Shown: in pieces, positions 1 through 64,000 of the stretch
Layout of the letters: the number at the start of each line of letters is the position of its first letter
How positions within the stretch are numbered: the stretch's first letter is position 1
Assembly: GCA_029007825.1 (NCBI GenBank)
Contig: JAQXIO010000029.1
Span: 144,481-208,480 of the forward strand
Direction: 5' to 3'
Length of the DNA: 64,000 bases
From: Bacteroidales bacterium
GTDB taxonomy: Bacteria > Bacteroidota > Bacteroidia > Bacteroidales > JAQXIO01
The notes under the pieces: generated by a model
Databases searched by the model: none
The model's input: the letters and a program-made list of their open reading frames with translations, nothing else
Told to the model about the DNA's origin: nothing
Program-made: the position numbers and the translations under genes

Positions 1-1243
1 TGGGACGTCCTTTAAGGCCTTCCACGAGATTTTCCTTCGCGATAAAGTTTTTTTCCTGCAGGCTTTTGGGCAGATCTTCCCGTTTGCAATTAAATCCGAA
101 TTCATAGTCCCACCCTTTGTCACAGATGTTCCGATAGATGAATACGTCTTTGAAGTTTTGCGAGAGTATGTCAATGCTTCCTACACCGCCGCTGAATACG
201 TTGGGTGATCCGCATTTATAGAACGTGTTGTTGTAGATATGGATGTCTTTGCGCAGACGGTTGCTACCCCACATACCGAAGAGTACGCCGGCTCCTTCCA
301 TGTTGTATATGAGATTGTGGTGGAAGCGGATGTTGCGGAGGTCGGAGTCTTTTCCTTCCACACTTACCGCAAATCCCCAGCAACAGTTATAGGCTGTATT
401 GTTGTACAGTTCGATGTCTTCGAGGAGTCCGAACCATGCATCAACGTAATAGGCCTGGCGGGGAATATCGTGCACGAGGTTGTTGTGTACGATTCCGTGG
501 CGGCTGACTTCTTTGCAGTCGATACCTTCTTTATGGCAGTCGTGCAGGTGATTGTGGCTGATTTCGAACCAGCGTGCACCGCACACGGATATGGCTTCGT
601 GCGGGGCTTCGCCGCGGCGTTCTACGCCTCTGACACGATAATCGAGGTCGTTCGCTCCGATAATTTCGCATCCGGTAACCAGAACGGAATCGGCATACCA
701 AACACCGACTCCGGAATTATGGCTGCGGTTGGATGTACAGTTTTCGAGTACGATTTTGTAGGTCGGACTTTTTTTGCCGGGATCGAAAGAGCGTGCATCG
801 CCACCCCGGAGAATGAAACCTCCTGCATAAGAGTTCCGTACATTTATATCCTGCATTTTTATATAACTGACGTTTTCTATCTGAACGATGCCTTCGGTAA
901 GGCGGGAAAAAGCAACGCTTTGTCCCTGGCGTTCAACGTTCTGTATCCGGCTTCCGTCGATAATCGCTTTTTCTCCCGGCATGGAACGGTAAACAATCCA
1001 GGCCCCGGGTTTTCCTGAATTAACAGGTCTTATTTGTTCGTCTACATTGTAGATTCCTCCGCGCAGTGTCACTGTGTCTCCCGCTTTTGCCAGCGCACAG
1101 GCTTTTTGAATGGAGGCGAAAGGTGCGTCGAATGTTCCCGGGTTGACGTCACTTCCGGACGTAGCTACGACCCATTCCCGGGCAGATAGCTGTAAGGAGG
1201 CAAGTAATGCCCCTGCTGCAATGCATAAATGTTTTAAGTTCAT
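1..1243 (-). CDS. Secreted right-handed parallel beta-helix (pectin-lyase-like/DUF1565-type) protein, 3' end runs off the window
   Basis: Not in the ORF track (no stop codon in window). My translation from ATG at 1243: MNLKHLCIAAGALLASLQLSA-REWVVATSGSDVNPGTFDAPFASIQKACALAKAGDTVTLRGGIY..., a signal peptide plus the typical 'GSD.N.GT...PF.SIQKA...GDTV.LRGG.Y' start and later PbH1-like repeats (HNHLHDCHKEGID, HNNLVHDIPRQ, YNNTAYNCCWG). Frame is open to base 2. Confidence 0.8.
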   Translation of the reverse strand, partial: MNLKHLCIAAGALLASLQLSAREWVVATSGSDVNPGTFDAPFASIQKACALAKAGDTVTLRGGIYNVDEQIRPVNSGKPGAWIVYRSMPGEKAIIDGSRIQNVERQGQSVAFSRLTEGIVQIENVSYIKMQDINVRNSYAGGFILRGGDARSFDPGKKSPTYKIVLENCTSNRSHNSGVGVWYADSVLVTGCEIIGANDLDYRVRGVERRGEAPHEAISVCGARWFEISHNHLHDCHKEGIDCKEVSRHGIVHNNLVHDIPRQAYYVDAWFGLLEDIELYNNTAYNCCWGFAVSVEGKDSDLRNIRFHHNLIYNMEGAGVLFGMWGSNRLRKDIHIYNNTFYKCGSPNVFSGGVGSIDILSQNFKDVFIYRNICDKGWDYEFGFNCKREDLPKSLQEKNFIAKENLVEGLKGRP

Positions 1244-1282
1244 GAGTAGATTGTGTATAGTTTGATTTAGTTTAGTTTTTCG

Positions 1283-3160
1283 TTATTTGTACAGGTAAGT
1301 AATCGCTCCGATCAGATGGTAGAAGGGTACGCCCCATGTTTCCTGTGTGCTCCATTCTATTGCGTTGGATGTTTCCAGATAGGGCGTATCGTCGAGATTG
1401 CCCAGAAATCCGTTGAGTGCTGCATCCGGTATGAGGTAGTTCATGTAAGAGGCGGGGACGGGGTGTCTGAACCCTACGCCGGTGAAGGTGCAGAGGGAAA
1501 CGGTGTTGTGCCCCATAGTCCATTGCAGCAGTTTTTCCGCATGGTCGGAGTAACGTTTTTCGTTCAACAATGCTCCGGCCATGGCCAGCACATAGGTGTG
1601 TTGCTGGATAACGGCATTGCCTCCGTGGGGCATTTGTTGCGAGTTGAACAATTGGATGAATGTACGTACGAATTTCCCCTGTCCTGCGTCGCGGTACGTT
1701 TCTATATCCGGTTCGAGAGGATTGGCAATAATACCCCAGGGGGTAACGCCGAAGGGGTTGCTTTCCGCATCTTTCAGAAGATAGTTATCGAAGAAATTGC
1801 GTACGGCTTGTTTTGCTTTTTCATTGGTTCCGGCGATTTCGGGTGCGTCAAGTTCGATCATGCGTAATAATGAGAGGACGGGTTCTGCCGACCATACTAC
1901 GCTGCGGTAACCGTCTCCGTCGGCTTCGACAAAATAGCCGGACAGTCCTTTTTCCAATTTGTTTCCTTTGTTTTGACGTTCCAGCAGCCGGAGTGCAATG
2001 TTTTCGATATCTTCAGGTGTGACGAGTTTACTTCCTGCACGGTAAAGTTCTACGGCTGCTGCCAGTTCGTGCGCCAAAAAGAGCGTCCGGTTGTCGTGCG
2101 GATGTTTTACACTGTATTTCCATGCTCTTTCGGCCAACAGGAAACATTTTATTCCGTCGACGGGCGGCAGGACTTTCGAGGCAATAGCCTGGTTACGGAC
2201 AAATTGCAGTTGGCATACGGGGTTGTAGTTCGTGCGGATTTCGCGTTCGTCGCCTGTGTCCGGGAGGTTGTCGGTAAATCCGGTTCCTTTGGCAACACAG
2301 CCGGCATGGTTTTCACACCACCAGGATTCGTCGTATTTCATTCCGGCACGCAACGGTCCGGCTCCTACATCTTCATATACCTGCCCTTCTTCGTTGATCA
2401 TGTTGTGGAAATATTTATTTCCGTATTCCATTTCGTCGATGGCTGCTTGTTTGAAGGCCGGATTTGCAAAACGTGCGATCTGCGCCAACGCTTCTTCATG
2501 GGTGAGCGTTTGGCTCATCCATTTGCGGGTGTCGCCTGCATCGAACCAACCTCCGCTGCAGGGGCGCGGGGTTCCGTCGGTATCCATTACCGCATCGTCG
2601 AGCGTTTCAACGGGACGAACGCCTGGTACTTCGCTGCCGGATCTTTGCGCCTGGTTGTATAACAGATAGCTGCGGAAGAGCCGTTCGTATATTTTTTCGT
2701 CAATGGCAAAAGGGGTGGAGAAGCCGGCCAATTCGGTTTCTATCTGATAGACTCCCGGAGTGGTGAAATCTGAAAATTCTCCCTGCCAGAAGGTACCCCA
2801 CCGTGTTTCTATTTTGTGAAGGGTTCCTTTATAAAGGCCTTCGGTGGTGTCTTTCGGGTCGTATTTTCCCTTGCTGATTTCGTACGGCCAGTTATAGACG
2901 GAATTATAGGCTGCCGGAATGTCTTTTATCCGTTTTTTTCTGCTGCCGATGCTCTGAATGTAAAAAGTTATTTTATCCGGTAGCTTTTTAACGTCTGCTT
3001 TTGAGGGAAGCAGGGTTATCAGCTTTGTGCCTTGCGGGCGGAAACCCAGTTGTGATACTGCCAGCTGCGATTCACTGACGTATGTCTTTTGTTTTTGTGC
3101 TATGAGATTCATATTCATGCAGATACTTAGCAATAAAAAAAGGGTTTTGATGTTTTTCAT
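1283..3160 (-). CDS. Glycoside hydrolase family 9 protein with N-terminal Ig-like region
   Basis: Signal peptide; 'SQLGFRP' Ig-like start; 'GGWFDAGD' GH9 catalytic-base motif; C-terminal 'WTMGHN...TGVG' and candidate catalytic Glu in 'STQET'. Confidence 0.75.
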   Translation of the reverse strand: MKNIKTLFLLLSICMNMNLIAQKQKTYVSESQLAVSQLGFRPQGTKLITLLPSKADVKKLPDKITFYIQSIGSRKKRIKDIPAAYNSVYNWPYEISKGKYDPKDTTEGLYKGTLHKIETRWGTFWQGEFSDFTTPGVYQIETELAGFSTPFAIDEKIYERLFRSYLLYNQAQRSGSEVPGVRPVETLDDAVMDTDGTPRPCSGGWFDAGDTRKWMSQTLTHEEALAQIARFANPAFKQAAIDEMEYGNKYFHNMINEEGQVYEDVGAGPLRAGMKYDESWWCENHAGCVAKGTGFTDNLPDTGDEREIRTNYNPVCQLQFVRNQAIASKVLPPVDGIKCFLLAERAWKYSVKHPHDNRTLFLAHELAAAVELYRAGSKLVTPEDIENIALRLLERQNKGNKLEKGLSGYFVEADGDGYRSVVWSAEPVLSLLRMIELDAPEIAGTNEKAKQAVRNFFDNYLLKDAESNPFGVTPWGIIANPLEPDIETYRDAGQGKFVRTFIQLFNSQQMPHGGNAVIQQHTYVLAMAGALLNEKRYSDHAEKLLQWTMGHNTVSLCTFTGVGFRHPVPASYMNYLIPDAALNGFLGNLDDTPYLETSNAIEWSTQETWGVPFYHLIGAITYLYK

Positions 3161-3183
3161 GATTTACCGAATACTAATAATTG

Positions 3184-3191
3184 CAAAGTTA
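3184..3191 (-). promoter_or_regulatory. Bacteroidetes -7 promoter element (TAACTTTG) for the GH9/beta-helix genes
   Basis: caaagtta on + strand, 24-31 nt upstream of the GH9 start; matches TAnnTTTG. Confidence 0.55.
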
Positions 3192-3276
3192 ATGAAATAT
3201 GTGGTATGTTGTAATTATGTGTTGTATAACATGTTCCCATAAAAATATATATTCATTAATCATATTTAAAATTTAG

Positions 3277-3284
3277 TATATTTG
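3277..3284 (+). promoter_or_regulatory. Bacteroidetes -7 promoter element (TATATTTG) for the first T9SS protein
   Basis: Exact TAnnTTTG match about 130 nt upstream of ATG 3416. Confidence 0.55.
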
Positions 3285-3415
3285 CCGGCACAAACAAATA
3301 AAAGCTAATCATTTAATCCATAATTAATACTGCTTTCCGAGTTATGCTAGATTCGGGGCCGGAGCGGTTAAAATGTATATAATTTCTATTGAATAATACC
3401 ATTAATTTATTATCT

Positions 3416-6400
3416 ATGAAACATTTACTTAAAATGCGTGTAGCATTTTTGCTATGCCTGTTTGTCTCTTTGCCTATTGCGGCAGAGACATTTACCTCTG
3501 TTCAGGAGGGAGAGTTTAATGACGCGGCGACGTGGGGAGGATCGGGAGTTCCTACTCAGAACGACGACGTAATTGTAAATCATGTTCTTGCGTTAACGCA
3601 GGAGGATGCGGCTGTCAATGTGCATAATCTGACGATTTCGCAGGGTGCATCGTTGATTTATACCGATAAAAGTGTCCATATATATGGCGATTTGACGGTA
3701 CAGGGCAGTTTGATTTCTACAAAACAACAGAATACTAACTGGGACAAATCAAAATTCCAGGTTGACGGAGCAACGACGGTTGCAGCGGGAGCCGAGTTAT
3801 CGTTTGTAAGTCCGGGTAATCCCTGGATGGATGAGTGCTTTATGTTTAACGGAAATGTAGAAAACGGGGGAGTCATGTCTGCCGACAGAATCCGTGTTAA
3901 AGGAGATTTTAATAACCTGGCGGGGGCAACATTCATGACGGGTGCGCATGACGCTACCATTGACGGAGCTTTTGTAAATGCTGGAAGCTGTACTGTAAAC
4001 AATATTGTTACGGTGTTCGGCGATGTTACCAATTCAGGAACTTTGGCAGTGAAAAAAGTTAATTTCAAACAGAAATTTACGAATGCTGAAGGTGGCGATG
4101 TTACAACGACCGAAGGCTGGGACGGAAGAACATTCAACGGTGATATTCTGAATAACGGCCGTATGTATATGTATGGGGATGTTCATATTTATGCAAATGT
4201 TGAAAATAACGGTTTATTCCATCAGTATGGAGGCGGTTGGCGAGGAGTTTATTTTTATAACGACTGTACCGTAACCGGATCGGATACTCTCCGGGTTTCA
4301 AAGTTAAATATTTATCAGGAGAAGACGTTGATAAACCGGATTGCAGGAGAAAAAGGTATGATCTTTGCTGATGAAATCAATTCTTTTTATTTGGATAATG
4401 GCAGTATGATAGATAACGACCAGGCCGGAGAGGCTACGTTCGAGAATGAGGGTACTCTGGCGGTGAGGTCAAGTGCAATGAGCCAACGGGTTCAGGTGAA
4501 TATCCCGACTAATAAACCGAATACGTTGATTTATCTGGATGAGAATCTTAATATACCTGTAACTCACAGGGGGCAGGTATATGATACATTCTATAATTTG
4601 GTGTTGTTCAGAAATCAGAATAACGGAAACTGCCGATCACATAATATTACGGCTCCGGTAACGACAATTGGTGACTTAAGATTTGATATGCTTATACCTG
4701 CCAATGCATGCCAGACGTTTGAAATCAATGCCGATTTAACGATTGGCGGCGATCTGATTATTGCAAAGAACGCAGCAAACGTCAGGACGGCCACTGAGGG
4801 TGTGACGATCAATATCGGCGGAAAGTTGATAAACGAATACGAAGGTGATAATTATCCGAATTTTGCTCATGCGGGAACTTCGACTGTGAACTTTTTATCG
4901 GATGAAGAGGAGGTTTTTTTATCCAGTAACAATATGCGTTTCAGCAAGATTACATTCGAAGGTGCCGGAAATAAGTCTTTTGCCGTAGCAGAAGGTAAGA
5001 CTGTAACTGTAAACTATCCGGAAGATAATGTGCCGGCGATCAATATGGGGGAAAATACCCTTACGGTTACTGGTGGTACCTTGCGTTTGGAAAAGGCTAA
5101 TTCGGGGTTAAAGGGTAATTTTGTTGTAGATAATATTTATGTAAGCCAGGGAAAATTAGAAGGATCTCTCGTTGTAAATAAAGAGATGAGCATCGGTTCT
5201 AACTGGAATGCCGGCTTCGATATAAAGGGCGCTTCGTTAACAGTAGCCGGAAATTTTGTTGCTCCGAATACCAATAAGTGGGATCAGATTATAGTAGACA
5301 GAAATACGACGCTTACTATAACTGGTGAAGGTACATTTAACGAAGGTCGTTTGAGATTGGTCAGCGAAGGAAATAACGACGGGAATGTTGAGCTTAAGAA
5401 ATTCATTGTTGACCGGGATAATGTTTCGTTGCAGAATACTATGACTGTTATCGAAGAGTTGTGTATGAAGAGCGGTTCCGTATCGTTCACGTCGGAGAGC
5501 GGTTCGCTTAAATACGATCCGGCAGCGGTTCTTTGTTATGAGGGTACAGCCGAACAAACGACAGGAGCCGAATGGAGTGCGGCCGTTGCTAATGTGAAGA
5601 TTAATAATGCGGCAGGTGTTTTATTAAATGAATCTAAGACGATTTCCGGCGTATTGACGCTTCAGGATGGTGCTTTGAAACAGAATGGAAACGATCTGAA
5701 AGTTGCATCTGTTGCCGGTGAGGGCTTCGGTGCTGCCAAGATGGTCGATCTCGGTGGTAACAACTTTACCACGCCTGCGGGAAATAAGCTGATGCCTATC
5801 GGCAGTGAAGGGAAATATGCACCTGTTACGCTTAGCAATACGGCAGTGGAGACAGAAGGGGATATAACTTTATCGGTAAGTAATGAGGCTTATACCGATT
5901 TTGCATCCGAGAATGTCCGTCTTAACAAGCAATGGAATGTTTCCGGTACTGCAGCATTTACGGGGGATATGGTTTTCCAATACGATGCAGCCGATGTAAC
6001 CGGTGATATTTCGACCGGTAAGTTAGAGGCTTTTTATATTAGCGGCGATAATAAGACAAGTATCGGTCAGAGTACGGAAAATAAAATAACAACTCTGTAT
6101 AAGGGAGCCGGTATTTATACGGCACGTTTTATGGAGAATTATACGATATCCGTAAGTCATGGCCAGGCAGACAAGCAAAATGCTTATGAGGGGGAGACGA
6201 TTACTCTCACTCCGGAGCAACGTAATTATGAAGAACTCGACAAATGGGAGAGCGATGATGTTACAGTAGAGAATAACTCGTTTGTAATGCCGGCTAAGAA
6301 TGTTACGATTACGGGTATCTACAAATCATTTACTCCTGTCGATACAAAAGGATGGTTTGCCGATTTCGATACGCAGATGCCTGATAATTTTGCATCGGGT

Positions 6401-7810
6401 AAAGAGATTATCGATAATCCTGCTGCGGATGATGTTTTAGGTGCAGCTAAAGTTTACAAGATGAACAAGGGAGAAGGCAAATGGAAGAATTTCGTGATGG
6501 AATACCAGAAAACTGCTCCTGTTTCTATCGACGGGTACGATATACTGGAATTTTATGTGAAAGGAGAAGGTATTGATATGGACCGTTTATATGTTCAATA
6601 TACGGACGATCAAAATGTACAGAAAGAAATTAATTTCTTTGCTTCCGATTTTAAAAATCCGAGCGGTTGGAATAAAATCCAAATTCCGATGGACGGTACA
6701 TTAAAGAGTATTCGTGTCTTTTCTATTTTCCCGCAACCCGAGACAGAAGGGGCTGGAATTTATTACCTGGCAAATATCCGGGCTAAATACAGTATTTCTG
6801 CAACAGATTGCACAGCTTCCGTAACTGCCGCAAATGAAGGCGACGAAGTCGTTCTTACAGCCGGAGAGGCTCCCGAGGGCAAAGAGTTCGACAAATGGGA
6901 GATCACTGAGGGTGTAACAATAACGGATAACAAATTTGTTATGCCTGCTAAAAAAGTTTCTGTAAGCGCATTGTTTAAGAATGTCAATTATACGGTAGCC
7001 GTAACAGGCGGAACTGCCGATAAGGAGACCGCCACGATGGGTGAAACGGTGACGCTTACAGCCGGAGAGGCACCTGAAGGCGAAGAGTTCGATAAGTGGA
7101 CCAGCGAAGATGTTACGATTACGGATAACACCTTTACGATGCCAGCCAAGAACGTAACGGTTACAGCTACCTATAAGAAAATCAATTATACGGTTACGGT
7201 AACAGGCGGAACCGCCGATAAGGAGACCGCCACGATGGGTGAAACTGTAACGCTTACAGCGGGAGAGGCACCTGAAGGCGAAGAGTTCGATAAGTGGACC
7301 AGTGAAGATGTTACGATTACGGATAACACCTTTACGATGCCAGCCAAGAACGTGACGGTTACAGCTACCTATAAGAAAATCAATTATACCGTAACGGTAA
7401 CAGGTGGAACAGCGGATAAGGAAACTGCTACAATGGGAGAAACCGTAACGTTGACTCCTGATGTTCCCGAAGGATTGAAACTGATCGAATGGATTGTAAC
7501 AGAAGGGGATATTACGATTGAAAATAATACGTTCGTAATGCCGGCTTCCAATGTGGCTATCGAAGCCCGTTATAACGTAGGCGTTGACGGATCGGAAATC
7601 GAAACATTAACGATTTATCCTAACCCGGCAAGCGACTATATAAGGGTAACAGGTATCGAAAATGCAGAATACCGCGTTATCAGCCAGAACGGAGCTGTCG
7701 TGTTGAGTGGTGCCGATTATAACGGCGAACCGATCGACGTGTCTTCTCTTGCATCCGGAAATTATATCTTCCAGTCTGGAGAGATGACAAAAGTCTTTAT
7801 TAAGAAGTAA
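3416..7810 (+). CDS. Large T9SS type A-sorted surface protein: G8-like/beta-helical N-terminus, jelly-roll CBM-like module, six InlB B-repeat-like stalk domains, CTD
   Basis: ATG 3416 preferred to TTG 3389 (gives MKHLLKMRVAFLLCLFVSLPIAA signal peptide); 'FTSVQEGEFNDAATWGG..VPT.NDDV.VNH' start; repeats 'YTV.VTGG...GETVTLT....EF.KW...F.MPAKNVTV.A.Y'; CTD 'IYPNPASDYI...IDVSSLASGNYI...VFIKK'. Confidence 0.85.
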   Translation: MKHLLKMRVAFLLCLFVSLPIAAETFTSVQEGEFNDAATWGGSGVPTQNDDVIVNHVLALTQEDAAVNVHNLTISQGASLIYTDKSVHIYGDLTVQGSLISTKQQNTNWDKSKFQVDGATTVAAGAELSFVSPGNPWMDECFMFNGNVENGGVMSADRIRVKGDFNNLAGATFMTGAHDATIDGAFVNAGSCTVNNIVTVFGDVTNSGTLAVKKVNFKQKFTNAEGGDVTTTEGWDGRTFNGDILNNGRMYMYGDVHIYANVENNGLFHQYGGGWRGVYFYNDCTVTGSDTLRVSKLNIYQEKTLINRIAGEKGMIFADEINSFYLDNGSMIDNDQAGEATFENEGTLAVRSSAMSQRVQVNIPTNKPNTLIYLDENLNIPVTHRGQVYDTFYNLVLFRNQNNGNCRSHNITAPVTTIGDLRFDMLIPANACQTFEINADLTIGGDLIIAKNAANVRTATEGVTINIGGKLINEYEGDNYPNFAHAGTSTVNFLSDEEEVFLSSNNMRFSKITFEGAGNKSFAVAEGKTVTVNYPEDNVPAINMGENTLTVTGGTLRLEKANSGLKGNFVVDNIYVSQGKLEGSLVVNKEMSIGSNWNAGFDIKGASLTVAGNFVAPNTNKWDQIIVDRNTTLTITGEGTFNEGRLRLVSEGNNDGNVELKKFIVDRDNVSLQNTMTVIEELCMKSGSVSFTSESGSLKYDPAAVLCYEGTAEQTTGAEWSAAVANVKINNAAGVLLNESKTISGVLTLQDGALKQNGNDLKVASVAGEGFGAAKMVDLGGNNFTTPAGNKLMPIGSEGKYAPVTLSNTAVETEGDITLSVSNEAYTDFASENVRLNKQWNVSGTAAFTGDMVFQYDAADVTGDISTGKLEAFYISGDNKTSIGQSTENKITTLYKGAGIYTARFMENYTISVSHGQADKQNAYEGETITLTPEQRNYEELDKWESDDVTVENNSFVMPAKNVTITGIYKSFTPVDTKGWFADFDTQMPDNFASGKEIIDNPAADDVLGAAKVYKMNKGEGKWKNFVMEYQKTAPVSIDGYDILEFYVKGEGIDMDRLYVQYTDDQNVQKEINFFASDFKNPSGWNKIQIPMDGTLKSIRVFSIFPQPETEGAGIYYLANIRAKYSISATDCTASVTAANEGDEVVLTAGEAPEGKEFDKWEITEGVTITDNKFVMPAKKVSVSALFKNVNYTVAVTGGTADKETATMGETVTLTAGEAPEGEEFDKWTSEDVTITDNTFTMPAKNVTVTATYKKINYTVTVTGGTADKETATMGETVTLTAGEAPEGEEFDKWTSEDVTITDNTFTMPAKNVTVTATYKKINYTVTVTGGTADKETATMGETVTLTPDVPEGLKLIEWIVTEGDITIENNTFVMPASNVAIEARYNVGVDGSEIETLTIYPNPASDYIRVTGIENAEYRVISQNGAVVLSGADYNGEPIDVSSLASGNYIFQSGEMTKVFIKK
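6986..7452 (+). repeat. Intragenic tandem repeat, 198-bp (66-aa) unit, two full copies plus a conserved partial third
   Basis: Units start at 6986, 7184 and 7382 (198-bp period); copies 1 and 2 differ at 9 of 198 nt by manual alignment. Confidence 0.95.
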
Positions 7811-7840
7811 GGCTTAATATTTAATAAAGAATAATTAAAA

Positions 7841-7884
7841 ACCGCTTGTCCGGATAACTTTCCGGGCAGGCGGTTTGTTTTTTT
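7841..7884 (+). terminator. Rho-independent terminator
   Basis: accgcttgtccgga-taactt-tccgggcaggcggt hairpin (two G-U pairs) followed by a T-rich tract, just after the stop at 7810. Confidence 0.8.
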
Positions 7885-7980
7885 AAGTATAATATCATGA
7901 TTTTCTATACCTTAGAACCGATTGAAATATCTTAATGAATATCTTTGCGATAGAGGATTTTACCAATAAGAGAATATTTT

Positions 7981-8628
7981 ATGCAAAAAAAGGATGCCCG
8001 GCAGGAGGAGTTTGCTAATGCTGTTACGCACGGAGCCGGTATACTGGCGGGGGTGGTATCGTTGGTGGTATTGTGCGTAGCTGCATTTTATGCAGGAAAT
8101 GCATGGTACACGTTCAGTGTCGTAGTTTTCGGGTTTAGTTTGATTTTGCTGTACGGTTGCTCCTGTTGTTATCATGCCTGCCGTGATGAAAAGATGAAAC
8201 GTTTTTTACGCAAGCTGGATCATAGTGCAATCTTTATCCTGATTGCCGGAACCTATACGCCTTTTACTTTGGTTACACTCAGGCAATCGGGCAACTGGGG
8301 CTGGCCTCTTTTTATCCTGATCTGGAGCGCTGCAATTTTTGGTATTATACTTAGTTTCAGCGTAATGAAAAAATCCAGTAACCTGAAAACGATCTGTTAC
8401 CTTGTGATGGGGTGGAGCGTGTTACTCGTAGTACATCCGCTTATAGAGGCGCTTTCGGCTGCAGGACATATGGATGCTTTTTACTGGTTGCTTGCGGGGG
8501 GGGCTTTTTATACATTCGGGACAGTTTTCTTCTTTCTCGATTCTTACCGCTATATGCATCCTTTGTGGCATCTTTTTGTCTTAGGCGGAAGTTTATGCCA
8601 TGTTGTTTCTGTTTATGAATTGGTATGA
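7981..8628 (+). CDS. Hemolysin III / PAQR family membrane protein
   Basis: 'EEFANAVTHG', 'LYGCSCCYH', 'LDHSAIFILIAGTYTP', 'HPLWHLFVL' motifs; about 7 hydrophobic helices. Confidence 0.92.
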   Translation: MQKKDARQEEFANAVTHGAGILAGVVSLVVLCVAAFYAGNAWYTFSVVVFGFSLILLYGCSCCYHACRDEKMKRFLRKLDHSAIFILIAGTYTPFTLVTLRQSGNWGWPLFILIWSAAIFGIILSFSVMKKSSNLKTICYLVMGWSVLLVVHPLIEALSAAGHMDAFYWLLAGGAFYTFGTVFFFLDSYRYMHPLWHLFVLGGSLCHVVSVYELV

Positions 8629-8708
8629 TTTTTTGGATAAAGAAGCACCAAAGCTAAAAAACTTAGCAAAAACGTTACGAATTGTTTTGTTTAAAAAAAG
8701 ATATATAA

Positions 8709-8716
8709 TACATTTG
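8709..8716 (+). promoter_or_regulatory. Bacteroidetes promoter (-7 TACATTTG, -33 TTTG at 8686-8689)
   Basis: Both elements present with a 19-nt spacer, 49 nt upstream of ATG 8765. Confidence 0.6.
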
Positions 8717-8764
8717 CTTATCACATTAACCAGCTCACTTTTATTTATTCTAAATACATACACC

Positions 8765-11700
8765 ATGAGGAAAATTTTATTTTTTAAATTTTTGTTACTT
8801 TCGTTTCTGATGGGAGTGACAAGTCTGCATGCCCAGACGGGTAATGTCGTGTGGGAACTTTTTAAACCCCAGGTCGGAACGGGTAATAATGAAGAAAAAA
8901 TCACACAGTTGAGAGAGGGTGGCGATAGTTTTACCGCAACCTGCTCGAAAGAGATCGACCAGCTTTATTTCGGCTCTAAAAATGATGCTGCAAATAACGG
9001 TGGAACTACTTATTCCGATATCGATCATCCCGATTTTAAGGGTAAAGACGATGTCGGTGATTACCAATCGCGTGTACGCGGTTACTTTTTTGTGACAAAA
9101 GCTGCGAAGTATCAGTTTCTGATGGCTTCCGACGATGGTGCACAGTTCTGGATGAATCCGGAAGGTACTGCACAGGAAGGCATGATCGAAATTGTAAAAA
9201 ACAATCAGTATACAGGAGACTGGAACGGTAGCCAGGTGAAAGATGCGGGCCGTACTTTGCAACCGGGTATCTATGCTTTTATAATCACCCATGAAGAGGG
9301 TAGCGGCGGCGATTTTGTAAAATTGGGCGTAAAAGTCGATGATGCCGAAGCTGTTATTGTAGGTAAGGAGGGTAGTAATATCGTATTGTCACAAGTGGCA
9401 CAATCAATAGTTACACCTTCTCTTGTGGCCGTTCCTGCAGCCGTGCAACAAGGACAGACCGGTATATTATACGGTATTGCATTAGAAGTAGCTCAGGCTC
9501 CGCTTAAAATTTCAGGGGTGTCATTAAAAACAAACGGAACCGTTGAGGCGGGCGATATTACAAAATATTCTTTATATTTCAATGCTTCTGCTCCGAGTCT
9601 TGCAGGTGCCACTCTTCTTGCAGAAAAGGATGCTCTTTCCGGAGGAATTTTCGAGGCTTCCGGTCTGACGGCTGAGATTGCTTCCGGTTCTACCGGATAT
9701 CTGCTTCTTGCCGGAGCTGTTGCGGACGGTGCGGTTATCGACCGTACTATCGGAATCGATGCGATTGCTGATTTATCGACAGCGATTACTGCTTCGAATG
9801 CCCTGTATGATCCTGCAGGCTTAGCTGCAGGAAGTGCTGTTAAGTTTGTCCAGAAAACCGATGCGCAATCAACGATCGGAATAGCAACATTTACATATCC
9901 TGAGAATATAGATTATAAACAATATACGGAGGCTTATCTTCCTATTGCCAAATTCAAACTCAGCGATGCGGGTGATGACGGAAAAGCAACTATTATCAAT
10001 AATCTTACCGTCGAATTGGGTAACTGGCAGAATATAGCTTCAGTGGCAATATATGACGGAAATACTTTATTGAAAGAGACGCCGGTTACAGGTGCATCTT
10101 CTGCTCTCAGCGGTTTGACCCTTACAGCGGCAAGCAAAGCATCCAAAGAGTTTGACGTAGCCGTGAAATTCAAAAAAGTTGTAGCCGACCGTGCCGTTAT
10201 CAGCGTGAAGATAGCCGAGGCAATTGCCGATGCTTTGAATTCACAGCTTGCAGCCGACGGATTAAGCGGGGCTGTAACTACGCTTAGCGGCGACCAGAAT
10301 AAAATTCAGGTAACGGCTATTGCTTTGAGTTTCCAGACTCAGCCTGCAGCTGACGGAATTTACGGAACGCCTTTAACAAGACAGCCGGTGGTTCAGTCTG
10401 TCGATGCAAACGGTAGTGTCGATACGGATGTAAACGGTAAAACCGTTACATTGGCAAACAGTGCGTCTGCTATTATGACCAACAATACCGCAAATCTGAC
10501 AAACGGAACGGCTACGTTCAGCGGATTTGCCATTCAACATCCAACGGCTGTTACTATTACAGCTAGTGCAGACGGCCTGACTTCCGTAACATCCGATGAA
10601 ATTGCATTGGTTTCCAATGTATATACAAAAGATAACGACTGGGCATATATAGGAAGTCAGCCTATCGGACAGGGCGCATTAAACGCAGAAGTCGCCAGAC
10701 TTATTTATCAATCGAAGGCAACGGCAGAAGCTCCGGTAACATTGACGGGATTCGTGCTTACTTCAGGCAACTCTACTTCTCCCGCCGATATCGATTCCGC
10801 ATCGGTTTATTATAACGGAGCATTATTCGGAACCGGTTTGAATGACGGTGCCGGAAAATTCGTGCTGAATAGTTCAGAGGGAGTTACGTTCAACAGTGAA
10901 GGTGACAAAGAGTTTAAGATTGTAGTGCATGTATCGCCGGATGCAGTAGCCGGAAATAGAGTAGACGCTATACTCGAAAGTATGGTTGTGGACGGAAATA
11001 CGATTCCTGCCCGTGAAAATATCAACCAGAATGCACGTACCATAATGGGCGCTATGTCGGGTGAATATTATGTGGATTTGAATGCTACAAGCGATTTGTT
11101 TAACGACGGCGGACGTAATTTCAATTCGTTCGGTGAAGCTATGAACCAGTTGTATCAACGCGGTGCCGCTGTTCCGGGTGTGACGATCATTGTAAAAGAC
11201 GACCAGGAATTCGATGTCTCAAAAGATCAGCCTCTGAGATTATACAATATCGGCAAGAAAGATGCTCCTGTGGTTATTAAACGTTCTGAAGACGGAACCG
11301 ATCGTCCTCATATCAAAGTGGGAATGGGTAATGACTATTACGTGAAAATGCTTCTTTTACGCAATTGCCAGTATATTACGATAGACGGTCTTTTCTTAGA
11401 TTGTTACAGAGCTGAGGGTACTAATCCTATGGCGGGTATCGTAATCGGTAACGACCTGATACCTTCGGAAAACATTATTATTCAGAATTGTAAGATCTCT
11501 ATTAACCAAGAACTGGTAGACCGCAGCGCATGTATCGGTATCCGTTATCTGAATTTCAATTTCCAGGCAGAAGCATCTAATAACGGCATGACGTTAAAAG
11601 ATTGTAAGTTCCTCAATAATGAAATTGTAAATTGCGCTGAGGGTATTCACCTGGAAATTGTAGATAACGTGGAAATTTCCGGTAATACGATTTCAGATTT

Positions 11701-13909
11701 CACTTATGGCGGTATTTATGTAAATAATGTAACCAATTCTCAGATATCCGGAAATACGATAAAAGATACCGAATTTAACGAATATCCTAATCCGGGAGCT
11801 TCTTATGTCGGTGCAGACAGACGTTCCGCTATCCATATAACGGGCATGAACGATGATGTCGTGATCTCCGGCAATATGATTTACAATCTTATAAATAATT
11901 TGAATACCCAGACTTACAAACAGGATTTTGTTACGGGTATCTATGCCGCAATATCCAGTGCTTCTACATCAAGGAATAATGCAATATTCAATAATATGAT
12001 CTGGGATTTGGGGGCACCGAACTCAAATGTTTCTAACAATGAATATGCCGTAACGGGTATTCAGGTCGATGGTTCGGGTGCTGCTGAAGGCGGATTTATC
12101 GGCGTTTACAATAACAGCGTTTCGCTGAATGCCACTTCGCCTAAAAAGGTTATTGCATTCAATGCTGTAAGTGGAGCGCGTCCGTTGTTGCAGAATAATA
12201 TTTTTGTAAACAACGGTACATCCGAAATGGGTGTTTATGCGGTGAATATCGATCCGAGCCGTTTAGAGGCAGGAAGCGACAATAATATCTATTATGCCGG
12301 CGTTCCTTCGGATAAGAACTTTATCAATGCAAACGGTTCTAAACAAACCCTGGCCGAATATCAGGAGCAGGTAACCGGAAAAGAGGTTGCGACGACTTCT
12401 CAGAATATTACCTTTATGGGCGGTCCGAATGCATTGAATGTTGCAGATGACGGTTCGAGAGCTTATGTTATTGGTAAAGGAGTTTCTGTTGCGGGTATCA
12501 CAACCGATATCTGGGGTATCTCACGTGACCCGAGTACTCCGACGATCGGGGCATGGGAAGTTCCGCCTGTCCGTAATTTCACTATCATAGGCGGAACGAG
12601 CGATCCTAATACGAATAAGGTTGATGAGGGTTCGATCGTTACCATCACAGCCGATGCACCGGTAGAAGGTAAGGAGTTTGACAAATGGGAAGCCGAAGGT
12701 GTAATTCTTGCCGATGAGACCAAAGCGGAAACTACATTTAAAGTGCCCGGAAACGATGTAACCGTTAAATCGACTTATAAAGACGTTATTTACACGATTA
12801 CCGTTACAGGTGGCGGTTACGCCGACTATTCTACTGCTATCTTCAAGGATAATATAACTTTGACAGCACCTGAGATTACCGGAAAGAGATTCTTAGGATG
12901 GAACGGTGAAGACAGAAATACCTTGCTGAGCGATACGACGCTGGCCAGTGTATCTTTCCAGATGCCGTCGCATAACGTCGAGTTCGAATCGGTATATGAA
13001 GATATCGTGTATAATATTGCGTTGGAAAATGCTTCAAGTGAAAAGTCAACGGCTATTTACAAGGAATCTGTTACGATTACTGCCGATGCTCCCGAATTGG
13101 GCATGATGTTCGATAAGTGGGAAGGCGATGTGGATGTGCTTGCACCGGGTGATTTGAATAAATCGGAAGTAACCATCAGTATGCCGGCCAAGAATATCAG
13201 CCTGAAAGCAACTTATGTGATCGGCGTATATGGCGTTTATGTTAGCGGCGGTACATCCAACAAGCCTGACGGAGCAAATTATAATGACGATATTACCATT
13301 ACGGCCGATGAACCGGAAGAGGGAATGAAGTTTACCGGATGGGCCGGTTCTGAAGAAGACCTTGCTCTTGTTACGGATGTTACGAATCCGACGATCAGCT
13401 TCAAAATGCCGGACCGCGATGTTTATCTGAGTGCAACGTATGAAGCAGTTGAGTATACTATTACGGTAGATGGCGGAACGGCTACATTCGATAAGGCAAC
13501 GATGAATACGACTGTTCGTGTAACAGCCAGAAAGCCGGCCTGGGAAGAGATGTTAGTATTCGATCATTGGGAAAGCGACGATGTAACGTTCAGCAATCCG
13601 AAGAGCGAATCGACTATTTTCGATATGCCTGCTAAGGATGTTGTTATCAAAGCGGTATTTGTCGAAGGCGATAATGCTATCGGAGATGAAGAGTTGGCAA
13701 ATGTTGTGGTATATCCGAATCCGGCTGCCGATTATATTCAGGTCAGAGGTCTGAATGAGGATAGTAATTATACCATTGTCAATGCAGGCGGTCAGATTGT
13801 TCTGAGCGGATCCGATTATAACGGTGAAGCAATCGATATCAGCGCATTGGCCAGCGGAACCTATTTCTTCAGAGTGGATGACAAGACTTTCACTTTCATG
13901 AAAAAGTAA
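8765..13909 (+). CDS. Large T9SS type A-sorted surface protein: PA14 domain, Ig-like/BNR-N-like modules, right-handed beta-helix, InlB B-repeat-like stalk, CTD
   Basis: ATG 8765 gives signal peptide MRKILFFKFLLLSFLMGVTSLHA; PA14-like 'RVRGYFFVTKAAKYQFLMASDDGAQFW...HEEGSGGD'; beta-helix repeats (ISGNTISDF, ISGNTIKD, ISGNMIYN) closing with 'PTIGAWE'; CTD 'VYPNPAADYI...FMKK'. Confidence 0.85.
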   Translation: MRKILFFKFLLLSFLMGVTSLHAQTGNVVWELFKPQVGTGNNEEKITQLREGGDSFTATCSKEIDQLYFGSKNDAANNGGTTYSDIDHPDFKGKDDVGDYQSRVRGYFFVTKAAKYQFLMASDDGAQFWMNPEGTAQEGMIEIVKNNQYTGDWNGSQVKDAGRTLQPGIYAFIITHEEGSGGDFVKLGVKVDDAEAVIVGKEGSNIVLSQVAQSIVTPSLVAVPAAVQQGQTGILYGIALEVAQAPLKISGVSLKTNGTVEAGDITKYSLYFNASAPSLAGATLLAEKDALSGGIFEASGLTAEIASGSTGYLLLAGAVADGAVIDRTIGIDAIADLSTAITASNALYDPAGLAAGSAVKFVQKTDAQSTIGIATFTYPENIDYKQYTEAYLPIAKFKLSDAGDDGKATIINNLTVELGNWQNIASVAIYDGNTLLKETPVTGASSALSGLTLTAASKASKEFDVAVKFKKVVADRAVISVKIAEAIADALNSQLAADGLSGAVTTLSGDQNKIQVTAIALSFQTQPAADGIYGTPLTRQPVVQSVDANGSVDTDVNGKTVTLANSASAIMTNNTANLTNGTATFSGFAIQHPTAVTITASADGLTSVTSDEIALVSNVYTKDNDWAYIGSQPIGQGALNAEVARLIYQSKATAEAPVTLTGFVLTSGNSTSPADIDSASVYYNGALFGTGLNDGAGKFVLNSSEGVTFNSEGDKEFKIVVHVSPDAVAGNRVDAILESMVVDGNTIPARENINQNARTIMGAMSGEYYVDLNATSDLFNDGGRNFNSFGEAMNQLYQRGAAVPGVTIIVKDDQEFDVSKDQPLRLYNIGKKDAPVVIKRSEDGTDRPHIKVGMGNDYYVKMLLLRNCQYITIDGLFLDCYRAEGTNPMAGIVIGNDLIPSENIIIQNCKISINQELVDRSACIGIRYLNFNFQAEASNNGMTLKDCKFLNNEIVNCAEGIHLEIVDNVEISGNTISDFTYGGIYVNNVTNSQISGNTIKDTEFNEYPNPGASYVGADRRSAIHITGMNDDVVISGNMIYNLINNLNTQTYKQDFVTGIYAAISSASTSRNNAIFNNMIWDLGAPNSNVSNNEYAVTGIQVDGSGAAEGGFIGVYNNSVSLNATSPKKVIAFNAVSGARPLLQNNIFVNNGTSEMGVYAVNIDPSRLEAGSDNNIYYAGVPSDKNFINANGSKQTLAEYQEQVTGKEVATTSQNITFMGGPNALNVADDGSRAYVIGKGVSVAGITTDIWGISRDPSTPTIGAWEVPPVRNFTIIGGTSDPNTNKVDEGSIVTITADAPVEGKEFDKWEAEGVILADETKAETTFKVPGNDVTVKSTYKDVIYTITVTGGGYADYSTAIFKDNITLTAPEITGKRFLGWNGEDRNTLLSDTTLASVSFQMPSHNVEFESVYEDIVYNIALENASSEKSTAIYKESVTITADAPELGMMFDKWEGDVDVLAPGDLNKSEVTISMPAKNISLKATYVIGVYGVYVSGGTSNKPDGANYNDDITITADEPEEGMKFTGWAGSEEDLALVTDVTNPTISFKMPDRDVYLSATYEAVEYTITVDGGTATFDKATMNTTVRVTARKPAWEEMLVFDHWESDDVTFSNPKSESTIFDMPAKDVVIKAVFVEGDNAIGDEELANVVVYPNPAADYIQVRGLNEDSNYTIVNAGGQIVLSGSDYNGEAIDISALASGTYFFRVDDKTFTFMKK

Positions 13910-13940
13910 GCGGGTAAATTAAACTATAAGTTTCTTTTTT

Positions 13941-13971
13941 AGTGCCCCGGTAAAACATTTACCGGGGCACT
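13941..13971 (+). terminator. Perfect hairpin, probable terminator
   Basis: agtgccccggtaaa-aca-tttaccggggcact, 14-bp perfect stem, T-rich flanks. Confidence 0.75.
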
Positions 13972-13996
13972 ACCGTTTTTAAAAGAAAAACAAGTT

Positions 13997-15157
13997 ATGT
14001 TATTATTCATTATAATTGTTGTTACTCTTTATTTGTTAATTAACAGTTATATTTTTCTTCGCGGATGGCAGGCTCTGGAGGGGTTGAGAAAAATACGAAT
14101 CGTTTATACCGTTGTTTTCTGTATTGCAGCCGGATCGTTTTTGCCGGCTTTTATGTTGAAAAGAGATTTCGATTCGGTTGCCGTAGAGGTGCTTTGGAAT
14201 ATTGCTTCTTTGTGGCTGGCTGCCATGCTGTATCTTTTTCTGATGGTGTTGCTGATCGATTTGTTCCGTCTTCTTTTCCGTTTTATCGGGCAGCCTATCC
14301 GTTCATGGATAGGGAATTATCGTTCGGTTAAACACTGGACTTTTACATTTGTGTCGATTGGTGTTTTACTGTTGTTGTCGATCGGCTATATATATGCTAC
14401 ACGTCCGAAGGTCGTGGAATATGAGCTTACTTTCAATGCTGATGTGGAAAAGCCACGCCTGATGAATGTAGTTGTGGTCGGCGATTTGCATCTCGGTTAT
14501 GTATATGGATACGATCAGTTGCAAAGGTGGGTGAGTTCCATCAATGGTTTATCACCGGATCTTATATTAATGGTGGGTGATGTCTTTGACGATAATCCGC
14601 AGGTGGTCGAGCGTAAACATTTAGGGGCACTTTTACAAAAGATGGAAGCTCCTTTGGGGCGGTATGCCGTTATCGGGAATCATGAACTGATGGGAGACCT
14701 CCCGCGCTCGGTAGATTATCTGCAACGGAACGGAGTCGAGGTGCTTACAGACCAGACGGTGCTGATCGACAGTGCTTTTTATCTGGTCGGACGCATGGAT
14801 CGTTCCGTGAGCCGCGTTAAAGACTATCAGGGGTTGCCTGCAGAGCGTGCAAGTTTGCGGGAGCTTCGTGCCGATTGTTCAGATGCTTATCCGGTAGTGG
14901 TAATGGATCATCAGCCTTCCGGACTGGATGAGGCTATGCTGGCGGGTGTGGAGCTGCAACTATCGGGACATACGCATCACGGACAGCTATGGCCGCTTAA
15001 TTATCTGACGGAGGCGATGTTCGAATGTGACCGGGGAATTCTCCGTAAGGATGCTGCCACCTATATTGTGACCTCGGGTTTAGGAACATGGGGACCTCCG
15101 GTGCGTACGGGCAGCCGTTCGGAGATTGTTGTGCTGCATTTGCATCTACATCCGTGA
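13997..15157 (+). CDS. Membrane-anchored metallophosphoesterase (YkuE/YaeI-like)
   Basis: N-terminal TM helices; calcineurin-like motifs DLHLG, GDVFD, GNHE, MDHQP, SGHTHHGQ. Confidence 0.9.
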   Translation: MLLFIIIVVTLYLLINSYIFLRGWQALEGLRKIRIVYTVVFCIAAGSFLPAFMLKRDFDSVAVEVLWNIASLWLAAMLYLFLMVLLIDLFRLLFRFIGQPIRSWIGNYRSVKHWTFTFVSIGVLLLLSIGYIYATRPKVVEYELTFNADVEKPRLMNVVVVGDLHLGYVYGYDQLQRWVSSINGLSPDLILMVGDVFDDNPQVVERKHLGALLQKMEAPLGRYAVIGNHELMGDLPRSVDYLQRNGVEVLTDQTVLIDSAFYLVGRMDRSVSRVKDYQGLPAERASLRELRADCSDAYPVVVMDHQPSGLDEAMLAGVELQLSGHTHHGQLWPLNYLTEAMFECDRGILRKDAATYIVTSGLGTWGPPVRTGSRSEIVVLHLHLHP

Positions 15158-15441
15158 TTCTTTGAGGTTAACCATTTTCTTTGCGTTTTCATGGTGTGTA
15201 AATCTTAATTTAAAATGCTTGGATATGGCTTAACTAAGTTTTGCTTTTGTTTACCATGTGTTTACAGACTATAATCTGATAAAACCTGAATCGTTCCATG
15301 AAAAAGATGATTTTTCTACGCCTTTTTGTGCTTTTTATTTTGTCGGGTGCTCCGATGTTTCTTTTTACCAGTATATTTTAATCTTATGAAGCGGATCGAT
15401 TGCATAAACACCGGAGTGTGGCTTTATTAAAAAATCAAGAT

Positions 15442-16317
15442 ATGGAAAAGAGATCATCTGTACTTCGTTTGATTTATCCTCAGTGGCAGGGTGGGATTGT
15501 TGCCCACTGGATGCCTGATATTCCTGCAGACGATGCCTCGAGGGGTTATTATCTGGGTGCACAGTTATTGAATATGTTGGCTCCCAAGGGTTCTCAAAAG
15601 TGTGTGGAAGTTCCTGTTTCGCTGGATGTTCATGACCGGAATGAAGAAAAGGGTATCAGTGCCCGCAAAGTAATACTGAAACAAACGAAGGCTGCACTTG
15701 AAAAGCTTCGTGAAAATGATCCGGACAAGGTCGTTACTTTAGGAGGAGAGTGTTCCGTAAGTGTTGTCCCGTTTACTTATTTGGCGGGAAGGTATCCCGA
15801 TGATGTTGCTGTCGTATGGATCGATGCGCATCCCGACGTGAATTTGCCTTATGATGATTATAAGGGTTATCATGCGATGGCACTGACAGCTTGTTTAGGT
15901 ATGGGAGATGAAGAGATTACCGGTATACTACCCGGAAGATTCGATGCATTGAAAGCTTTGATTGTGGGGCTTCGTTCGTGGGATAAAGGAATGAAGGAGT
16001 GTCAGGATGAGTTAGGTATAAAAGGTTTGTCTCCTGCTGAAGTTGCAAGTGATAGTTCTGCCGTGATGGAGTGGCTGAAAGGAACAGGGGTGGCAAAAGT
16101 AGTTGTTCATTTTGATTTAGATGTGTTGAATCCTGCTGAGATCATAGCGGGTGTGGGCGTAGAGCCGGACGGAATGAGAATCGACGAGGTTGTGCGGGTG
16201 ATTAACAATATAGCGTCGGAATATGATTTAGTGGGACTTACCGTAGCGGAACCAATGCCGCGTGTTGCGATTAAGCTCAGAAATATGCTGAACCGGCTTC
16301 CTTTACTGAAGGAGTAG
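15442..16317 (+). CDS. Arginase/ureohydrolase family protein (divergent GGECS type)
   Basis: Motifs 'GGECSV', 'WIDAHPD', 'HFDLDVLNP'; start placed at ATG 15442. Confidence 0.85.
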   Translation: MEKRSSVLRLIYPQWQGGIVAHWMPDIPADDASRGYYLGAQLLNMLAPKGSQKCVEVPVSLDVHDRNEEKGISARKVILKQTKAALEKLRENDPDKVVTLGGECSVSVVPFTYLAGRYPDDVAVVWIDAHPDVNLPYDDYKGYHAMALTACLGMGDEEITGILPGRFDALKALIVGLRSWDKGMKECQDELGIKGLSPAEVASDSSAVMEWLKGTGVAKVVVHFDLDVLNPAEIIAGVGVEPDGMRIDEVVRVINNIASEYDLVGLTVAEPMPRVAIKLRNMLNRLPLLKE

Positions 16318-16453
16318 AACGGGGCGTGTTTGTGTCGATAGGTGCGTTTTATCAGGCGGAGCTGAAGGGGTGTTTTATTTGTTTAGTTTTGTTTTTCGCG
16401 CGGTATAGATGCAGGAAATGTGATTTTACTGATGGCGTATAGTGTTGGAAAAG

Positions 16454-16483
16454 AAAAGGCATCCGGAATTCCGGATGCCTTTT
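16454..16483. terminator. Bidirectional terminator between the convergent arginase-like gene and nifJ
   Basis: aaaaggcatccggaattccggatgcctttt is a perfect 30-bp palindrome with A4/T4 ends, 20 nt past the nifJ stop. Confidence 0.8.
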
Positions 16484-16502
16484 GCAATTATGCAGCGTAT
16501 TG

Positions 16503-19500
16503 TTATTCTGCAATTTCAGCTCCCCAGTTGGCAGCAGATAAACGTTTGTAACTGTTGTAACGCCATTGTGCGTTTTTCTGTGCAGCTGCAAACAGTTCGT
16601 TTGCTTCGGCGGGGTATTGTTTCAGCAGTGAAGCATAGCGTACTTCGCCTTTGAGGAAGTCCTGGAACTTATCCCATTGCGGCTCTTTCGAGTCGAGCTG
16701 GAACGGATTCTTTCCTTCTGCTTCCAACTCAGGGTTGTAACGCCATAAGTGCCAGTATCCGCATTCAACGGCAGCAGCCTCTTCCGACTGAGCTTTGCCC
16801 ATACCATTTTTCAGACCGTGGTTGATACAAGGCGCATAAGCTATGACAAGGGATGGTCCGTTGTATGCTTCTGCTTCGCGGATTGCTTTCAGTGTCTGAG
16901 CCTGATTTGCGCCCATTGCGATTTGTGCAACGTAAACATAACCGTATGTGGTTGCGATGAGCCCGAGGTCTTTTTTACGTACTCTCTTTCCTGCGGCAGC
17001 AAATTTAGCGATCGCTCCGATAGGGGTAGATTTGGAAGATTGTCCTCCGGTATTCGAATAAACTTCGGTATCTACTACGAGTACGTTTACGTTTTCGCCG
17101 GAAGCGAGTACGTGGTCGAGTCCGCCGAAACCTATATCGTAAGCCCAACCGTCACCGCCGATAATCCATTGTGATTTCTTCACAAGGTATTGGCTGAGTG
17201 CGTTGATTTGTTTGCAGGGTTCGCAGTTGCATGCAGCAACCAGCGGTTTGATCTTTTCAGCAAGTTCGATGCTTGCGTCGGTATCTTCGCGTTTTTCGAT
17301 CCATTCGTTGAAGAGCGCTTTCATTTCGTCCGTGCAGCAGTCGCAGCTTTGTGCTTCGGTCATATAACGAACCAGACGGTCACGCATTTTATTAACGGCA
17401 AGACGCATACCCAAACCGTATTCGGCATTGTCTTCGAAAAGAGAGTTGGCCCATGCCGGTCCGTGTCCTTTTTCGTTTTTCGTGTACGGGGTAGAAGGGG
17501 CCGAACCTGAATAGATAGAGGTACATCCTGTTGCGTTGGCAACCATCTGACGGTCTCCGAAGAGTTGTGAAATCAATTTTACGTAGGGAGTTTCACCACA
17601 ACCGGAACATGCTCCGGAGAATTCGAAGAGCGGAGTAGCGAACTGTGAGTTTTTCACGTTGGCTTTTATGTCAACGAGATGTTGTTTCGATTTTACCTCT
17701 TTTTCGCAGAAGTCCCAGTTTGTCTGTTCGGGCAGCTGGCTTTCGAGCGTTTCCATTTTGAGGGCTTTTCCGTTTTTGTTGCCCGGACATACGTCTACAC
17801 AGTTTGCACAGCCCAGACAGTCGAGAACGTTAACTTGCATGCGGAATGCCATGCCTGCGAATTGTTTTCCTGTAGCTTTCAGCGTCGTGAAGTTAGCAGG
17901 TGCTTTTGCCAATTCCGTTTCATCGAGTACGAAAGGACGGATGGTAGCGTGAGGACAAACGTAAGCACATTGGTTACACTGAATACAGTTGTCGGCGTTC
18001 CATACGGGAACGAATGCTGCAACACCACGTTTTTCGTAAGCTGCGGTTCCCTGATCCCATGTTCCGTCTTCACGGCCTTTGAATGCCGATACGGGCAGGT
18101 CATCGCCTGTTTGTGCATTGATAGGACGTACGATTTTCTGGATGAATTCGGGTGCGTTGTCTTTCGGCAATTCGAATTCTCCTTCGAGGTTCGCCCATTC
18201 GGCAGGAACTTCTACTTTTGTTACGTCGGAACCGCGGTCAACGGCTGCGTAGTTCATGTTTACGATGTCTTCGCCTTTCTTTCCGTAAGATTTTACGATG
18301 AATTTCTTCATTTGTTCTACGGCGAGGTCGTAAGGAATTACATTTGCAATCTTAAAGAATGCCGATTGAAGGATGGTGTTGGTACGATTACCGAGACCGA
18401 TTTCCTGTGCAATGGCTGTTGCATTGATGATGTAGAAGTTGATGTTGTTGACTGCCAGATATCTTTTTACGTTGTTGGGCAGGTGTTTTTTCACTTCTTC
18501 CGCATCCCAGATCGAGTTGAGCAGGAATGTTCCGTTTTTCTTCAAGCCTTTGGTTACATCGTAGAGACGAAGGTAAGCAGGTACGTGACATGCTACGAAG
18601 TCAGGGGTGTTTACCAAATAGGTAGAACGGATCGGATGATCGCCGAAACGGAGGTGTGAGCAGGTGAAACCTCCCGATTTTTTAGAATCGTAAGAGAAGT
18701 ATGCCTGACAGTATTTGTCGGTGTTGTCACCGATAATTTTTACAGAGTTTTTATTGGCACCTACCGTACCGTCTGCTCCAAGACCGTAGAATTTAGCTTC
18801 GAACGGGCCGTTTTCGAATGAGATTTCTTCTTTTTTCGGAAGAGAGGTAAATGTAACGTCGTCTTCGATACCGATTGTGAAACCGTTTTTAGGCATGTTC
18901 ATCGCCAGGTTTTCATATACGGCCAGAATTTGTGCCGGGGTAGTGTCTTTAGAGGATAATCCATAACGTCCGCCGACAATTACCGGAGCATCTTTTTTAC
19001 CGTAGAAGCAGTCTTTTACATCGAGGTAGAGGGGTTCGCCGGTAGCTCCCGGTTCTTTCGTACGGTCGAGTACTGCAATGCGTTTCGCCGTTGCAGGAAC
19101 TGCAGCGAGGAAGTGTTTTGCAGAGAACGGACGATAGAGGTGAACAGATACTAATCCGACTTTTTCGCCTTTAGCGGTGAGGTAGTCGATGGCTTCGCGC
19201 GCAGCTTCCGTAACGGAACCCATAGCGATGATTACGCGGTCAGCATCGGCTGCTCCGTAGTAGTCGAACAGGTTGTATTTACGTCCGGTTACGGTAGAGA
19301 GTTTGTTCATATATTCTTCTACGATTTCAGGAACTGCATCGTAGAAGGGGTTGCAGGCTTCGCGTGCCTGGAAATAGATATCCGGGTTCTGTGCGGTACC
19401 GCGGGCAACCGGATTTTCAGGATTCAGAGCGCGTTTGCGGAAATCGGCAAGGGCGTCCTGATCGATGAACTGAGCCAGGTCTTCGTTGCTTAAGGCTTCG

Positions 19501-20054
19501 ATTTTCTGGATTTCATGAGAGGTACGGAATCCGTCGAAGAAGTGAACGAAAGGTACGCGTGATTTCAGGGTTGCGAGGTGTGCAACACCTGCCAAATCCA
19601 TAACTTCCTGTACGGATCCGGTAGCAAGCATAGCAAATCCTGTCTGGCGTGCAGCCATAACGTCCTGATGGTCGCCGAAGATAGAGAGGGCATGAGAAGC
19701 CAATGCACGAGCCGAAACATGGAATACGGAGGGGAGTAACTCACCTGCGATTTTGTACATGTTGGGGATCATCAGCAATAAACCCTGAGATGCAGTGAAA
19801 GTAGTCGTGAGGGCACCTGCCTGTAAAGAACCGTGAACGGCACCTGCGGCACCACCTTCCGATTGCATTTCTTCTACTTTTACAGTTTCACCGAAGATAT
19901 TTTTTCTTCCGGCGGCAGCCCATTCATCTACGTATTCGGCCATAGTAGAAGATGGAGTGATGGGGTAGATAGCTGCCACTTCGCTGAACATATAAGCGAT
20001 GTGTGCTGCTGCCTGATTACCATCACAAGTTAAAAACTTCTTTTCTTTCGTCAT
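16503..20054 (-). CDS. nifJ: Pyruvate:ferredoxin (flavodoxin) oxidoreductase
   Basis: 'DGNQAAAHIAY...YPITPSS', two ferredoxin motifs (CIQCNQCAYVCP, CLGCANCVDVCP), 'GGDGWAYDIG' TPP-binding motif; 1183 aa. Confidence 0.98.
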   Translation of the reverse strand: MTKEKKFLTCDGNQAAAHIAYMFSEVAAIYPITPSSTMAEYVDEWAAAGRKNIFGETVKVEEMQSEGGAAGAVHGSLQAGALTTTFTASQGLLLMIPNMYKIAGELLPSVFHVSARALASHALSIFGDHQDVMAARQTGFAMLATGSVQEVMDLAGVAHLATLKSRVPFVHFFDGFRTSHEIQKIEALSNEDLAQFIDQDALADFRKRALNPENPVARGTAQNPDIYFQAREACNPFYDAVPEIVEEYMNKLSTVTGRKYNLFDYYGAADADRVIIAMGSVTEAAREAIDYLTAKGEKVGLVSVHLYRPFSAKHFLAAVPATAKRIAVLDRTKEPGATGEPLYLDVKDCFYGKKDAPVIVGGRYGLSSKDTTPAQILAVYENLAMNMPKNGFTIGIEDDVTFTSLPKKEEISFENGPFEAKFYGLGADGTVGANKNSVKIIGDNTDKYCQAYFSYDSKKSGGFTCSHLRFGDHPIRSTYLVNTPDFVACHVPAYLRLYDVTKGLKKNGTFLLNSIWDAEEVKKHLPNNVKRYLAVNNINFYIINATAIAQEIGLGNRTNTILQSAFFKIANVIPYDLAVEQMKKFIVKSYGKKGEDIVNMNYAAVDRGSDVTKVEVPAEWANLEGEFELPKDNAPEFIQKIVRPINAQTGDDLPVSAFKGREDGTWDQGTAAYEKRGVAAFVPVWNADNCIQCNQCAYVCPHATIRPFVLDETELAKAPANFTTLKATGKQFAGMAFRMQVNVLDCLGCANCVDVCPGNKNGKALKMETLESQLPEQTNWDFCEKEVKSKQHLVDIKANVKNSQFATPLFEFSGACSGCGETPYVKLISQLFGDRQMVANATGCTSIYSGSAPSTPYTKNEKGHGPAWANSLFEDNAEYGLGMRLAVNKMRDRLVRYMTEAQSCDCCTDEMKALFNEWIEKREDTDASIELAEKIKPLVAACNCEPCKQINALSQYLVKKSQWIIGGDGWAYDIGFGGLDHVLASGENVNVLVVDTEVYSNTGGQSSKSTPIGAIAKFAAAGKRVRKKDLGLIATTYGYVYVAQIAMGANQAQTLKAIREAEAYNGPSLVIAYAPCINHGLKNGMGKAQSEEAAAVECGYWHLWRYNPELEAEGKNPFQLDSKEPQWDKFQDFLKGEVRYASLLKQYPAEANELFAAAQKNAQWRYNSYKRLSAANWGAEIAE

Positions 20055-20087
20055 AGGTATTAACTATTAAGTGATTGATGTGTATTG

Positions 20088-21263
20088 TTAATATAAAAAT
20101 CCGAACAGCCACAGAGGGATGATGTTTTCTTCGCCGACTTCCATTTTTTCTACTGCATAATAGTGTTCGGGCAGCAGTTTGGATTTCACGGATTCGTCAA
20201 TATGGAAGAGCATTTTTCCGTTTACCAGAAAATCAGCCTTTGGGGTACTGTTCAGTGTATTGTCTTTAAAAAGTTGATTATAGAAAAACGTTTCCCTTAC
20301 GATTTGTGCATTGACCTGCATCGGACTGATGGGGAAGAGCAGGTTGGAATTCTGCATATACACTTTCGCGGGTTTTTTTGGAAATTCTTCTCCGTATGGA
20401 TAGAGGAGATTGATCAGCCGTCCGTCTTTCATGTATTTCATATAGTTCATTACCGTTGCCCTCGATGTTTCTATCTCTTTGCTCAGCTGGCTTACGTTAG
20501 GGGATCCCGGAGTGCTGCTGTATAAGAGATAGAGCAGCTTTTTCAACTTGGGCAGATAGCTTTGCTCTATTTGCTTGATAGATAGTATATCTACTTCAAG
20601 GATCATGTTCATCGTTTTGAGCAGGTTTTCCGAGAAATTACGTTTTTCCAGAAAAAACGGATAGAATCCGTGATGAAGGTAATCCTGAAAATAGGCAAGG
20701 GGTTTTATTTTTGAAACGATGGAGGCCGCGATTTCCGTATGGTTCTCAAGTAACTCACTGAGGGTGAACGACGGAAAGTCGGTTTTTGCCATCAGATTCA
20801 GAAATTCGCGGAATGAGTATCCTCTGAGATTGTATGACTGTACTTTTCCCGACAGGTCGGGGTTTTCCTCTTTCAAACGCATTACTGCCGAACCTGTGAA
20901 GACAACTTTCAGTTCGGGGAAGCGATCGTAACACTCTTTCAGTTCTTCCGACCAGTTAGGGTATTTGAAGACCTGATCTAACAGAAGCACTTTCCCGCCT
21001 TTTAACTGGAAATCATAGGCAAAATCGACAATGCGGCATGCGGTAAAATAGAATTGATTGAGGTTGATATAGAGGCACTCGCGGTTATCGGGGCCGAAAC
21101 GGTCTTTTGCATATTGCAGCAGAAAGGTCGTTTTTCCTACGCCACGCGTACCTTTGATTCCGATCAGGCGGTCGTCCCAATCGATCTCGTCCATAAGCTC
21201 TCTCCGTACGGGAGATTGTACATGGTTCAGCAGGTAATTATGTGTTCTGTAAAAAGATTCCAC
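20088..21263 (-). CDS. AAA+ ATPase (AAA_14/DUF4143-type)
   Basis: Walker A 'GTRGVGKTT', 'LLLDQVF', 'FTGS'; likely GTG start at 21263 (MESFYRTH), since the track's longer start overlaps a TATCTTTG promoter at 21283-21290. Confidence 0.85.
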   Translation of the reverse strand: MESFYRTHNYLLNHVQSPVRRELMDEIDWDDRLIGIKGTRGVGKTTFLLQYAKDRFGPDNRECLYINLNQFYFTACRIVDFAYDFQLKGGKVLLLDQVFKYPNWSEELKECYDRFPELKVVFTGSAVMRLKEENPDLSGKVQSYNLRGYSFREFLNLMAKTDFPSFTLSELLENHTEIAASIVSKIKPLAYFQDYLHHGFYPFFLEKRNFSENLLKTMNMILEVDILSIKQIEQSYLPKLKKLLYLLYSSTPGSPNVSQLSKEIETSRATVMNYMKYMKDGRLINLLYPYGEEFPKKPAKVYMQNSNLLFPISPMQVNAQIVRETFFYNQLFKDNTLNSTPKADFLVNGKMLFHIDESVKSKLLPEHYYAVEKMEVGEENIIPLWLFGFLY

Positions 21264-21622
21264 TGCAATTTTATTATCAGTGCAAAGATAGCTCTTTTTT
21301 TTATGATTGCAAAGCAGAGATAGCAATTTTAAACTAAGATTGTAAATTCTGAAATTTGCATTTTCGGATTGCCCGGAGATTGTTTTTCAGGGATTTCCTC
21401 TCTTGTTTTTTATTTTTTCATGGTAATGACATTTTCCGGATTTTTCTTATTGTTTTTCCGGAAAAGCGGTTATGCGTGTTTATGTTGTTTTTTTATTCTT
21501 CCGGTTTATGTGATTCTATTCTTTTTTTGTCTGTTCTAACCTGTTTTGTATCAGTGAAAAGAAATAATGATTGCCTGTTTTCCCTCTGAAAATCCGAACG
21601 GTACTTTTTAGGTTGGGTTCGG

Positions 21623-21648
21623 TTTGTAAAAATAAAGTATTAACTTTG
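21623..21648 (+). promoter_or_regulatory. Bacteroidetes promoter upstream of the cobalamin riboswitch
   Basis: TAACTTTG at 21641-21648 with a TTTG at 21623-21626. Confidence 0.6.
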
Positions 21649-21654
21649 CAGCGT

Positions 21655-21823
21655 TTTTGGTTCCGGAACAATTTTAGACGATTGTTGCGGATAAAAGGGA
21701 ATACCGTGTGATCCGGTAACAGTACCCGCTGCTGTGATTCTCGAAGAATTCAGGCATTTATGTCACTGCAAGCCCAGCTTGCGGGAAGGCGTCCTGAAGG
21801 AGAGATAAGTCAGAAGACCTGCC
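21655..21823 (+). promoter_or_regulatory. Cobalamin (B12) riboswitch
   Basis: Conserved blocks in the correct order: AAAAGGGAAT-ACCGTGTGATCCGGT-AACAGTACCCGCTGCTGTGA ... GTCACTG ... GGGAAGG ... AAGTCAGAAGACCTGCC (B12 box), in the 5' leader of the 2330-aa gene. Boundaries approximate. Confidence 0.92.
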
Positions 21824-22006
21824 AGTAAACATCGTGAATATCTTATGCTTTCGGGAGTTAAAGCGGGGTATGATAGGACATCTGTGCGCTTAATTTTTTA
21901 ATCTGCCCGGAAGTTGTCTATTCTACTTCTACCTTCATTATTTCCCTTTTTGCTTGGAGATATTCAGTGATCGGATATTTAGCGTGTGTTACTAATATTT
22001 TGATTA

Positions 22007-25000
22007 TTGTTTATTATGAAAAGGATTTTTACATTCTTGATTGCCCTGCAGCTGATGGCTGTTTTCAGCTTTTTTGCAGGGACAAACAGTGTCCGGGCAG
22101 TGGGCGAGGAGTACAATATGCCTAAGAAAGACGGGCATAGCGGAACCAAAGAGGTAGATGGCTATCTTACATTTTACGATATGGGAGGTCCTACGGGTGA
22201 TGCGCCCAGGGATTATACCGGGGCAATCTGTTTTGTCCCGAAAAATGCCGGTGAGCAAATCGAGATTTCTTTTGAAACATTCGACCTGACAAAAGCTGCC
22301 GATGCAAAGGTGTATATATACGACGGAGAGATCGAGTATCCGAAGTATAATGCGCCGATACCGGAAAATCCCGTAGCTGTTTTATCGAATAACGATGGTG
22401 GCTCACCTATCCGTTCGACTACAGGCAAATTGTCCGTGCTTTATTATTATAAGTCGGCGAGTTATTCGGATCCGGCAGCAGGAGCGGGATGGAAAGCGAC
22501 AGTAAAGAGTTTGGTGCCGTCCGATATGTCTTATCTGGGCATTTCGGGAGCGCAAAGCGGCATAATTTCTGCTTATCCGGGTAAGAAAAACCAGACAATC
22601 TTGTCTGTGAACATACAAGCTCACGGAAGCTATAATCCTCTATCAATTACGTCATTAACTTTTGATCTTACAGGAACGACATCTTTGTCGGACCTGAGCA
22701 ATGTACGTGTTTATTATACCGGAGCCAATAGTTCATTCAGTGCATCGGTACTTTTTGGAGAAGCAATTGTTACGCCGGTACAAAGTATAACGTTGCCGGG
22801 AACCCAGGAACTGAGCTCGGGCGACAATTATTTCTGGCTTGTGGCGGACGTGAATGCTGACGCAACGCCAAATCATAAAATAGATGCGGCTTGTTCCTCT
22901 GCTGTTATAGGAGGAGAGGAGAAGGTCACAACTCCTTTATCTCCGGAAGGGGATATCAATATCGATAACATGGTACTGATGCCTTCTGTAGCTACGACTT
23001 ACAATGTGGGATCGGAGCCTATTTCGTTTTATGACGATGGCGGAAAAGAGGGGAATATTACCCAGAACTTTACGGGGAAAGTGACATTTAAACCTGCTAC
23101 GCCAGGGAAAAAGGTTCAGATTACGTTCAATGCTCTGAATTTATTTAATACCTCATCGACCGGTCTCAATGATGTTCTGAAAATTTATAACGGGATTGCT
23201 GTGGATGAAGCGCAGTTGAACCGTACGTTGCTGAAAGAGGCTACTCCCCTAACGATTAAATCTACTTCTGCCGACGGAGCCTTGACGATTACGCTGAAAA
23301 GTGTCGCCGGATATCCGAAAGCGGGTTTTGAAGCTGTCGTAGAGGAATTCGAGCCACAGGCTATGACGGTTAAAGAGATTGTAACGGCGCAAAGTGTTAC
23401 CGGTACGGTAGCCGCGGGGGATGAATTGCAGCCGATTCTTTCTTTAAATATCGCTACGGAGAATACGGAGCCAGCGCTTACCGCACAGAAGTTTACCTTT
23501 ACCACGGAAGGAACTACGAATGTATCCGATCTTACGAAAGCAACTCTGTATTATACCGGGCGTAATGCTTCCTTTACCGATACGGTGAGAGTAGGAGAGA
23601 CTGTTCTCAATAATTCCGCAACGTTCAGTATTACTTGTTCGCGCGAGCTGGCGTACGGTGATAATTATTTCTGGCTGACTTATGACCTGGCGACTACAGC
23701 AACTACGGGAAGTGTAGTGGATGCCGGATGCAGTGTAACGGAGATTTCGAGTGTTCAGCATAATATCGCTACGGTGAATCCCGAAGGAAACCGTGCAATA
23801 AAGAATGAATATGTTTCGAAAGTCGGGACTTATGAAAGAACGGTTTCCGGTGTATGGAGTTATACGCATCAGCCCCGCAGCTATGGTGCGGGATATGAGC
23901 CTGTTATTGGCGATCAGATCGTTACATTTGTTCCTGCAACCTCAGGCAATATTATCGAACTGGATTTTTCATCTTTCAGCGTTTATTATGCTTCCAGTTC
24001 CTATAGTACCCGTGCGACGTTCAAAGTTTATAGCGGCAGGGAGCAAAAGTCCGATAACCTGTTATGGGAGCTGAGCAGTAACGAGGATCAGGAGAAGGGC
24101 CCCGGAAAGATTCTGCGTTCGGCTGCGGCGGACGGATCCCTTACGATCGTATTCAATGCAAATACGACTTATTCATCGTATGTGGGGAAAGGATGGCAGG
24201 CTGAGGTCAGGGAATATAAATCGCGACCGACGCAGGTGGATCAGGTTGTTGCTTTTCAGGATAATGCCAAGATTCTAAAACCCGGGAGCAAGGATCAGGA
24301 TATTATAGGATTCGTGGTGAGTACAGGAGGAGACCTGAGCCCGTTAACTCTTACGGATGTCGTTCTTAATCTGAAAGGAAGCGAGACTTCGATAGACAGA
24401 GTTTCCATTTATTATACGGGAAAAGATTCAGCTTTCTCTTCTTCCGACTTATGGGGTGAAACATCGGAACCAGCGACTTCCGTTACTTTAAAGGGGAACG
24501 TTGTATTGCCCGAAGGAAAATCGTATTTCTGGGTAGCTTACGATATGAAATCTATGGTCGAAAGCGATGTCGCGATCGATGCGGCCCTGACTTCCTTACA
24601 GATAGGAGGAACTAAGGTTGTGCCTGTTACCGGAGACCCGGAAGGTGTGCGTGTGACGAAAAATATTATAGAGCTGCAATCGGGTGATAACGGGGTCGTG
24701 ACAATCGATAAGCCGATTCTGTTTTATGACGACGGAGGCTCGGAAGGTAAATTCAGTCTTGGCTTTAACGGGAATATAACGTTTGCTCCGGCTCGTGAAG
24801 GTGAAAAAATAAAAATTATATTCAATTCGTTTTCGGTAGGGACGACCTCTAATTATCCGATGACGATTTATAACGGAGCGGCGATAGACGAGGATAGCCT
24901 TAACGTGAAGGTTTATGGATCGACATTGCCGAAACCTGTCGTTTCTACGGCATCGGATGGAAAGCTGACAGTTCATTTCAAGTCGTCTACTTTGACTTAT

Positions 25001-28000
25001 CAGCAAAAAGACGGCTGGGAGGCCCAGGTTCTCTCTTATGTTCCCCAGTCGTTGAAGGTGACGGAGGTAACCGATTCGGTTGTTGCTCCGGCAGAGGTGC
25101 TCCGTGGGGCCGGTGAACGTGCTATGGTACGTGTAGCCGTTAAGGTTGAGGGCGATAAAGACCGGGCAAAGGTGGAAAAGATCTCATTTACGGCACCGGA
25201 TATGGATAATGTTGCCGATATAAAGAGCGCTACCGTTTATTACACCGGGACTTTTGATGTTTTTGCTGCTAATGAGCAATTCGGTGAAAGCCGGACTTCA
25301 TCGCCGTTCGTTTTCGAAGGAGAGAAATATCTGACGGAGGCCGGTACTTATTATTTCTGGCTTGCTTATGAGATTGCCGGTACTGCCGTGGCAGGAAATA
25401 AAATTACTGCACAGGCAGAATCGTGCACAGCGGACGGTACGGCTTTTTCCCTTCCTTCTGCGGAAAAAGGTGAAAGCACGGTTAAGAGGGGTTTCAGCGG
25501 TACATATACCGTCGGAACTTCGGGAAGTGCCGATTATGAAGATATAGCTTCTGCTGTGGCGGCAATGGAAGGCGGTATCGACGGTCCGGTGGTATTGCAA
25601 CTCGAAAGCGGAGACTATGAAGGAAAATTCCTTATTCCTCATATCGAAGGAGCCTCGGCTGAAAATACCATTACTATCCGTTCAAAAAGCGGAAATGCCG
25701 AAGATGTGAAGATTTTCCATAACAGGTATGTGAAACCGGACTATGGCGTTGAAGATAACGGTATATTTACCGTTTACGGAACGGATTATCTTACAATCGA
25801 AGGGATTACGTTCTCAACGGAGGATCTTACTTACCGGTCGGTATTGAACGTGAAGAAGGTCAGCCGTCATGTGACGATCCGTAATTGCCGTTTTACCGCT
25901 CCTTTAGTGACAGATTATACTTACGGGCAATCCGTAAAATTCATTTATATGGAATCGGCGAGTGAAGCGAATCAAAACAGTGATTTTATTACAATCGAAA
26001 ATAATACTTTCGAAGGCGGTTATTTAGCGATCGATGCCGGCGGAACAGGGACGGTGAATCCGGTTTCACTTCCGAAAGAGAAAGGTGCACGTATTATAAA
26101 TAATTCGTTTAAGAACCAGGGTTCCAAATCTATTTATGTGCGTGACGAGATCGACCTTGTTATAGAGGGCAATACGATCTTTAACGATTATACTCAGGCA
26201 AATACCTTCGATGCTATAGATCTTGCCCGTTGTTACGATAATCTGCGTATCTGCAACAACCGGATTACGCTGGCTGCACAATCCAACTGTACGGCAATCG
26301 AATGCCGTCCGATGCTCGGAACGCCCGATGCACCAGCTTATATCTATAATAATGAGATCAATTTTACTTCTACTTACGGAGAGGCTTATGCCTTGATGTT
26401 TTCGGAAGGTATGACTGTGTTCGGATGTACCGATATTGTTGTGGCACATAATACGATACGTATGGCGGGAAGTGCGCCGACCTCGGCAGTTGTATTTTTT
26501 GAAGATGCATCCAGCGGTGTGCAGGTTATCAATAATTTATTCCAGAATGAGGCCGGCGGTTTTATTTACCGTTTGAACAGTGCCAATTATACGAAGGGGC
26601 TTACCTTCGGGAATAATGCTCTTTCCATTGCCGAGAATGCGGTATTTGCTTATGCAGGCGCTGATGTTGCCGATCTTGCAGCCTGGAGGGCTATCGCTGT
26701 CGATGAGAACAGCATTATGGAAAAAGCCGATTTTTATTCGGATGAAAATCTGGATTTGAAATCTGCCGGAAATCTGAATATGGGTCAGCCTCTCGATTTT
26801 GCGGCTACCGATATCAATGGTTCGGAAAGAAGTAAACAGAAGCCGACGGTCGGGGCATATGAGTACCAGATTCCGACGGAAGAGCGGCCTGCGATGTCGG
26901 ATGGCTATCCGACTGTTGCGCGTGTAACTTATAACAGTATAGAGTGGAAAGTTAAGGCCAATCAGTCTGGAAAAGTATTCTTCCTTGCCCAAAAAAGCGG
27001 AGAAGAGGTTCCATCCATGGCCGATGTAATGGCTGCAGACAGCGCCGATATTATAAAGGATAAGGAGATGTCTGTTTCTGCGAAAGATCTGGATAGCAGA
27101 AATTCTTATAAGGGTTATTTCGTGTTGCGGAATAATGTCGGTATCGAATCCCTGTTGATCGAAGGTCCGGAATCAGAGACGGATTATCGTCCAACCGCAG
27201 TATCTACATTTGAAGATGTAGCCGAAGGCAACGCTTCGTTCGAGGACGGAACAGCCGCATTCGAAGGATTTACGGTAGAGGCTGTAACCGATGGTATAGA
27301 GGGTAGTACGAAGGCTGCTAAAATATCAGACGAAAAAGGTGTAATCACACTTACCAATACGGCTGAGGGCTTAACGGTGAACGGATTTTATCTGTTATCG
27401 GATGCTTCGCTCGAGATAAAGGCGTTCAAACAATCGGAAGAGAATAGTAAGACGGTAGAGCCGACGGACGGAGAGTGGATTTTCTGTAACCTGAGAGATA
27501 TGCAGGCTCTTACTAAAATCGAATTATCTTCGACAGGAAATGTCTGGATCGATAATTTCAGCGGAACGCCTCAGGAGCTTACGCTTTCATTGAAAGATAC
27601 GACGGTTAACCAGGGAGTATCCGTTACGATAGAACCAGAGGTAGAGGGCGGTGTCGTTCCTTATACCTATGAATGGAAAAATGAGAAACAGGAGGTTGTT
27701 TCGACAGAACGTTCGTTTACGTTGCAACCGGAATGTGCAGGTGAATATACGCTGACTGTGACAGACGGATGGAAGAACGCAAACAAGGGTGCTGCCGTGA
27801 TTACGGTATTGGGCGAAGCCGTAACCGCTACGTTCGAGAACTTGTATCTTGCTCCGGAATCTTACTGGCAGGGTAACGAGTATAGCCCGACTTATACTTC
27901 CAAATTTTACAGCGGTTCTTATTCCTTTACAAATTCGTATGTGAAGGAGATGCGTACGTGGGGTGGTTTTGCTTATTCGAATGAAACGTCAACCGATTTC

Positions 28001-28999
28001 GATGCTTCACAATATCTTACCCAGCAATTCCGTTCGGCTGCAGGAGGCGGTGTGGACGGCTCGGAAAATTATGCGGTAGTTTATACTACCGGCGATCCTA
28101 CTACCGTGAGTGTATTGAATAATCCGGAGGGTGATTCGATACGGGGCGTATATGTTACGAACTCGGCCTGGGTAAAGGACGCAACGGATAACGGAGATAA
28201 TATGACCGATGGAGCATTTGCCCAGGGTGACTGGTTTAAGCTGACTGCAGAGGGAACCGATAATGCCGGTAGAAAACATTCGGCTGAATTCTATTTGGCC
28301 GATTTCCGTTCGACGGATGCGGGCGAGCATTATTCTCTTTCTACGTGGGAGTGGTTCGACCTGAGTCCGTTAGGAAAGGTGAAGAGTGTCCGGTTTAAAC
28401 TGAGCGGTTCCCGTAGCGATGATTACGGAATGACGACACCGGCTTATTTCTGTATGGATAATTTCAACGGAGTTATTACAGAGAACAAAGCCGATACGGT
28501 AGAGGCAAACCTGGAAAGTGCTGTTGCCGTTCAGCTGAATTTGCTTACCTCTTTCGATGTGGCAGACGGAACGATCCGTTATGCGATCGAAGAGGAGGCT
28601 GACCATACGATTGCAAATGCCCGGATCGATCAGAACGAGCTTCGTGTTTCCGGTTCGGGTCTGGGTGAGACTTCATTGTTAATCAGTGCCGTTCAGCGGG
28701 GACGTAAAGAGTTTATCCGCGTGCCCGTGAACGTGAAGGATTATTCCGGTATTGATTCTCCGGAATACGGAAATGTACAAGTTTATCCTGTTCCTGCATA
28801 CGATGTATTGAATGTGAAGAGTCCTTTCGAATCTTATTCGATCGAAATTCTTTCTATGAGCGGCCAGCAGGTACAGGCTCAGGAAGGAAATTCTTCTCAT
28901 GCGGTACTGGATGTGAGCGGACTGGAGCCCGGTACTTATTTTATACGATTAAATAATGGTGAGAATGTTGTAACCAAACGGTTTACAAAGATCCGATAA
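22007..28999 (+). CDS. Giant T9SS type A-sorted protein: 4x(CUB-like + BNR-N-like) modules, right-handed beta-helix, Ig/PKD-like modules, DUF4465 domain, CTD
   Basis: Signal peptide; repeated 'FYDDGG..G.....F.G..TF.P...G.K..I.F..F' and 'VYYTG....F.......G...NYFWL.YD' units; beta-helix ending 'PTVGAYE'; DUF4465-like 'WGGFAYSN...YVTNSAW...GDWFKLT...EFYLADFR...WEWFDLSPLG...TPAYFCMDN'; CTD 'VYPVPAYDVL...RFTKIR'. Confidence 0.85.
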   Translation: MFIMKRIFTFLIALQLMAVFSFFAGTNSVRAVGEEYNMPKKDGHSGTKEVDGYLTFYDMGGPTGDAPRDYTGAICFVPKNAGEQIEISFETFDLTKAADAKVYIYDGEIEYPKYNAPIPENPVAVLSNNDGGSPIRSTTGKLSVLYYYKSASYSDPAAGAGWKATVKSLVPSDMSYLGISGAQSGIISAYPGKKNQTILSVNIQAHGSYNPLSITSLTFDLTGTTSLSDLSNVRVYYTGANSSFSASVLFGEAIVTPVQSITLPGTQELSSGDNYFWLVADVNADATPNHKIDAACSSAVIGGEEKVTTPLSPEGDINIDNMVLMPSVATTYNVGSEPISFYDDGGKEGNITQNFTGKVTFKPATPGKKVQITFNALNLFNTSSTGLNDVLKIYNGIAVDEAQLNRTLLKEATPLTIKSTSADGALTITLKSVAGYPKAGFEAVVEEFEPQAMTVKEIVTAQSVTGTVAAGDELQPILSLNIATENTEPALTAQKFTFTTEGTTNVSDLTKATLYYTGRNASFTDTVRVGETVLNNSATFSITCSRELAYGDNYFWLTYDLATTATTGSVVDAGCSVTEISSVQHNIATVNPEGNRAIKNEYVSKVGTYERTVSGVWSYTHQPRSYGAGYEPVIGDQIVTFVPATSGNIIELDFSSFSVYYASSSYSTRATFKVYSGREQKSDNLLWELSSNEDQEKGPGKILRSAAADGSLTIVFNANTTYSSYVGKGWQAEVREYKSRPTQVDQVVAFQDNAKILKPGSKDQDIIGFVVSTGGDLSPLTLTDVVLNLKGSETSIDRVSIYYTGKDSAFSSSDLWGETSEPATSVTLKGNVVLPEGKSYFWVAYDMKSMVESDVAIDAALTSLQIGGTKVVPVTGDPEGVRVTKNIIELQSGDNGVVTIDKPILFYDDGGSEGKFSLGFNGNITFAPAREGEKIKIIFNSFSVGTTSNYPMTIYNGAAIDEDSLNVKVYGSTLPKPVVSTASDGKLTVHFKSSTLTYQQKDGWEAQVLSYVPQSLKVTEVTDSVVAPAEVLRGAGERAMVRVAVKVEGDKDRAKVEKISFTAPDMDNVADIKSATVYYTGTFDVFAANEQFGESRTSSPFVFEGEKYLTEAGTYYFWLAYEIAGTAVAGNKITAQAESCTADGTAFSLPSAEKGESTVKRGFSGTYTVGTSGSADYEDIASAVAAMEGGIDGPVVLQLESGDYEGKFLIPHIEGASAENTITIRSKSGNAEDVKIFHNRYVKPDYGVEDNGIFTVYGTDYLTIEGITFSTEDLTYRSVLNVKKVSRHVTIRNCRFTAPLVTDYTYGQSVKFIYMESASEANQNSDFITIENNTFEGGYLAIDAGGTGTVNPVSLPKEKGARIINNSFKNQGSKSIYVRDEIDLVIEGNTIFNDYTQANTFDAIDLARCYDNLRICNNRITLAAQSNCTAIECRPMLGTPDAPAYIYNNEINFTSTYGEAYALMFSEGMTVFGCTDIVVAHNTIRMAGSAPTSAVVFFEDASSGVQVINNLFQNEAGGFIYRLNSANYTKGLTFGNNALSIAENAVFAYAGADVADLAAWRAIAVDENSIMEKADFYSDENLDLKSAGNLNMGQPLDFAATDINGSERSKQKPTVGAYEYQIPTEERPAMSDGYPTVARVTYNSIEWKVKANQSGKVFFLAQKSGEEVPSMADVMAADSADIIKDKEMSVSAKDLDSRNSYKGYFVLRNNVGIESLLIEGPESETDYRPTAVSTFEDVAEGNASFEDGTAAFEGFTVEAVTDGIEGSTKAAKISDEKGVITLTNTAEGLTVNGFYLLSDASLEIKAFKQSEENSKTVEPTDGEWIFCNLRDMQALTKIELSSTGNVWIDNFSGTPQELTLSLKDTTVNQGVSVTIEPEVEGGVVPYTYEWKNEKQEVVSTERSFTLQPECAGEYTLTVTDGWKNANKGAAVITVLGEAVTATFENLYLAPESYWQGNEYSPTYTSKFYSGSYSFTNSYVKEMRTWGGFAYSNETSTDFDASQYLTQQFRSAAGGGVDGSENYAVVYTTGDPTTVSVLNNPEGDSIRGVYVTNSAWVKDATDNGDNMTDGAFAQGDWFKLTAEGTDNAGRKHSAEFYLADFRSTDAGEHYSLSTWEWFDLSPLGKVKSVRFKLSGSRSDDYGMTTPAYFCMDNFNGVITENKADTVEANLESAVAVQLNLLTSFDVADGTIRYAIEEEADHTIANARIDQNELRVSGSGLGETSLLISAVQRGRKEFIRVPVNVKDYSGIDSPEYGNVQVYPVPAYDVLNVKSPFESYSIEILSMSGQQVQAQEGNSSHAVLDVSGLEPGTYFIRLNNGENVVTKRFTKIR

Positions 29000-29025
29000 G
29001 CGCGTAGCATCGCTTTCTTAATTTG

Positions 29026-29064
29026 CAGGGGGATATTTCAAATGATTTATCCTCCTGTTTTTTA
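29026..29064 (+). terminator. Rho-independent terminator after the B12-regulated gene
   Basis: cagggggata...tatcctcctg 10-bp stem followed by a T run. Confidence 0.75.
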
Positions 29065-29309
29065 TGTCCTTTCCAAGAACCGGAATAAGCCGGATGAATT
29101 ATGTAGGATATTGGGTTGAGGCTGGAGTTTGTATGGATTTGTCTGTGTAAAACAGGAAGAAGAGACAGATTTAACAGGATTAGTGTCTGCGTGCCATGGA
29201 AAGTGCGGCATTTTACTTTTGTAAGGTTTTGCTGTCGCCGTCTTTTATTTCTGTTTTTATATAAATGAAAACGGAAGCAGTGTTACGGTAGATTTTTATC
29301 CGTTTAATC

Positions 29310-30734
29310 TTACGGACGAATTGTAGCTGAAGGTCTGCTTTCGTTTCTTCGGCGGTTGTAAACTGTGAGGTAATAGGTGGCGGTGTCTTTTTTCCCGGCG
29401 GGAATGGTTAGCGTCGTTATGCCTATGCTTTGAGCGATCAACCGGGCTTTTTCCATCTCTTCGCCGACCGGACAGCGATAGAGCAGGTAGATGGGTTCTG
29501 TCAGGCCGGAAGGGTCTTCCCAGCTGAAAGTCAGAGTGCCGTCTGTTTTCTGTACCGTAATGTTCTGCGGGGGGAGTATATCGTCTGAGGTTTGGGCATA
29601 GGGTATCAGTGCCGGATAACGGTAGTACTCTTCTTGCAGGGTTTTGTAAAGTTCCGTATCGGAAAGCAGGTTTTTGCATCGGAAAAATACGTTTCCTTTT
29701 GTGTTGTGGAAACGTCCGTAGTCGATCTGGTCGGTGATATCGTTCAGGCACCATCCCGGTTCGTTGAGACGGTAAATTCCGAGTCCGGGGGCTATGAAGC
29801 CTTTGCCGCATTGGGCAACCCAGTTATCGACAAAGGGGAAAAAGTGTTCGTGCAGGTAATACATCATAGGCACGGCAAAATCACATTTTTCTTCGCGCAG
29901 CCATTTGCCGGCATCCTGATATACGCTTTCGACCCCTGTCCATCCGATGTTCGGGTATTGCGGAAGCCTCTGGTATTTCCCCAATGGGGAAGAGCTTACC
30001 AGTACGTGCGGTTTCAGCCGTTTGACTTCGTCGTAAAGCATATTTTCTATGCGGGTAATATTTTGCCGCCGCCATTCGGCAAGAGGAGCTTTTTTACCGT
30101 ATTTCCGGTAAGTGGCGGCATCGGGAAATCCTTTCGGATTTTCAGGGTAGCGGATGTAGTCGAAATGAATGCCGTCGATATCGTATTTTTGTACTATTTC
30201 TTTTACCAGAGAACGCAGGTAGTCGGCTGTGCCCGGCTCGCCGGGATCGAGGTACCACTCGCCGTTATAGCGTTTGCAGAGTTTGGGTTTGCGTTTTACA
30301 GGGGATTGCTTTCCCATCTGTTTTACCTGCAGGTCATTTCCCACTGGAAATGTCACGAACCATGCGTGGCATTCCATGCCGCGCTTATGGCATTCGTCTA
30401 TTACAAATGTAAGAGGGTCGTAGCCGGGATTTTTACCGTATTGTCCTGTGAGGTAAACGCTCCACGGTTCTATGGCAGAGGGGTAGAAGAGATCGCCCCT
30501 TGTACGTGCCTGGAAGAATACGGTGTTGAAATTTGCTTTTTGCAAACTGTCGAGGATTGCGTGTAGCTCGGCTTTTTGCTGTTCCCTGCCTTTCGCATTG
30601 TTTGCCAGGACTGAAGGCCAGTCGAGACGGTGGTTGGTCGTGAGCCATACGCCGCGCAGTTCGTATTTCGGTTCTGTTCCGGACATGTGTATTCCGAAAA
30701 AGAGAAGGATGGAGAGGAGTATTATGCGTTGCAC
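29310..30734 (-). CDS. Glycosyl hydrolase-like 10 family protein (DUF187/YddW-like) with C-terminal FN3-like domain
   Basis: 'ELRGVWLTT...DWP', 'NTVFFQARTRGD', 'DPL.F.I.ECHKRG.E.HAW', 'YDIDGIHFDY.RYP'; GTG start with signal peptide. Confidence 0.88.
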   Translation of the reverse strand: MQRIILLSILLFFGIHMSGTEPKYELRGVWLTTNHRLDWPSVLANNAKGREQQKAELHAILDSLQKANFNTVFFQARTRGDLFYPSAIEPWSVYLTGQYGKNPGYDPLTFVIDECHKRGMECHAWFVTFPVGNDLQVKQMGKQSPVKRKPKLCKRYNGEWYLDPGEPGTADYLRSLVKEIVQKYDIDGIHFDYIRYPENPKGFPDAATYRKYGKKAPLAEWRRQNITRIENMLYDEVKRLKPHVLVSSSPLGKYQRLPQYPNIGWTGVESVYQDAGKWLREEKCDFAVPMMYYLHEHFFPFVDNWVAQCGKGFIAPGLGIYRLNEPGWCLNDITDQIDYGRFHNTKGNVFFRCKNLLSDTELYKTLQEEYYRYPALIPYAQTSDDILPPQNITVQKTDGTLTFSWEDPSGLTEPIYLLYRCPVGEEMEKARLIAQSIGITTLTIPAGKKDTATYYLTVYNRRRNESRPSATIRP

Positions 30735-30825
30735 CGATTTGTTGCGTTAGGGATTGGTACAAAGATACGTTCTTTTGTCTTTATCTGCAATCTCTTTATC
30801 GTGAAGAAAACGTAGCCTGAGGATA

Positions 30826-32553
30826 TCAGCCTACAAACAGTACCCAGTCTTCGGAATCCGGTTTTTCGGGAATGTTCCATGTGCCGTCATCCTCCGGTCT
30901 GATTTTTCCTATATTGTGGTATTCACCGGTGCGCGGATCGTACCATTTCGCGGTATAGGTTATGCCGGGCTTCATGTTTTTCAGCGTTCCCGTTTTCAGG
31001 TCGTTGTTGTAAAAATAGCACACGTAGAGGTTGTTTTCTATTGAGGCGAGTGCATAATACGACTCTTTCAGGTCACTCCATTCCAGATTTTCGAGGAAGT
31101 TGCGCATGTGTTTTCCTACTTGTTCTGCAGCGGGAAGGTACAGGGCTTTGTTCCATTCCATACGCTTAACCTCTTTGGTGATTTCCTTATCTGTATCACG
31201 GTCGAGGTCGTAACCTCCCGCCATATCGTCCGGATATTTATTTATAATCAACCAGATTCCTGCAGCTCCGTATCCATATCCGTACATGCCGTTGAGGTAG
31301 GCTGTCCATCCCTGCATTCTTGCTCCGAAGGTGTTTGTCCAGAAGTGGTCGTATTGGCCTTCGTAATTGACGGTGGGTTTGATATTCTCACTGTTCCAGA
31401 AATCTTTGGGTACCCGGAAATCGAATTGTTTTGTCTTATCGGGCGACCATTGGCAGGCGTACCAGTTGTGTCCTTCTATGTTTTTAAACGAAGAGTTGGA
31501 TGCAATGGTACCGTGTCCGTCTTTGGGTGCGCTGCCCGATGCATATTCCATATGTGCCGAAAGTGGGTGGTGGTAGGAATCGTATTTGTTCAGGGCAGCT
31601 GCTACGATTTTCCAGGGATTGGTCTGGCTGTCAAAGTTTCTCTGATCGTTTTCACGGTCGAAATAAAAATCGTTGTCGGCTTCCTGCGCACATGTCCACA
31701 TAACCGGATAGGCACCGTAGCGGGCAACCCAGTAACGTGTCAGTTTATCTATGTATTCATCGGGGTATTGCTCTCTTTTATTTCCCAATTCGTTGGTGAA
31801 AAAGAGTTGTGCGTTTGCATGCACCATTCCTTTATCGGCCAGGTATTTGAATTTCCTGTCCAGATTTGCAAAGCCTCCCAGATCGTCGGCTCCGAACTCT
31901 TCGAGTGTGTAGCAGAGGTCTTTTCCGGTATGGTTTTCCCATTGTATGGGTTCCGACTGAAACACGGTAAAGCCTTGGTCTATACGGGTGTTTACGATAT
32001 GCCGGAACTGTGACGTTATGCCCGGAACGCCCGACGTATCGAATGCTTCGTAAGGAAGGCTCCAATGAGTATCGCCCAGATAAAAGAAGGGCGTTCCGTC
32101 GTTGTAAACGAGGTAGCGTTTGTTGCCGCTAATATCCAGGAATCCATGCCGGTAGATGGCGAGGTCTCCTTTGTAGCCGTTAGCGCCTACCGTACCTTTT
32201 ATACCGTTCAGGCTTTTGTCTTCCTTGCATATCGTTTCGTATTTCCATAGGCCTGTCTTCGTAGGAGCAAAACGGACTTTAAAAATGTTCTCTCCGTCCC
32301 AGAAGGCGGGGCGTTCGATGGTGGTACCGTCTTTATGGGTGAAGATGACATTCATATCGCACTGTTCGTCTCCTGTCAGGGGATTTGTGTATTTCTTCGA
32401 GGAGAAGAAGGGCAATTCCGTGCATTGCCAGACCGTAGTGACGGTGTCTGCGGTTCCCGGCGTTACATCGTCGTACATTTTGCCGGATTTGAAATTGCAT
32501 CCTGTGAAGAGTAGGAGGCAAAGCAGGCCGGTATGAATTTTAAAGCGTTTCAT
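30826..32553 (-). CDS. DUF5060/DUF4038 (apiosidase-like) lipoprotein with C-terminal collagen-binding-like domain
   Basis: Lipobox 'LLFTGC'; 'FWDG...FKVRFAPT..G.W.Y.T', 'DGTPFFYLGDTHW', 'ARYGAYPVMW', 'WYDPRTG...DWVL'. Confidence 0.7.
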   Translation of the reverse strand: MKRFKIHTGLLCLLLFTGCNFKSGKMYDDVTPGTADTVTTVWQCTELPFFSSKKYTNPLTGDEQCDMNVIFTHKDGTTIERPAFWDGENIFKVRFAPTKTGLWKYETICKEDKSLNGIKGTVGANGYKGDLAIYRHGFLDISGNKRYLVYNDGTPFFYLGDTHWSLPYEAFDTSGVPGITSQFRHIVNTRIDQGFTVFQSEPIQWENHTGKDLCYTLEEFGADDLGGFANLDRKFKYLADKGMVHANAQLFFTNELGNKREQYPDEYIDKLTRYWVARYGAYPVMWTCAQEADNDFYFDRENDQRNFDSQTNPWKIVAAALNKYDSYHHPLSAHMEYASGSAPKDGHGTIASNSSFKNIEGHNWYACQWSPDKTKQFDFRVPKDFWNSENIKPTVNYEGQYDHFWTNTFGARMQGWTAYLNGMYGYGYGAAGIWLIINKYPDDMAGGYDLDRDTDKEITKEVKRMEWNKALYLPAAEQVGKHMRNFLENLEWSDLKESYYALASIENNLYVCYFYNNDLKTGTLKNMKPGITYTAKWYDPRTGEYHNIGKIRPEDDGTWNIPEKPDSEDWVLFVG

Positions 32554-32584
32554 CCTGTTTTTTGTTGGTCAGACTTTGCGTTGC

Positions 32585-34393
32585 TTATTTATACTCTTCT
32601 TCGAGTTCTTTATACCATTCCTGCATGATGTAGAAGGCTTTTTTCTTCTGTCCGTAATCGGAGATAACGCCTTTCCGGTTGAACCCGTCCTGAATACCGG
32701 TAAGCGGACGTTTCGGCGAACGGAAATCCATCAATATCCACGGCGTCGTTCCTGCGAGTCCTTTTATCCTTTTCAGCATCCGGATGTTTGCCTTATAGAC
32801 TTCTTCCTGAAACTCTTCCGTCCAGCGTTCCGATTTGTCTCCGTGCATGCCAGCCAGTGCTCCGCCTCCCCATTCGGTAATTACTACCGGTTTGTCGGAC
32901 GGGAATTCCCAGTTTACGCGATCGCATTTTTCGGGTAGTCCGTCGTACCATCCTACATACTGGTTGAAGCTGAGGAGATCGAGGTATTGACCGAGCGGAT
33001 CGTGTACGGTGAGTATGCCCGGACGAATCTCTTCTTTTTCCATCGCTGCGCCGACAAGACGGGTATTGTCGAGCTGACGTGTGCGTTCGACAAGGCTTTT
33101 GAGGAATTCCAGACGCGGTGCGCTGACCGGGGTTTCATTGGCTACCGACCAGATGATGATGTTGCAGCGGTTTTTATCGCGTGTGATATTTTCTTCCAGT
33201 TGGTTCTTCGCGTTGGCGAGAACATCGGGGTTTGTCCAGTCTATCGTCCAGTAAACGGGTATTTCAGACCACACCATCAGTCCCATGCGTTCGGCTTCCT
33301 TTATCATTTGCTCGTTGTGGGGGTAGTGTGCCAGACGTACGAAATTACAGCCCATCTCTTTCGCCCACCCGAGAAGCGTGCGGGCATCGTCTTTTCCGTA
33401 GGCTCTTCCTCCCTTGCGGAGAGGGGCTTCTTCATGGATGGATATTCCCCGGCAGAATACGGGTTTTCCGTTCAACAGTATTTTGCTGCCGCTTGTTTCG
33501 ATGGTACGGAAGCCGATTTCGTCGTTCAGGGTTTCTCCTGCTCCGGACAGCGTTACTTTATAGAGTTTCGGGTTTTCCGGCGTCCAGAGCTGAGGTTTTG
33601 CTTTTATTGTGAACTTTGCATATCCTTTGCTGTCGGGGGTGAGTTTTATGCTTTTTTTCAGTTCGGGGATTTCCACGGTAATTTCGCTCTGAGGTTTATC
33701 TCCGTCCAGCTGCACCCATCCGCTTATTTCACCGGCGTTGCCTTTTGTCAACTGGATAAAATAGTCGCGGATGAATGTGGAAGGGGTTTCGATCAGGGTC
33801 ACGGGGCGAGTTATTCCCCCGTAGTTCCACCAGTCGAAGTTATCGGTCGGCACCGCTTCTTTCTGCCGTTTGTTATCTACCATGACGACAAGGGAGTTTT
33901 CCCCGTCTTTTACCAGTGAGGTAATTTCAAAGTTGAATGGGGTATATCCTCCTATGTGTTGTCCGAGTTTTTTACCGTTCAGATAGACGATGGACTGGTA
34001 GTTGATCGCTCCGAAATGCAGGAAAAGGCGTTTGCCGGATGTCGGTTTGTGGTCGAATTTCGTGCGGTACCATATACAGCCTTCGTAATAGAGGAGTTCG
34101 GGTGCCTGGCTGTTCCAGTCGCGCGGTACGTAGAGGGTAGGCGATGTATCGAAATTGTATTCTATCAGCTTGGGATTTTCCTGTTTTTCATCCAGAAAGA
34201 ATCCGAACTCCGTAGGTTTGCGCCGGTAGTCGTAATAGCCTGTTTCGAGCTGGTCGATTATGTAGTGCCAGTTTCCGTTTAACGGGGTGGTTCGACGGTT
34301 GTCGATGTTGGTTATCTGGGGGTATATTCCCTCGGCAAGGAGCGATGTCGCAGTGCCTAAAAGTGCAAGCAACAAGAGTTTCATTTTTTTCAT
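32585..34393 (-). CDS. GH2 beta-glucuronidase
   Basis: 'WSVANET' acid/base, 'VITEWGG' nucleophile region, 'RLAHYPH', and the glucuronidase NxKG motif 'FNRKG'; start at ATG 34393 gives a signal peptide. Confidence 0.85.
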   Translation of the reverse strand: MKKMKLLLLALLGTATSLLAEGIYPQITNIDNRRTTPLNGNWHYIIDQLETGYYDYRRKPTEFGFFLDEKQENPKLIEYNFDTSPTLYVPRDWNSQAPELLYYEGCIWYRTKFDHKPTSGKRLFLHFGAINYQSIVYLNGKKLGQHIGGYTPFNFEITSLVKDGENSLVVMVDNKRQKEAVPTDNFDWWNYGGITRPVTLIETPSTFIRDYFIQLTKGNAGEISGWVQLDGDKPQSEITVEIPELKKSIKLTPDSKGYAKFTIKAKPQLWTPENPKLYKVTLSGAGETLNDEIGFRTIETSGSKILLNGKPVFCRGISIHEEAPLRKGGRAYGKDDARTLLGWAKEMGCNFVRLAHYPHNEQMIKEAERMGLMVWSEIPVYWTIDWTNPDVLANAKNQLEENITRDKNRCNIIIWSVANETPVSAPRLEFLKSLVERTRQLDNTRLVGAAMEKEEIRPGILTVHDPLGQYLDLLSFNQYVGWYDGLPEKCDRVNWEFPSDKPVVITEWGGGALAGMHGDKSERWTEEFQEEVYKANIRMLKRIKGLAGTTPWILMDFRSPKRPLTGIQDGFNRKGVISDYGQKKKAFYIMQEWYKELEEEYK

Positions 34394-34594
34394 GATATCT
34401 GGTTCTTTTAGTTTGTTCACAGTATTTTCCGACCGGTTTCCGTCGGTTTATTTACATGGCTTTAAAGTTAATATAAAATGTGCAAACGGTTTTAGTGCAT
34501 GCTGTTTTTTCTGTTCTTGTGTTGATAAAAAAAGATGTATTACCGATAAAGGGCAGCTGCAAATTTAGTACATTTGTAAAGATAGAGGAGAAGA

Positions 34595-36541
34595 GTGATG
34601 ATCGATCAGGCTACTATACAGAGGATATTGGATGCCGCCCAGATTACGGAGGTGGTTTCCGATTTTGTGACATTGCGTAAACGGGGGGCGAATTATGTGG
34701 GGCTGTGCCCTTTCCATTCGGACAAGACCCCGTCGTTTTATGTGTCGCCTTCCAAGAATATCTGCAAGTGTTTTGCCTGCGGGGAGGGAGGTACGGCTGT
34801 CCATTTTATAATGAAGCACGAGCAACTCAGCTATCACGAGGCGCTGAAATACCTTGCTAAAAAATACGGTATCGAAGTGCAGGAGCGTGAGGTGAGCGAT
34901 GCGGAGCGCCAGTTGGCGAACGAACGTGACAGTATGTTTATCGTCAATGCTTTCGCCCAGGATTTTTTCAGTCGTATGTTACATGAACATCAGGAGGGGC
35001 GTTCGGTAGGATTGCCTTATTTCCGTGAACGCGGCATACGCGAAGATATTATAAAGAAATTCCAACTGGGCTATAGTCCGGAGCAGCGCGATGCACTGGT
35101 TTCAGCCGCTGTGGCGAAGGGATTTAAAGCCGAGTATCTGGAGCGTACCGGGCTGATTATACGGGGTGAAAATAATTATGTTGCCGATCGTTTTCGTGGA
35201 AGGGTTATTTTTCCGGTGCATACTCTTTCAGGAAAGGTCGTCGCTTTCGGCGGTCGTATCCTGAAAAAGGAGGAGAAGCTGGCAAAGTATATCAATTCGC
35301 CCGAAAGCGAGATTTATCATAAGAGCAACGAGCTGTATGGCATTTATTTTGCCAAACAGGCTATGGTAAAGGAGGATAAGTGCTTTCTCGTGGAGGGTTA
35401 TACGGATGTGATTTCCATGCATCAGGCCGGAATCGAGCATGTGATTGCTTCTTCGGGAACGGCCCTTACGATGGGACAGATACGCCTTATCCACCGTTTT
35501 ACATCCAATATAACCGTTTTGTATGATGGCGACGCTGCCGGTATCAAAGCGGCTTTGCGGGGTATCGACCTGTTACTGGAAGAGGGAATGAACGTAAAAG
35601 TGGTGCTGTTGCCTGACGGGGAGGATCCCGATTCATTTTCACGTTCACAGAGTGCTTCGTCTTTCCGGCAGTTTCTTGCCGACCATGAAGAGGATTTTAT
35701 CCGGTTTAAAACGCGTTTGTTACTGGAGGATGTGCAGGGCGACCCGATTCGCCGGAGTGCCCTTATTTCGGATGTTGTACAGAGTATTTCGGTTATTCCC
35801 GACGCAATTGCACGTTCGGTTTATGTGCAGGAGTGCAGCCGGATGCTTGAGATAGACGAGCGTGTCGTGTTGACCGAAGTGAATAAACGCGGGGGAAAAG
35901 CTTTGCAGCAACCGGTAGCGAGAGCGACCGTGGAGAGTGTTGCATCCCAGCCGGCTCCCGATGTTGCGGTGGTGCGTAACCGGCAGAAAGAGAAATTGGA
36001 GCTGGATATTCTTCGTTTTTTAGTTCGTTACGGTAAAACGGAGTTGAGCCGTTATACCGATGAAGAGACGAATGAGGAGTGTTGTATTTCGGTGGGCGAA
36101 TTTATCCTTTCTGACCTGGAGGCCGATCATCTTGTTTTTTCGCAGCCGTTGTATCAGACGATTGCCGATGAGCTGAAGAAGCATTTGTCCGAGCCGGATT
36201 TCGTGGCGAGCCGTTTTTTTCTCGCACATCCGGATGAGATGGTGAGCCGTCTGGCTGCCCAGTTGGTGAGTGAAAAGTATCAGTTGAGTAAGATTCATAC
36301 GAAATACCAGAATGTGGAGAAGGAGGAGGACCGGTTGATCGAGTTGGTTCCCCGGGTGCTTATGGCCTATAAAGATTATATTTTGCAGGAGGATATCCGG
36401 GCGGCGCAAAAACATCTGAAGGATTTATCGCCTGATTCGGCTGATGAAATGATGGAGACAATGGCACGGTTGCAGGAGCTTGTCGAGCGAAGAAAGTTGT
36501 TTTCGCAGCGGTTGGGCGAGCGTATCGTTTTAAAATTTTAG
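34595..36541 (+). CDS. dnaG: DNA primase
   Basis: CHC2 zinc finger 'CPFHSDKTPSF...CFAC', 'FRGRVIFP', 'KYINSPES', TOPRIM 'VEGYTDV' and 'YDGDAAG'. Confidence 0.98.
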   Translation: MMIDQATIQRILDAAQITEVVSDFVTLRKRGANYVGLCPFHSDKTPSFYVSPSKNICKCFACGEGGTAVHFIMKHEQLSYHEALKYLAKKYGIEVQEREVSDAERQLANERDSMFIVNAFAQDFFSRMLHEHQEGRSVGLPYFRERGIREDIIKKFQLGYSPEQRDALVSAAVAKGFKAEYLERTGLIIRGENNYVADRFRGRVIFPVHTLSGKVVAFGGRILKKEEKLAKYINSPESEIYHKSNELYGIYFAKQAMVKEDKCFLVEGYTDVISMHQAGIEHVIASSGTALTMGQIRLIHRFTSNITVLYDGDAAGIKAALRGIDLLLEEGMNVKVVLLPDGEDPDSFSRSQSASSFRQFLADHEEDFIRFKTRLLLEDVQGDPIRRSALISDVVQSISVIPDAIARSVYVQECSRMLEIDERVVLTEVNKRGGKALQQPVARATVESVASQPAPDVAVVRNRQKEKLELDILRFLVRYGKTELSRYTDEETNEECCISVGEFILSDLEADHLVFSQPLYQTIADELKKHLSEPDFVASRFFLAHPDEMVSRLAAQLVSEKYQLSKIHTKYQNVEKEEDRLIELVPRVLMAYKDYILQEDIRAAQKHLKDLSPDSADEMMETMARLQELVERRKLFSQRLGERIVLKF

Positions 36542-36545
36542 AGAT

Positions 36546-37016
36546 ATGGGACAGGAGACGGAACGTAAATTTTTGGTTGCCGGGGATTTCCGTCCTTTCG
36601 TTTCGGTTTCCCGGAGAATCGTGCAGGGTTACCTGTGCAGGGAGAAGGGTAGGACGGTGCGTGTCAGAATCAGAGACAGAAAGGGCTTTCTTACCATTAA
36701 AGGCCCCGGTTCCCTTTCGGGAATGACGCGCAGCGAATGGGAGTATGAAATACCGCTTGCCGATGCCGAAGGATTGATGGCTTTGTGTGAAGAGGGGATG
36801 ATCGAGAAAATCCGTTATGAGGTGCCTTATGGTGGTTTTGTCTTTGAAGTGGATGAGTTTTCGGGCGATAACGAGGGCTTGATTCTGGCTGAGATCGAAT
36901 TGCCTTCGGAGGATGCTCTTTTCAGCAGGCCGTCATGGTTGGGAACGGAAGTGACGGGGGATGTCCGTTATTATAACAGTTCTTTGACAAAGAATCCTTA
37001 TAAGCGGTGGAAATGA
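36546..37016 (+). CDS. CYTH domain protein
   Basis: 'ETERKFLV', 'TVRVR', 'EWEY', 'IEKIRY', 'EVDEF', 'AEIEL'. Confidence 0.9.
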   Translation: MGQETERKFLVAGDFRPFVSVSRRIVQGYLCREKGRTVRVRIRDRKGFLTIKGPGSLSGMTRSEWEYEIPLADAEGLMALCEEGMIEKIRYEVPYGGFVFEVDEFSGDNEGLILAEIELPSEDALFSRPSWLGTEVTGDVRYYNSSLTKNPYKRWK

Positions 37017-37028
37017 GAAAGGGTTGCG

Positions 37029-37487
37029 ATGGGTATCCGGATTGAAAATATAGTTCCTGCAGATTTTAATGAGTTGATTGCTCTTATCCGTGAATTTGCT
37101 TCTTTCGAACGATTGCCTGAAAAGATGACGAATTCGGTTAAGAAGATGTACGAAGATCGTGATTTTTTTCACGGATTTGCGGCAAAAGATCAGGATAACC
37201 GGATTGTGGGTTATGTTACGTTCTTTTTCGCTTATTATACCTGGACGGGAAAGTCGCTGTATATGGACGATTTGTATGTGAGGCCGGAGTATAGGGGAAA
37301 AGGTATCGGTTCGGAGCTGATCGGTTCGGTAATCCGTTTCGCTCAGAAAGAGAAATGCCGGTTGCTGCGGTGGCAGGTGGCCGACTGGAATGTGCCGGCG
37401 ATCGTTTTTTATAAAAAATTAGGTGCGGAAATCAACCGGGTAGATATGAATTGCGATTTATCTTTATCTTTGCCGTGGGAGGGGTGA
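37029..37487 (+). CDS. GNAT N-acetyltransferase (SSAT-like)
   Basis: 'YYTWTGKSLYMDDLYVRPEYRGKGIG', 'WNVPAIVFYKKLG'. Confidence 0.9.
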   Translation: MGIRIENIVPADFNELIALIREFASFERLPEKMTNSVKKMYEDRDFFHGFAAKDQDNRIVGYVTFFFAYYTWTGKSLYMDDLYVRPEYRGKGIGSELIGSVIRFAQKEKCRLLRWQVADWNVPAIVFYKKLGAEINRVDMNCDLSLSLPWEG

Positions 37488-37570
37488 AAAGATATAATTC
37501 AGACAATTCTTTTGAGTGGAGATAATTTGCAGTATTGCAGATATATTTTTAGTTGTTTTTAGAGAATCTG

Positions 37571-38200
37571 TTATTCTTTTATGTTATTCAGTTTGCTTAT
37601 AAATTTCTTTTCAAAATAATCGAAAGTAAGACTGAAAAGTCCTCCCGTAATATAGGCTTTGCCTTCTGGTCCGCTAACGTTTACATTTAAATTTTTTGTG
37701 CAATCAAAAATCAATTCACCCGAATTCAAATCGTATAATCTGAATTTAGAGAAACCAATACTATTAAATGGCCCTATATTTCTTACAAAAAATCCAATAG
37801 GGATTAAAACTAAGTCTGGATTATTAAATATGTTTCTCAAATATTCAATTTCGGACTGAGTAATGATTGTATTTAAATTCGGGAATGTTTTCAATTCTTT
37901 AGCCTTATATCTTTTATCGGATATTTTTGTTAATATTTCAACTATAAATATGTCCGTATCTATGATCTCCCTTATCGATGGAATATCGTATATTGAAATG
38001 TTAGTTGTGTCTTTTTGAAATATTTTGGCCGATAAAGTATCGTTCATACGATCGTCCCAATTATTATAAATAGGGAGAACCAGTAGAGAAAAATTACTCT
38101 TATTAATTTTATAATTCGAGTTATAGTAATCTTTGCTAAATGTTGATAGTGTTATAATAAACAATCCCCACAATAGCAATAAGGCTTTTTTATTTTTCAT
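37571..38200 (-). CDS. Hypothetical secreted protein in a low-GC islet
   Basis: 209-aa ORF with signal-peptide-like N-terminus; DNA is markedly AT-rich (one 60-nt line counted at 25% GC). Confidence 0.65.
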   Translation of the reverse strand: MKNKKALLLLWGLFIITLSTFSKDYYNSNYKINKSNFSLLVLPIYNNWDDRMNDTLSAKIFQKDTTNISIYDIPSIREIIDTDIFIVEILTKISDKRYKAKELKTFPNLNTIITQSEIEYLRNIFNNPDLVLIPIGFFVRNIGPFNSIGFSKFRLYDLNSGELIFDCTKNLNVNVSGPEGKAYITGGLFSLTFDYFEKKFISKLNNIKE

Positions 38201-38419
38201 GCATTTATTTTAAACAATACAAATATATAAAAACACAAAGATTCGAATATATAATTCGATATATAAAATTAGGAGTGGAATATATATTAAAATATCAAAC
38301 TCTTATTATGACGAAACGTAAAAAGATTGTTAGTTTTGTATTTCCTAATAAAGAAAAAGGTGTTTTATTAAAAGGTTATAAAAGAGAAAATCCTCACATT
38401 TTGTAAGGATTTTAATTAG

Positions 38420-38493
38420 TGGAGCATAGCGGACTCGAACCGCTCACCTCGACACTGCCAGTGTCGCGCTCTAGCCAGATGAGCTAATGCCCC
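38420..38493 (-). tRNA. tRNA-Ala (GGC)
   Basis: Reverse complement GGGGCATTAGCTCATCTGGCTAGAGCGCGACACTGGCAGTGTCGAGGTGAGCGGTTCGAGTCCGCTATGCTCCA folds as a cloverleaf, anticodon GGC; TATCTTTG promoter at 38511-38518 (- strand). Confidence 0.97.
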
Positions 38494-38564
38494 TCGGTTT
38501 GATTTGTGCACAAAGATAGAAAAATATTTTTAATGCTTGATTTATCAACGAAAAATAAAATAGG

Positions 38565-38882
38565 ATGATTGTTTTTAATACTACGTATCATATAGAAAAG
38601 GAGATAGAGGAAGAGGTGCTCCGTTATATTACGGGGGTATATATTCCTGCGGTGATCGATTCGGGCAGGCTTTCGGAACCGCGCCTTTGCCGTATTCTCG
38701 GGGCGAGTGACGAGGATGAGGGCGGCGAGAGTTATTCGCTACAGTTCGAGGCGGGAAGTATCGATGAACTGGAAGAGTGGTATGCAGAACAGGGTTTGGC
38801 GCTGCACAAGGCGTTGATTTCCCATTTCGGCGACAGGGTGGCTGCTTTCGCTACTTTATTGCAACCGGTTATTTTAGAATAG
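38565..38882 (+). CDS. DUF4286 family protein
   Basis: '[10 protein letters not shown]...YIP...SYSLQF...FG..V..F.TLL' pattern, 105 aa, directly upstream of ruvC. Confidence 0.75.
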
Positions 38883-38889
38883 AATCAGA

Positions 38890-39447
38890 TTGGATAAGGA
38901 ACGGATTATATTAGGTATAGACCCGGGTACAACGGTGATGGGGTACGGGGTATTGAGAGTGATCAATAATAAGCCTGTCCTCGAATCGATGGGTGTATTG
39001 ATTTTGGGAAAGTACGGGGATCATTATGTAAAACTTCGCCGTATTTTCGAGAAGGTAATCGGGTTGATCGACAATTATCATCCCGACGAACTGGCGATCG
39101 AGGCACCTTTCTTCGGAAAGAACGTGCAGAGTATGCTTAAATTGGGCCGTGCGCAGGGCGTCGCCATGTCGGCTGCGCTGGCGCGCGATATTCCTATAAT
39201 GGAGTATGCTCCCTTGAAAATCAAGATGTCCATTACCGGAAACGGTAAGGCTTCAAAGGAGCAGGTGGCGGGGATGTTGCAACGTATTTTACATATTCCG
39301 GACGAGGATATGCTGCCACAATTGGACGCTACCGACGGGTTGGCTGCCGCACTTTGTCATTTTTATCAGAGCAACAATCCGCTTGTGGAGAAAAAATATA
39401 CCAGCTGGAAAGATTTTATCAACCAGCATCCTTCGAGGGTGAAATAG
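38890..39447 (+). CDS. ruvC: Crossover junction endodeoxyribonuclease RuvC
   Basis: 'ILGIDPGT', '[10 protein letters not shown]', 'LKLGRAQG', '[10 protein letters not shown]', '[12 protein letters not shown]'. Confidence 0.97.
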
Positions 39448-39573
39448 TGAGGTTTCGGGTAGGCCGGGTGCCTGTCCGTGTTCTTCGCGGGATAAAGGTG
39501 TTCTTTGAACAATGAAGGCTTGAAAGTAGTTTGAGTATATAATAACGGTACCTTTCGGAGGTACGAAAAAAGA

Positions 39574-40149
39574 GTGGCTATGACATTAAAGGAGTTGATG
39601 CGGAGATGCAGGAGTTACCGGCGTTTTAACGAGAAGCGGGCTATTACGAAAGAGGAGCTTTCGGAGTTGATTAAACTGGCGCGTCTGGCCCCTTCGGCGC
39701 GTAATGCGCAGCCTTTACGTTATATGTTGTCGTGTGACCGGGTTACGAATAAAGCTATTTTCCCCCTCATTGCGTGGGCGGGGTATCTGAAAGAGTGGGA
39801 CGGCCCGGAAGAGGGTGAGCGCCCGACCGGTTATATTATTGTGCTGAAAGAGCGCGATGCGTCCGAATGCAGCGTGCTTTTCGACGCGGGTCTTGCCGTG
39901 GAGAGTATTTTGCTGGGGGCTGTCGAGATAGGATTGGGCGGCTGTATTATCGGTGCTTATCCGAAAGCTGAACTGAAAAAGGTGCTTTCCATTCCCGATT
40001 CGTTCGACCCGCTTTACATTATAGCATTGGGCGAACCTTCGGAGACGGTGGTGATCGAGCCCGTTAAGGATGACGATATCAAATACTGGCGCGATGAGGA
40101 ATCTGTTCACCATGTCCCGAAGAGAGATGTGTCGGACCTTATTGTGTAG
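39574..40149 (+). CDS. Nitroreductase family protein
   Basis: 'RRCRSYRRF', 'ARLAPSARNAQP', 'GLGGCIIG', 'HHVPKR'. Confidence 0.9.
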   Translation: MAMTLKELMRRCRSYRRFNEKRAITKEELSELIKLARLAPSARNAQPLRYMLSCDRVTNKAIFPLIAWAGYLKEWDGPEEGERPTGYIIVLKERDASECSVLFDAGLAVESILLGAVEIGLGGCIIGAYPKAELKKVLSIPDSFDPLYIIALGEPSETVVIEPVKDDDIKYWRDEESVHHVPKRDVSDLIV

Positions 40150-40210
40150 CTTATTTTACTGGAGATTTCTGTTTTAAGAATAGAAAGTATCTATTTATAT
40201 GAGAGAAAAT

Positions 40211-40238
40211 GCGGCCTTGTTTTTAGAAACAAGGCCGT
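40211..40238. terminator. Hairpin between convergent genes, probable bidirectional terminator
   Basis: gcggccttgttt-ttag-aaacaaggccgt. Confidence 0.7.
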
Positions 40239-40277
40239 GCTATTTATTGCTTTTTAAACAGAGCTTCGATTCGGTTT

Positions 40278-43200
40278 TTATTGAGGCTCTTGTATCTTTC
40301 CCTGTATCGAATCGAGGAAACTCTGAGGGATGCTGTCGACTTCTAGTACGGAGTCGGGTTCTATGTCCATGACGGCTAAAGAATCGATTTTGTGGAGATG
40401 ATCTTCTGAGACGAAAAGTGTTCCGATGTGTATCTCTTTCTGAAGGGTTTTATAGATGCTTTCGCGTATGTTTACCCTTTCTTTATCCAATTGCTTTTTG
40501 GATGAGGCAGAGAATATGTTTTTGTATTTCGGCTTTTTCAGTCGGAATTTTATATTGTCGATGTTGCCGAATACATCTACTCCGATTTTGAATGGTAACG
40601 GGGATTTCAGCACGGAGATGTGGTAATTGAACGACATATCGAGGTTTTGCGTTCCTCCTACGGCTACGCGGTAACGGTCTATTTCGAGGAGGAAGGGGAA
40701 GATTTCTACCTGATTATCGCGGGCAATGATTTCTACCGAGATGGAGTCGATCATGTTCCGCTTTTTGTTTTTAAAGAAGAGTTTTTTGGATATTTCGGTA
40801 AAGGTTTCTCCGTCGAGCAGCACCATGTTTTTCCCTTTCAGATAGCAGGCGGCGTTGAGTGTCGGAAAGAGTAGGTTGGAAGCTGAGTCGAGCTTTGCAG
40901 CAGCAGCAACATCGCAGGTGACAACGCCTTCGAACGAACGCAGCATCGGGAGCATGGAATCGATAGAGGGAATAAGTTTTATCAACTCTTCTACCTGTAT
41001 CTCTTTCATCTTCAGGTCGAATCCGGCAAAGGCTTGTTTGTCTTTCAGGTTTTTATACAGGAGAGATAGCGTAGCGTCGCCGGCATTGGAGTTGATGTCG
41101 AGATTGGTCAGTTGCAGCGTTTTGTCTTTAATAATGATTTCTCCCATCGTGTTGTTCAGGAGGAGGTCTTTGTACTGGATTTTTTTTGCATCCATGTGTA
41201 GCGCGAGGTCGACGTTTTCCGGAACGGTAAAGAGTTCTATGTTACTGACAACGGAGTCTGCAACTGCTGTTATCGTATCTTCCTGCATAGCGAGGCTTTC
41301 ATCGCTTTCTGCCAATTCTTGTTGGAATTGTTTTCGTTTTTTCGCGGCGCTCATTTCTGCGTATTTCATACCTGCATCGAGGCCGTAGAGTAATTCGTTT
41401 ACGTTAATCTGGTTCGAACTAATATCGAGGTCGCCTTTGAATTTTCCTCCACGCAAAAGGGCTCGTCTCAATTGATTGAGGTATCCGCTGAGCATAAGAT
41501 CGGATGAGCCTACATGCACTCTTGCGTCTTTCAGCCTGATTTCGTTGTCGGTAAATTCGATGATGCTACTGTCCATGCGGATGATCATTGGGAAATAGGG
41601 TGAGCGGGCTTTCATGTTGTGGAACGCGATGTTTCCGGTGGCCGTCCATTTTCTCAAATCCCGTATCGTGCTTGGAGATAGCAACATATTGGAGGTGTCG
41701 CGGGCTACACGTTGCCGCGTGTGTGTGCTATCGCTCATTGCAACGGCATTTCTTTTTTTTCTTTGCCGGGTCGTATCGCGTTCGAAGGGCTTTAATTTCA
41801 TGTCGATGTTTCCGTTTTTTAGCTGTACCCAGCCTTCGGGTGAACGGAAGCCCATATCGTCGCCTTTGACAGATACGGTGATACGATGTTTTTTCGAGCT
41901 TTCGGTAACGGGCATAATGGCGCAATAGGCCAGTGATTTTCCGATCCGTATTCTTGTCGTTTTATCGGTGATGCTGTTGAAGCCGTCCATTTGTACGGCG
42001 ATAAAGAGGGGTTGGGCTACGGTGGTGTCTTTACTGAGTTGCATTCCGTAGATGATTCCGGGTTTTTTCAGATTTGCATTGAGTTCGTTCCCTAAATCGA
42101 TGTGCAGAGAGTCGAAATGGAAGTTTCCGCCGAAGAAGCGTTTGCCTTGTATAAAATTAGGATCTTTTTTGGACGAGGAGAAGTCCAGCTTTCCTTTTTC
42201 GGCATAGACGGAGAAGGTGTCTAACGGGCTTTCTATCTGTAAGCGGGGAAATTCCACATCTCCGTCGAGCTTGATTTTTGCATAATCCTGAGCCATGAGG
42301 TTGGCGGCGGAGAATTGTCCGGTGAGGTCGTAATTGACTTTTCCGTCTATGATAATTCCCCTTTTACTCGGGAAGTTTTTAGTGAAGGCCATGAGGTCGA
42401 TGAATCCTTTCAGTTTTGTGTAGATGTAGGGGTAACTGAACAGGTGGCTTATATTACCTTGTGCCGTCAGGTTGATGTAATTGCTTTTAACGAAAAAGCG
42501 ATCCAGCCTGAACGAGCAGCTGTCGTTGTGCTGCGGGTCAATGTGCAAACTGGCATCGAGTGCGATTTCGTCTATGCCGTCGATCTCTTTTTTGGGTTGG
42601 AGTTTCCCGTTTTCTATTTTTGCATAGGCATCGAACATAGGTGCTACAGAGTCGTTGAAGGTGCCGTGTGCACGTAATCCGAAACCCATAGCGCCGGAGG
42701 CGTCAAAGTTTTCGGCGAAGGGGTAAACGGAGTCGGGTATCAGTTTTGCAAATTCCCCGAAATCGGGTGTGCCGAGGGTAAAGGAGAGATCCATATTCCC
42801 TGCCATGCTGTCGAGATCGGCCTGTACGAATCCATTGGCTGTCAGTTCGAGGCGGTTTATGAGCAGGTGTGCGTTGCGGAGAGTTCCTTTCTTTTCTTTT
42901 TCGTCTATTTCAACGAAGGCTGTCAGTTCTGTCAGCAGATCGTTCTTAAATGTGAATCCGGGAACATCGAGGGTAAAGTTCGTGCTTTGCAGCAACAGGT
43001 CGAGTGCCTGGTCGGTATTTTTGCGGATGCCGGTAAATGCGCATTTGATGCCGTTTACAACAAAGGCTGTATTGTTTTTTGCGTCGGTGTAACGGAGGGT
43101 TGCATTTTGCACGGTCACATTGTTTACTTCGAATTTCGGCAGGGGCGAGCTTACCGTGTCGGTCGTGTCGCTTTCGACAATATCCCAGTTGTTGACTTGC

Positions 43201-43628
43201 TTTGCCGAAGTGTAAGCGTAGATTCGAGGTTCTATGATTTGCAGGTCGTTTATGACGAGACGGTTGTCGAAGAGGTATTGCAGGGGGGAAACAGAGCAGT
43301 AGATTTTCCGGAAACTGATTAACGAGTCTTTTTGTGTGAAGTTCCTGTCGGCAATTGTCGTGCTGTCCAGTCCGCTGTAAGAGATCAGAGCACCGTTTTC
43401 GGCCTGTAATGAGAAACGGGGAAATGTGGAAAAGAAGGTGAAATCGATTTTTTCAGTTGTAAATTCACCATTTATAAATTCTTTGCTGGTTTGATTCGCT
43501 ATGACCTGAAGTTTCTCGGGGGTGAGCAGGAAGGTGGCGACTATGAAATAGAGCAGTACCGGCAGGAGCAGGATTATTCCTAATGTTACGGAGAGGGTGA
43601 TGCCGATAATTTTTTTATATCTTTTCAT
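40278..43628 (-). CDS. AsmA family protein
   Basis: N-terminal TM anchor, 'FPRFSL', 'NNWDI', long beta-rich body, C-terminal 'IDRYRVAVGGTQNLDMSFNYHISVLKSPLPFKIGVDVFG'. Confidence 0.8.
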   Translation of the reverse strand: MKRYKKIIGITLSVTLGIILLLPVLLYFIVATFLLTPEKLQVIANQTSKEFINGEFTTEKIDFTFFSTFPRFSLQAENGALISYSGLDSTTIADRNFTQKDSLISFRKIYCSVSPLQYLFDNRLVINDLQIIEPRIYAYTSAKQVNNWDIVESDTTDTVSSPLPKFEVNNVTVQNATLRYTDAKNNTAFVVNGIKCAFTGIRKNTDQALDLLLQSTNFTLDVPGFTFKNDLLTELTAFVEIDEKEKKGTLRNAHLLINRLELTANGFVQADLDSMAGNMDLSFTLGTPDFGEFAKLIPDSVYPFAENFDASGAMGFGLRAHGTFNDSVAPMFDAYAKIENGKLQPKKEIDGIDEIALDASLHIDPQHNDSCSFRLDRFFVKSNYINLTAQGNISHLFSYPYIYTKLKGFIDLMAFTKNFPSKRGIIIDGKVNYDLTGQFSAANLMAQDYAKIKLDGDVEFPRLQIESPLDTFSVYAEKGKLDFSSSKKDPNFIQGKRFFGGNFHFDSLHIDLGNELNANLKKPGIIYGMQLSKDTTVAQPLFIAVQMDGFNSITDKTTRIRIGKSLAYCAIMPVTESSKKHRITVSVKGDDMGFRSPEGWVQLKNGNIDMKLKPFERDTTRQRKKRNAVAMSDSTHTRQRVARDTSNMLLSPSTIRDLRKWTATGNIAFHNMKARSPYFPMIIRMDSSIIEFTDNEIRLKDARVHVGSSDLMLSGYLNQLRRALLRGGKFKGDLDISSNQINVNELLYGLDAGMKYAEMSAAKKRKQFQQELAESDESLAMQEDTITAVADSVVSNIELFTVPENVDLALHMDAKKIQYKDLLLNNTMGEIIIKDKTLQLTNLDINSNAGDATLSLLYKNLKDKQAFAGFDLKMKEIQVEELIKLIPSIDSMLPMLRSFEGVVTCDVAAAAKLDSASNLLFPTLNAACYLKGKNMVLLDGETFTEISKKLFFKNKKRNMIDSISVEIIARDNQVEIFPFLLEIDRYRVAVGGTQNLDMSFNYHISVLKSPLPFKIGVDVFGNIDNIKFRLKKPKYKNIFSASSKKQLDKERVNIRESIYKTLQKEIHIGTLFVSEDHLHKIDSLAVMDIEPDSVLEVDSIPQSFLDSIQGKIQEPQ

Positions 43629-44374
43629 TTTCCTTGCATTCTCATTTCGTTAATAAAGGCGTTCGCTTCGTCAAAGGTAGTGATTTTTCCTACATCTATA
43701 ATTTTTTCGCCGTTCATGCAGCGCCCTTCTATTTTCATGTTGCCGCATTGTGCGAGATAAAAATCGATGATGGAAAATTTTCCTTTTTTTGTTTTCAGAA
43801 TTTGCAATAAAGCAGGGCTTATGATGTGTATGCCGGAGAAAGCCCATTTGTGCATTTCGTTCATATCAAACGTTTTTCCTTCCGGCTTTGTTTGCCCGGT
43901 GGTTTCGTTTACCCAGCCTTGCAGACGGTTCGTGTTGTCGAACAGCAGATAACGGCTTGTGGGGCGTTCGCTTACGGCCAGTGTCGCTGCTGCGTTTCCT
44001 TCCAGATGTTCCTGATAAAGAGCCCGGAGATCGATTGTCGAAAGGATATCGACGTTGTGGACGATTACCGGCCGGTTGTCGTTAAAGAAGCCTGCGGCTT
44101 TGGCCAGTCCTCCTCCTGTATCGAGGAGTTCGCGCCGTTCGTCGGATATTCCGATTTTGATTCCGAAGAAGTTTTTATCTATCAGGAAGTCTATGATTTG
44201 CTGTGCAAAGTGGTGTACGTTGATAACGACTTCGTCGCAACCGGAATCGATCAGTTTGCGTATGACTCTTTCGAGCAAGGGGATGCCTCCTACCGGAACC
44301 AATGCTTTGGGCATCGTATCGGTGAGGGGTTTCAAACGTGTGCCTTTTCCGGCGGCAAACAGCATAGCTTTCAT
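43625..44374 (-). CDS. Nucleotidyltransferase (MurU-like)
   Basis: True start MKAMLFAAGKGTRLKPLT at 44374 (overlaps the upstream stop); 'PKALVP', 'LDTGGGL', 'HNVDI'. Confidence 0.88.
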   Translation of the reverse strand: MKAMLFAAGKGTRLKPLTDTMPKALVPVGGIPLLERVIRKLIDSGCDEVVINVHHFAQQIIDFLIDKNFFGIKIGISDERRELLDTGGGLAKAAGFFNDNRPVIVHNVDILSTIDLRALYQEHLEGNAAATLAVSERPTSRYLLFDNTNRLQGWVNETTGQTKPEGKTFDMNEMHKWAFSGIHIISPALLQILKTKKGKFSIIDFYLAQCGNMKIEGRCMNGEKIIDVGKITTFDEANAFINEMRMQGK

Positions 44375-45810
44375 AGTCCGGTATCTTTTTTTGCGGGGTA
44401 GATTTTCTGTATATTTTGTTCGCGGTGAATGACGTGTACTTTTACTCTGTATTGTGCGGAGATGTGTTCTGCCAGCCGTTGGGCTGCGAAGACCGAACGG
44501 TGCTGGCCTCCGGTGCATCCGAACGATATCATCAGGTTACGGAATCCGCGTTTCCTGTACGTTTCTACCGAACGGCCGACCATATCGCCAGCTTCTTTTA
44601 TAAAGCCGTGTATCGCGGGATGCCGGTCGAAGAATTCGATTACGGGGCGGTCGAGTCCGGTATATGTCCGGTATTCTTCATAGCGTCCCGGATTGTCGAG
44701 TGCTCTGCAATCGAAAACGAAGCCTCCGCCGTTGCCGCTCGGGTCTTCCGGGATGCCTTTGTGGAAGGAGAAGCTGTAGATGGTAACGGTAAGCTCGTCT
44801 TCTTGAACGGGTAACCGGAATTTATCCGTGTTTACCAGTTTTTCAAGCAGGGAGTTCAGATAGGGCGTTTCTTTTAACGGTTTCTGCAATAGTGTCCGCA
44901 GATTATCTATCGCGTAGGGTATGCTTTGGATAAAGTGGCTTTTGTGTTCGATATAGCCTCTGAAACCGTATGCTCCCAGTACCTGCAGCGTGCGGAAGAG
45001 GGTGAAGATGTGCAGCTTTTCGCGGAAATGCCGTTCACTGACAGGGCAGTAGCTTTGCAATGCCTGCAGGTAGGCGGTTAGCAGCTCTTCTTTTATTTCG
45101 GGCGTGAGACGTGCTTTTGCCTGTCCGATGAAAGAGGCGACGTCGTAGTAAACGGGGCCTTTGCGTCCTCCCTGAAAATCGATGAAAAAGGGTTTGCCCT
45201 CTTTTATCATTACGTTGCGTGACTGAAAGTCGCGGTACATAAAGGTTTCGGATTCTTCTGCCAGCAGTTGTCCGGTGAAAGCGGAGAAGTCGTCTTCGAG
45301 AAGGTCTTCGCGAAATTCTATTCCGGCAAGTTTCAGGAAGCAGTATTTGAAATAGTTGAGGTCCCAAATTATAGTTCTACGGTCGAATGCCGGCTGGGGA
45401 TAACAAACGTTGAAGTCCAATTCTGCTGCACCTTCGAACTGGAAGCGCGGTAACTCTTTTATCGCTGCAACCAGAAGTTTCCGTTCTTCCGCCGAGAAAT
45501 TTCCGGAGTTTCTTCCGCCGGCGATTGCGTCGAAGAGGGAGAGGGTGCCGAGGTCTTCCTGAAGGTAGTATCCGAAACCGGGGTTGACCGCCAGTATTTG
45601 CGGAACGGACAGCTTTTTGGAGTAAAAATGTTTTGCCAGCGTTACGAATGCCCGGTTTTCTTCGACTGAGGTGCCGATGACTCCTATTATACTTCCGTTT
45701 TCCGAGAATAGCCTGTAATAGCTTCTGTCCGATCCGGCGATGGGGAGACGTTCGCTGCGGGTTATTTCCCTGCCGTCCCATTGTTTTGCCAGTGCATAAA
45801 GTTGTTCCAT
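44371..45810 (-). CDS. APH-fold phosphotransferase (AmgK-like) fused to a RapZ C-terminal-like domain
   Basis: 'AGSDRSYYRL', 'YRDFQSRN', 'IDFQGG', 'YDVAS'; C-terminal 'SFSFHKGIP...FVFDCR...NPG...GCTGGQHRSV'. Confidence 0.85.
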   Translation of the reverse strand: MEQLYALAKQWDGREITRSERLPIAGSDRSYYRLFSENGSIIGVIGTSVEENRAFVTLAKHFYSKKLSVPQILAVNPGFGYYLQEDLGTLSLFDAIAGGRNSGNFSAEERKLLVAAIKELPRFQFEGAAELDFNVCYPQPAFDRRTIIWDLNYFKYCFLKLAGIEFREDLLEDDFSAFTGQLLAEESETFMYRDFQSRNVMIKEGKPFFIDFQGGRKGPVYYDVASFIGQAKARLTPEIKEELLTAYLQALQSYCPVSERHFREKLHIFTLFRTLQVLGAYGFRGYIEHKSHFIQSIPYAIDNLRTLLQKPLKETPYLNSLLEKLVNTDKFRLPVQEDELTVTIYSFSFHKGIPEDPSGNGGGFVFDCRALDNPGRYEEYRTYTGLDRPVIEFFDRHPAIHGFIKEAGDMVGRSVETYRKRGFRNLMISFGCTGGQHRSVFAAQRLAEHISAQYRVKVHVIHREQNIQKIYPAKKDTGL

Positions 45811-45876
45811 CCGATGCGATTTACCGGTTTTCCCGGATGAACCTGCTTCTTCATAAAGAAGCAGGTTCTGATCTAT

Positions 45877-46686
45877 TTATTGTTCTATTTTTATGCTCAT
45901 CACTACATCTTCGAGCGGCCGGTTGTTGCGGTCTGCTTCCATATCGGCGATTTTGTCTATTACGTCGAAGCCTTCGATGACTTCGCCGAAAATGGTATAT
46001 TGTCCTCTTATATGCGGAGCTCCACCGACGGTTTTGTAGGCTTCTCTCTCTTCCTTATCGAAAAGAAGGTGGTCTTTCTGCAGGCGTATGACGGAATCGA
46101 CCTTTGCGTTGATTTCTATTACGCGGCGGTTGTATTCGGGTATGTCGTGCACTTTAAGCGAGTCCATCTCTTTTTTATAGGGGTGGTAATATTTAGCCAT
46201 GGCTTTTTTCTTTGTCGGCAGGTTTTTCTGCAGTTCGAGCGAATTGAGTTCATCGTCGGTGAAACGGCGTCCCTGTACGATAAAGAATTGTGAGCCGTCC
46301 GATTTTTTAGACGGGTTTATGTCGTCCGGCTGCCGGGGCATGGCGATTACTCCTCTTGTGGGGTAGTGGTTTGACCTGATTTCGGGGGCGACGAGCATTT
46401 TTCCGCCGCGTCCGTGTCCGACCAGTTGTCCCGGAGGAGCTCCTTTGGAGTCTTCCGAGCCTCCCTGTATTACGAAATTGGGAAGTACCCTTCCGAAGAG
46501 AGAGCCGTCATAGTATCCTTTTTTTATCTGAGAAAGGAAGAAGTCGCGGTGAATAGGCGTATCGTTGTAGAGCTTTACTCTCATCACTCCTTTGTTGGTC
46601 GTGATGCGTACAATGGTCTCTTTTTCCTGTGCCGAAACGAAAGACACACAGTTCAGAAAAAGCAAGATGTATAAAAGGGTTTTCAT
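45877..46686 (-). CDS. Cyclophilin-type peptidyl-prolyl isomerase
   Basis: Start at ATG 46686 (signal peptide; TAACTTTG promoter at 46707-46714); 'KLYNDTPIHR', 'FVIQGG', 'GSQFFIVQG', 'YTIFGEVIEG'. Confidence 0.9.
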   Translation of the reverse strand: MKTLLYILLFLNCVSFVSAQEKETIVRITTNKGVMRVKLYNDTPIHRDFFLSQIKKGYYDGSLFGRVLPNFVIQGGSEDSKGAPPGQLVGHGRGGKMLVAPEIRSNHYPTRGVIAMPRQPDDINPSKKSDGSQFFIVQGRRFTDDELNSLELQKNLPTKKKAMAKYYHPYKKEMDSLKVHDIPEYNRRVIEINAKVDSVIRLQKDHLLFDKEEREAYKTVGGAPHIRGQYTIFGEVIEGFDVIDKIADMEADRNNRPLEDVVMSIKIEQ

Positions 46687-47034
46687 ATCCGTAGTCTTTT
46701 GTCTAACAAAGTTACAGAAGTTCTTTGAATGTCGCAATTGCAGAAATATGAAAAACGGATATGCCGGATGTACGGTATTAAGAGCCTGTTTACTTTTATA
46801 GAAAAATGTTTTAACCATTTGTTCCGGCTGTAATCAGATGGTTTTAGCCTCTTTTCGTTCGTTTAAGTGTTGAAATAGCTTGTATAGAACTTGATTCGAA
46901 AATGCTTCGTTCGGCAGAAAACGAGCTTGCTCATTTTTATCCCTCTCTTAAACGCTCTTTTTTTGCCTCATAAACGATCAAAAATTTCCTGAAAATTTAT
47001 TCTTATTCCATCACGGATAAAATTTAAACATATT

Positions 47035-47946
47035 CTAATATTCGCAGCTTAGTTTCAGTAATGCCCCATGCGATCTGTTTCTGGAGGAGAGGGTCTGGTA
47101 TGCGTAGCCGACGGAAGGGCTGAGGCGGAGACGTTTGTGGACGTAGATGCGAAGTCCTGTGTAAGCTCTGAAATAGAAACCGTCGGATGCATACTTAGAC
47201 CGGGATGCGGCATAACCGATATTCGTTGAAAAAAACGGGGCTATACGGCGATTGGGGACCATCATCCTGAAATTGACAAAGACGGGACAGGCACAGGAGG
47301 GTATATTAAAGTAATAGAGCACTCCGAATCCTGCCCCCATAAAGAATATGGGGTTGAACTGGCATCCGTTTATGCAGGTCATTTCTTCAATCAATCCTAC
47401 GGAGTAGCGGGTGGCATTAACGCCGTAAGCAAGTTCCAGAAAGCCGTGGTATTTTTTCGATTCGTAGAGGCGTCTTTTGCTTTCTATGATTCCGTTTTGC
47501 CTTACTTTGAGCACGGAACGGCGAGGGCCGTCTATTGCGGGAAGAAGAAACGGGTCTTTATTTTTTTCTATTTTTTCGTTCGGAAGGGAGTCCGGAACGG
47601 CGGCTTGTGCCCGGTTGGCGGTATCCGGCTTTCCGGTTTTATATTCCGACCATTTCATTCCGCTTGTTTTCCGAGATCCGAAAATATCTTTTTTCTTCCG
47701 AACCGATATAATTCCGGGGGGGAGCACGTCTTCCTTTGCCGTTTTTATTATATCTCGGGTGGAGAAGGTGAGTAGGGTCTTTTTCTCTGTACGTATTTTT
47801 ACGATGGAGTCGGGTATCAGTTCGATAATCGTTCCTTTTACCATATCTCCGTTTTTGAAATAGATAACATCGTGCTGTTCTTGCCGGGCACAGAGAAGTA
47901 CAGGGAAAAGCAGCAGGGCGGTTAACAATAAGGTTCTTCCGGTCAT
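47035..47946 (-). CDS. Putative outer-membrane beta-barrel protein with N-terminal 'DVIYFKNG' module
   Basis: Signal peptide; alternating amphipathic strands 'NGCQFNPIFFMGAGFG', 'PFFSTNIGY'; paralogue of 51962-52681. Confidence 0.6.
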   Translation of the reverse strand: MTGRTLLLTALLLFPVLLCARQEQHDVIYFKNGDMVKGTIIELIPDSIVKIRTEKKTLLTFSTRDIIKTAKEDVLPPGIISVRKKKDIFGSRKTSGMKWSEYKTGKPDTANRAQAAVPDSLPNEKIEKNKDPFLLPAIDGPRRSVLKVRQNGIIESKRRLYESKKYHGFLELAYGVNATRYSVGLIEEMTCINGCQFNPIFFMGAGFGVLYYFNIPSCACPVFVNFRMMVPNRRIAPFFSTNIGYAASRSKYASDGFYFRAYTGLRIYVHKRLRLSPSVGYAYQTLSSRNRSHGALLKLSCEY

Positions 47947-48113
47947 TATATGTGTGGTTTTGGTGTCAGAATAAGTTGCAAATTTAATTTTATTTATAAA
48001 AAGAGGGGCTTTTTAATAAAAAAATATTCTGTTGCCCGAATGAGAACGATTCAGAACATACAGGGGGTGGAAAGTGTTACTAATAACAAAGTAAAATTTT
48101 ATTGTTTCGAATT

Positions 48114-49577
48114 ATGAAAGAATCTGATATCGGCCTAATCGGCCTTGCGGTGATGGGTGAGAATTTAGCCCTGAACATGGAGAGTAAAGGTTTCTGCGTT
48201 TCGCTTTATAATCGTCCGCATCCTAAAGAGGAAGCTGTTGTAGATAAATTTCTCGAAGGCCGGGGAAAGGGTAAAAATTTTAAAGGTACACATACGATCG
48301 AGGAGTTGGTGAAGTCGGTAAAGCGTCCGCGCCGTATTATGATGATGGTGAAGGCTGGGGCGCCTGTTGACGAACTGATCGAGCAGTTGCTTCCGTATCT
48401 GGAGCCGGGCGATGTGCTGATCGACGGAGGTAACTCCGATTTTCACGATACCGAACGCCGCGTGGAGGAGCTGGCGAAACATAATATCTATTTTGTCGGA
48501 ACCGGAATATCGGGAGGCGAAGAAGGGGCTTTGCACGGTCCTTCTATAATGCCGGGCGGTGCACCGGAAGCGTGGCCTTTGGTAAAAGATGTTTTGCAGT
48601 CGATCGCGGCTAAGCTGGATGACGGAACTCCGTGTTGTGCATGGATCGGGAGCGGTGGTGCCGGACATTTCGTGAAAATGGTGCATAATGGTATCGAGTA
48701 CGGCGATATGCAGTTGATCGCCGAGGCGTATTCTTTGCTGAAACAGACGGAAAATTCCGGAAACGAAGAGCTGGCTGCGGTTTTCAGAGAGTGGGGCAAA
48801 GGCGATTTGAACAGTTACCTGATCGATATCACTGCCGATATTCTGGATTTCAAGGATGAAAACGGGCATTATTTGTTAGATTCCATTTTAGATGTAGCCG
48901 GACAGAAAGGTACCGGTAAGTGGAGCGTAGAGGCGGCACTGGATCAGGGTGCTCCCCTAACGCTGATAACGGAGGCCGTATTTGCTCGTTTTCTCTCTTC
49001 GCTGCTTTCCGAGAGGAAAAAGGCTTCGCGTATTTACCGGGATTCTCCGGTTCTTGCCCAGTTGTATATGAGCGGCGGGAGGGATGCGATTAAGGATGCT
49101 CTTTATGCTTCGAAGCTGATTTCATACACGCAGGGTTTTTCTCTTATGAAAGAGGCTTCGGACTTCTATAAATGGGATCTCGATTACGGTGTTATCGCTA
49201 AAATATGGAGAAAGGGATGTATTATACGTTCTGTTTTCCTGACGAAGATAACGGAGGCGTATGCGAAGGAGCCTCTTCTCGAGAACCTGCTTTTCGATTC
49301 GTTTTTCAGCAATAAGATACAGGAGGCGTTGCCTTCGTGGAGAAGTGTAGTGGCCGACGGGGCGTTGAACGGTATTCCATTGCCGTGTATGTCGTCGGCC
49401 CTGAGTTATTTCGACGGATTATCGACGTTGCATTCGTCCGCTAATTTGATTCAGGCGCAGCGGGATTATTTCGGTGCGCACACGTATGAGCGGAAGGATG
49501 CGGAGCGCGGTGAATTCTTTCATACGGACTGGACGGGCAAGGGTGGTAATACGGTGTCCGGAAGTTATAACGCTTAA
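48114..49577 (+). CDS. gnd: 6-phosphogluconate dehydrogenase (decarboxylating)
   Basis: 'IGLIGLAVMGENLALN', 'MVKAG', 'ISGGEEGA', 'KMVHNGIEYGDMQ', 'QRDYFGAHTY'. Confidence 0.98.
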   Translation: MKESDIGLIGLAVMGENLALNMESKGFCVSLYNRPHPKEEAVVDKFLEGRGKGKNFKGTHTIEELVKSVKRPRRIMMMVKAGAPVDELIEQLLPYLEPGDVLIDGGNSDFHDTERRVEELAKHNIYFVGTGISGGEEGALHGPSIMPGGAPEAWPLVKDVLQSIAAKLDDGTPCCAWIGSGGAGHFVKMVHNGIEYGDMQLIAEAYSLLKQTENSGNEELAAVFREWGKGDLNSYLIDITADILDFKDENGHYLLDSILDVAGQKGTGKWSVEAALDQGAPLTLITEAVFARFLSSLLSERKKASRIYRDSPVLAQLYMSGGRDAIKDALYASKLISYTQGFSLMKEASDFYKWDLDYGVIAKIWRKGCIIRSVFLTKITEAYAKEPLLENLLFDSFFSNKIQEALPSWRSVVADGALNGIPLPCMSSALSYFDGLSTLHSSANLIQAQRDYFGAHTYERKDAERGEFFHTDWTGKGGNTVSGSYNA

Positions 49578-49589
49578 TAAGAACAAAGT

Positions 49590-57542: not shown

Positions 57543-60500
57543 AGGGTACGACTTTTAAAATAGAGGCGAGAGAGTATCCGACCGACGAATATGAGATTTA
57601 TATAGGTGATGTTAACGGTGACGGAAAAGAGGATGTGATAGCTTGTTTTTTGAATAAGTCGGCGCTTAAGTTCGGCCTCTATTATAATATATATCTTTCT
57701 ACCGGGATGGGGTTTGAAAAGTACGATACCCTTGTAGATAATTATCCGTGGATACCGACTGAAAAATGGAAGAAATTAGTTTCGATTATCGATGCAGGCG
57801 GAACAGGAGTTGAAAAAATCTTATGGAAGGATATTGAGGCTCCTCATTTTACCGTAATCAAGCATCTTTTCCGTTATGATAATCCGAATTTATTTGTTAC
57901 CGATATAACTAACGGCCTGAACCAGAAAATAAGTTTCAGCTACCGGCCTTTGACTGACAGTCTGGTTTATACGAGAACGGCGAAGGTTACCTATCCTTTG
58001 GTCGGCAGTGCTTTCCCGCTTTATGTGGTGGCCAATATGCGATCTACGGATAATTTCGGAAAAATATTCTCGTCCCTTTCTTTCCAGTATCAGAATATCC
58101 GTACCCATATTCAAGGTAGAGGTTTTTTGGGTTTCGGAATGCTGTATATGCGTGATAGCCTCCTTATGCAGTCGCAGATAAAAGAGTACAGTATAGGCAA
58201 TGGTTACGATGTATACCTCTCGTCTGTTACGACGAATGCCATTAAAGCAGGCACGGAAATTCCAGTCTCTAAAATAACAAGTGAAACACTTTATCGCAAT
58301 TATGGAAATAACCGTTATTTCCCATTTGTGTATCAAGAGAAGAAGATCGATTATCTGCAGTCGTTAACCCAATCGACTACTTATGATTACGATACCGATC
58401 ACGGTAATATAAAACGCACGATAGAGCTGAGGGGGAATCTGCTTAAGACAACCGAATTTGTATGGGAGGCGAAAGACAATATTTTCAAAAACTGCCTTAC
58501 CGAGCGAAAAGAGACGCTTAGCGGCGGAGAGGGAAACGATTTTGTCACGGTTACGCGGTATAGCTATGATGCTAAGGGACGTTTATCGTCGCAGACCGAC
58601 TATTCCGGAACGGAGAAAGCCGTTACCGTTACGTATTCGGATTACGATGTTTTCGGCAATCCCCAGACCGAGACAAAAACGGCATCCGGCTGCGATGCGA
58701 TTGTTACCAAAAATTATTATGGCGATAAAGGCCGTTTCCTTGAGAAGTCGGAAGATGCCTTGGGTAATGAATCGGAGTATCAATACGATCATGCTACAGG
58801 CAATGTATTGAGAAAAGCCGGCAGCGATGGTTTGGTAACCGACTATACCTACGATAACTGGGGAAATGCTGTTTCCGAAATTACTCCGGGAGGACTTATT
58901 TCCACCTTTTCCCGTAAGTGGGATTTATCGGGTTCTGCTTATCCGCAGGCATTGTATACCGATATTGCCACATATACGGGTATAGAAGGTGCCGAGCGAA
59001 CCTGGTATGACGGCCAAGGACGAGAAATTGCGAGACATGTGCCCGGATTCGGGAATAATGCACAGGGTGCCGGCAAATATATAGTTATCCGCAAGTCGTA
59101 TTACGATAACGGTCGGTTGAAAAGTGAATCTTATCCTATTTTTTACGGAAACGGTGTTGCGGCCCCACTTACCGAATATACTTACGATGAGTTCGGCAGG
59201 GTTTTATCCAAGAACGATCGCGGTTTGGTAACCGGGTATACCTATATAACCGAAAACCGGGAAACGAAAACCACCTACCCCGATGGTACTACTTCGAAAA
59301 CGATACTGAACAGTGCGGGGCTTACACAATCGGTAACCGATGCTGCAGGGGGAAGCGTTACCTATACTTATAACAGTATGGGAAAACCCGTAACGGTTAC
59401 AGCAAACGGTATTGCTATGACCGTAGCCTATGATTACCGGGGGTATCGTGTTTCGTTGAAAGATCCCAATCAGACCGGAAATATATCTTATAATTACGAT
59501 GCTTACGGACGTTTGGCCAGTGAAACGAATGCCCGCGACAGCGTGACTTCTTACCAGTATGATGTGCTGGGACGTAAGATAAAGATGGTACGTGGCGGGG
59601 AAACCTTTGCTTACGAGTATGTAACATCCGGTAACGGGAAGGGGCAGTTGTCGACCGTCAAGAAGGGCAACAGTGTCGTGCGACGATATGAATACGATGC
59701 TTATGGTAATATAGTGACCGATACGGAGACTTTTGACGGGGTGCAATATGTGCGGCGATATGCTTATGACGATTGTCTGCGCATAAAAGAGAAGTGTACT
59801 CCTTCCGGATTGCAACTGGTTAATACGTACGATAAAGTAGGTTATCTGACCGAAATACGGAATAAGGAAGATAATGCTCTTATCTGGCGTATGGAGGGAA
59901 TGAACGCATCGGAACAGATTACACGGAGCACACAGGGGAACGGCCTGTCGCGCGTATCGGTGTTCGATTCGTACGATTATCTTTCCTCACTTACCCTCTA
60001 CGACGGCGATAAGGTGGTTGACCGGATGGTGCTGGCATTCGATTCCCTTACCGGCAACCTGAAAAGCCGGAACGATATTACGAACGGTCGTAACGAAGTG
60101 TTCGGCTATGATAACCTGAAGCGCCTGACTTCGATCCGGCTGAACAATGAGGGGATAAACTCAGTCGTATATGAATCGAACGGTAATATAGAGAGCAAAT
60201 ATAACGTAGGAAGCTACAAATATGAAAAAGACAGACCTCATGCCGTATCTTTCATAGAAAACCGGGTATCCGGATATAATCCATCCGACGTCACATTCAA
60301 GTATAATTCTTTCAACCGGGTGATAGAGATAAAGGAGCCCGGAGCGACGATGAAAAAGGCGCAGTTTGTTTACGGCTATGACAACGAGCGGAGGAAGATG
60401 CAGTATTATGAAAACGATGTGCTGAAAAGAACCCGCTATTATTTCGGAAACTATGAGAAAGAGACGGCAGGTTCCGTGACGCGGGAGTTCGATTATATCT

Positions 60501-61762
60501 ATTCGCCCGAAGGTCTTGTAGCCGTAGCCGATAAGACCGGATCCGCCCGGAAGATCCGGTATATTCATACCGACCATTTAGGCAGTATCCGGAGGATAAC
60601 GGATGCAACAAAACAGGTTCTGGCCCGTTATTACTACGATGCGTGGGGTGTCCGGACATTAGCTGAAGGAAGCGATGTAGAGACCAGAGGGTATACCGGG
60701 CACGAGCATCTGAGCGCATTCGGTCTGATCAATATGAATGCCCGTGTGTACGATCCGGTGCTGGCGCGTTTTCTCGGAATCGATCCGGTTGTGCAATTTC
60801 CCGATTTTACACAGAACTACAACGGATATGCCTACGGGTTGAATAACCCGCTGAGTTATATCGATCCCGAGGGTGAATCCGTGTTGCTCGCTTGTCTTAT
60901 TGCCGGCGGTGTAGCCGCGGGTTTAGGCGGTTTGCAAGGTTATCAGGTAGCAAAGGCAAAGGGCGCTACGGGATGGAAGATGTTCGGTTATATCTTAGGC
61001 GGCGGTCTGATAGGCGCCGGTTCGGCGGTGGCTTCCGTCTTTACCGCAGGTGCTGTGACCGGCCTTGTGGGCGGTGCGCTGGGTAGTGGCGCATTAGGTG
61101 GTGCAGTAAGCGGTGCAGCTAGCGGTGCCGTAGGCGGATTTTTATCGGGAACCGGTATGGGCTTCCTTGGTGGCGCGAAGGTAGGAGAAGCCTTTAAGAT
61201 GGGTGCGATCGGTATGGGCCTCGGCGCAGCCGGTGGAGCGGTTATAGGCGGAGTAGCACAGGGTGTTTCATCGATTAAGGGCGGCGGAGATTTCTGGAAA
61301 GGTATACGCCCCAAGTCGGATATAGTTATGCCTCATATAGAGGAGATAGAGAAGCCTATACAGAAGTTAGAAGCTATTAATCAGACTGTTGAGGTTGGAA
61401 CTATTGGTTCTGGAAATAGAGGAAATGCTTTATATCATTATACAACAGAAAAAGGATATAATGCAATTATGTCATCTAAAGAGATTTTACCTTCTATTGG
61501 AGAAAAAAATGCACGACATGGTTATGGCCAATATTTTACAGATATTAGTCCACAAGATTATACCGCTGGACAGGTTTCAAGGCGGCTATATCGAGTACCG
61601 TGGAATACAGAAAAGCTTAGATATTATATCAAGGTTGATTTAAATGGATTGGATGTTAGATACAATGGGCCTCATAATTATTTGGTTCCAGGAACAAATA
61701 GTTTACCGATAGAAAATAGAGTTGTTGATCATGGACTTTCTATATTTAAAATAAAATTTTAA
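57539..61762 (+). CDS. 3' part of the Rhs toxin precursor: FG-GAP, TcdB midN-like region, YD repeats, Rhs core, Gly/Ala-rich hydrophobic linker, C-terminal HYD1-type ADP-ribosyltransferase
   Basis: No signal peptide; 'GDVNGDG'; 'GRGFLGF'; many YD repeats; 'RGYTGHEH...NMNARVYDP..ARF..DP...Y.Y..NNP...IDPEG' core (DPEG at 60863-60874); tip 'LYHYTTEKG...GQYFTDI.P....GQVSRRLY.VPW'. Confidence 0.88.
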   Translation: MKGTTFKIEAREYPTDEYEIYIGDVNGDGKEDVIACFLNKSALKFGLYYNIYLSTGMGFEKYDTLVDNYPWIPTEKWKKLVSIIDAGGTGVEKILWKDIEAPHFTVIKHLFRYDNPNLFVTDITNGLNQKISFSYRPLTDSLVYTRTAKVTYPLVGSAFPLYVVANMRSTDNFGKIFSSLSFQYQNIRTHIQGRGFLGFGMLYMRDSLLMQSQIKEYSIGNGYDVYLSSVTTNAIKAGTEIPVSKITSETLYRNYGNNRYFPFVYQEKKIDYLQSLTQSTTYDYDTDHGNIKRTIELRGNLLKTTEFVWEAKDNIFKNCLTERKETLSGGEGNDFVTVTRYSYDAKGRLSSQTDYSGTEKAVTVTYSDYDVFGNPQTETKTASGCDAIVTKNYYGDKGRFLEKSEDALGNESEYQYDHATGNVLRKAGSDGLVTDYTYDNWGNAVSEITPGGLISTFSRKWDLSGSAYPQALYTDIATYTGIEGAERTWYDGQGREIARHVPGFGNNAQGAGKYIVIRKSYYDNGRLKSESYPIFYGNGVAAPLTEYTYDEFGRVLSKNDRGLVTGYTYITENRETKTTYPDGTTSKTILNSAGLTQSVTDAAGGSVTYTYNSMGKPVTVTANGIAMTVAYDYRGYRVSLKDPNQTGNISYNYDAYGRLASETNARDSVTSYQYDVLGRKIKMVRGGETFAYEYVTSGNGKGQLSTVKKGNSVVRRYEYDAYGNIVTDTETFDGVQYVRRYAYDDCLRIKEKCTPSGLQLVNTYDKVGYLTEIRNKEDNALIWRMEGMNASEQITRSTQGNGLSRVSVFDSYDYLSSLTLYDGDKVVDRMVLAFDSLTGNLKSRNDITNGRNEVFGYDNLKRLTSIRLNNEGINSVVYESNGNIESKYNVGSYKYEKDRPHAVSFIENRVSGYNPSDVTFKYNSFNRVIEIKEPGATMKKAQFVYGYDNERRKMQYYENDVLKRTRYYFGNYEKETAGSVTREFDYIYSPEGLVAVADKTGSARKIRYIHTDHLGSIRRITDATKQVLARYYYDAWGVRTLAEGSDVETRGYTGHEHLSAFGLINMNARVYDPVLARFLGIDPVVQFPDFTQNYNGYAYGLNNPLSYIDPEGESVLLACLIAGGVAAGLGGLQGYQVAKAKGATGWKMFGYILGGGLIGAGSAVASVFTAGAVTGLVGGALGSGALGGAVSGAASGAVGGFLSGTGMGFLGGAKVGEAFKMGAIGMGLGAAGGAVIGGVAQGVSSIKGGGDFWKGIRPKSDIVMPHIEEIEKPIQKLEAINQTVEVGTIGSGNRGNALYHYTTEKGYNAIMSSKEILPSIGEKNARHGYGQYFTDISPQDYTAGQVSRRLYRVPWNTEKLRYYIKVDLNGLDVRYNGPHNYLVPGTNSLPIENRVVDHGLSIFKIKF

Positions 61763-61771
61763 TCAAGTAAG

Positions 61772-62017
61772 ATGGAAGAAAAATATATAAAGAAATATTG
61801 GGAGGAAGAGGATATCCTGTTCTATTTACATTTTCGGGATGACTTTGCCGTAAGGCAGATAGAAGAGTCGTCAAAGGGGAGAATCTATTTATCGGAAGAA
61901 AGACCGGTTATAGGAGAGTATATGCTCTATGACCAACGGTTGAGCGATCTGGATTTAACGGAAACAGATTTTATAACGGAACAGGAATTTGAAAAGGAAT
62001 GGAAAAAAGAAAAATAA
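61772..62017 (+). CDS. Putative cognate immunity protein (small, acidic)
   Basis: 81 aa, very Glu/Asp-rich, starts 9 nt after the toxin stop, same AT-rich composition as the toxin tip. Confidence 0.7.
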   Translation: MEEKYIKKYWEEEDILFYLHFRDDFAVRQIEESSKGRIYLSEERPVIGEYMLYDQRLSDLDLTETDFITEQEFEKEWKKEK

Positions 62018-62021
62018 GGTT

Positions 62022-62480
62022 ATGATTCAATATATAGAGTATGGCGATATTTTTAATTTAGAGTCGGTTAACAGTTATGCACATGGTTGTAATTGCGCCG
62101 GGGCGATGGGAAAAGGAATCGCATTACAGTTCAGAAACAGGTTTCCAAAGATGTATTGTGAATATAAGGAGTTGTGTAAAAATGGAGATTTTAATTTAGG
62201 GGATATCTTTGTTTATAATTATGGAAACGGTTATGTTTTTAACCTCGGAACACAAAAATCGTGGAAAAGTAAAGCAGAAATTAGCGCTATAGAGCAATCA
62301 TTAAAGAAAATGCTTTTATATGCACAGGGAAAAAGTATAAAACAAATAGCCTTACCTAAAATAGGCGCGGGATTAGGGGGATTGGAATGGGATGAAGTGA
62401 AAGAAGTTATGGAAGAAGTTTCGTCTGAATATCCCGGCGTTCGGCTTGTGATTGTGATGAATTATAAAAAAGAGATATGA
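62022..62480 (+). CDS. Macrodomain protein (DarG/TARG1-like ADP-ribose-processing fold)
   Basis: ATG 62022; 'GDIF', 'HGCNCAGAMGKGIALQFRNRFP', 'FNLGTQ', 'IALPKIGAGLGGLEW'. Confidence 0.9.
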   Translation: MIQYIEYGDIFNLESVNSYAHGCNCAGAMGKGIALQFRNRFPKMYCEYKELCKNGDFNLGDIFVYNYGNGYVFNLGTQKSWKSKAEISAIEQSLKKMLLYAQGKSIKQIALPKIGAGLGGLEWDEVKEVMEEVSSEYPGVRLVIVMNYKKEI

Positions 62481-62569
62481 GTTTTTCGGCAAAGAGAAAT
62501 TTGAAGAAAATGTAATACAAAATTTTTACGGGATGAATCGGGGTGATACCTGTATCTGAAATGTGATGT

Positions 62570-62947
62570 ATGTCAGAAAAGTTTTATAATACACTTGTCC
62601 AGAGTCTCCGGCTCGTAGCTTCGCCGGCAGATATACAGATAAAGTCTTTGCCTGATTTTGTCTGTATTGCTGATGAAATAGCTTTGACTTATGACGAGAC
62701 TTATGTCCTTCTTCCGCAAATAGCGGAAGAAGATAAACGCTTTACCCCTCAGGTTATGGAGACATTGAAAGAACTCGATCGTCTGTTCGGAGAAATGTCG
62801 GAAGATAAAACGTTATGGGACATCGATCAATTAAAGGAAAATCTTAAGTGGGAGAAAAGCCGTCTGCTGGCTTACGAAGCATTGCAATTATTAGGGGAGC
62901 CATATGAGTTTCCCGATTTGGGCTATATAAGTTATGTGCGAGGGTAA
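62570..62947 (+). CDS. Hypothetical acidic protein, candidate orphan immunity protein
   Basis: 125 aa, cytoplasmic, acidic, in the post-toxin array. Confidence 0.55.
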   Translation: MSEKFYNTLVQSLRLVASPADIQIKSLPDFVCIADEIALTYDETYVLLPQIAEEDKRFTPQVMETLKELDRLFGEMSEDKTLWDIDQLKENLKWEKSRLLAYEALQLLGEPYEFPDLGYISYVRG

Positions 62948-63468
62948 ATTAATTAAATCTAATTTAATTAACTATCTTGACTGAAGTAAGTAAATTGGTT
63001 CCGAATAATCTTACTAAATATATGATTACTGATGAGATTTTAAAGATTATTACTGGCACGATGCAGTAATGAAAAAATATTACTATAAGACCGGAGTAAT
63101 TTGGGGCATGTAGATGAGATTTAAATGGCTCTAAAGTAGAAGTTCATTATTTTTATAATGCTTCCTACTAAGCAATATGTAAACCTGTTTATAAAAATGG
63201 GAGAATGGGACTCAAAAGCTTTTAAAGGGTTAAAATGAAAAAGAGATGAAAATAGAAATCTTAGAAGAACGAATTGATACTTTTTAGAATCATTTGTTTA
63301 AGAGTATTGATTTAAGAAAGTAAGAAGCTATAATGACAGAGCGTCTGCATTAACCTTATGAATCCTCTTAGCGGGGGCATAAAGAATTTTCAAAATGCCC
63401 ATCAGTTTTTGAGATTCTATTAAAATAAACAGCAGGTCATGTTATAGATTAAAATAAAAATCGGATCG

Positions 63469-64000
63469 ATGAAATATGTATTTTATCTTATCATGTTAGT
63501 ACCATTGTCGGTTTTTTCCCAGAGGTTGACTGTAAAGAGTATGAATGATAATTTGGTTGATAAATGTGTAAAAGTAGCTGATTTTTATCTTTCGAAGAAT
63601 ATTACTGATTTTCCTTCTTTATCTAAAGTTTATTCCGCATTAAAAACAGGTTCGGAATATGAATATTTTGTTCCGATTTTCCTATTAAGAATACCGGAAT
63701 TAGAGCAACGGCCGTTATCACAGATACCGTTGATTGAGTTAATAGATCGTACTCCTTCGCCCTATATGCAGGAGGCTTTCTTTAAAGATACGAGCTATGT
63801 TATCATTGTCCTCAAGGGGATCAACGATGCGATTAATACATATAACGAGCAACATACTCAAAAGAATGACTGTGCTATTGCTGCGTTGAGGGAAGGAAAT
63901 ATATATTCATATGAAGAAAAATTTAAAAGATTAGATTTATTAAAAATATATATGGCTTTGAACCCGGAAATAGAAGTTTTTTCAATTTATGGTTTGCAGA
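63469..64000 (+). CDS. Hypothetical secreted protein, 3' end runs off the window
   Basis: Not in the ORF track. My translation from ATG 63469: MKYVFYLIMLVPLSVFS-QRLTVKSMNDNLVDKCVKVADFYLSK..., open for 177 codons to the window end. Confidence 0.65.
   Translation, partial: MKYVFYLIMLVPLSVFSQRLTVKSMNDNLVDKCVKVADFYLSKNITDFPSLSKVYSALKTGSEYEYFVPIFLLRIPELEQRPLSQIPLIELIDRTPSPYMQEAFFKDTSYVIIVLKGINDAINTYNEQHTQKNDCAIAALREGNIYSYEEKFKRLDLLKIYMALNPEIEVFSIYGLQ

Follow-up and report, generated by a model that had tools for sequence, protein, structure and literature searches.

Why should the toxin gene of a Bacteroidales bacterium be followed by two putative protection genes, one for a small acidic protein and one for a macrodomain (macro), and what would each of them contribute? 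The question is raised by the 3' end of a large RHS gene within the window, i.e. the whole analysed stretch of 64,000 nucleotides. The RHS gene (57539..61762, plus strand; 1407 aa) overlaps at its start by 4 nt with the stop of a gene for a secreted SpvB/FG-GAP protein of 660 aa (55560..57542, plus strand; Pfam SpvB E 5.6e-17, FG-GAP repeats, signal-like N-terminus), which probably supplies the delivery shell with its N-terminal (TcB-like) half. The RHS protein itself is composed of a shell of RHS/YD repeats with the RHS-associated core (aa 1–1112, 57539..60874; Pfam RHS_repeat E 1e-32, NCBIfam YD_repeat, NCBIfam Rhs_assc_core at aa 1033–1112), closed at aa 1112 by the core boundary ...NPLSYIDPEGES, a linker (60875..61429) and a C-terminal Tox-ART-HYD1 domain. 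According to translation and base composition the linker comprises a Gly/Ala-rich hydrophobic, glycine-zipper-like stretch of ~130 aa with 57–59% G+C and then a short spacer of low G+C; a comparable linker lies upstream of the HYD1 tip in one metagenome locus (L102). T6SS domains of the PAAR/VgrG type were absent from the two proteins scanned, SpvB/FG-GAP and RHS.

The toxin stop is followed after 9 nt by the open reading frame of the small acidic protein (61772..62017, plus strand; 81 aa) and after a further 4 nt by the gene of a stand-alone macrodomain of the ALC1/TARG1/DarG class (62022..62480, plus strand; 152 aa), and the nearly contiguous order reported in a first-pass annotation of this DNA is therefore correct. 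The start of the macro gene is best placed at the ATG at 62022, in agreement with the N-termini of homologues. From ~61350 on the G+C content falls to 31–38%, and tip, small gene and macro gene all lie inside this part. Scans for sigma-70 promoters and intrinsic terminators around the three genes yielded nothing over the shuffled background, with Bacteroidota promoters lying outside the models of the scan, and a search of public RNA-seq runs turned up none that contains the locus. The 125-aa open reading frame at 62570–62947 was rejected as a fourth member of the cassette, as it has no Pfam or NCBIfam match and no homologue in the first 85 loci (L001–L085); its equal length to a Muribaculaceae ORF behind the macro gene is coincidental (E 0.006 over 28 aa).

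The assignment of the tip to the HYD1-type ADP-ribosyltransferase (ART) toxins, already made from the letters alone, was confirmed by a profile search with Pfam Tox-ART-HYD1 (PF15633), which scored 88.7 bits (cut-off 25; E 4e-25; profile positions 1–96 of 97; nt 61430–61720). The domain spans aa 1298–1394 and forms, together with a C-terminal tail and the stop, the segment 61430..61762 (plus strand). Tox-ART-HYD1 is defined by conserved H, [RK], [FY] and [DE] residues (Zhang 2012, PMC3482391). In the tip LYHYT and GQYFTDI represent the conserved H-Y and Y motifs, the acidic residue of the I-x-x-[DE] strand is D, and an alignment of 13 tips shows no variation at H (LYHYT), R (NAR), Y (GQY) or D (TD). 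Profile, conserved residues and the position behind an RHS core with an immunity gene downstream all place the tip in this family, and it is predicted to be an NAD+-dependent ADP-ribosyltransferase. A similar arrangement is known from Tre23/Tri23 of Photorhabdus laumondii, where the tip of Rhs Plu0353 is likewise a C-terminal PF15633 toxin with the H-Y residues and a small immunity gene next to it (PMC8661411). Tri23, however, only binds the toxin without reversing its action, and a macrodomain is not described at the Tre23 locus (PMC8661411); in addition, delivery differs in that a SpvB/RHS pair with a signal peptide is present here in a Bacteroidota genome. The target of Tre23 is helix 44 of the 23S rRNA. 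It should not be assumed for the RHS tip, because neither the tip alone nor a profile of 13 tips matched any chain in the PDB, a search that covers solved structures.

The 81-aa protein, with 23 Asp/Glu against 13 Lys/Arg, had been proposed as the immunity gene, and family profile, fold model and position bear this out. Imm-My6CBD has already been published as an immunity family of HYD1 toxins (Zhang 2012, PMC3482391). Pfam Myosin-VI_CBD (PF16521) recognises the protein weakly (E 0.014; 15.9 bits, under the cut-off of 25.8 bits) and is matched by 14 of the 29 members of its family, while the profile of that family finds three myosin VI cargo-binding domain (CBD) chains in the PDB (best E 9e-4). 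All eight top PDB fold matches of the AF2 model (pLDDT 95.6) are myosin VI CBD structures with TM values of 0.59–0.74. The signature R-Q-I-E, F73 and W77 is conserved, corresponding to the E, R, F and W expected for Imm-My6CBD. Moreover, the protein shares 53–58% identity with the products of genes that follow HYD1 tips in other genomes, and in 36 of 44 metagenome loci a homologue adjoins the tip. The protein (in the following Imm) belongs to Imm-My6CBD with the fold of a myosin VI cargo-binding domain and is predicted to be a stoichiometric inhibitor of the HYD1 toxin.

For the third gene the presence of a macrodomain was verified with Pfam Macro (E 1.6e-17). The closest solved macrodomain is that of DarG (PDB 5m31, 5m3e, 5m3i; E 3e-26), followed by TARG1 (E 2e-11), BT1257 (9e-8) and SCO6735 (4.5e-6), and the AF2 model (pLDDT 87) reaches a TM of 0.85 to DarG with bound ADP-ribose. 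The macro part of NCBIfam DarG (NF048014) is matched with E 6e-37 over positions 5–145 of 338, at 127.6 bits below the cut-off of 250. Membership in DarG itself was rejected, since the catalytic Lys is replaced by Gln, the 152-aa protein is devoid of the C-terminal DarT-binding domain and the neighbour is HYD1, not DarT.

Whether the three genes belong together was approached by their recurrence; a literature search found no paper describing a three-gene set of HYD1, Imm and macro. An even sample of 401 genomes from the phylum contains HYD1 in only two genomes and the macro subfamily in only the same two, with both genes adjacent in each. A Saprospiraceae locus (L001) encodes a tip, an Imm and a macro with 54, 53 and 67% identity behind a different carrier protein, and in G027 tip and Imm are accompanied by a macro gene in reverse orientation. 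Imm is directly adjacent in 26 of 79 macro-seeded genome loci, 14 of which contain the tip as well. A metagenome scan found a macrodomain within ~400 bp of the tip in 39 of 44 informative metagenome loci, a fraction which may over-sample macro-linked HYD1, as the scan was seeded with tip peptide patterns only and the source tips had been found via the macro. These loci range from 38 to 71% G+C and include several deep HYD1 clades and one Verrucomicrobiaceae MAG. HYD1 and macro are thus adjacent far beyond chance. The linkage is not universal, because five proteobacterial plasmid loci with HYD1 encode an Imm (DUF6881 type in Pfam) but lack a macro within 3 kb. These loci and the binding-only immunity of Tre23/Tri23 imply that some HYD1 toxins, at least, can do without the macro.

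The gene order is variable, with tip-imm-mac, tip-imm-reversed mac, tip-mac-imm and tip-mac as the four arrangements, and the pairing of HYD1 and macro is present on RHS as well as on non-RHS carriers. In three loci Imm and macro are fused into a single ORF (L069, L074, L085). Two different macro lineages are found next to HYD1, the DarG-like NLGTQ type and a GQHG type resembling SCO6735 and BT1257 (E 8e-42, 3e-39; L126, L128, L132–134, L140–143). The four orders, the fusions and the two lineages argue for functional coupling and against a shared insertion site. In four loci (L074, L111, L112, L142) the tip is frameshifted while Imm and macro are still open. Conserved linkage, fusions and pairs outlasting the toxin strongly back a place of the macro in the immunity of this toxin, and the two-tier immunity put forward in the first-pass annotation is supported by the linkage across orders, carriers and G+C contents.

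We consider such a two-tier system, gained as one unit and combining blocking by Imm-My6CBD with enzymatic reversal by the macro, quite probable. Tip, Imm and macro would have arrived as a single unit of low G+C, appended to the end of an RHS delivery protein, and the HYD1 domain would be delivered into neighbouring bacteria as an NAD+-dependent ADP-ribosyltransferase. Imm-My6CBD would bind the toxin one-to-one and block it, and the macro, predicted from its sequence to be an ADP-ribosyl hydrolase forming the second layer, would hydrolyse the ADP-ribose placed on the target by escaped toxin or by incoming toxin of kin.

Linkage data show co-function, not substrate, and the macro could protect the producer otherwise, by clearing by-products of leaky toxin (free or esterified ADP-ribose) or the self-modification of toxin or Imm before export. 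Macros of the ALC1 class also hydrolyse small molecules of the O-acyl-ADP-ribose and ADP-ribose-1''-phosphate type (PMC6397177), and the PDB matches include Poa1p and TARG1. Such a role is nevertheless unlikely: toxin-free Imm-macro pairs and lone macros, some in immunity arrays, fit a defence against incoming toxin better than toxin maturation, and the Imm::macro fusions mirror DarG, in which the same toxin system is acted on by an eraser together with a binding module.

It has also to be considered that the macro is the main and sufficient immunity and that the 81-aa protein is an accessory, e.g. a chaperone or adaptor silencing the tip within the RHS shell. This would suit the locus L102 (duplicate L104), where an intact tip is followed after 107 bp by the macro gene, with no room for an Imm gene and none detected, and the tip-mac-imm order of L099, L103 and L107. 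Against it stand the proteobacterial loci with Imm homologues as the sole partner, the assignment of Imm-My6CBD as HYD1 immunity by Zhang 2012 and Tri23, likened to Imm by role only, which binds and neutralises Tre23 (PMC8661411), so that this division of labour seems rather improbable.

More is to be learned about the macro in the proposed two-tier system from its active site. An alignment of DarG FNFPTKKHW with FNLGTQKSW matches Gln78 with K80 of DarG and K84 of TARG1, in accordance with the 'GTQK' for 'PTKK' replacement seen earlier. The TARG1 pattern T-K-x(30-35)-P-x-[IL]-G-x-G-x-D, which contains the K84/D125 dyad (PMC6397177), is not found, the macro having T-Q ... P-K-I-G-A-G-L-G with Gly at the position of D125. 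Within the subfamily NLGTQ is invariant, as are His21, Asn24, Gln78 and G117–G120 (GAGLGG loop), and the active-site set of SCO6735 (Gln in place of the Lys, with equivalents of His24, Asn27 and the Gly-loop) is present. SCO6735 and BT1257 are not the nearest relatives; the subfamily forms a separate DarG-like branch with Gln. Both lineages next to HYD1 possess the Gln, which occupies the Lys position in 111 of 113 linked macros, the other two having Glu. The replacement had been taken to suggest either a different chemistry or a role in binding only. The former agrees with SCO6735, a fast hydrolase that has Gln85 at the Lys position and is inactivated by Q85A and Q85E (PMC9411070), and the macro chemistry is probably water-mediated and Gln-dependent as in SCO6735, not based on the Lys mechanism of TARG1 and DarG. 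The latter, a non-catalytic macro that binds ADP-ribose in order to sequester or shield the modified target or to sense the modification, could be read from Gln78 and the Gly in place of D125. It is very unlikely, since an enzyme with the identical residue set is active and needs its Gln85; in addition, Gln or Glu is kept in the 113 linked macros of two lineages together with His, Asn and Gly-loop, and a single reader for each modified ribosome would protect poorly.

Hitch-hiking of a macro that marks a toxin-landing hot spot or is merely co-transferred can hardly be credited, for although many macros have neighbours of unrelated kinds (tRNA synthetase, signal peptidase, TonB receptor, KilA-N), the pairing holds when order and strand change, whether the carrier is RHS or not, and from 38 to 71% G+C, with Imm::macro fusions, recruitment of two macro lineages and exact co-occurrence in the even genome sample.

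Tri1 of Serratia proteamaculans is an ARH-fold hydrolase for arginine-linked ADP-ribose. Enzymatic reversal as immunity is known from the T6SS pair Tre1/Tri1, in which Tri1 blocks the toxin and, as ADP-ribosyl hydrolase, removes ADP-ribose from the target, protecting FtsZ (PMC8661411, PMC9825190, PMC6397177), and from the intracellular pairs DarTG and YarT/YbiA. Tri1 is a precedent for the two modes of protection, but it combines both in one protein, whereas here they are usually distributed over two genes with a macrodomain as eraser and a toxin of the H-Y type. DarT/DarG, a toxin-antitoxin pair with ADP-ribosylation of DNA thymidine, follows a like logic in directing both a binding module and an eraser at a single ART, and the Imm::macro fusions recreate its two-module antidote; it is intracellular, however, while the cassette is interbacterial with HYD1 on a secreted RHS protein. 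In YarT/YbiA a myxobacterial ART of a HYD1 subclade is paired with a rescuing ADP-ribosyl hydrolase (PMC11125620), but this is a stand-alone intracellular system without a binding immunity protein, and its hydrolase is a guanine-specific NADAR, not a macrodomain (PMC11125620). SCO6735 of Streptomyces coelicolor and BT1257 (PDB 5e3b, 2fg1) share the Gln, His, Asn and Gly-loop set (PMC9411070), yet SCO6735 is an orphan, DNA-damage-induced gene without known cognate toxin, and the macro is nearer to DarG in sequence. The macro subfamily would add an independent second family to the Gln-type macro hydrolases, with a bearing on the mechanism of SCO6735.

For Rhs-delivered ARTs acting on nucleic acids the literature searched describes only binding immunity proteins, and the modification by systems such as Tre23 and RhsP2 is termed inherently irreversible (PMC11125620). 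A macrodomain-fold hydrolase has been demonstrated as 'immunity enzyme' against an RNA-targeting Rhs ART only in the heterologous combination of Pseudomonas RhsP2 with PARG from Streptomyces or Deinococcus (PMC11833690), which is unlinked, of the PARG type and directed at 2'-OH adducts, whereas here the eraser is encoded in the cassette. The cassette, which recurs widely among bacteria, calls the label of irreversibility into question and represents a natural two-layer immunity system to dissect. SCO6735 cleaves ADP-ribose linked to thymine (DNA), uracil (RNA) and Glu (protein) (PMC9411070, PMC13036486) and, as a macro of the TARG1 type, failed to reverse the 2'-OH ADP-ribosylation of RNA by RhsP2 (PMC11833690). 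The macro class is known to act on ADP-ribose that is N-linked to a base (thymine or uracil N3), attached to acidic residues or located at phosphate ends, and not on 2'-OH adducts; guanine-linked ADP-ribose is handled by NADAR enzymes. By analogy, the macro would not reverse the adduct if the HYD1 toxin made a 2'-OH linkage. Given this substrate range, the macro partner would predict which linkage HYD1 toxins such as Tre23 create, and the cognate hydrolase could serve as a probe for linkage and target. The wider reading, that Gln-type macros travel with HYD1 Rhs toxins and erase an adduct that is not 'inherently irreversible', that the partner predicts the linkage and that lone macros are allele-independent antidotes, is put forward tentatively.

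An enzyme that recognises the adduct instead of the toxin surface should counter any HYD1 allele, which would explain the spread of Imm-macro pairs and lone macros without toxin. In about 50 of the 79 macro-seeded loci the macro lacks both Imm and tip, in some beside housekeeping genes or KilA-N, and the family may have another role as well; housekeeping as a general explanation of lone macros was rejected in view of the rarity of the subfamily (2 of 401 evenly drawn genomes). Cross-protection by the macro, likewise considered early on, is consistent with lone macros in immunity-gene arrays. They would then be candidates for orphan immunity independent of the toxin allele, with relevance to the mutual resistance of gut Bacteroidales, and, if this is true, a horizontally spreading 'universal antidote' to the entire toxin family, and would constitute orphan immunity of a new class among the Bacteroidota of gut and soil. 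Imm-macro pairs without a tip also occur, two of them in a single locus (L043), and some of these pairs and of the lone macros sit inside immunity-gene arrays; lone macros almost identical to those of the cassettes have an integrase plus an ankyrin gene, an Imm11 gene or DUF4304 genes as neighbours.

The cassette lies in a tightly packed gene run at the end of the window, with all genes on the plus strand. This run opens with an SpvB/FG-GAP protein of 660 aa (55560-57542), whose N-terminus is signal-peptide-like, and an RHS protein of 1407 aa (57539-61762), which bears the toxin domain. The stop of the former and the start of the latter overlap by 4 nt (ATGA), which points to a Tc-toxin-like shell encoded as two translationally coupled halves. 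Neither protein showed a PAAR or VgrG domain. The RHS-associated core comprises aa 1033-1112 of the RHS protein (NCBIfam). Downstream of the core boundary (YIDPEGES) and ahead of the toxin domain, a hydrophobic, glycine-zipper-like Gly/Ala-rich stretch of about 130 aa is encoded (60875-61290; 57-59% G+C). A comparable linker likewise precedes the HYD1 tip of the metagenome locus L102. For the released tip, the stretch may serve in membrane entry or translocation. An 81-aa ORF (61772-62017, plus strand) begins 9 nt past the RHS stop and is followed by the macrodomain ORF (62022-62480, plus strand). Its best start is the ATG at 62022, 4 nt past the 81-aa stop, because the N-terminus MIQYIEYGD then matches MVTYIE.G of the homologues. 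At about 61350 the G+C content drops to 31-38%, against 45-59% in the RHS body, and it does not recover across toxin domain, 81-aa ORF and macrodomain; on account of this common composition the three look like a single acquired cassette.

The first-pass annotation had recognized a HYD1-type toxin, and this is borne out by Pfam, where aa 1298-1394 of the RHS protein match Tox-ART-HYD1 with 88.7 bits (cut-off 25). An alignment of 13 related tips shows four invariant residues, H (HYT), R (NAR), Y (GQY) and D (TD), in agreement with the published signature 'H, [RK], [FY], [DE]' of this family (Zhang et al. 2012; PMC3482391). Judged by these residues, the HYD1 domain looks catalytically intact. Neither the tip nor its profile matched a solved structure. 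Tre23 of Photorhabdus, which was placed in the same family (PF15633), ADP-ribosylates helix 44 of the 23S rRNA (PMC8661411), and for YarT, a relative from the same subclade, a modification of guanine was inferred (PMC11125620).

The proposal that the acidic 81-aa product (23 D/E vs 13 K/R) is an immunity protein has also held, since it matches Imm-My6CBD, the family that Zhang et al. (2012; PMC3482391) assigned to Tox-ART-HYD1 as its immunity protein. The only Pfam match of the protein itself is a weak one to the myosin VI cargo-binding domain (CBD; E 0.014). The relationship was confirmed in three ways at the level of sequence and model: 14 of 29 aligned family members match the Pfam model of this domain, the family profile finds PDB chains of the myosin VI CBD (E 9e-4 at best), and the top eight PDB fold matches of the AlphaFold model (pLDDT 95.6) are myosin VI CBDs. 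Furthermore, the conserved R-Q-I-E, F and W of the family agree with the published signature. The pairing of toxin and Imm is thus already known (Zhang et al. 2012; PMC3482391). The Imm proteins next to macrodomain-less HYD1 tips on proteobacterial plasmids (L149-L153) show a strong Pfam match to DUF6881 (best E 4e-35), and iterated searches connect them with the Imm-My6CBD family, of which DUF6881 appears to be a branch.

Several independent lines of evidence agree that the macrodomain belongs to the cassette. Among 401 genomes drawn evenly across the phylum, PF15633 is present in just two, the window's own and G027, and the macrodomain subfamily (E <= 1e-30) occurs in the same two. In G027 the tip and Imm are followed by the macrodomain on the opposite strand, with 58% (Imm) and 59% (macrodomain) identity to the window. 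A genome scan seeded with the macrodomain yielded 79 loci; an Imm homologue is immediately adjacent in 26, and 14 of these possess a HYD1 tip too. In a cassette from a Saprospiraceae metagenome-assembled genome (MAG) the tip is borne by a different carrier of 580 aa. In the tip-seeded metagenome scan (61 loci, 44 after removal of duplicates and of loci short of downstream DNA) a macrodomain lies within about 400 bp in 39 of 44 loci and an Imm is found in 36, with search patterns that were peptides of tips found via the macrodomain and may favour the macrodomain-linked part of the HYD1 family. All ten toxin ORFs scanned from this set exceed the Pfam HYD1 cut-off, the carriers are mostly RHS proteins, and the G+C content of the loci ranges from 38 to 71%. 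In the tip tree the macrodomain-linked loci are spread over several deep clades, one of them from a Verrucomicrobiaceae MAG.

Four gene orders were found: tip-Imm-macrodomain on the same strand, tip-Imm with reversed macrodomain, tip-macrodomain-Imm (L099, L103, L107) and tip-macrodomain without Imm (L102, with 107 bp between the two). In L069, L074 and L085 Imm and macrodomain are fused in one ORF of about 235 aa that lacks an internal start, an architecture principle in common with DarG. On a metagenome contig of 71% G+C (L137, 3336-4603) Imm and an SCO6735-like macrodomain follow a stand-alone 172-aa HYD1 ORF that lacks a carrier domain, and the set looks more akin to an intracellular toxin-antitoxin module than to a delivered toxin. 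A plasmid tblastn search, free of the macrodomain-derived bias but dominated by Proteobacteria, matched 10 records. The five loci examined (Klebsiella, Paraburkholderia, Ralstonia, Aliiroseovarius, Microvirga) all carry a tip and a homologous DUF6881-type Imm, and none of these proteobacterial loci has a macrodomain within 3 kb. The macrodomain has thus joined HYD1 toxins in some lineages only and is no universal partner, in agreement with Tre23/Tri23, where Tri23 binds the toxin without reversing the modification (PMC8661411).

Imm and macrodomain also behave like immunity genes. Frameshifts interrupt the tips of L074, L111/L112 and L142, with Imm and macrodomain still open. Pairs of both genes without a tip occur as well (e.g. 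L014, L016, L021, L059, L061, L063, L067), and Chryseobacterium oleae (L043) has two of them. In the macrodomain tree, copies from cassettes, copies from pairs and lone copies intermingle, requiring at least 13 state changes, and some lone macrodomains are near-identical to cassette copies (L058 with L102, L075 with L078, L066 with L063 and L088). The neighbours of some lone copies suggest arrays of acquired immunity genes, with a tyrosine recombinase and an ankyrin gene in L034, Imm11 in L081 and DUF4304 genes in L075. In Phocaeicola vulgatus (L034, 2845-8206) tyrosine recombinase, macrodomain gene and ankyrin-repeat gene are followed 3.7 kb further by a second macrodomain of the same subfamily, a layout that resembles recombinase-associated arrays of this kind. 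Elsewhere a lone copy lies among ordinary genes or beside a KilA-N gene that recurs, and the family may therefore have a second role. In Muribaculaceae, macrodomains of the same subfamily without toxin or Imm have a conserved KilA-N domain gene (267-271 aa) 8-12 bp upstream (5183-5992 in L003-L006; about 6180-6990 in L015, L020, L026, L029, L040 and L044). This recurrent pair has no obvious tie to ADP-ribosylation.

Among solved structures the macrodomain is nearest to those of DarG (E 3e-26 and 4.5e-25), with TARG1 (2e-11), BT1257 and SCO6735 next, and its model (pLDDT 87) superimposes on ADP-ribose-bound DarG with a TM score of 0.85. It is itself no DarG: a C-terminal toxin-binding domain is absent, the score is 127.6 bits against a cut-off of 250, and Gln78 stands at the lysine site (K80 in DarG, K84 in TARG1). 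The position of TARG1 D125 is occupied by Gly. From the missing lysine, altered chemistry or a binding-only role had been suggested. The literature speaks clearly for the former over a reader function, because SCO6735, with Gln85 at the same position, is a hydrolase that loses all activity in both Q85A and Q85E (PMC9411070). SCO6735 acts fast on thymine-linked DNA, Glu-linked protein and uracil-linked RNA ADP-ribose (PMC9411070; PMC13036486). The equivalents of its His24, Asn27 and Gly loop, namely His21, Asn24 and G117-G120, are invariant in 20 homologues. Two HYD1-linked lineages exist, the DarG-like 'NLGTQ' type of the window and an SCO6735/BT1257-like 'GQHG' type (E 8e-42 to BT1257), parted by a very long branch. 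Among 113 non-identical macrodomains of the fetched loci (46 from full cassettes, 13 from Imm pairs, 54 alone) 111 have Gln and two have Glu at the lysine site.

From these identities, linkages, fusions and conserved residues we infer activity, target and protection as follows. The HYD1 ADP-ribosyltransferase would be carried into neighbouring cells by the RHS shell. In the producer, Imm-My6CBD would block the toxin stoichiometrically, as suggested by Tri23 and the published family assignment, and adducts formed despite Imm would be hydrolysed by the macrodomain, by analogy with Tri1 as a hydrolase and with the macrodomain half of DarG. Its chemistry is predicted to be Gln-dependent and SCO6735-like. 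Macrodomains of this class are known to remove ADP-ribose from N3 of thymine or uracil, from acidic residues and from phosphate ends. SCO6735 was inactive on the 2'-OH linkage made by RhsP2 (PMC11833690), and guanine adducts are removed by NADAR enzymes. The substrate range, without 2'-OH or guanine, therefore yields a testable prediction of the linkage made by HYD1 toxins; that of Tre23 was stated to be still unknown (PMC11833690).

Enzymatic immunity is already known from Tre1/Tri1, and enzymatic reversal from the intracellular pairs DarT/DarG (macrodomain) and YarT/YbiA (NADAR, with an ART of the HYD1 subclade; PMC11125620). A macrodomain-fold 'immunity enzyme' against an Rhs RNA-ART was shown only with heterologous PARG (PMC11833690). 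Full-text literature searches returned no description of a HYD1/Imm-My6CBD/macrodomain cassette, which is relevant to the fields of ADP-ribosylation and interbacterial antagonism; the nearest hint is a Fusobacterium TARG1 gene adjoining an Imm51 gene (PMC6397177).

Directly 3' of the cassette lies a 125-aa ORF (62570-62947) without a Pfam or NCBIfam match and without a homologue in the first 85 fetched loci (L001-L085); it is perhaps an unrelated orphan immunity gene, perhaps no gene at all. The following 500 bp or so up to the next gene (62950-63468) are very AT-rich (28-33% G+C), lack any ORF of at least 40 aa and may represent the end of the acquired region.
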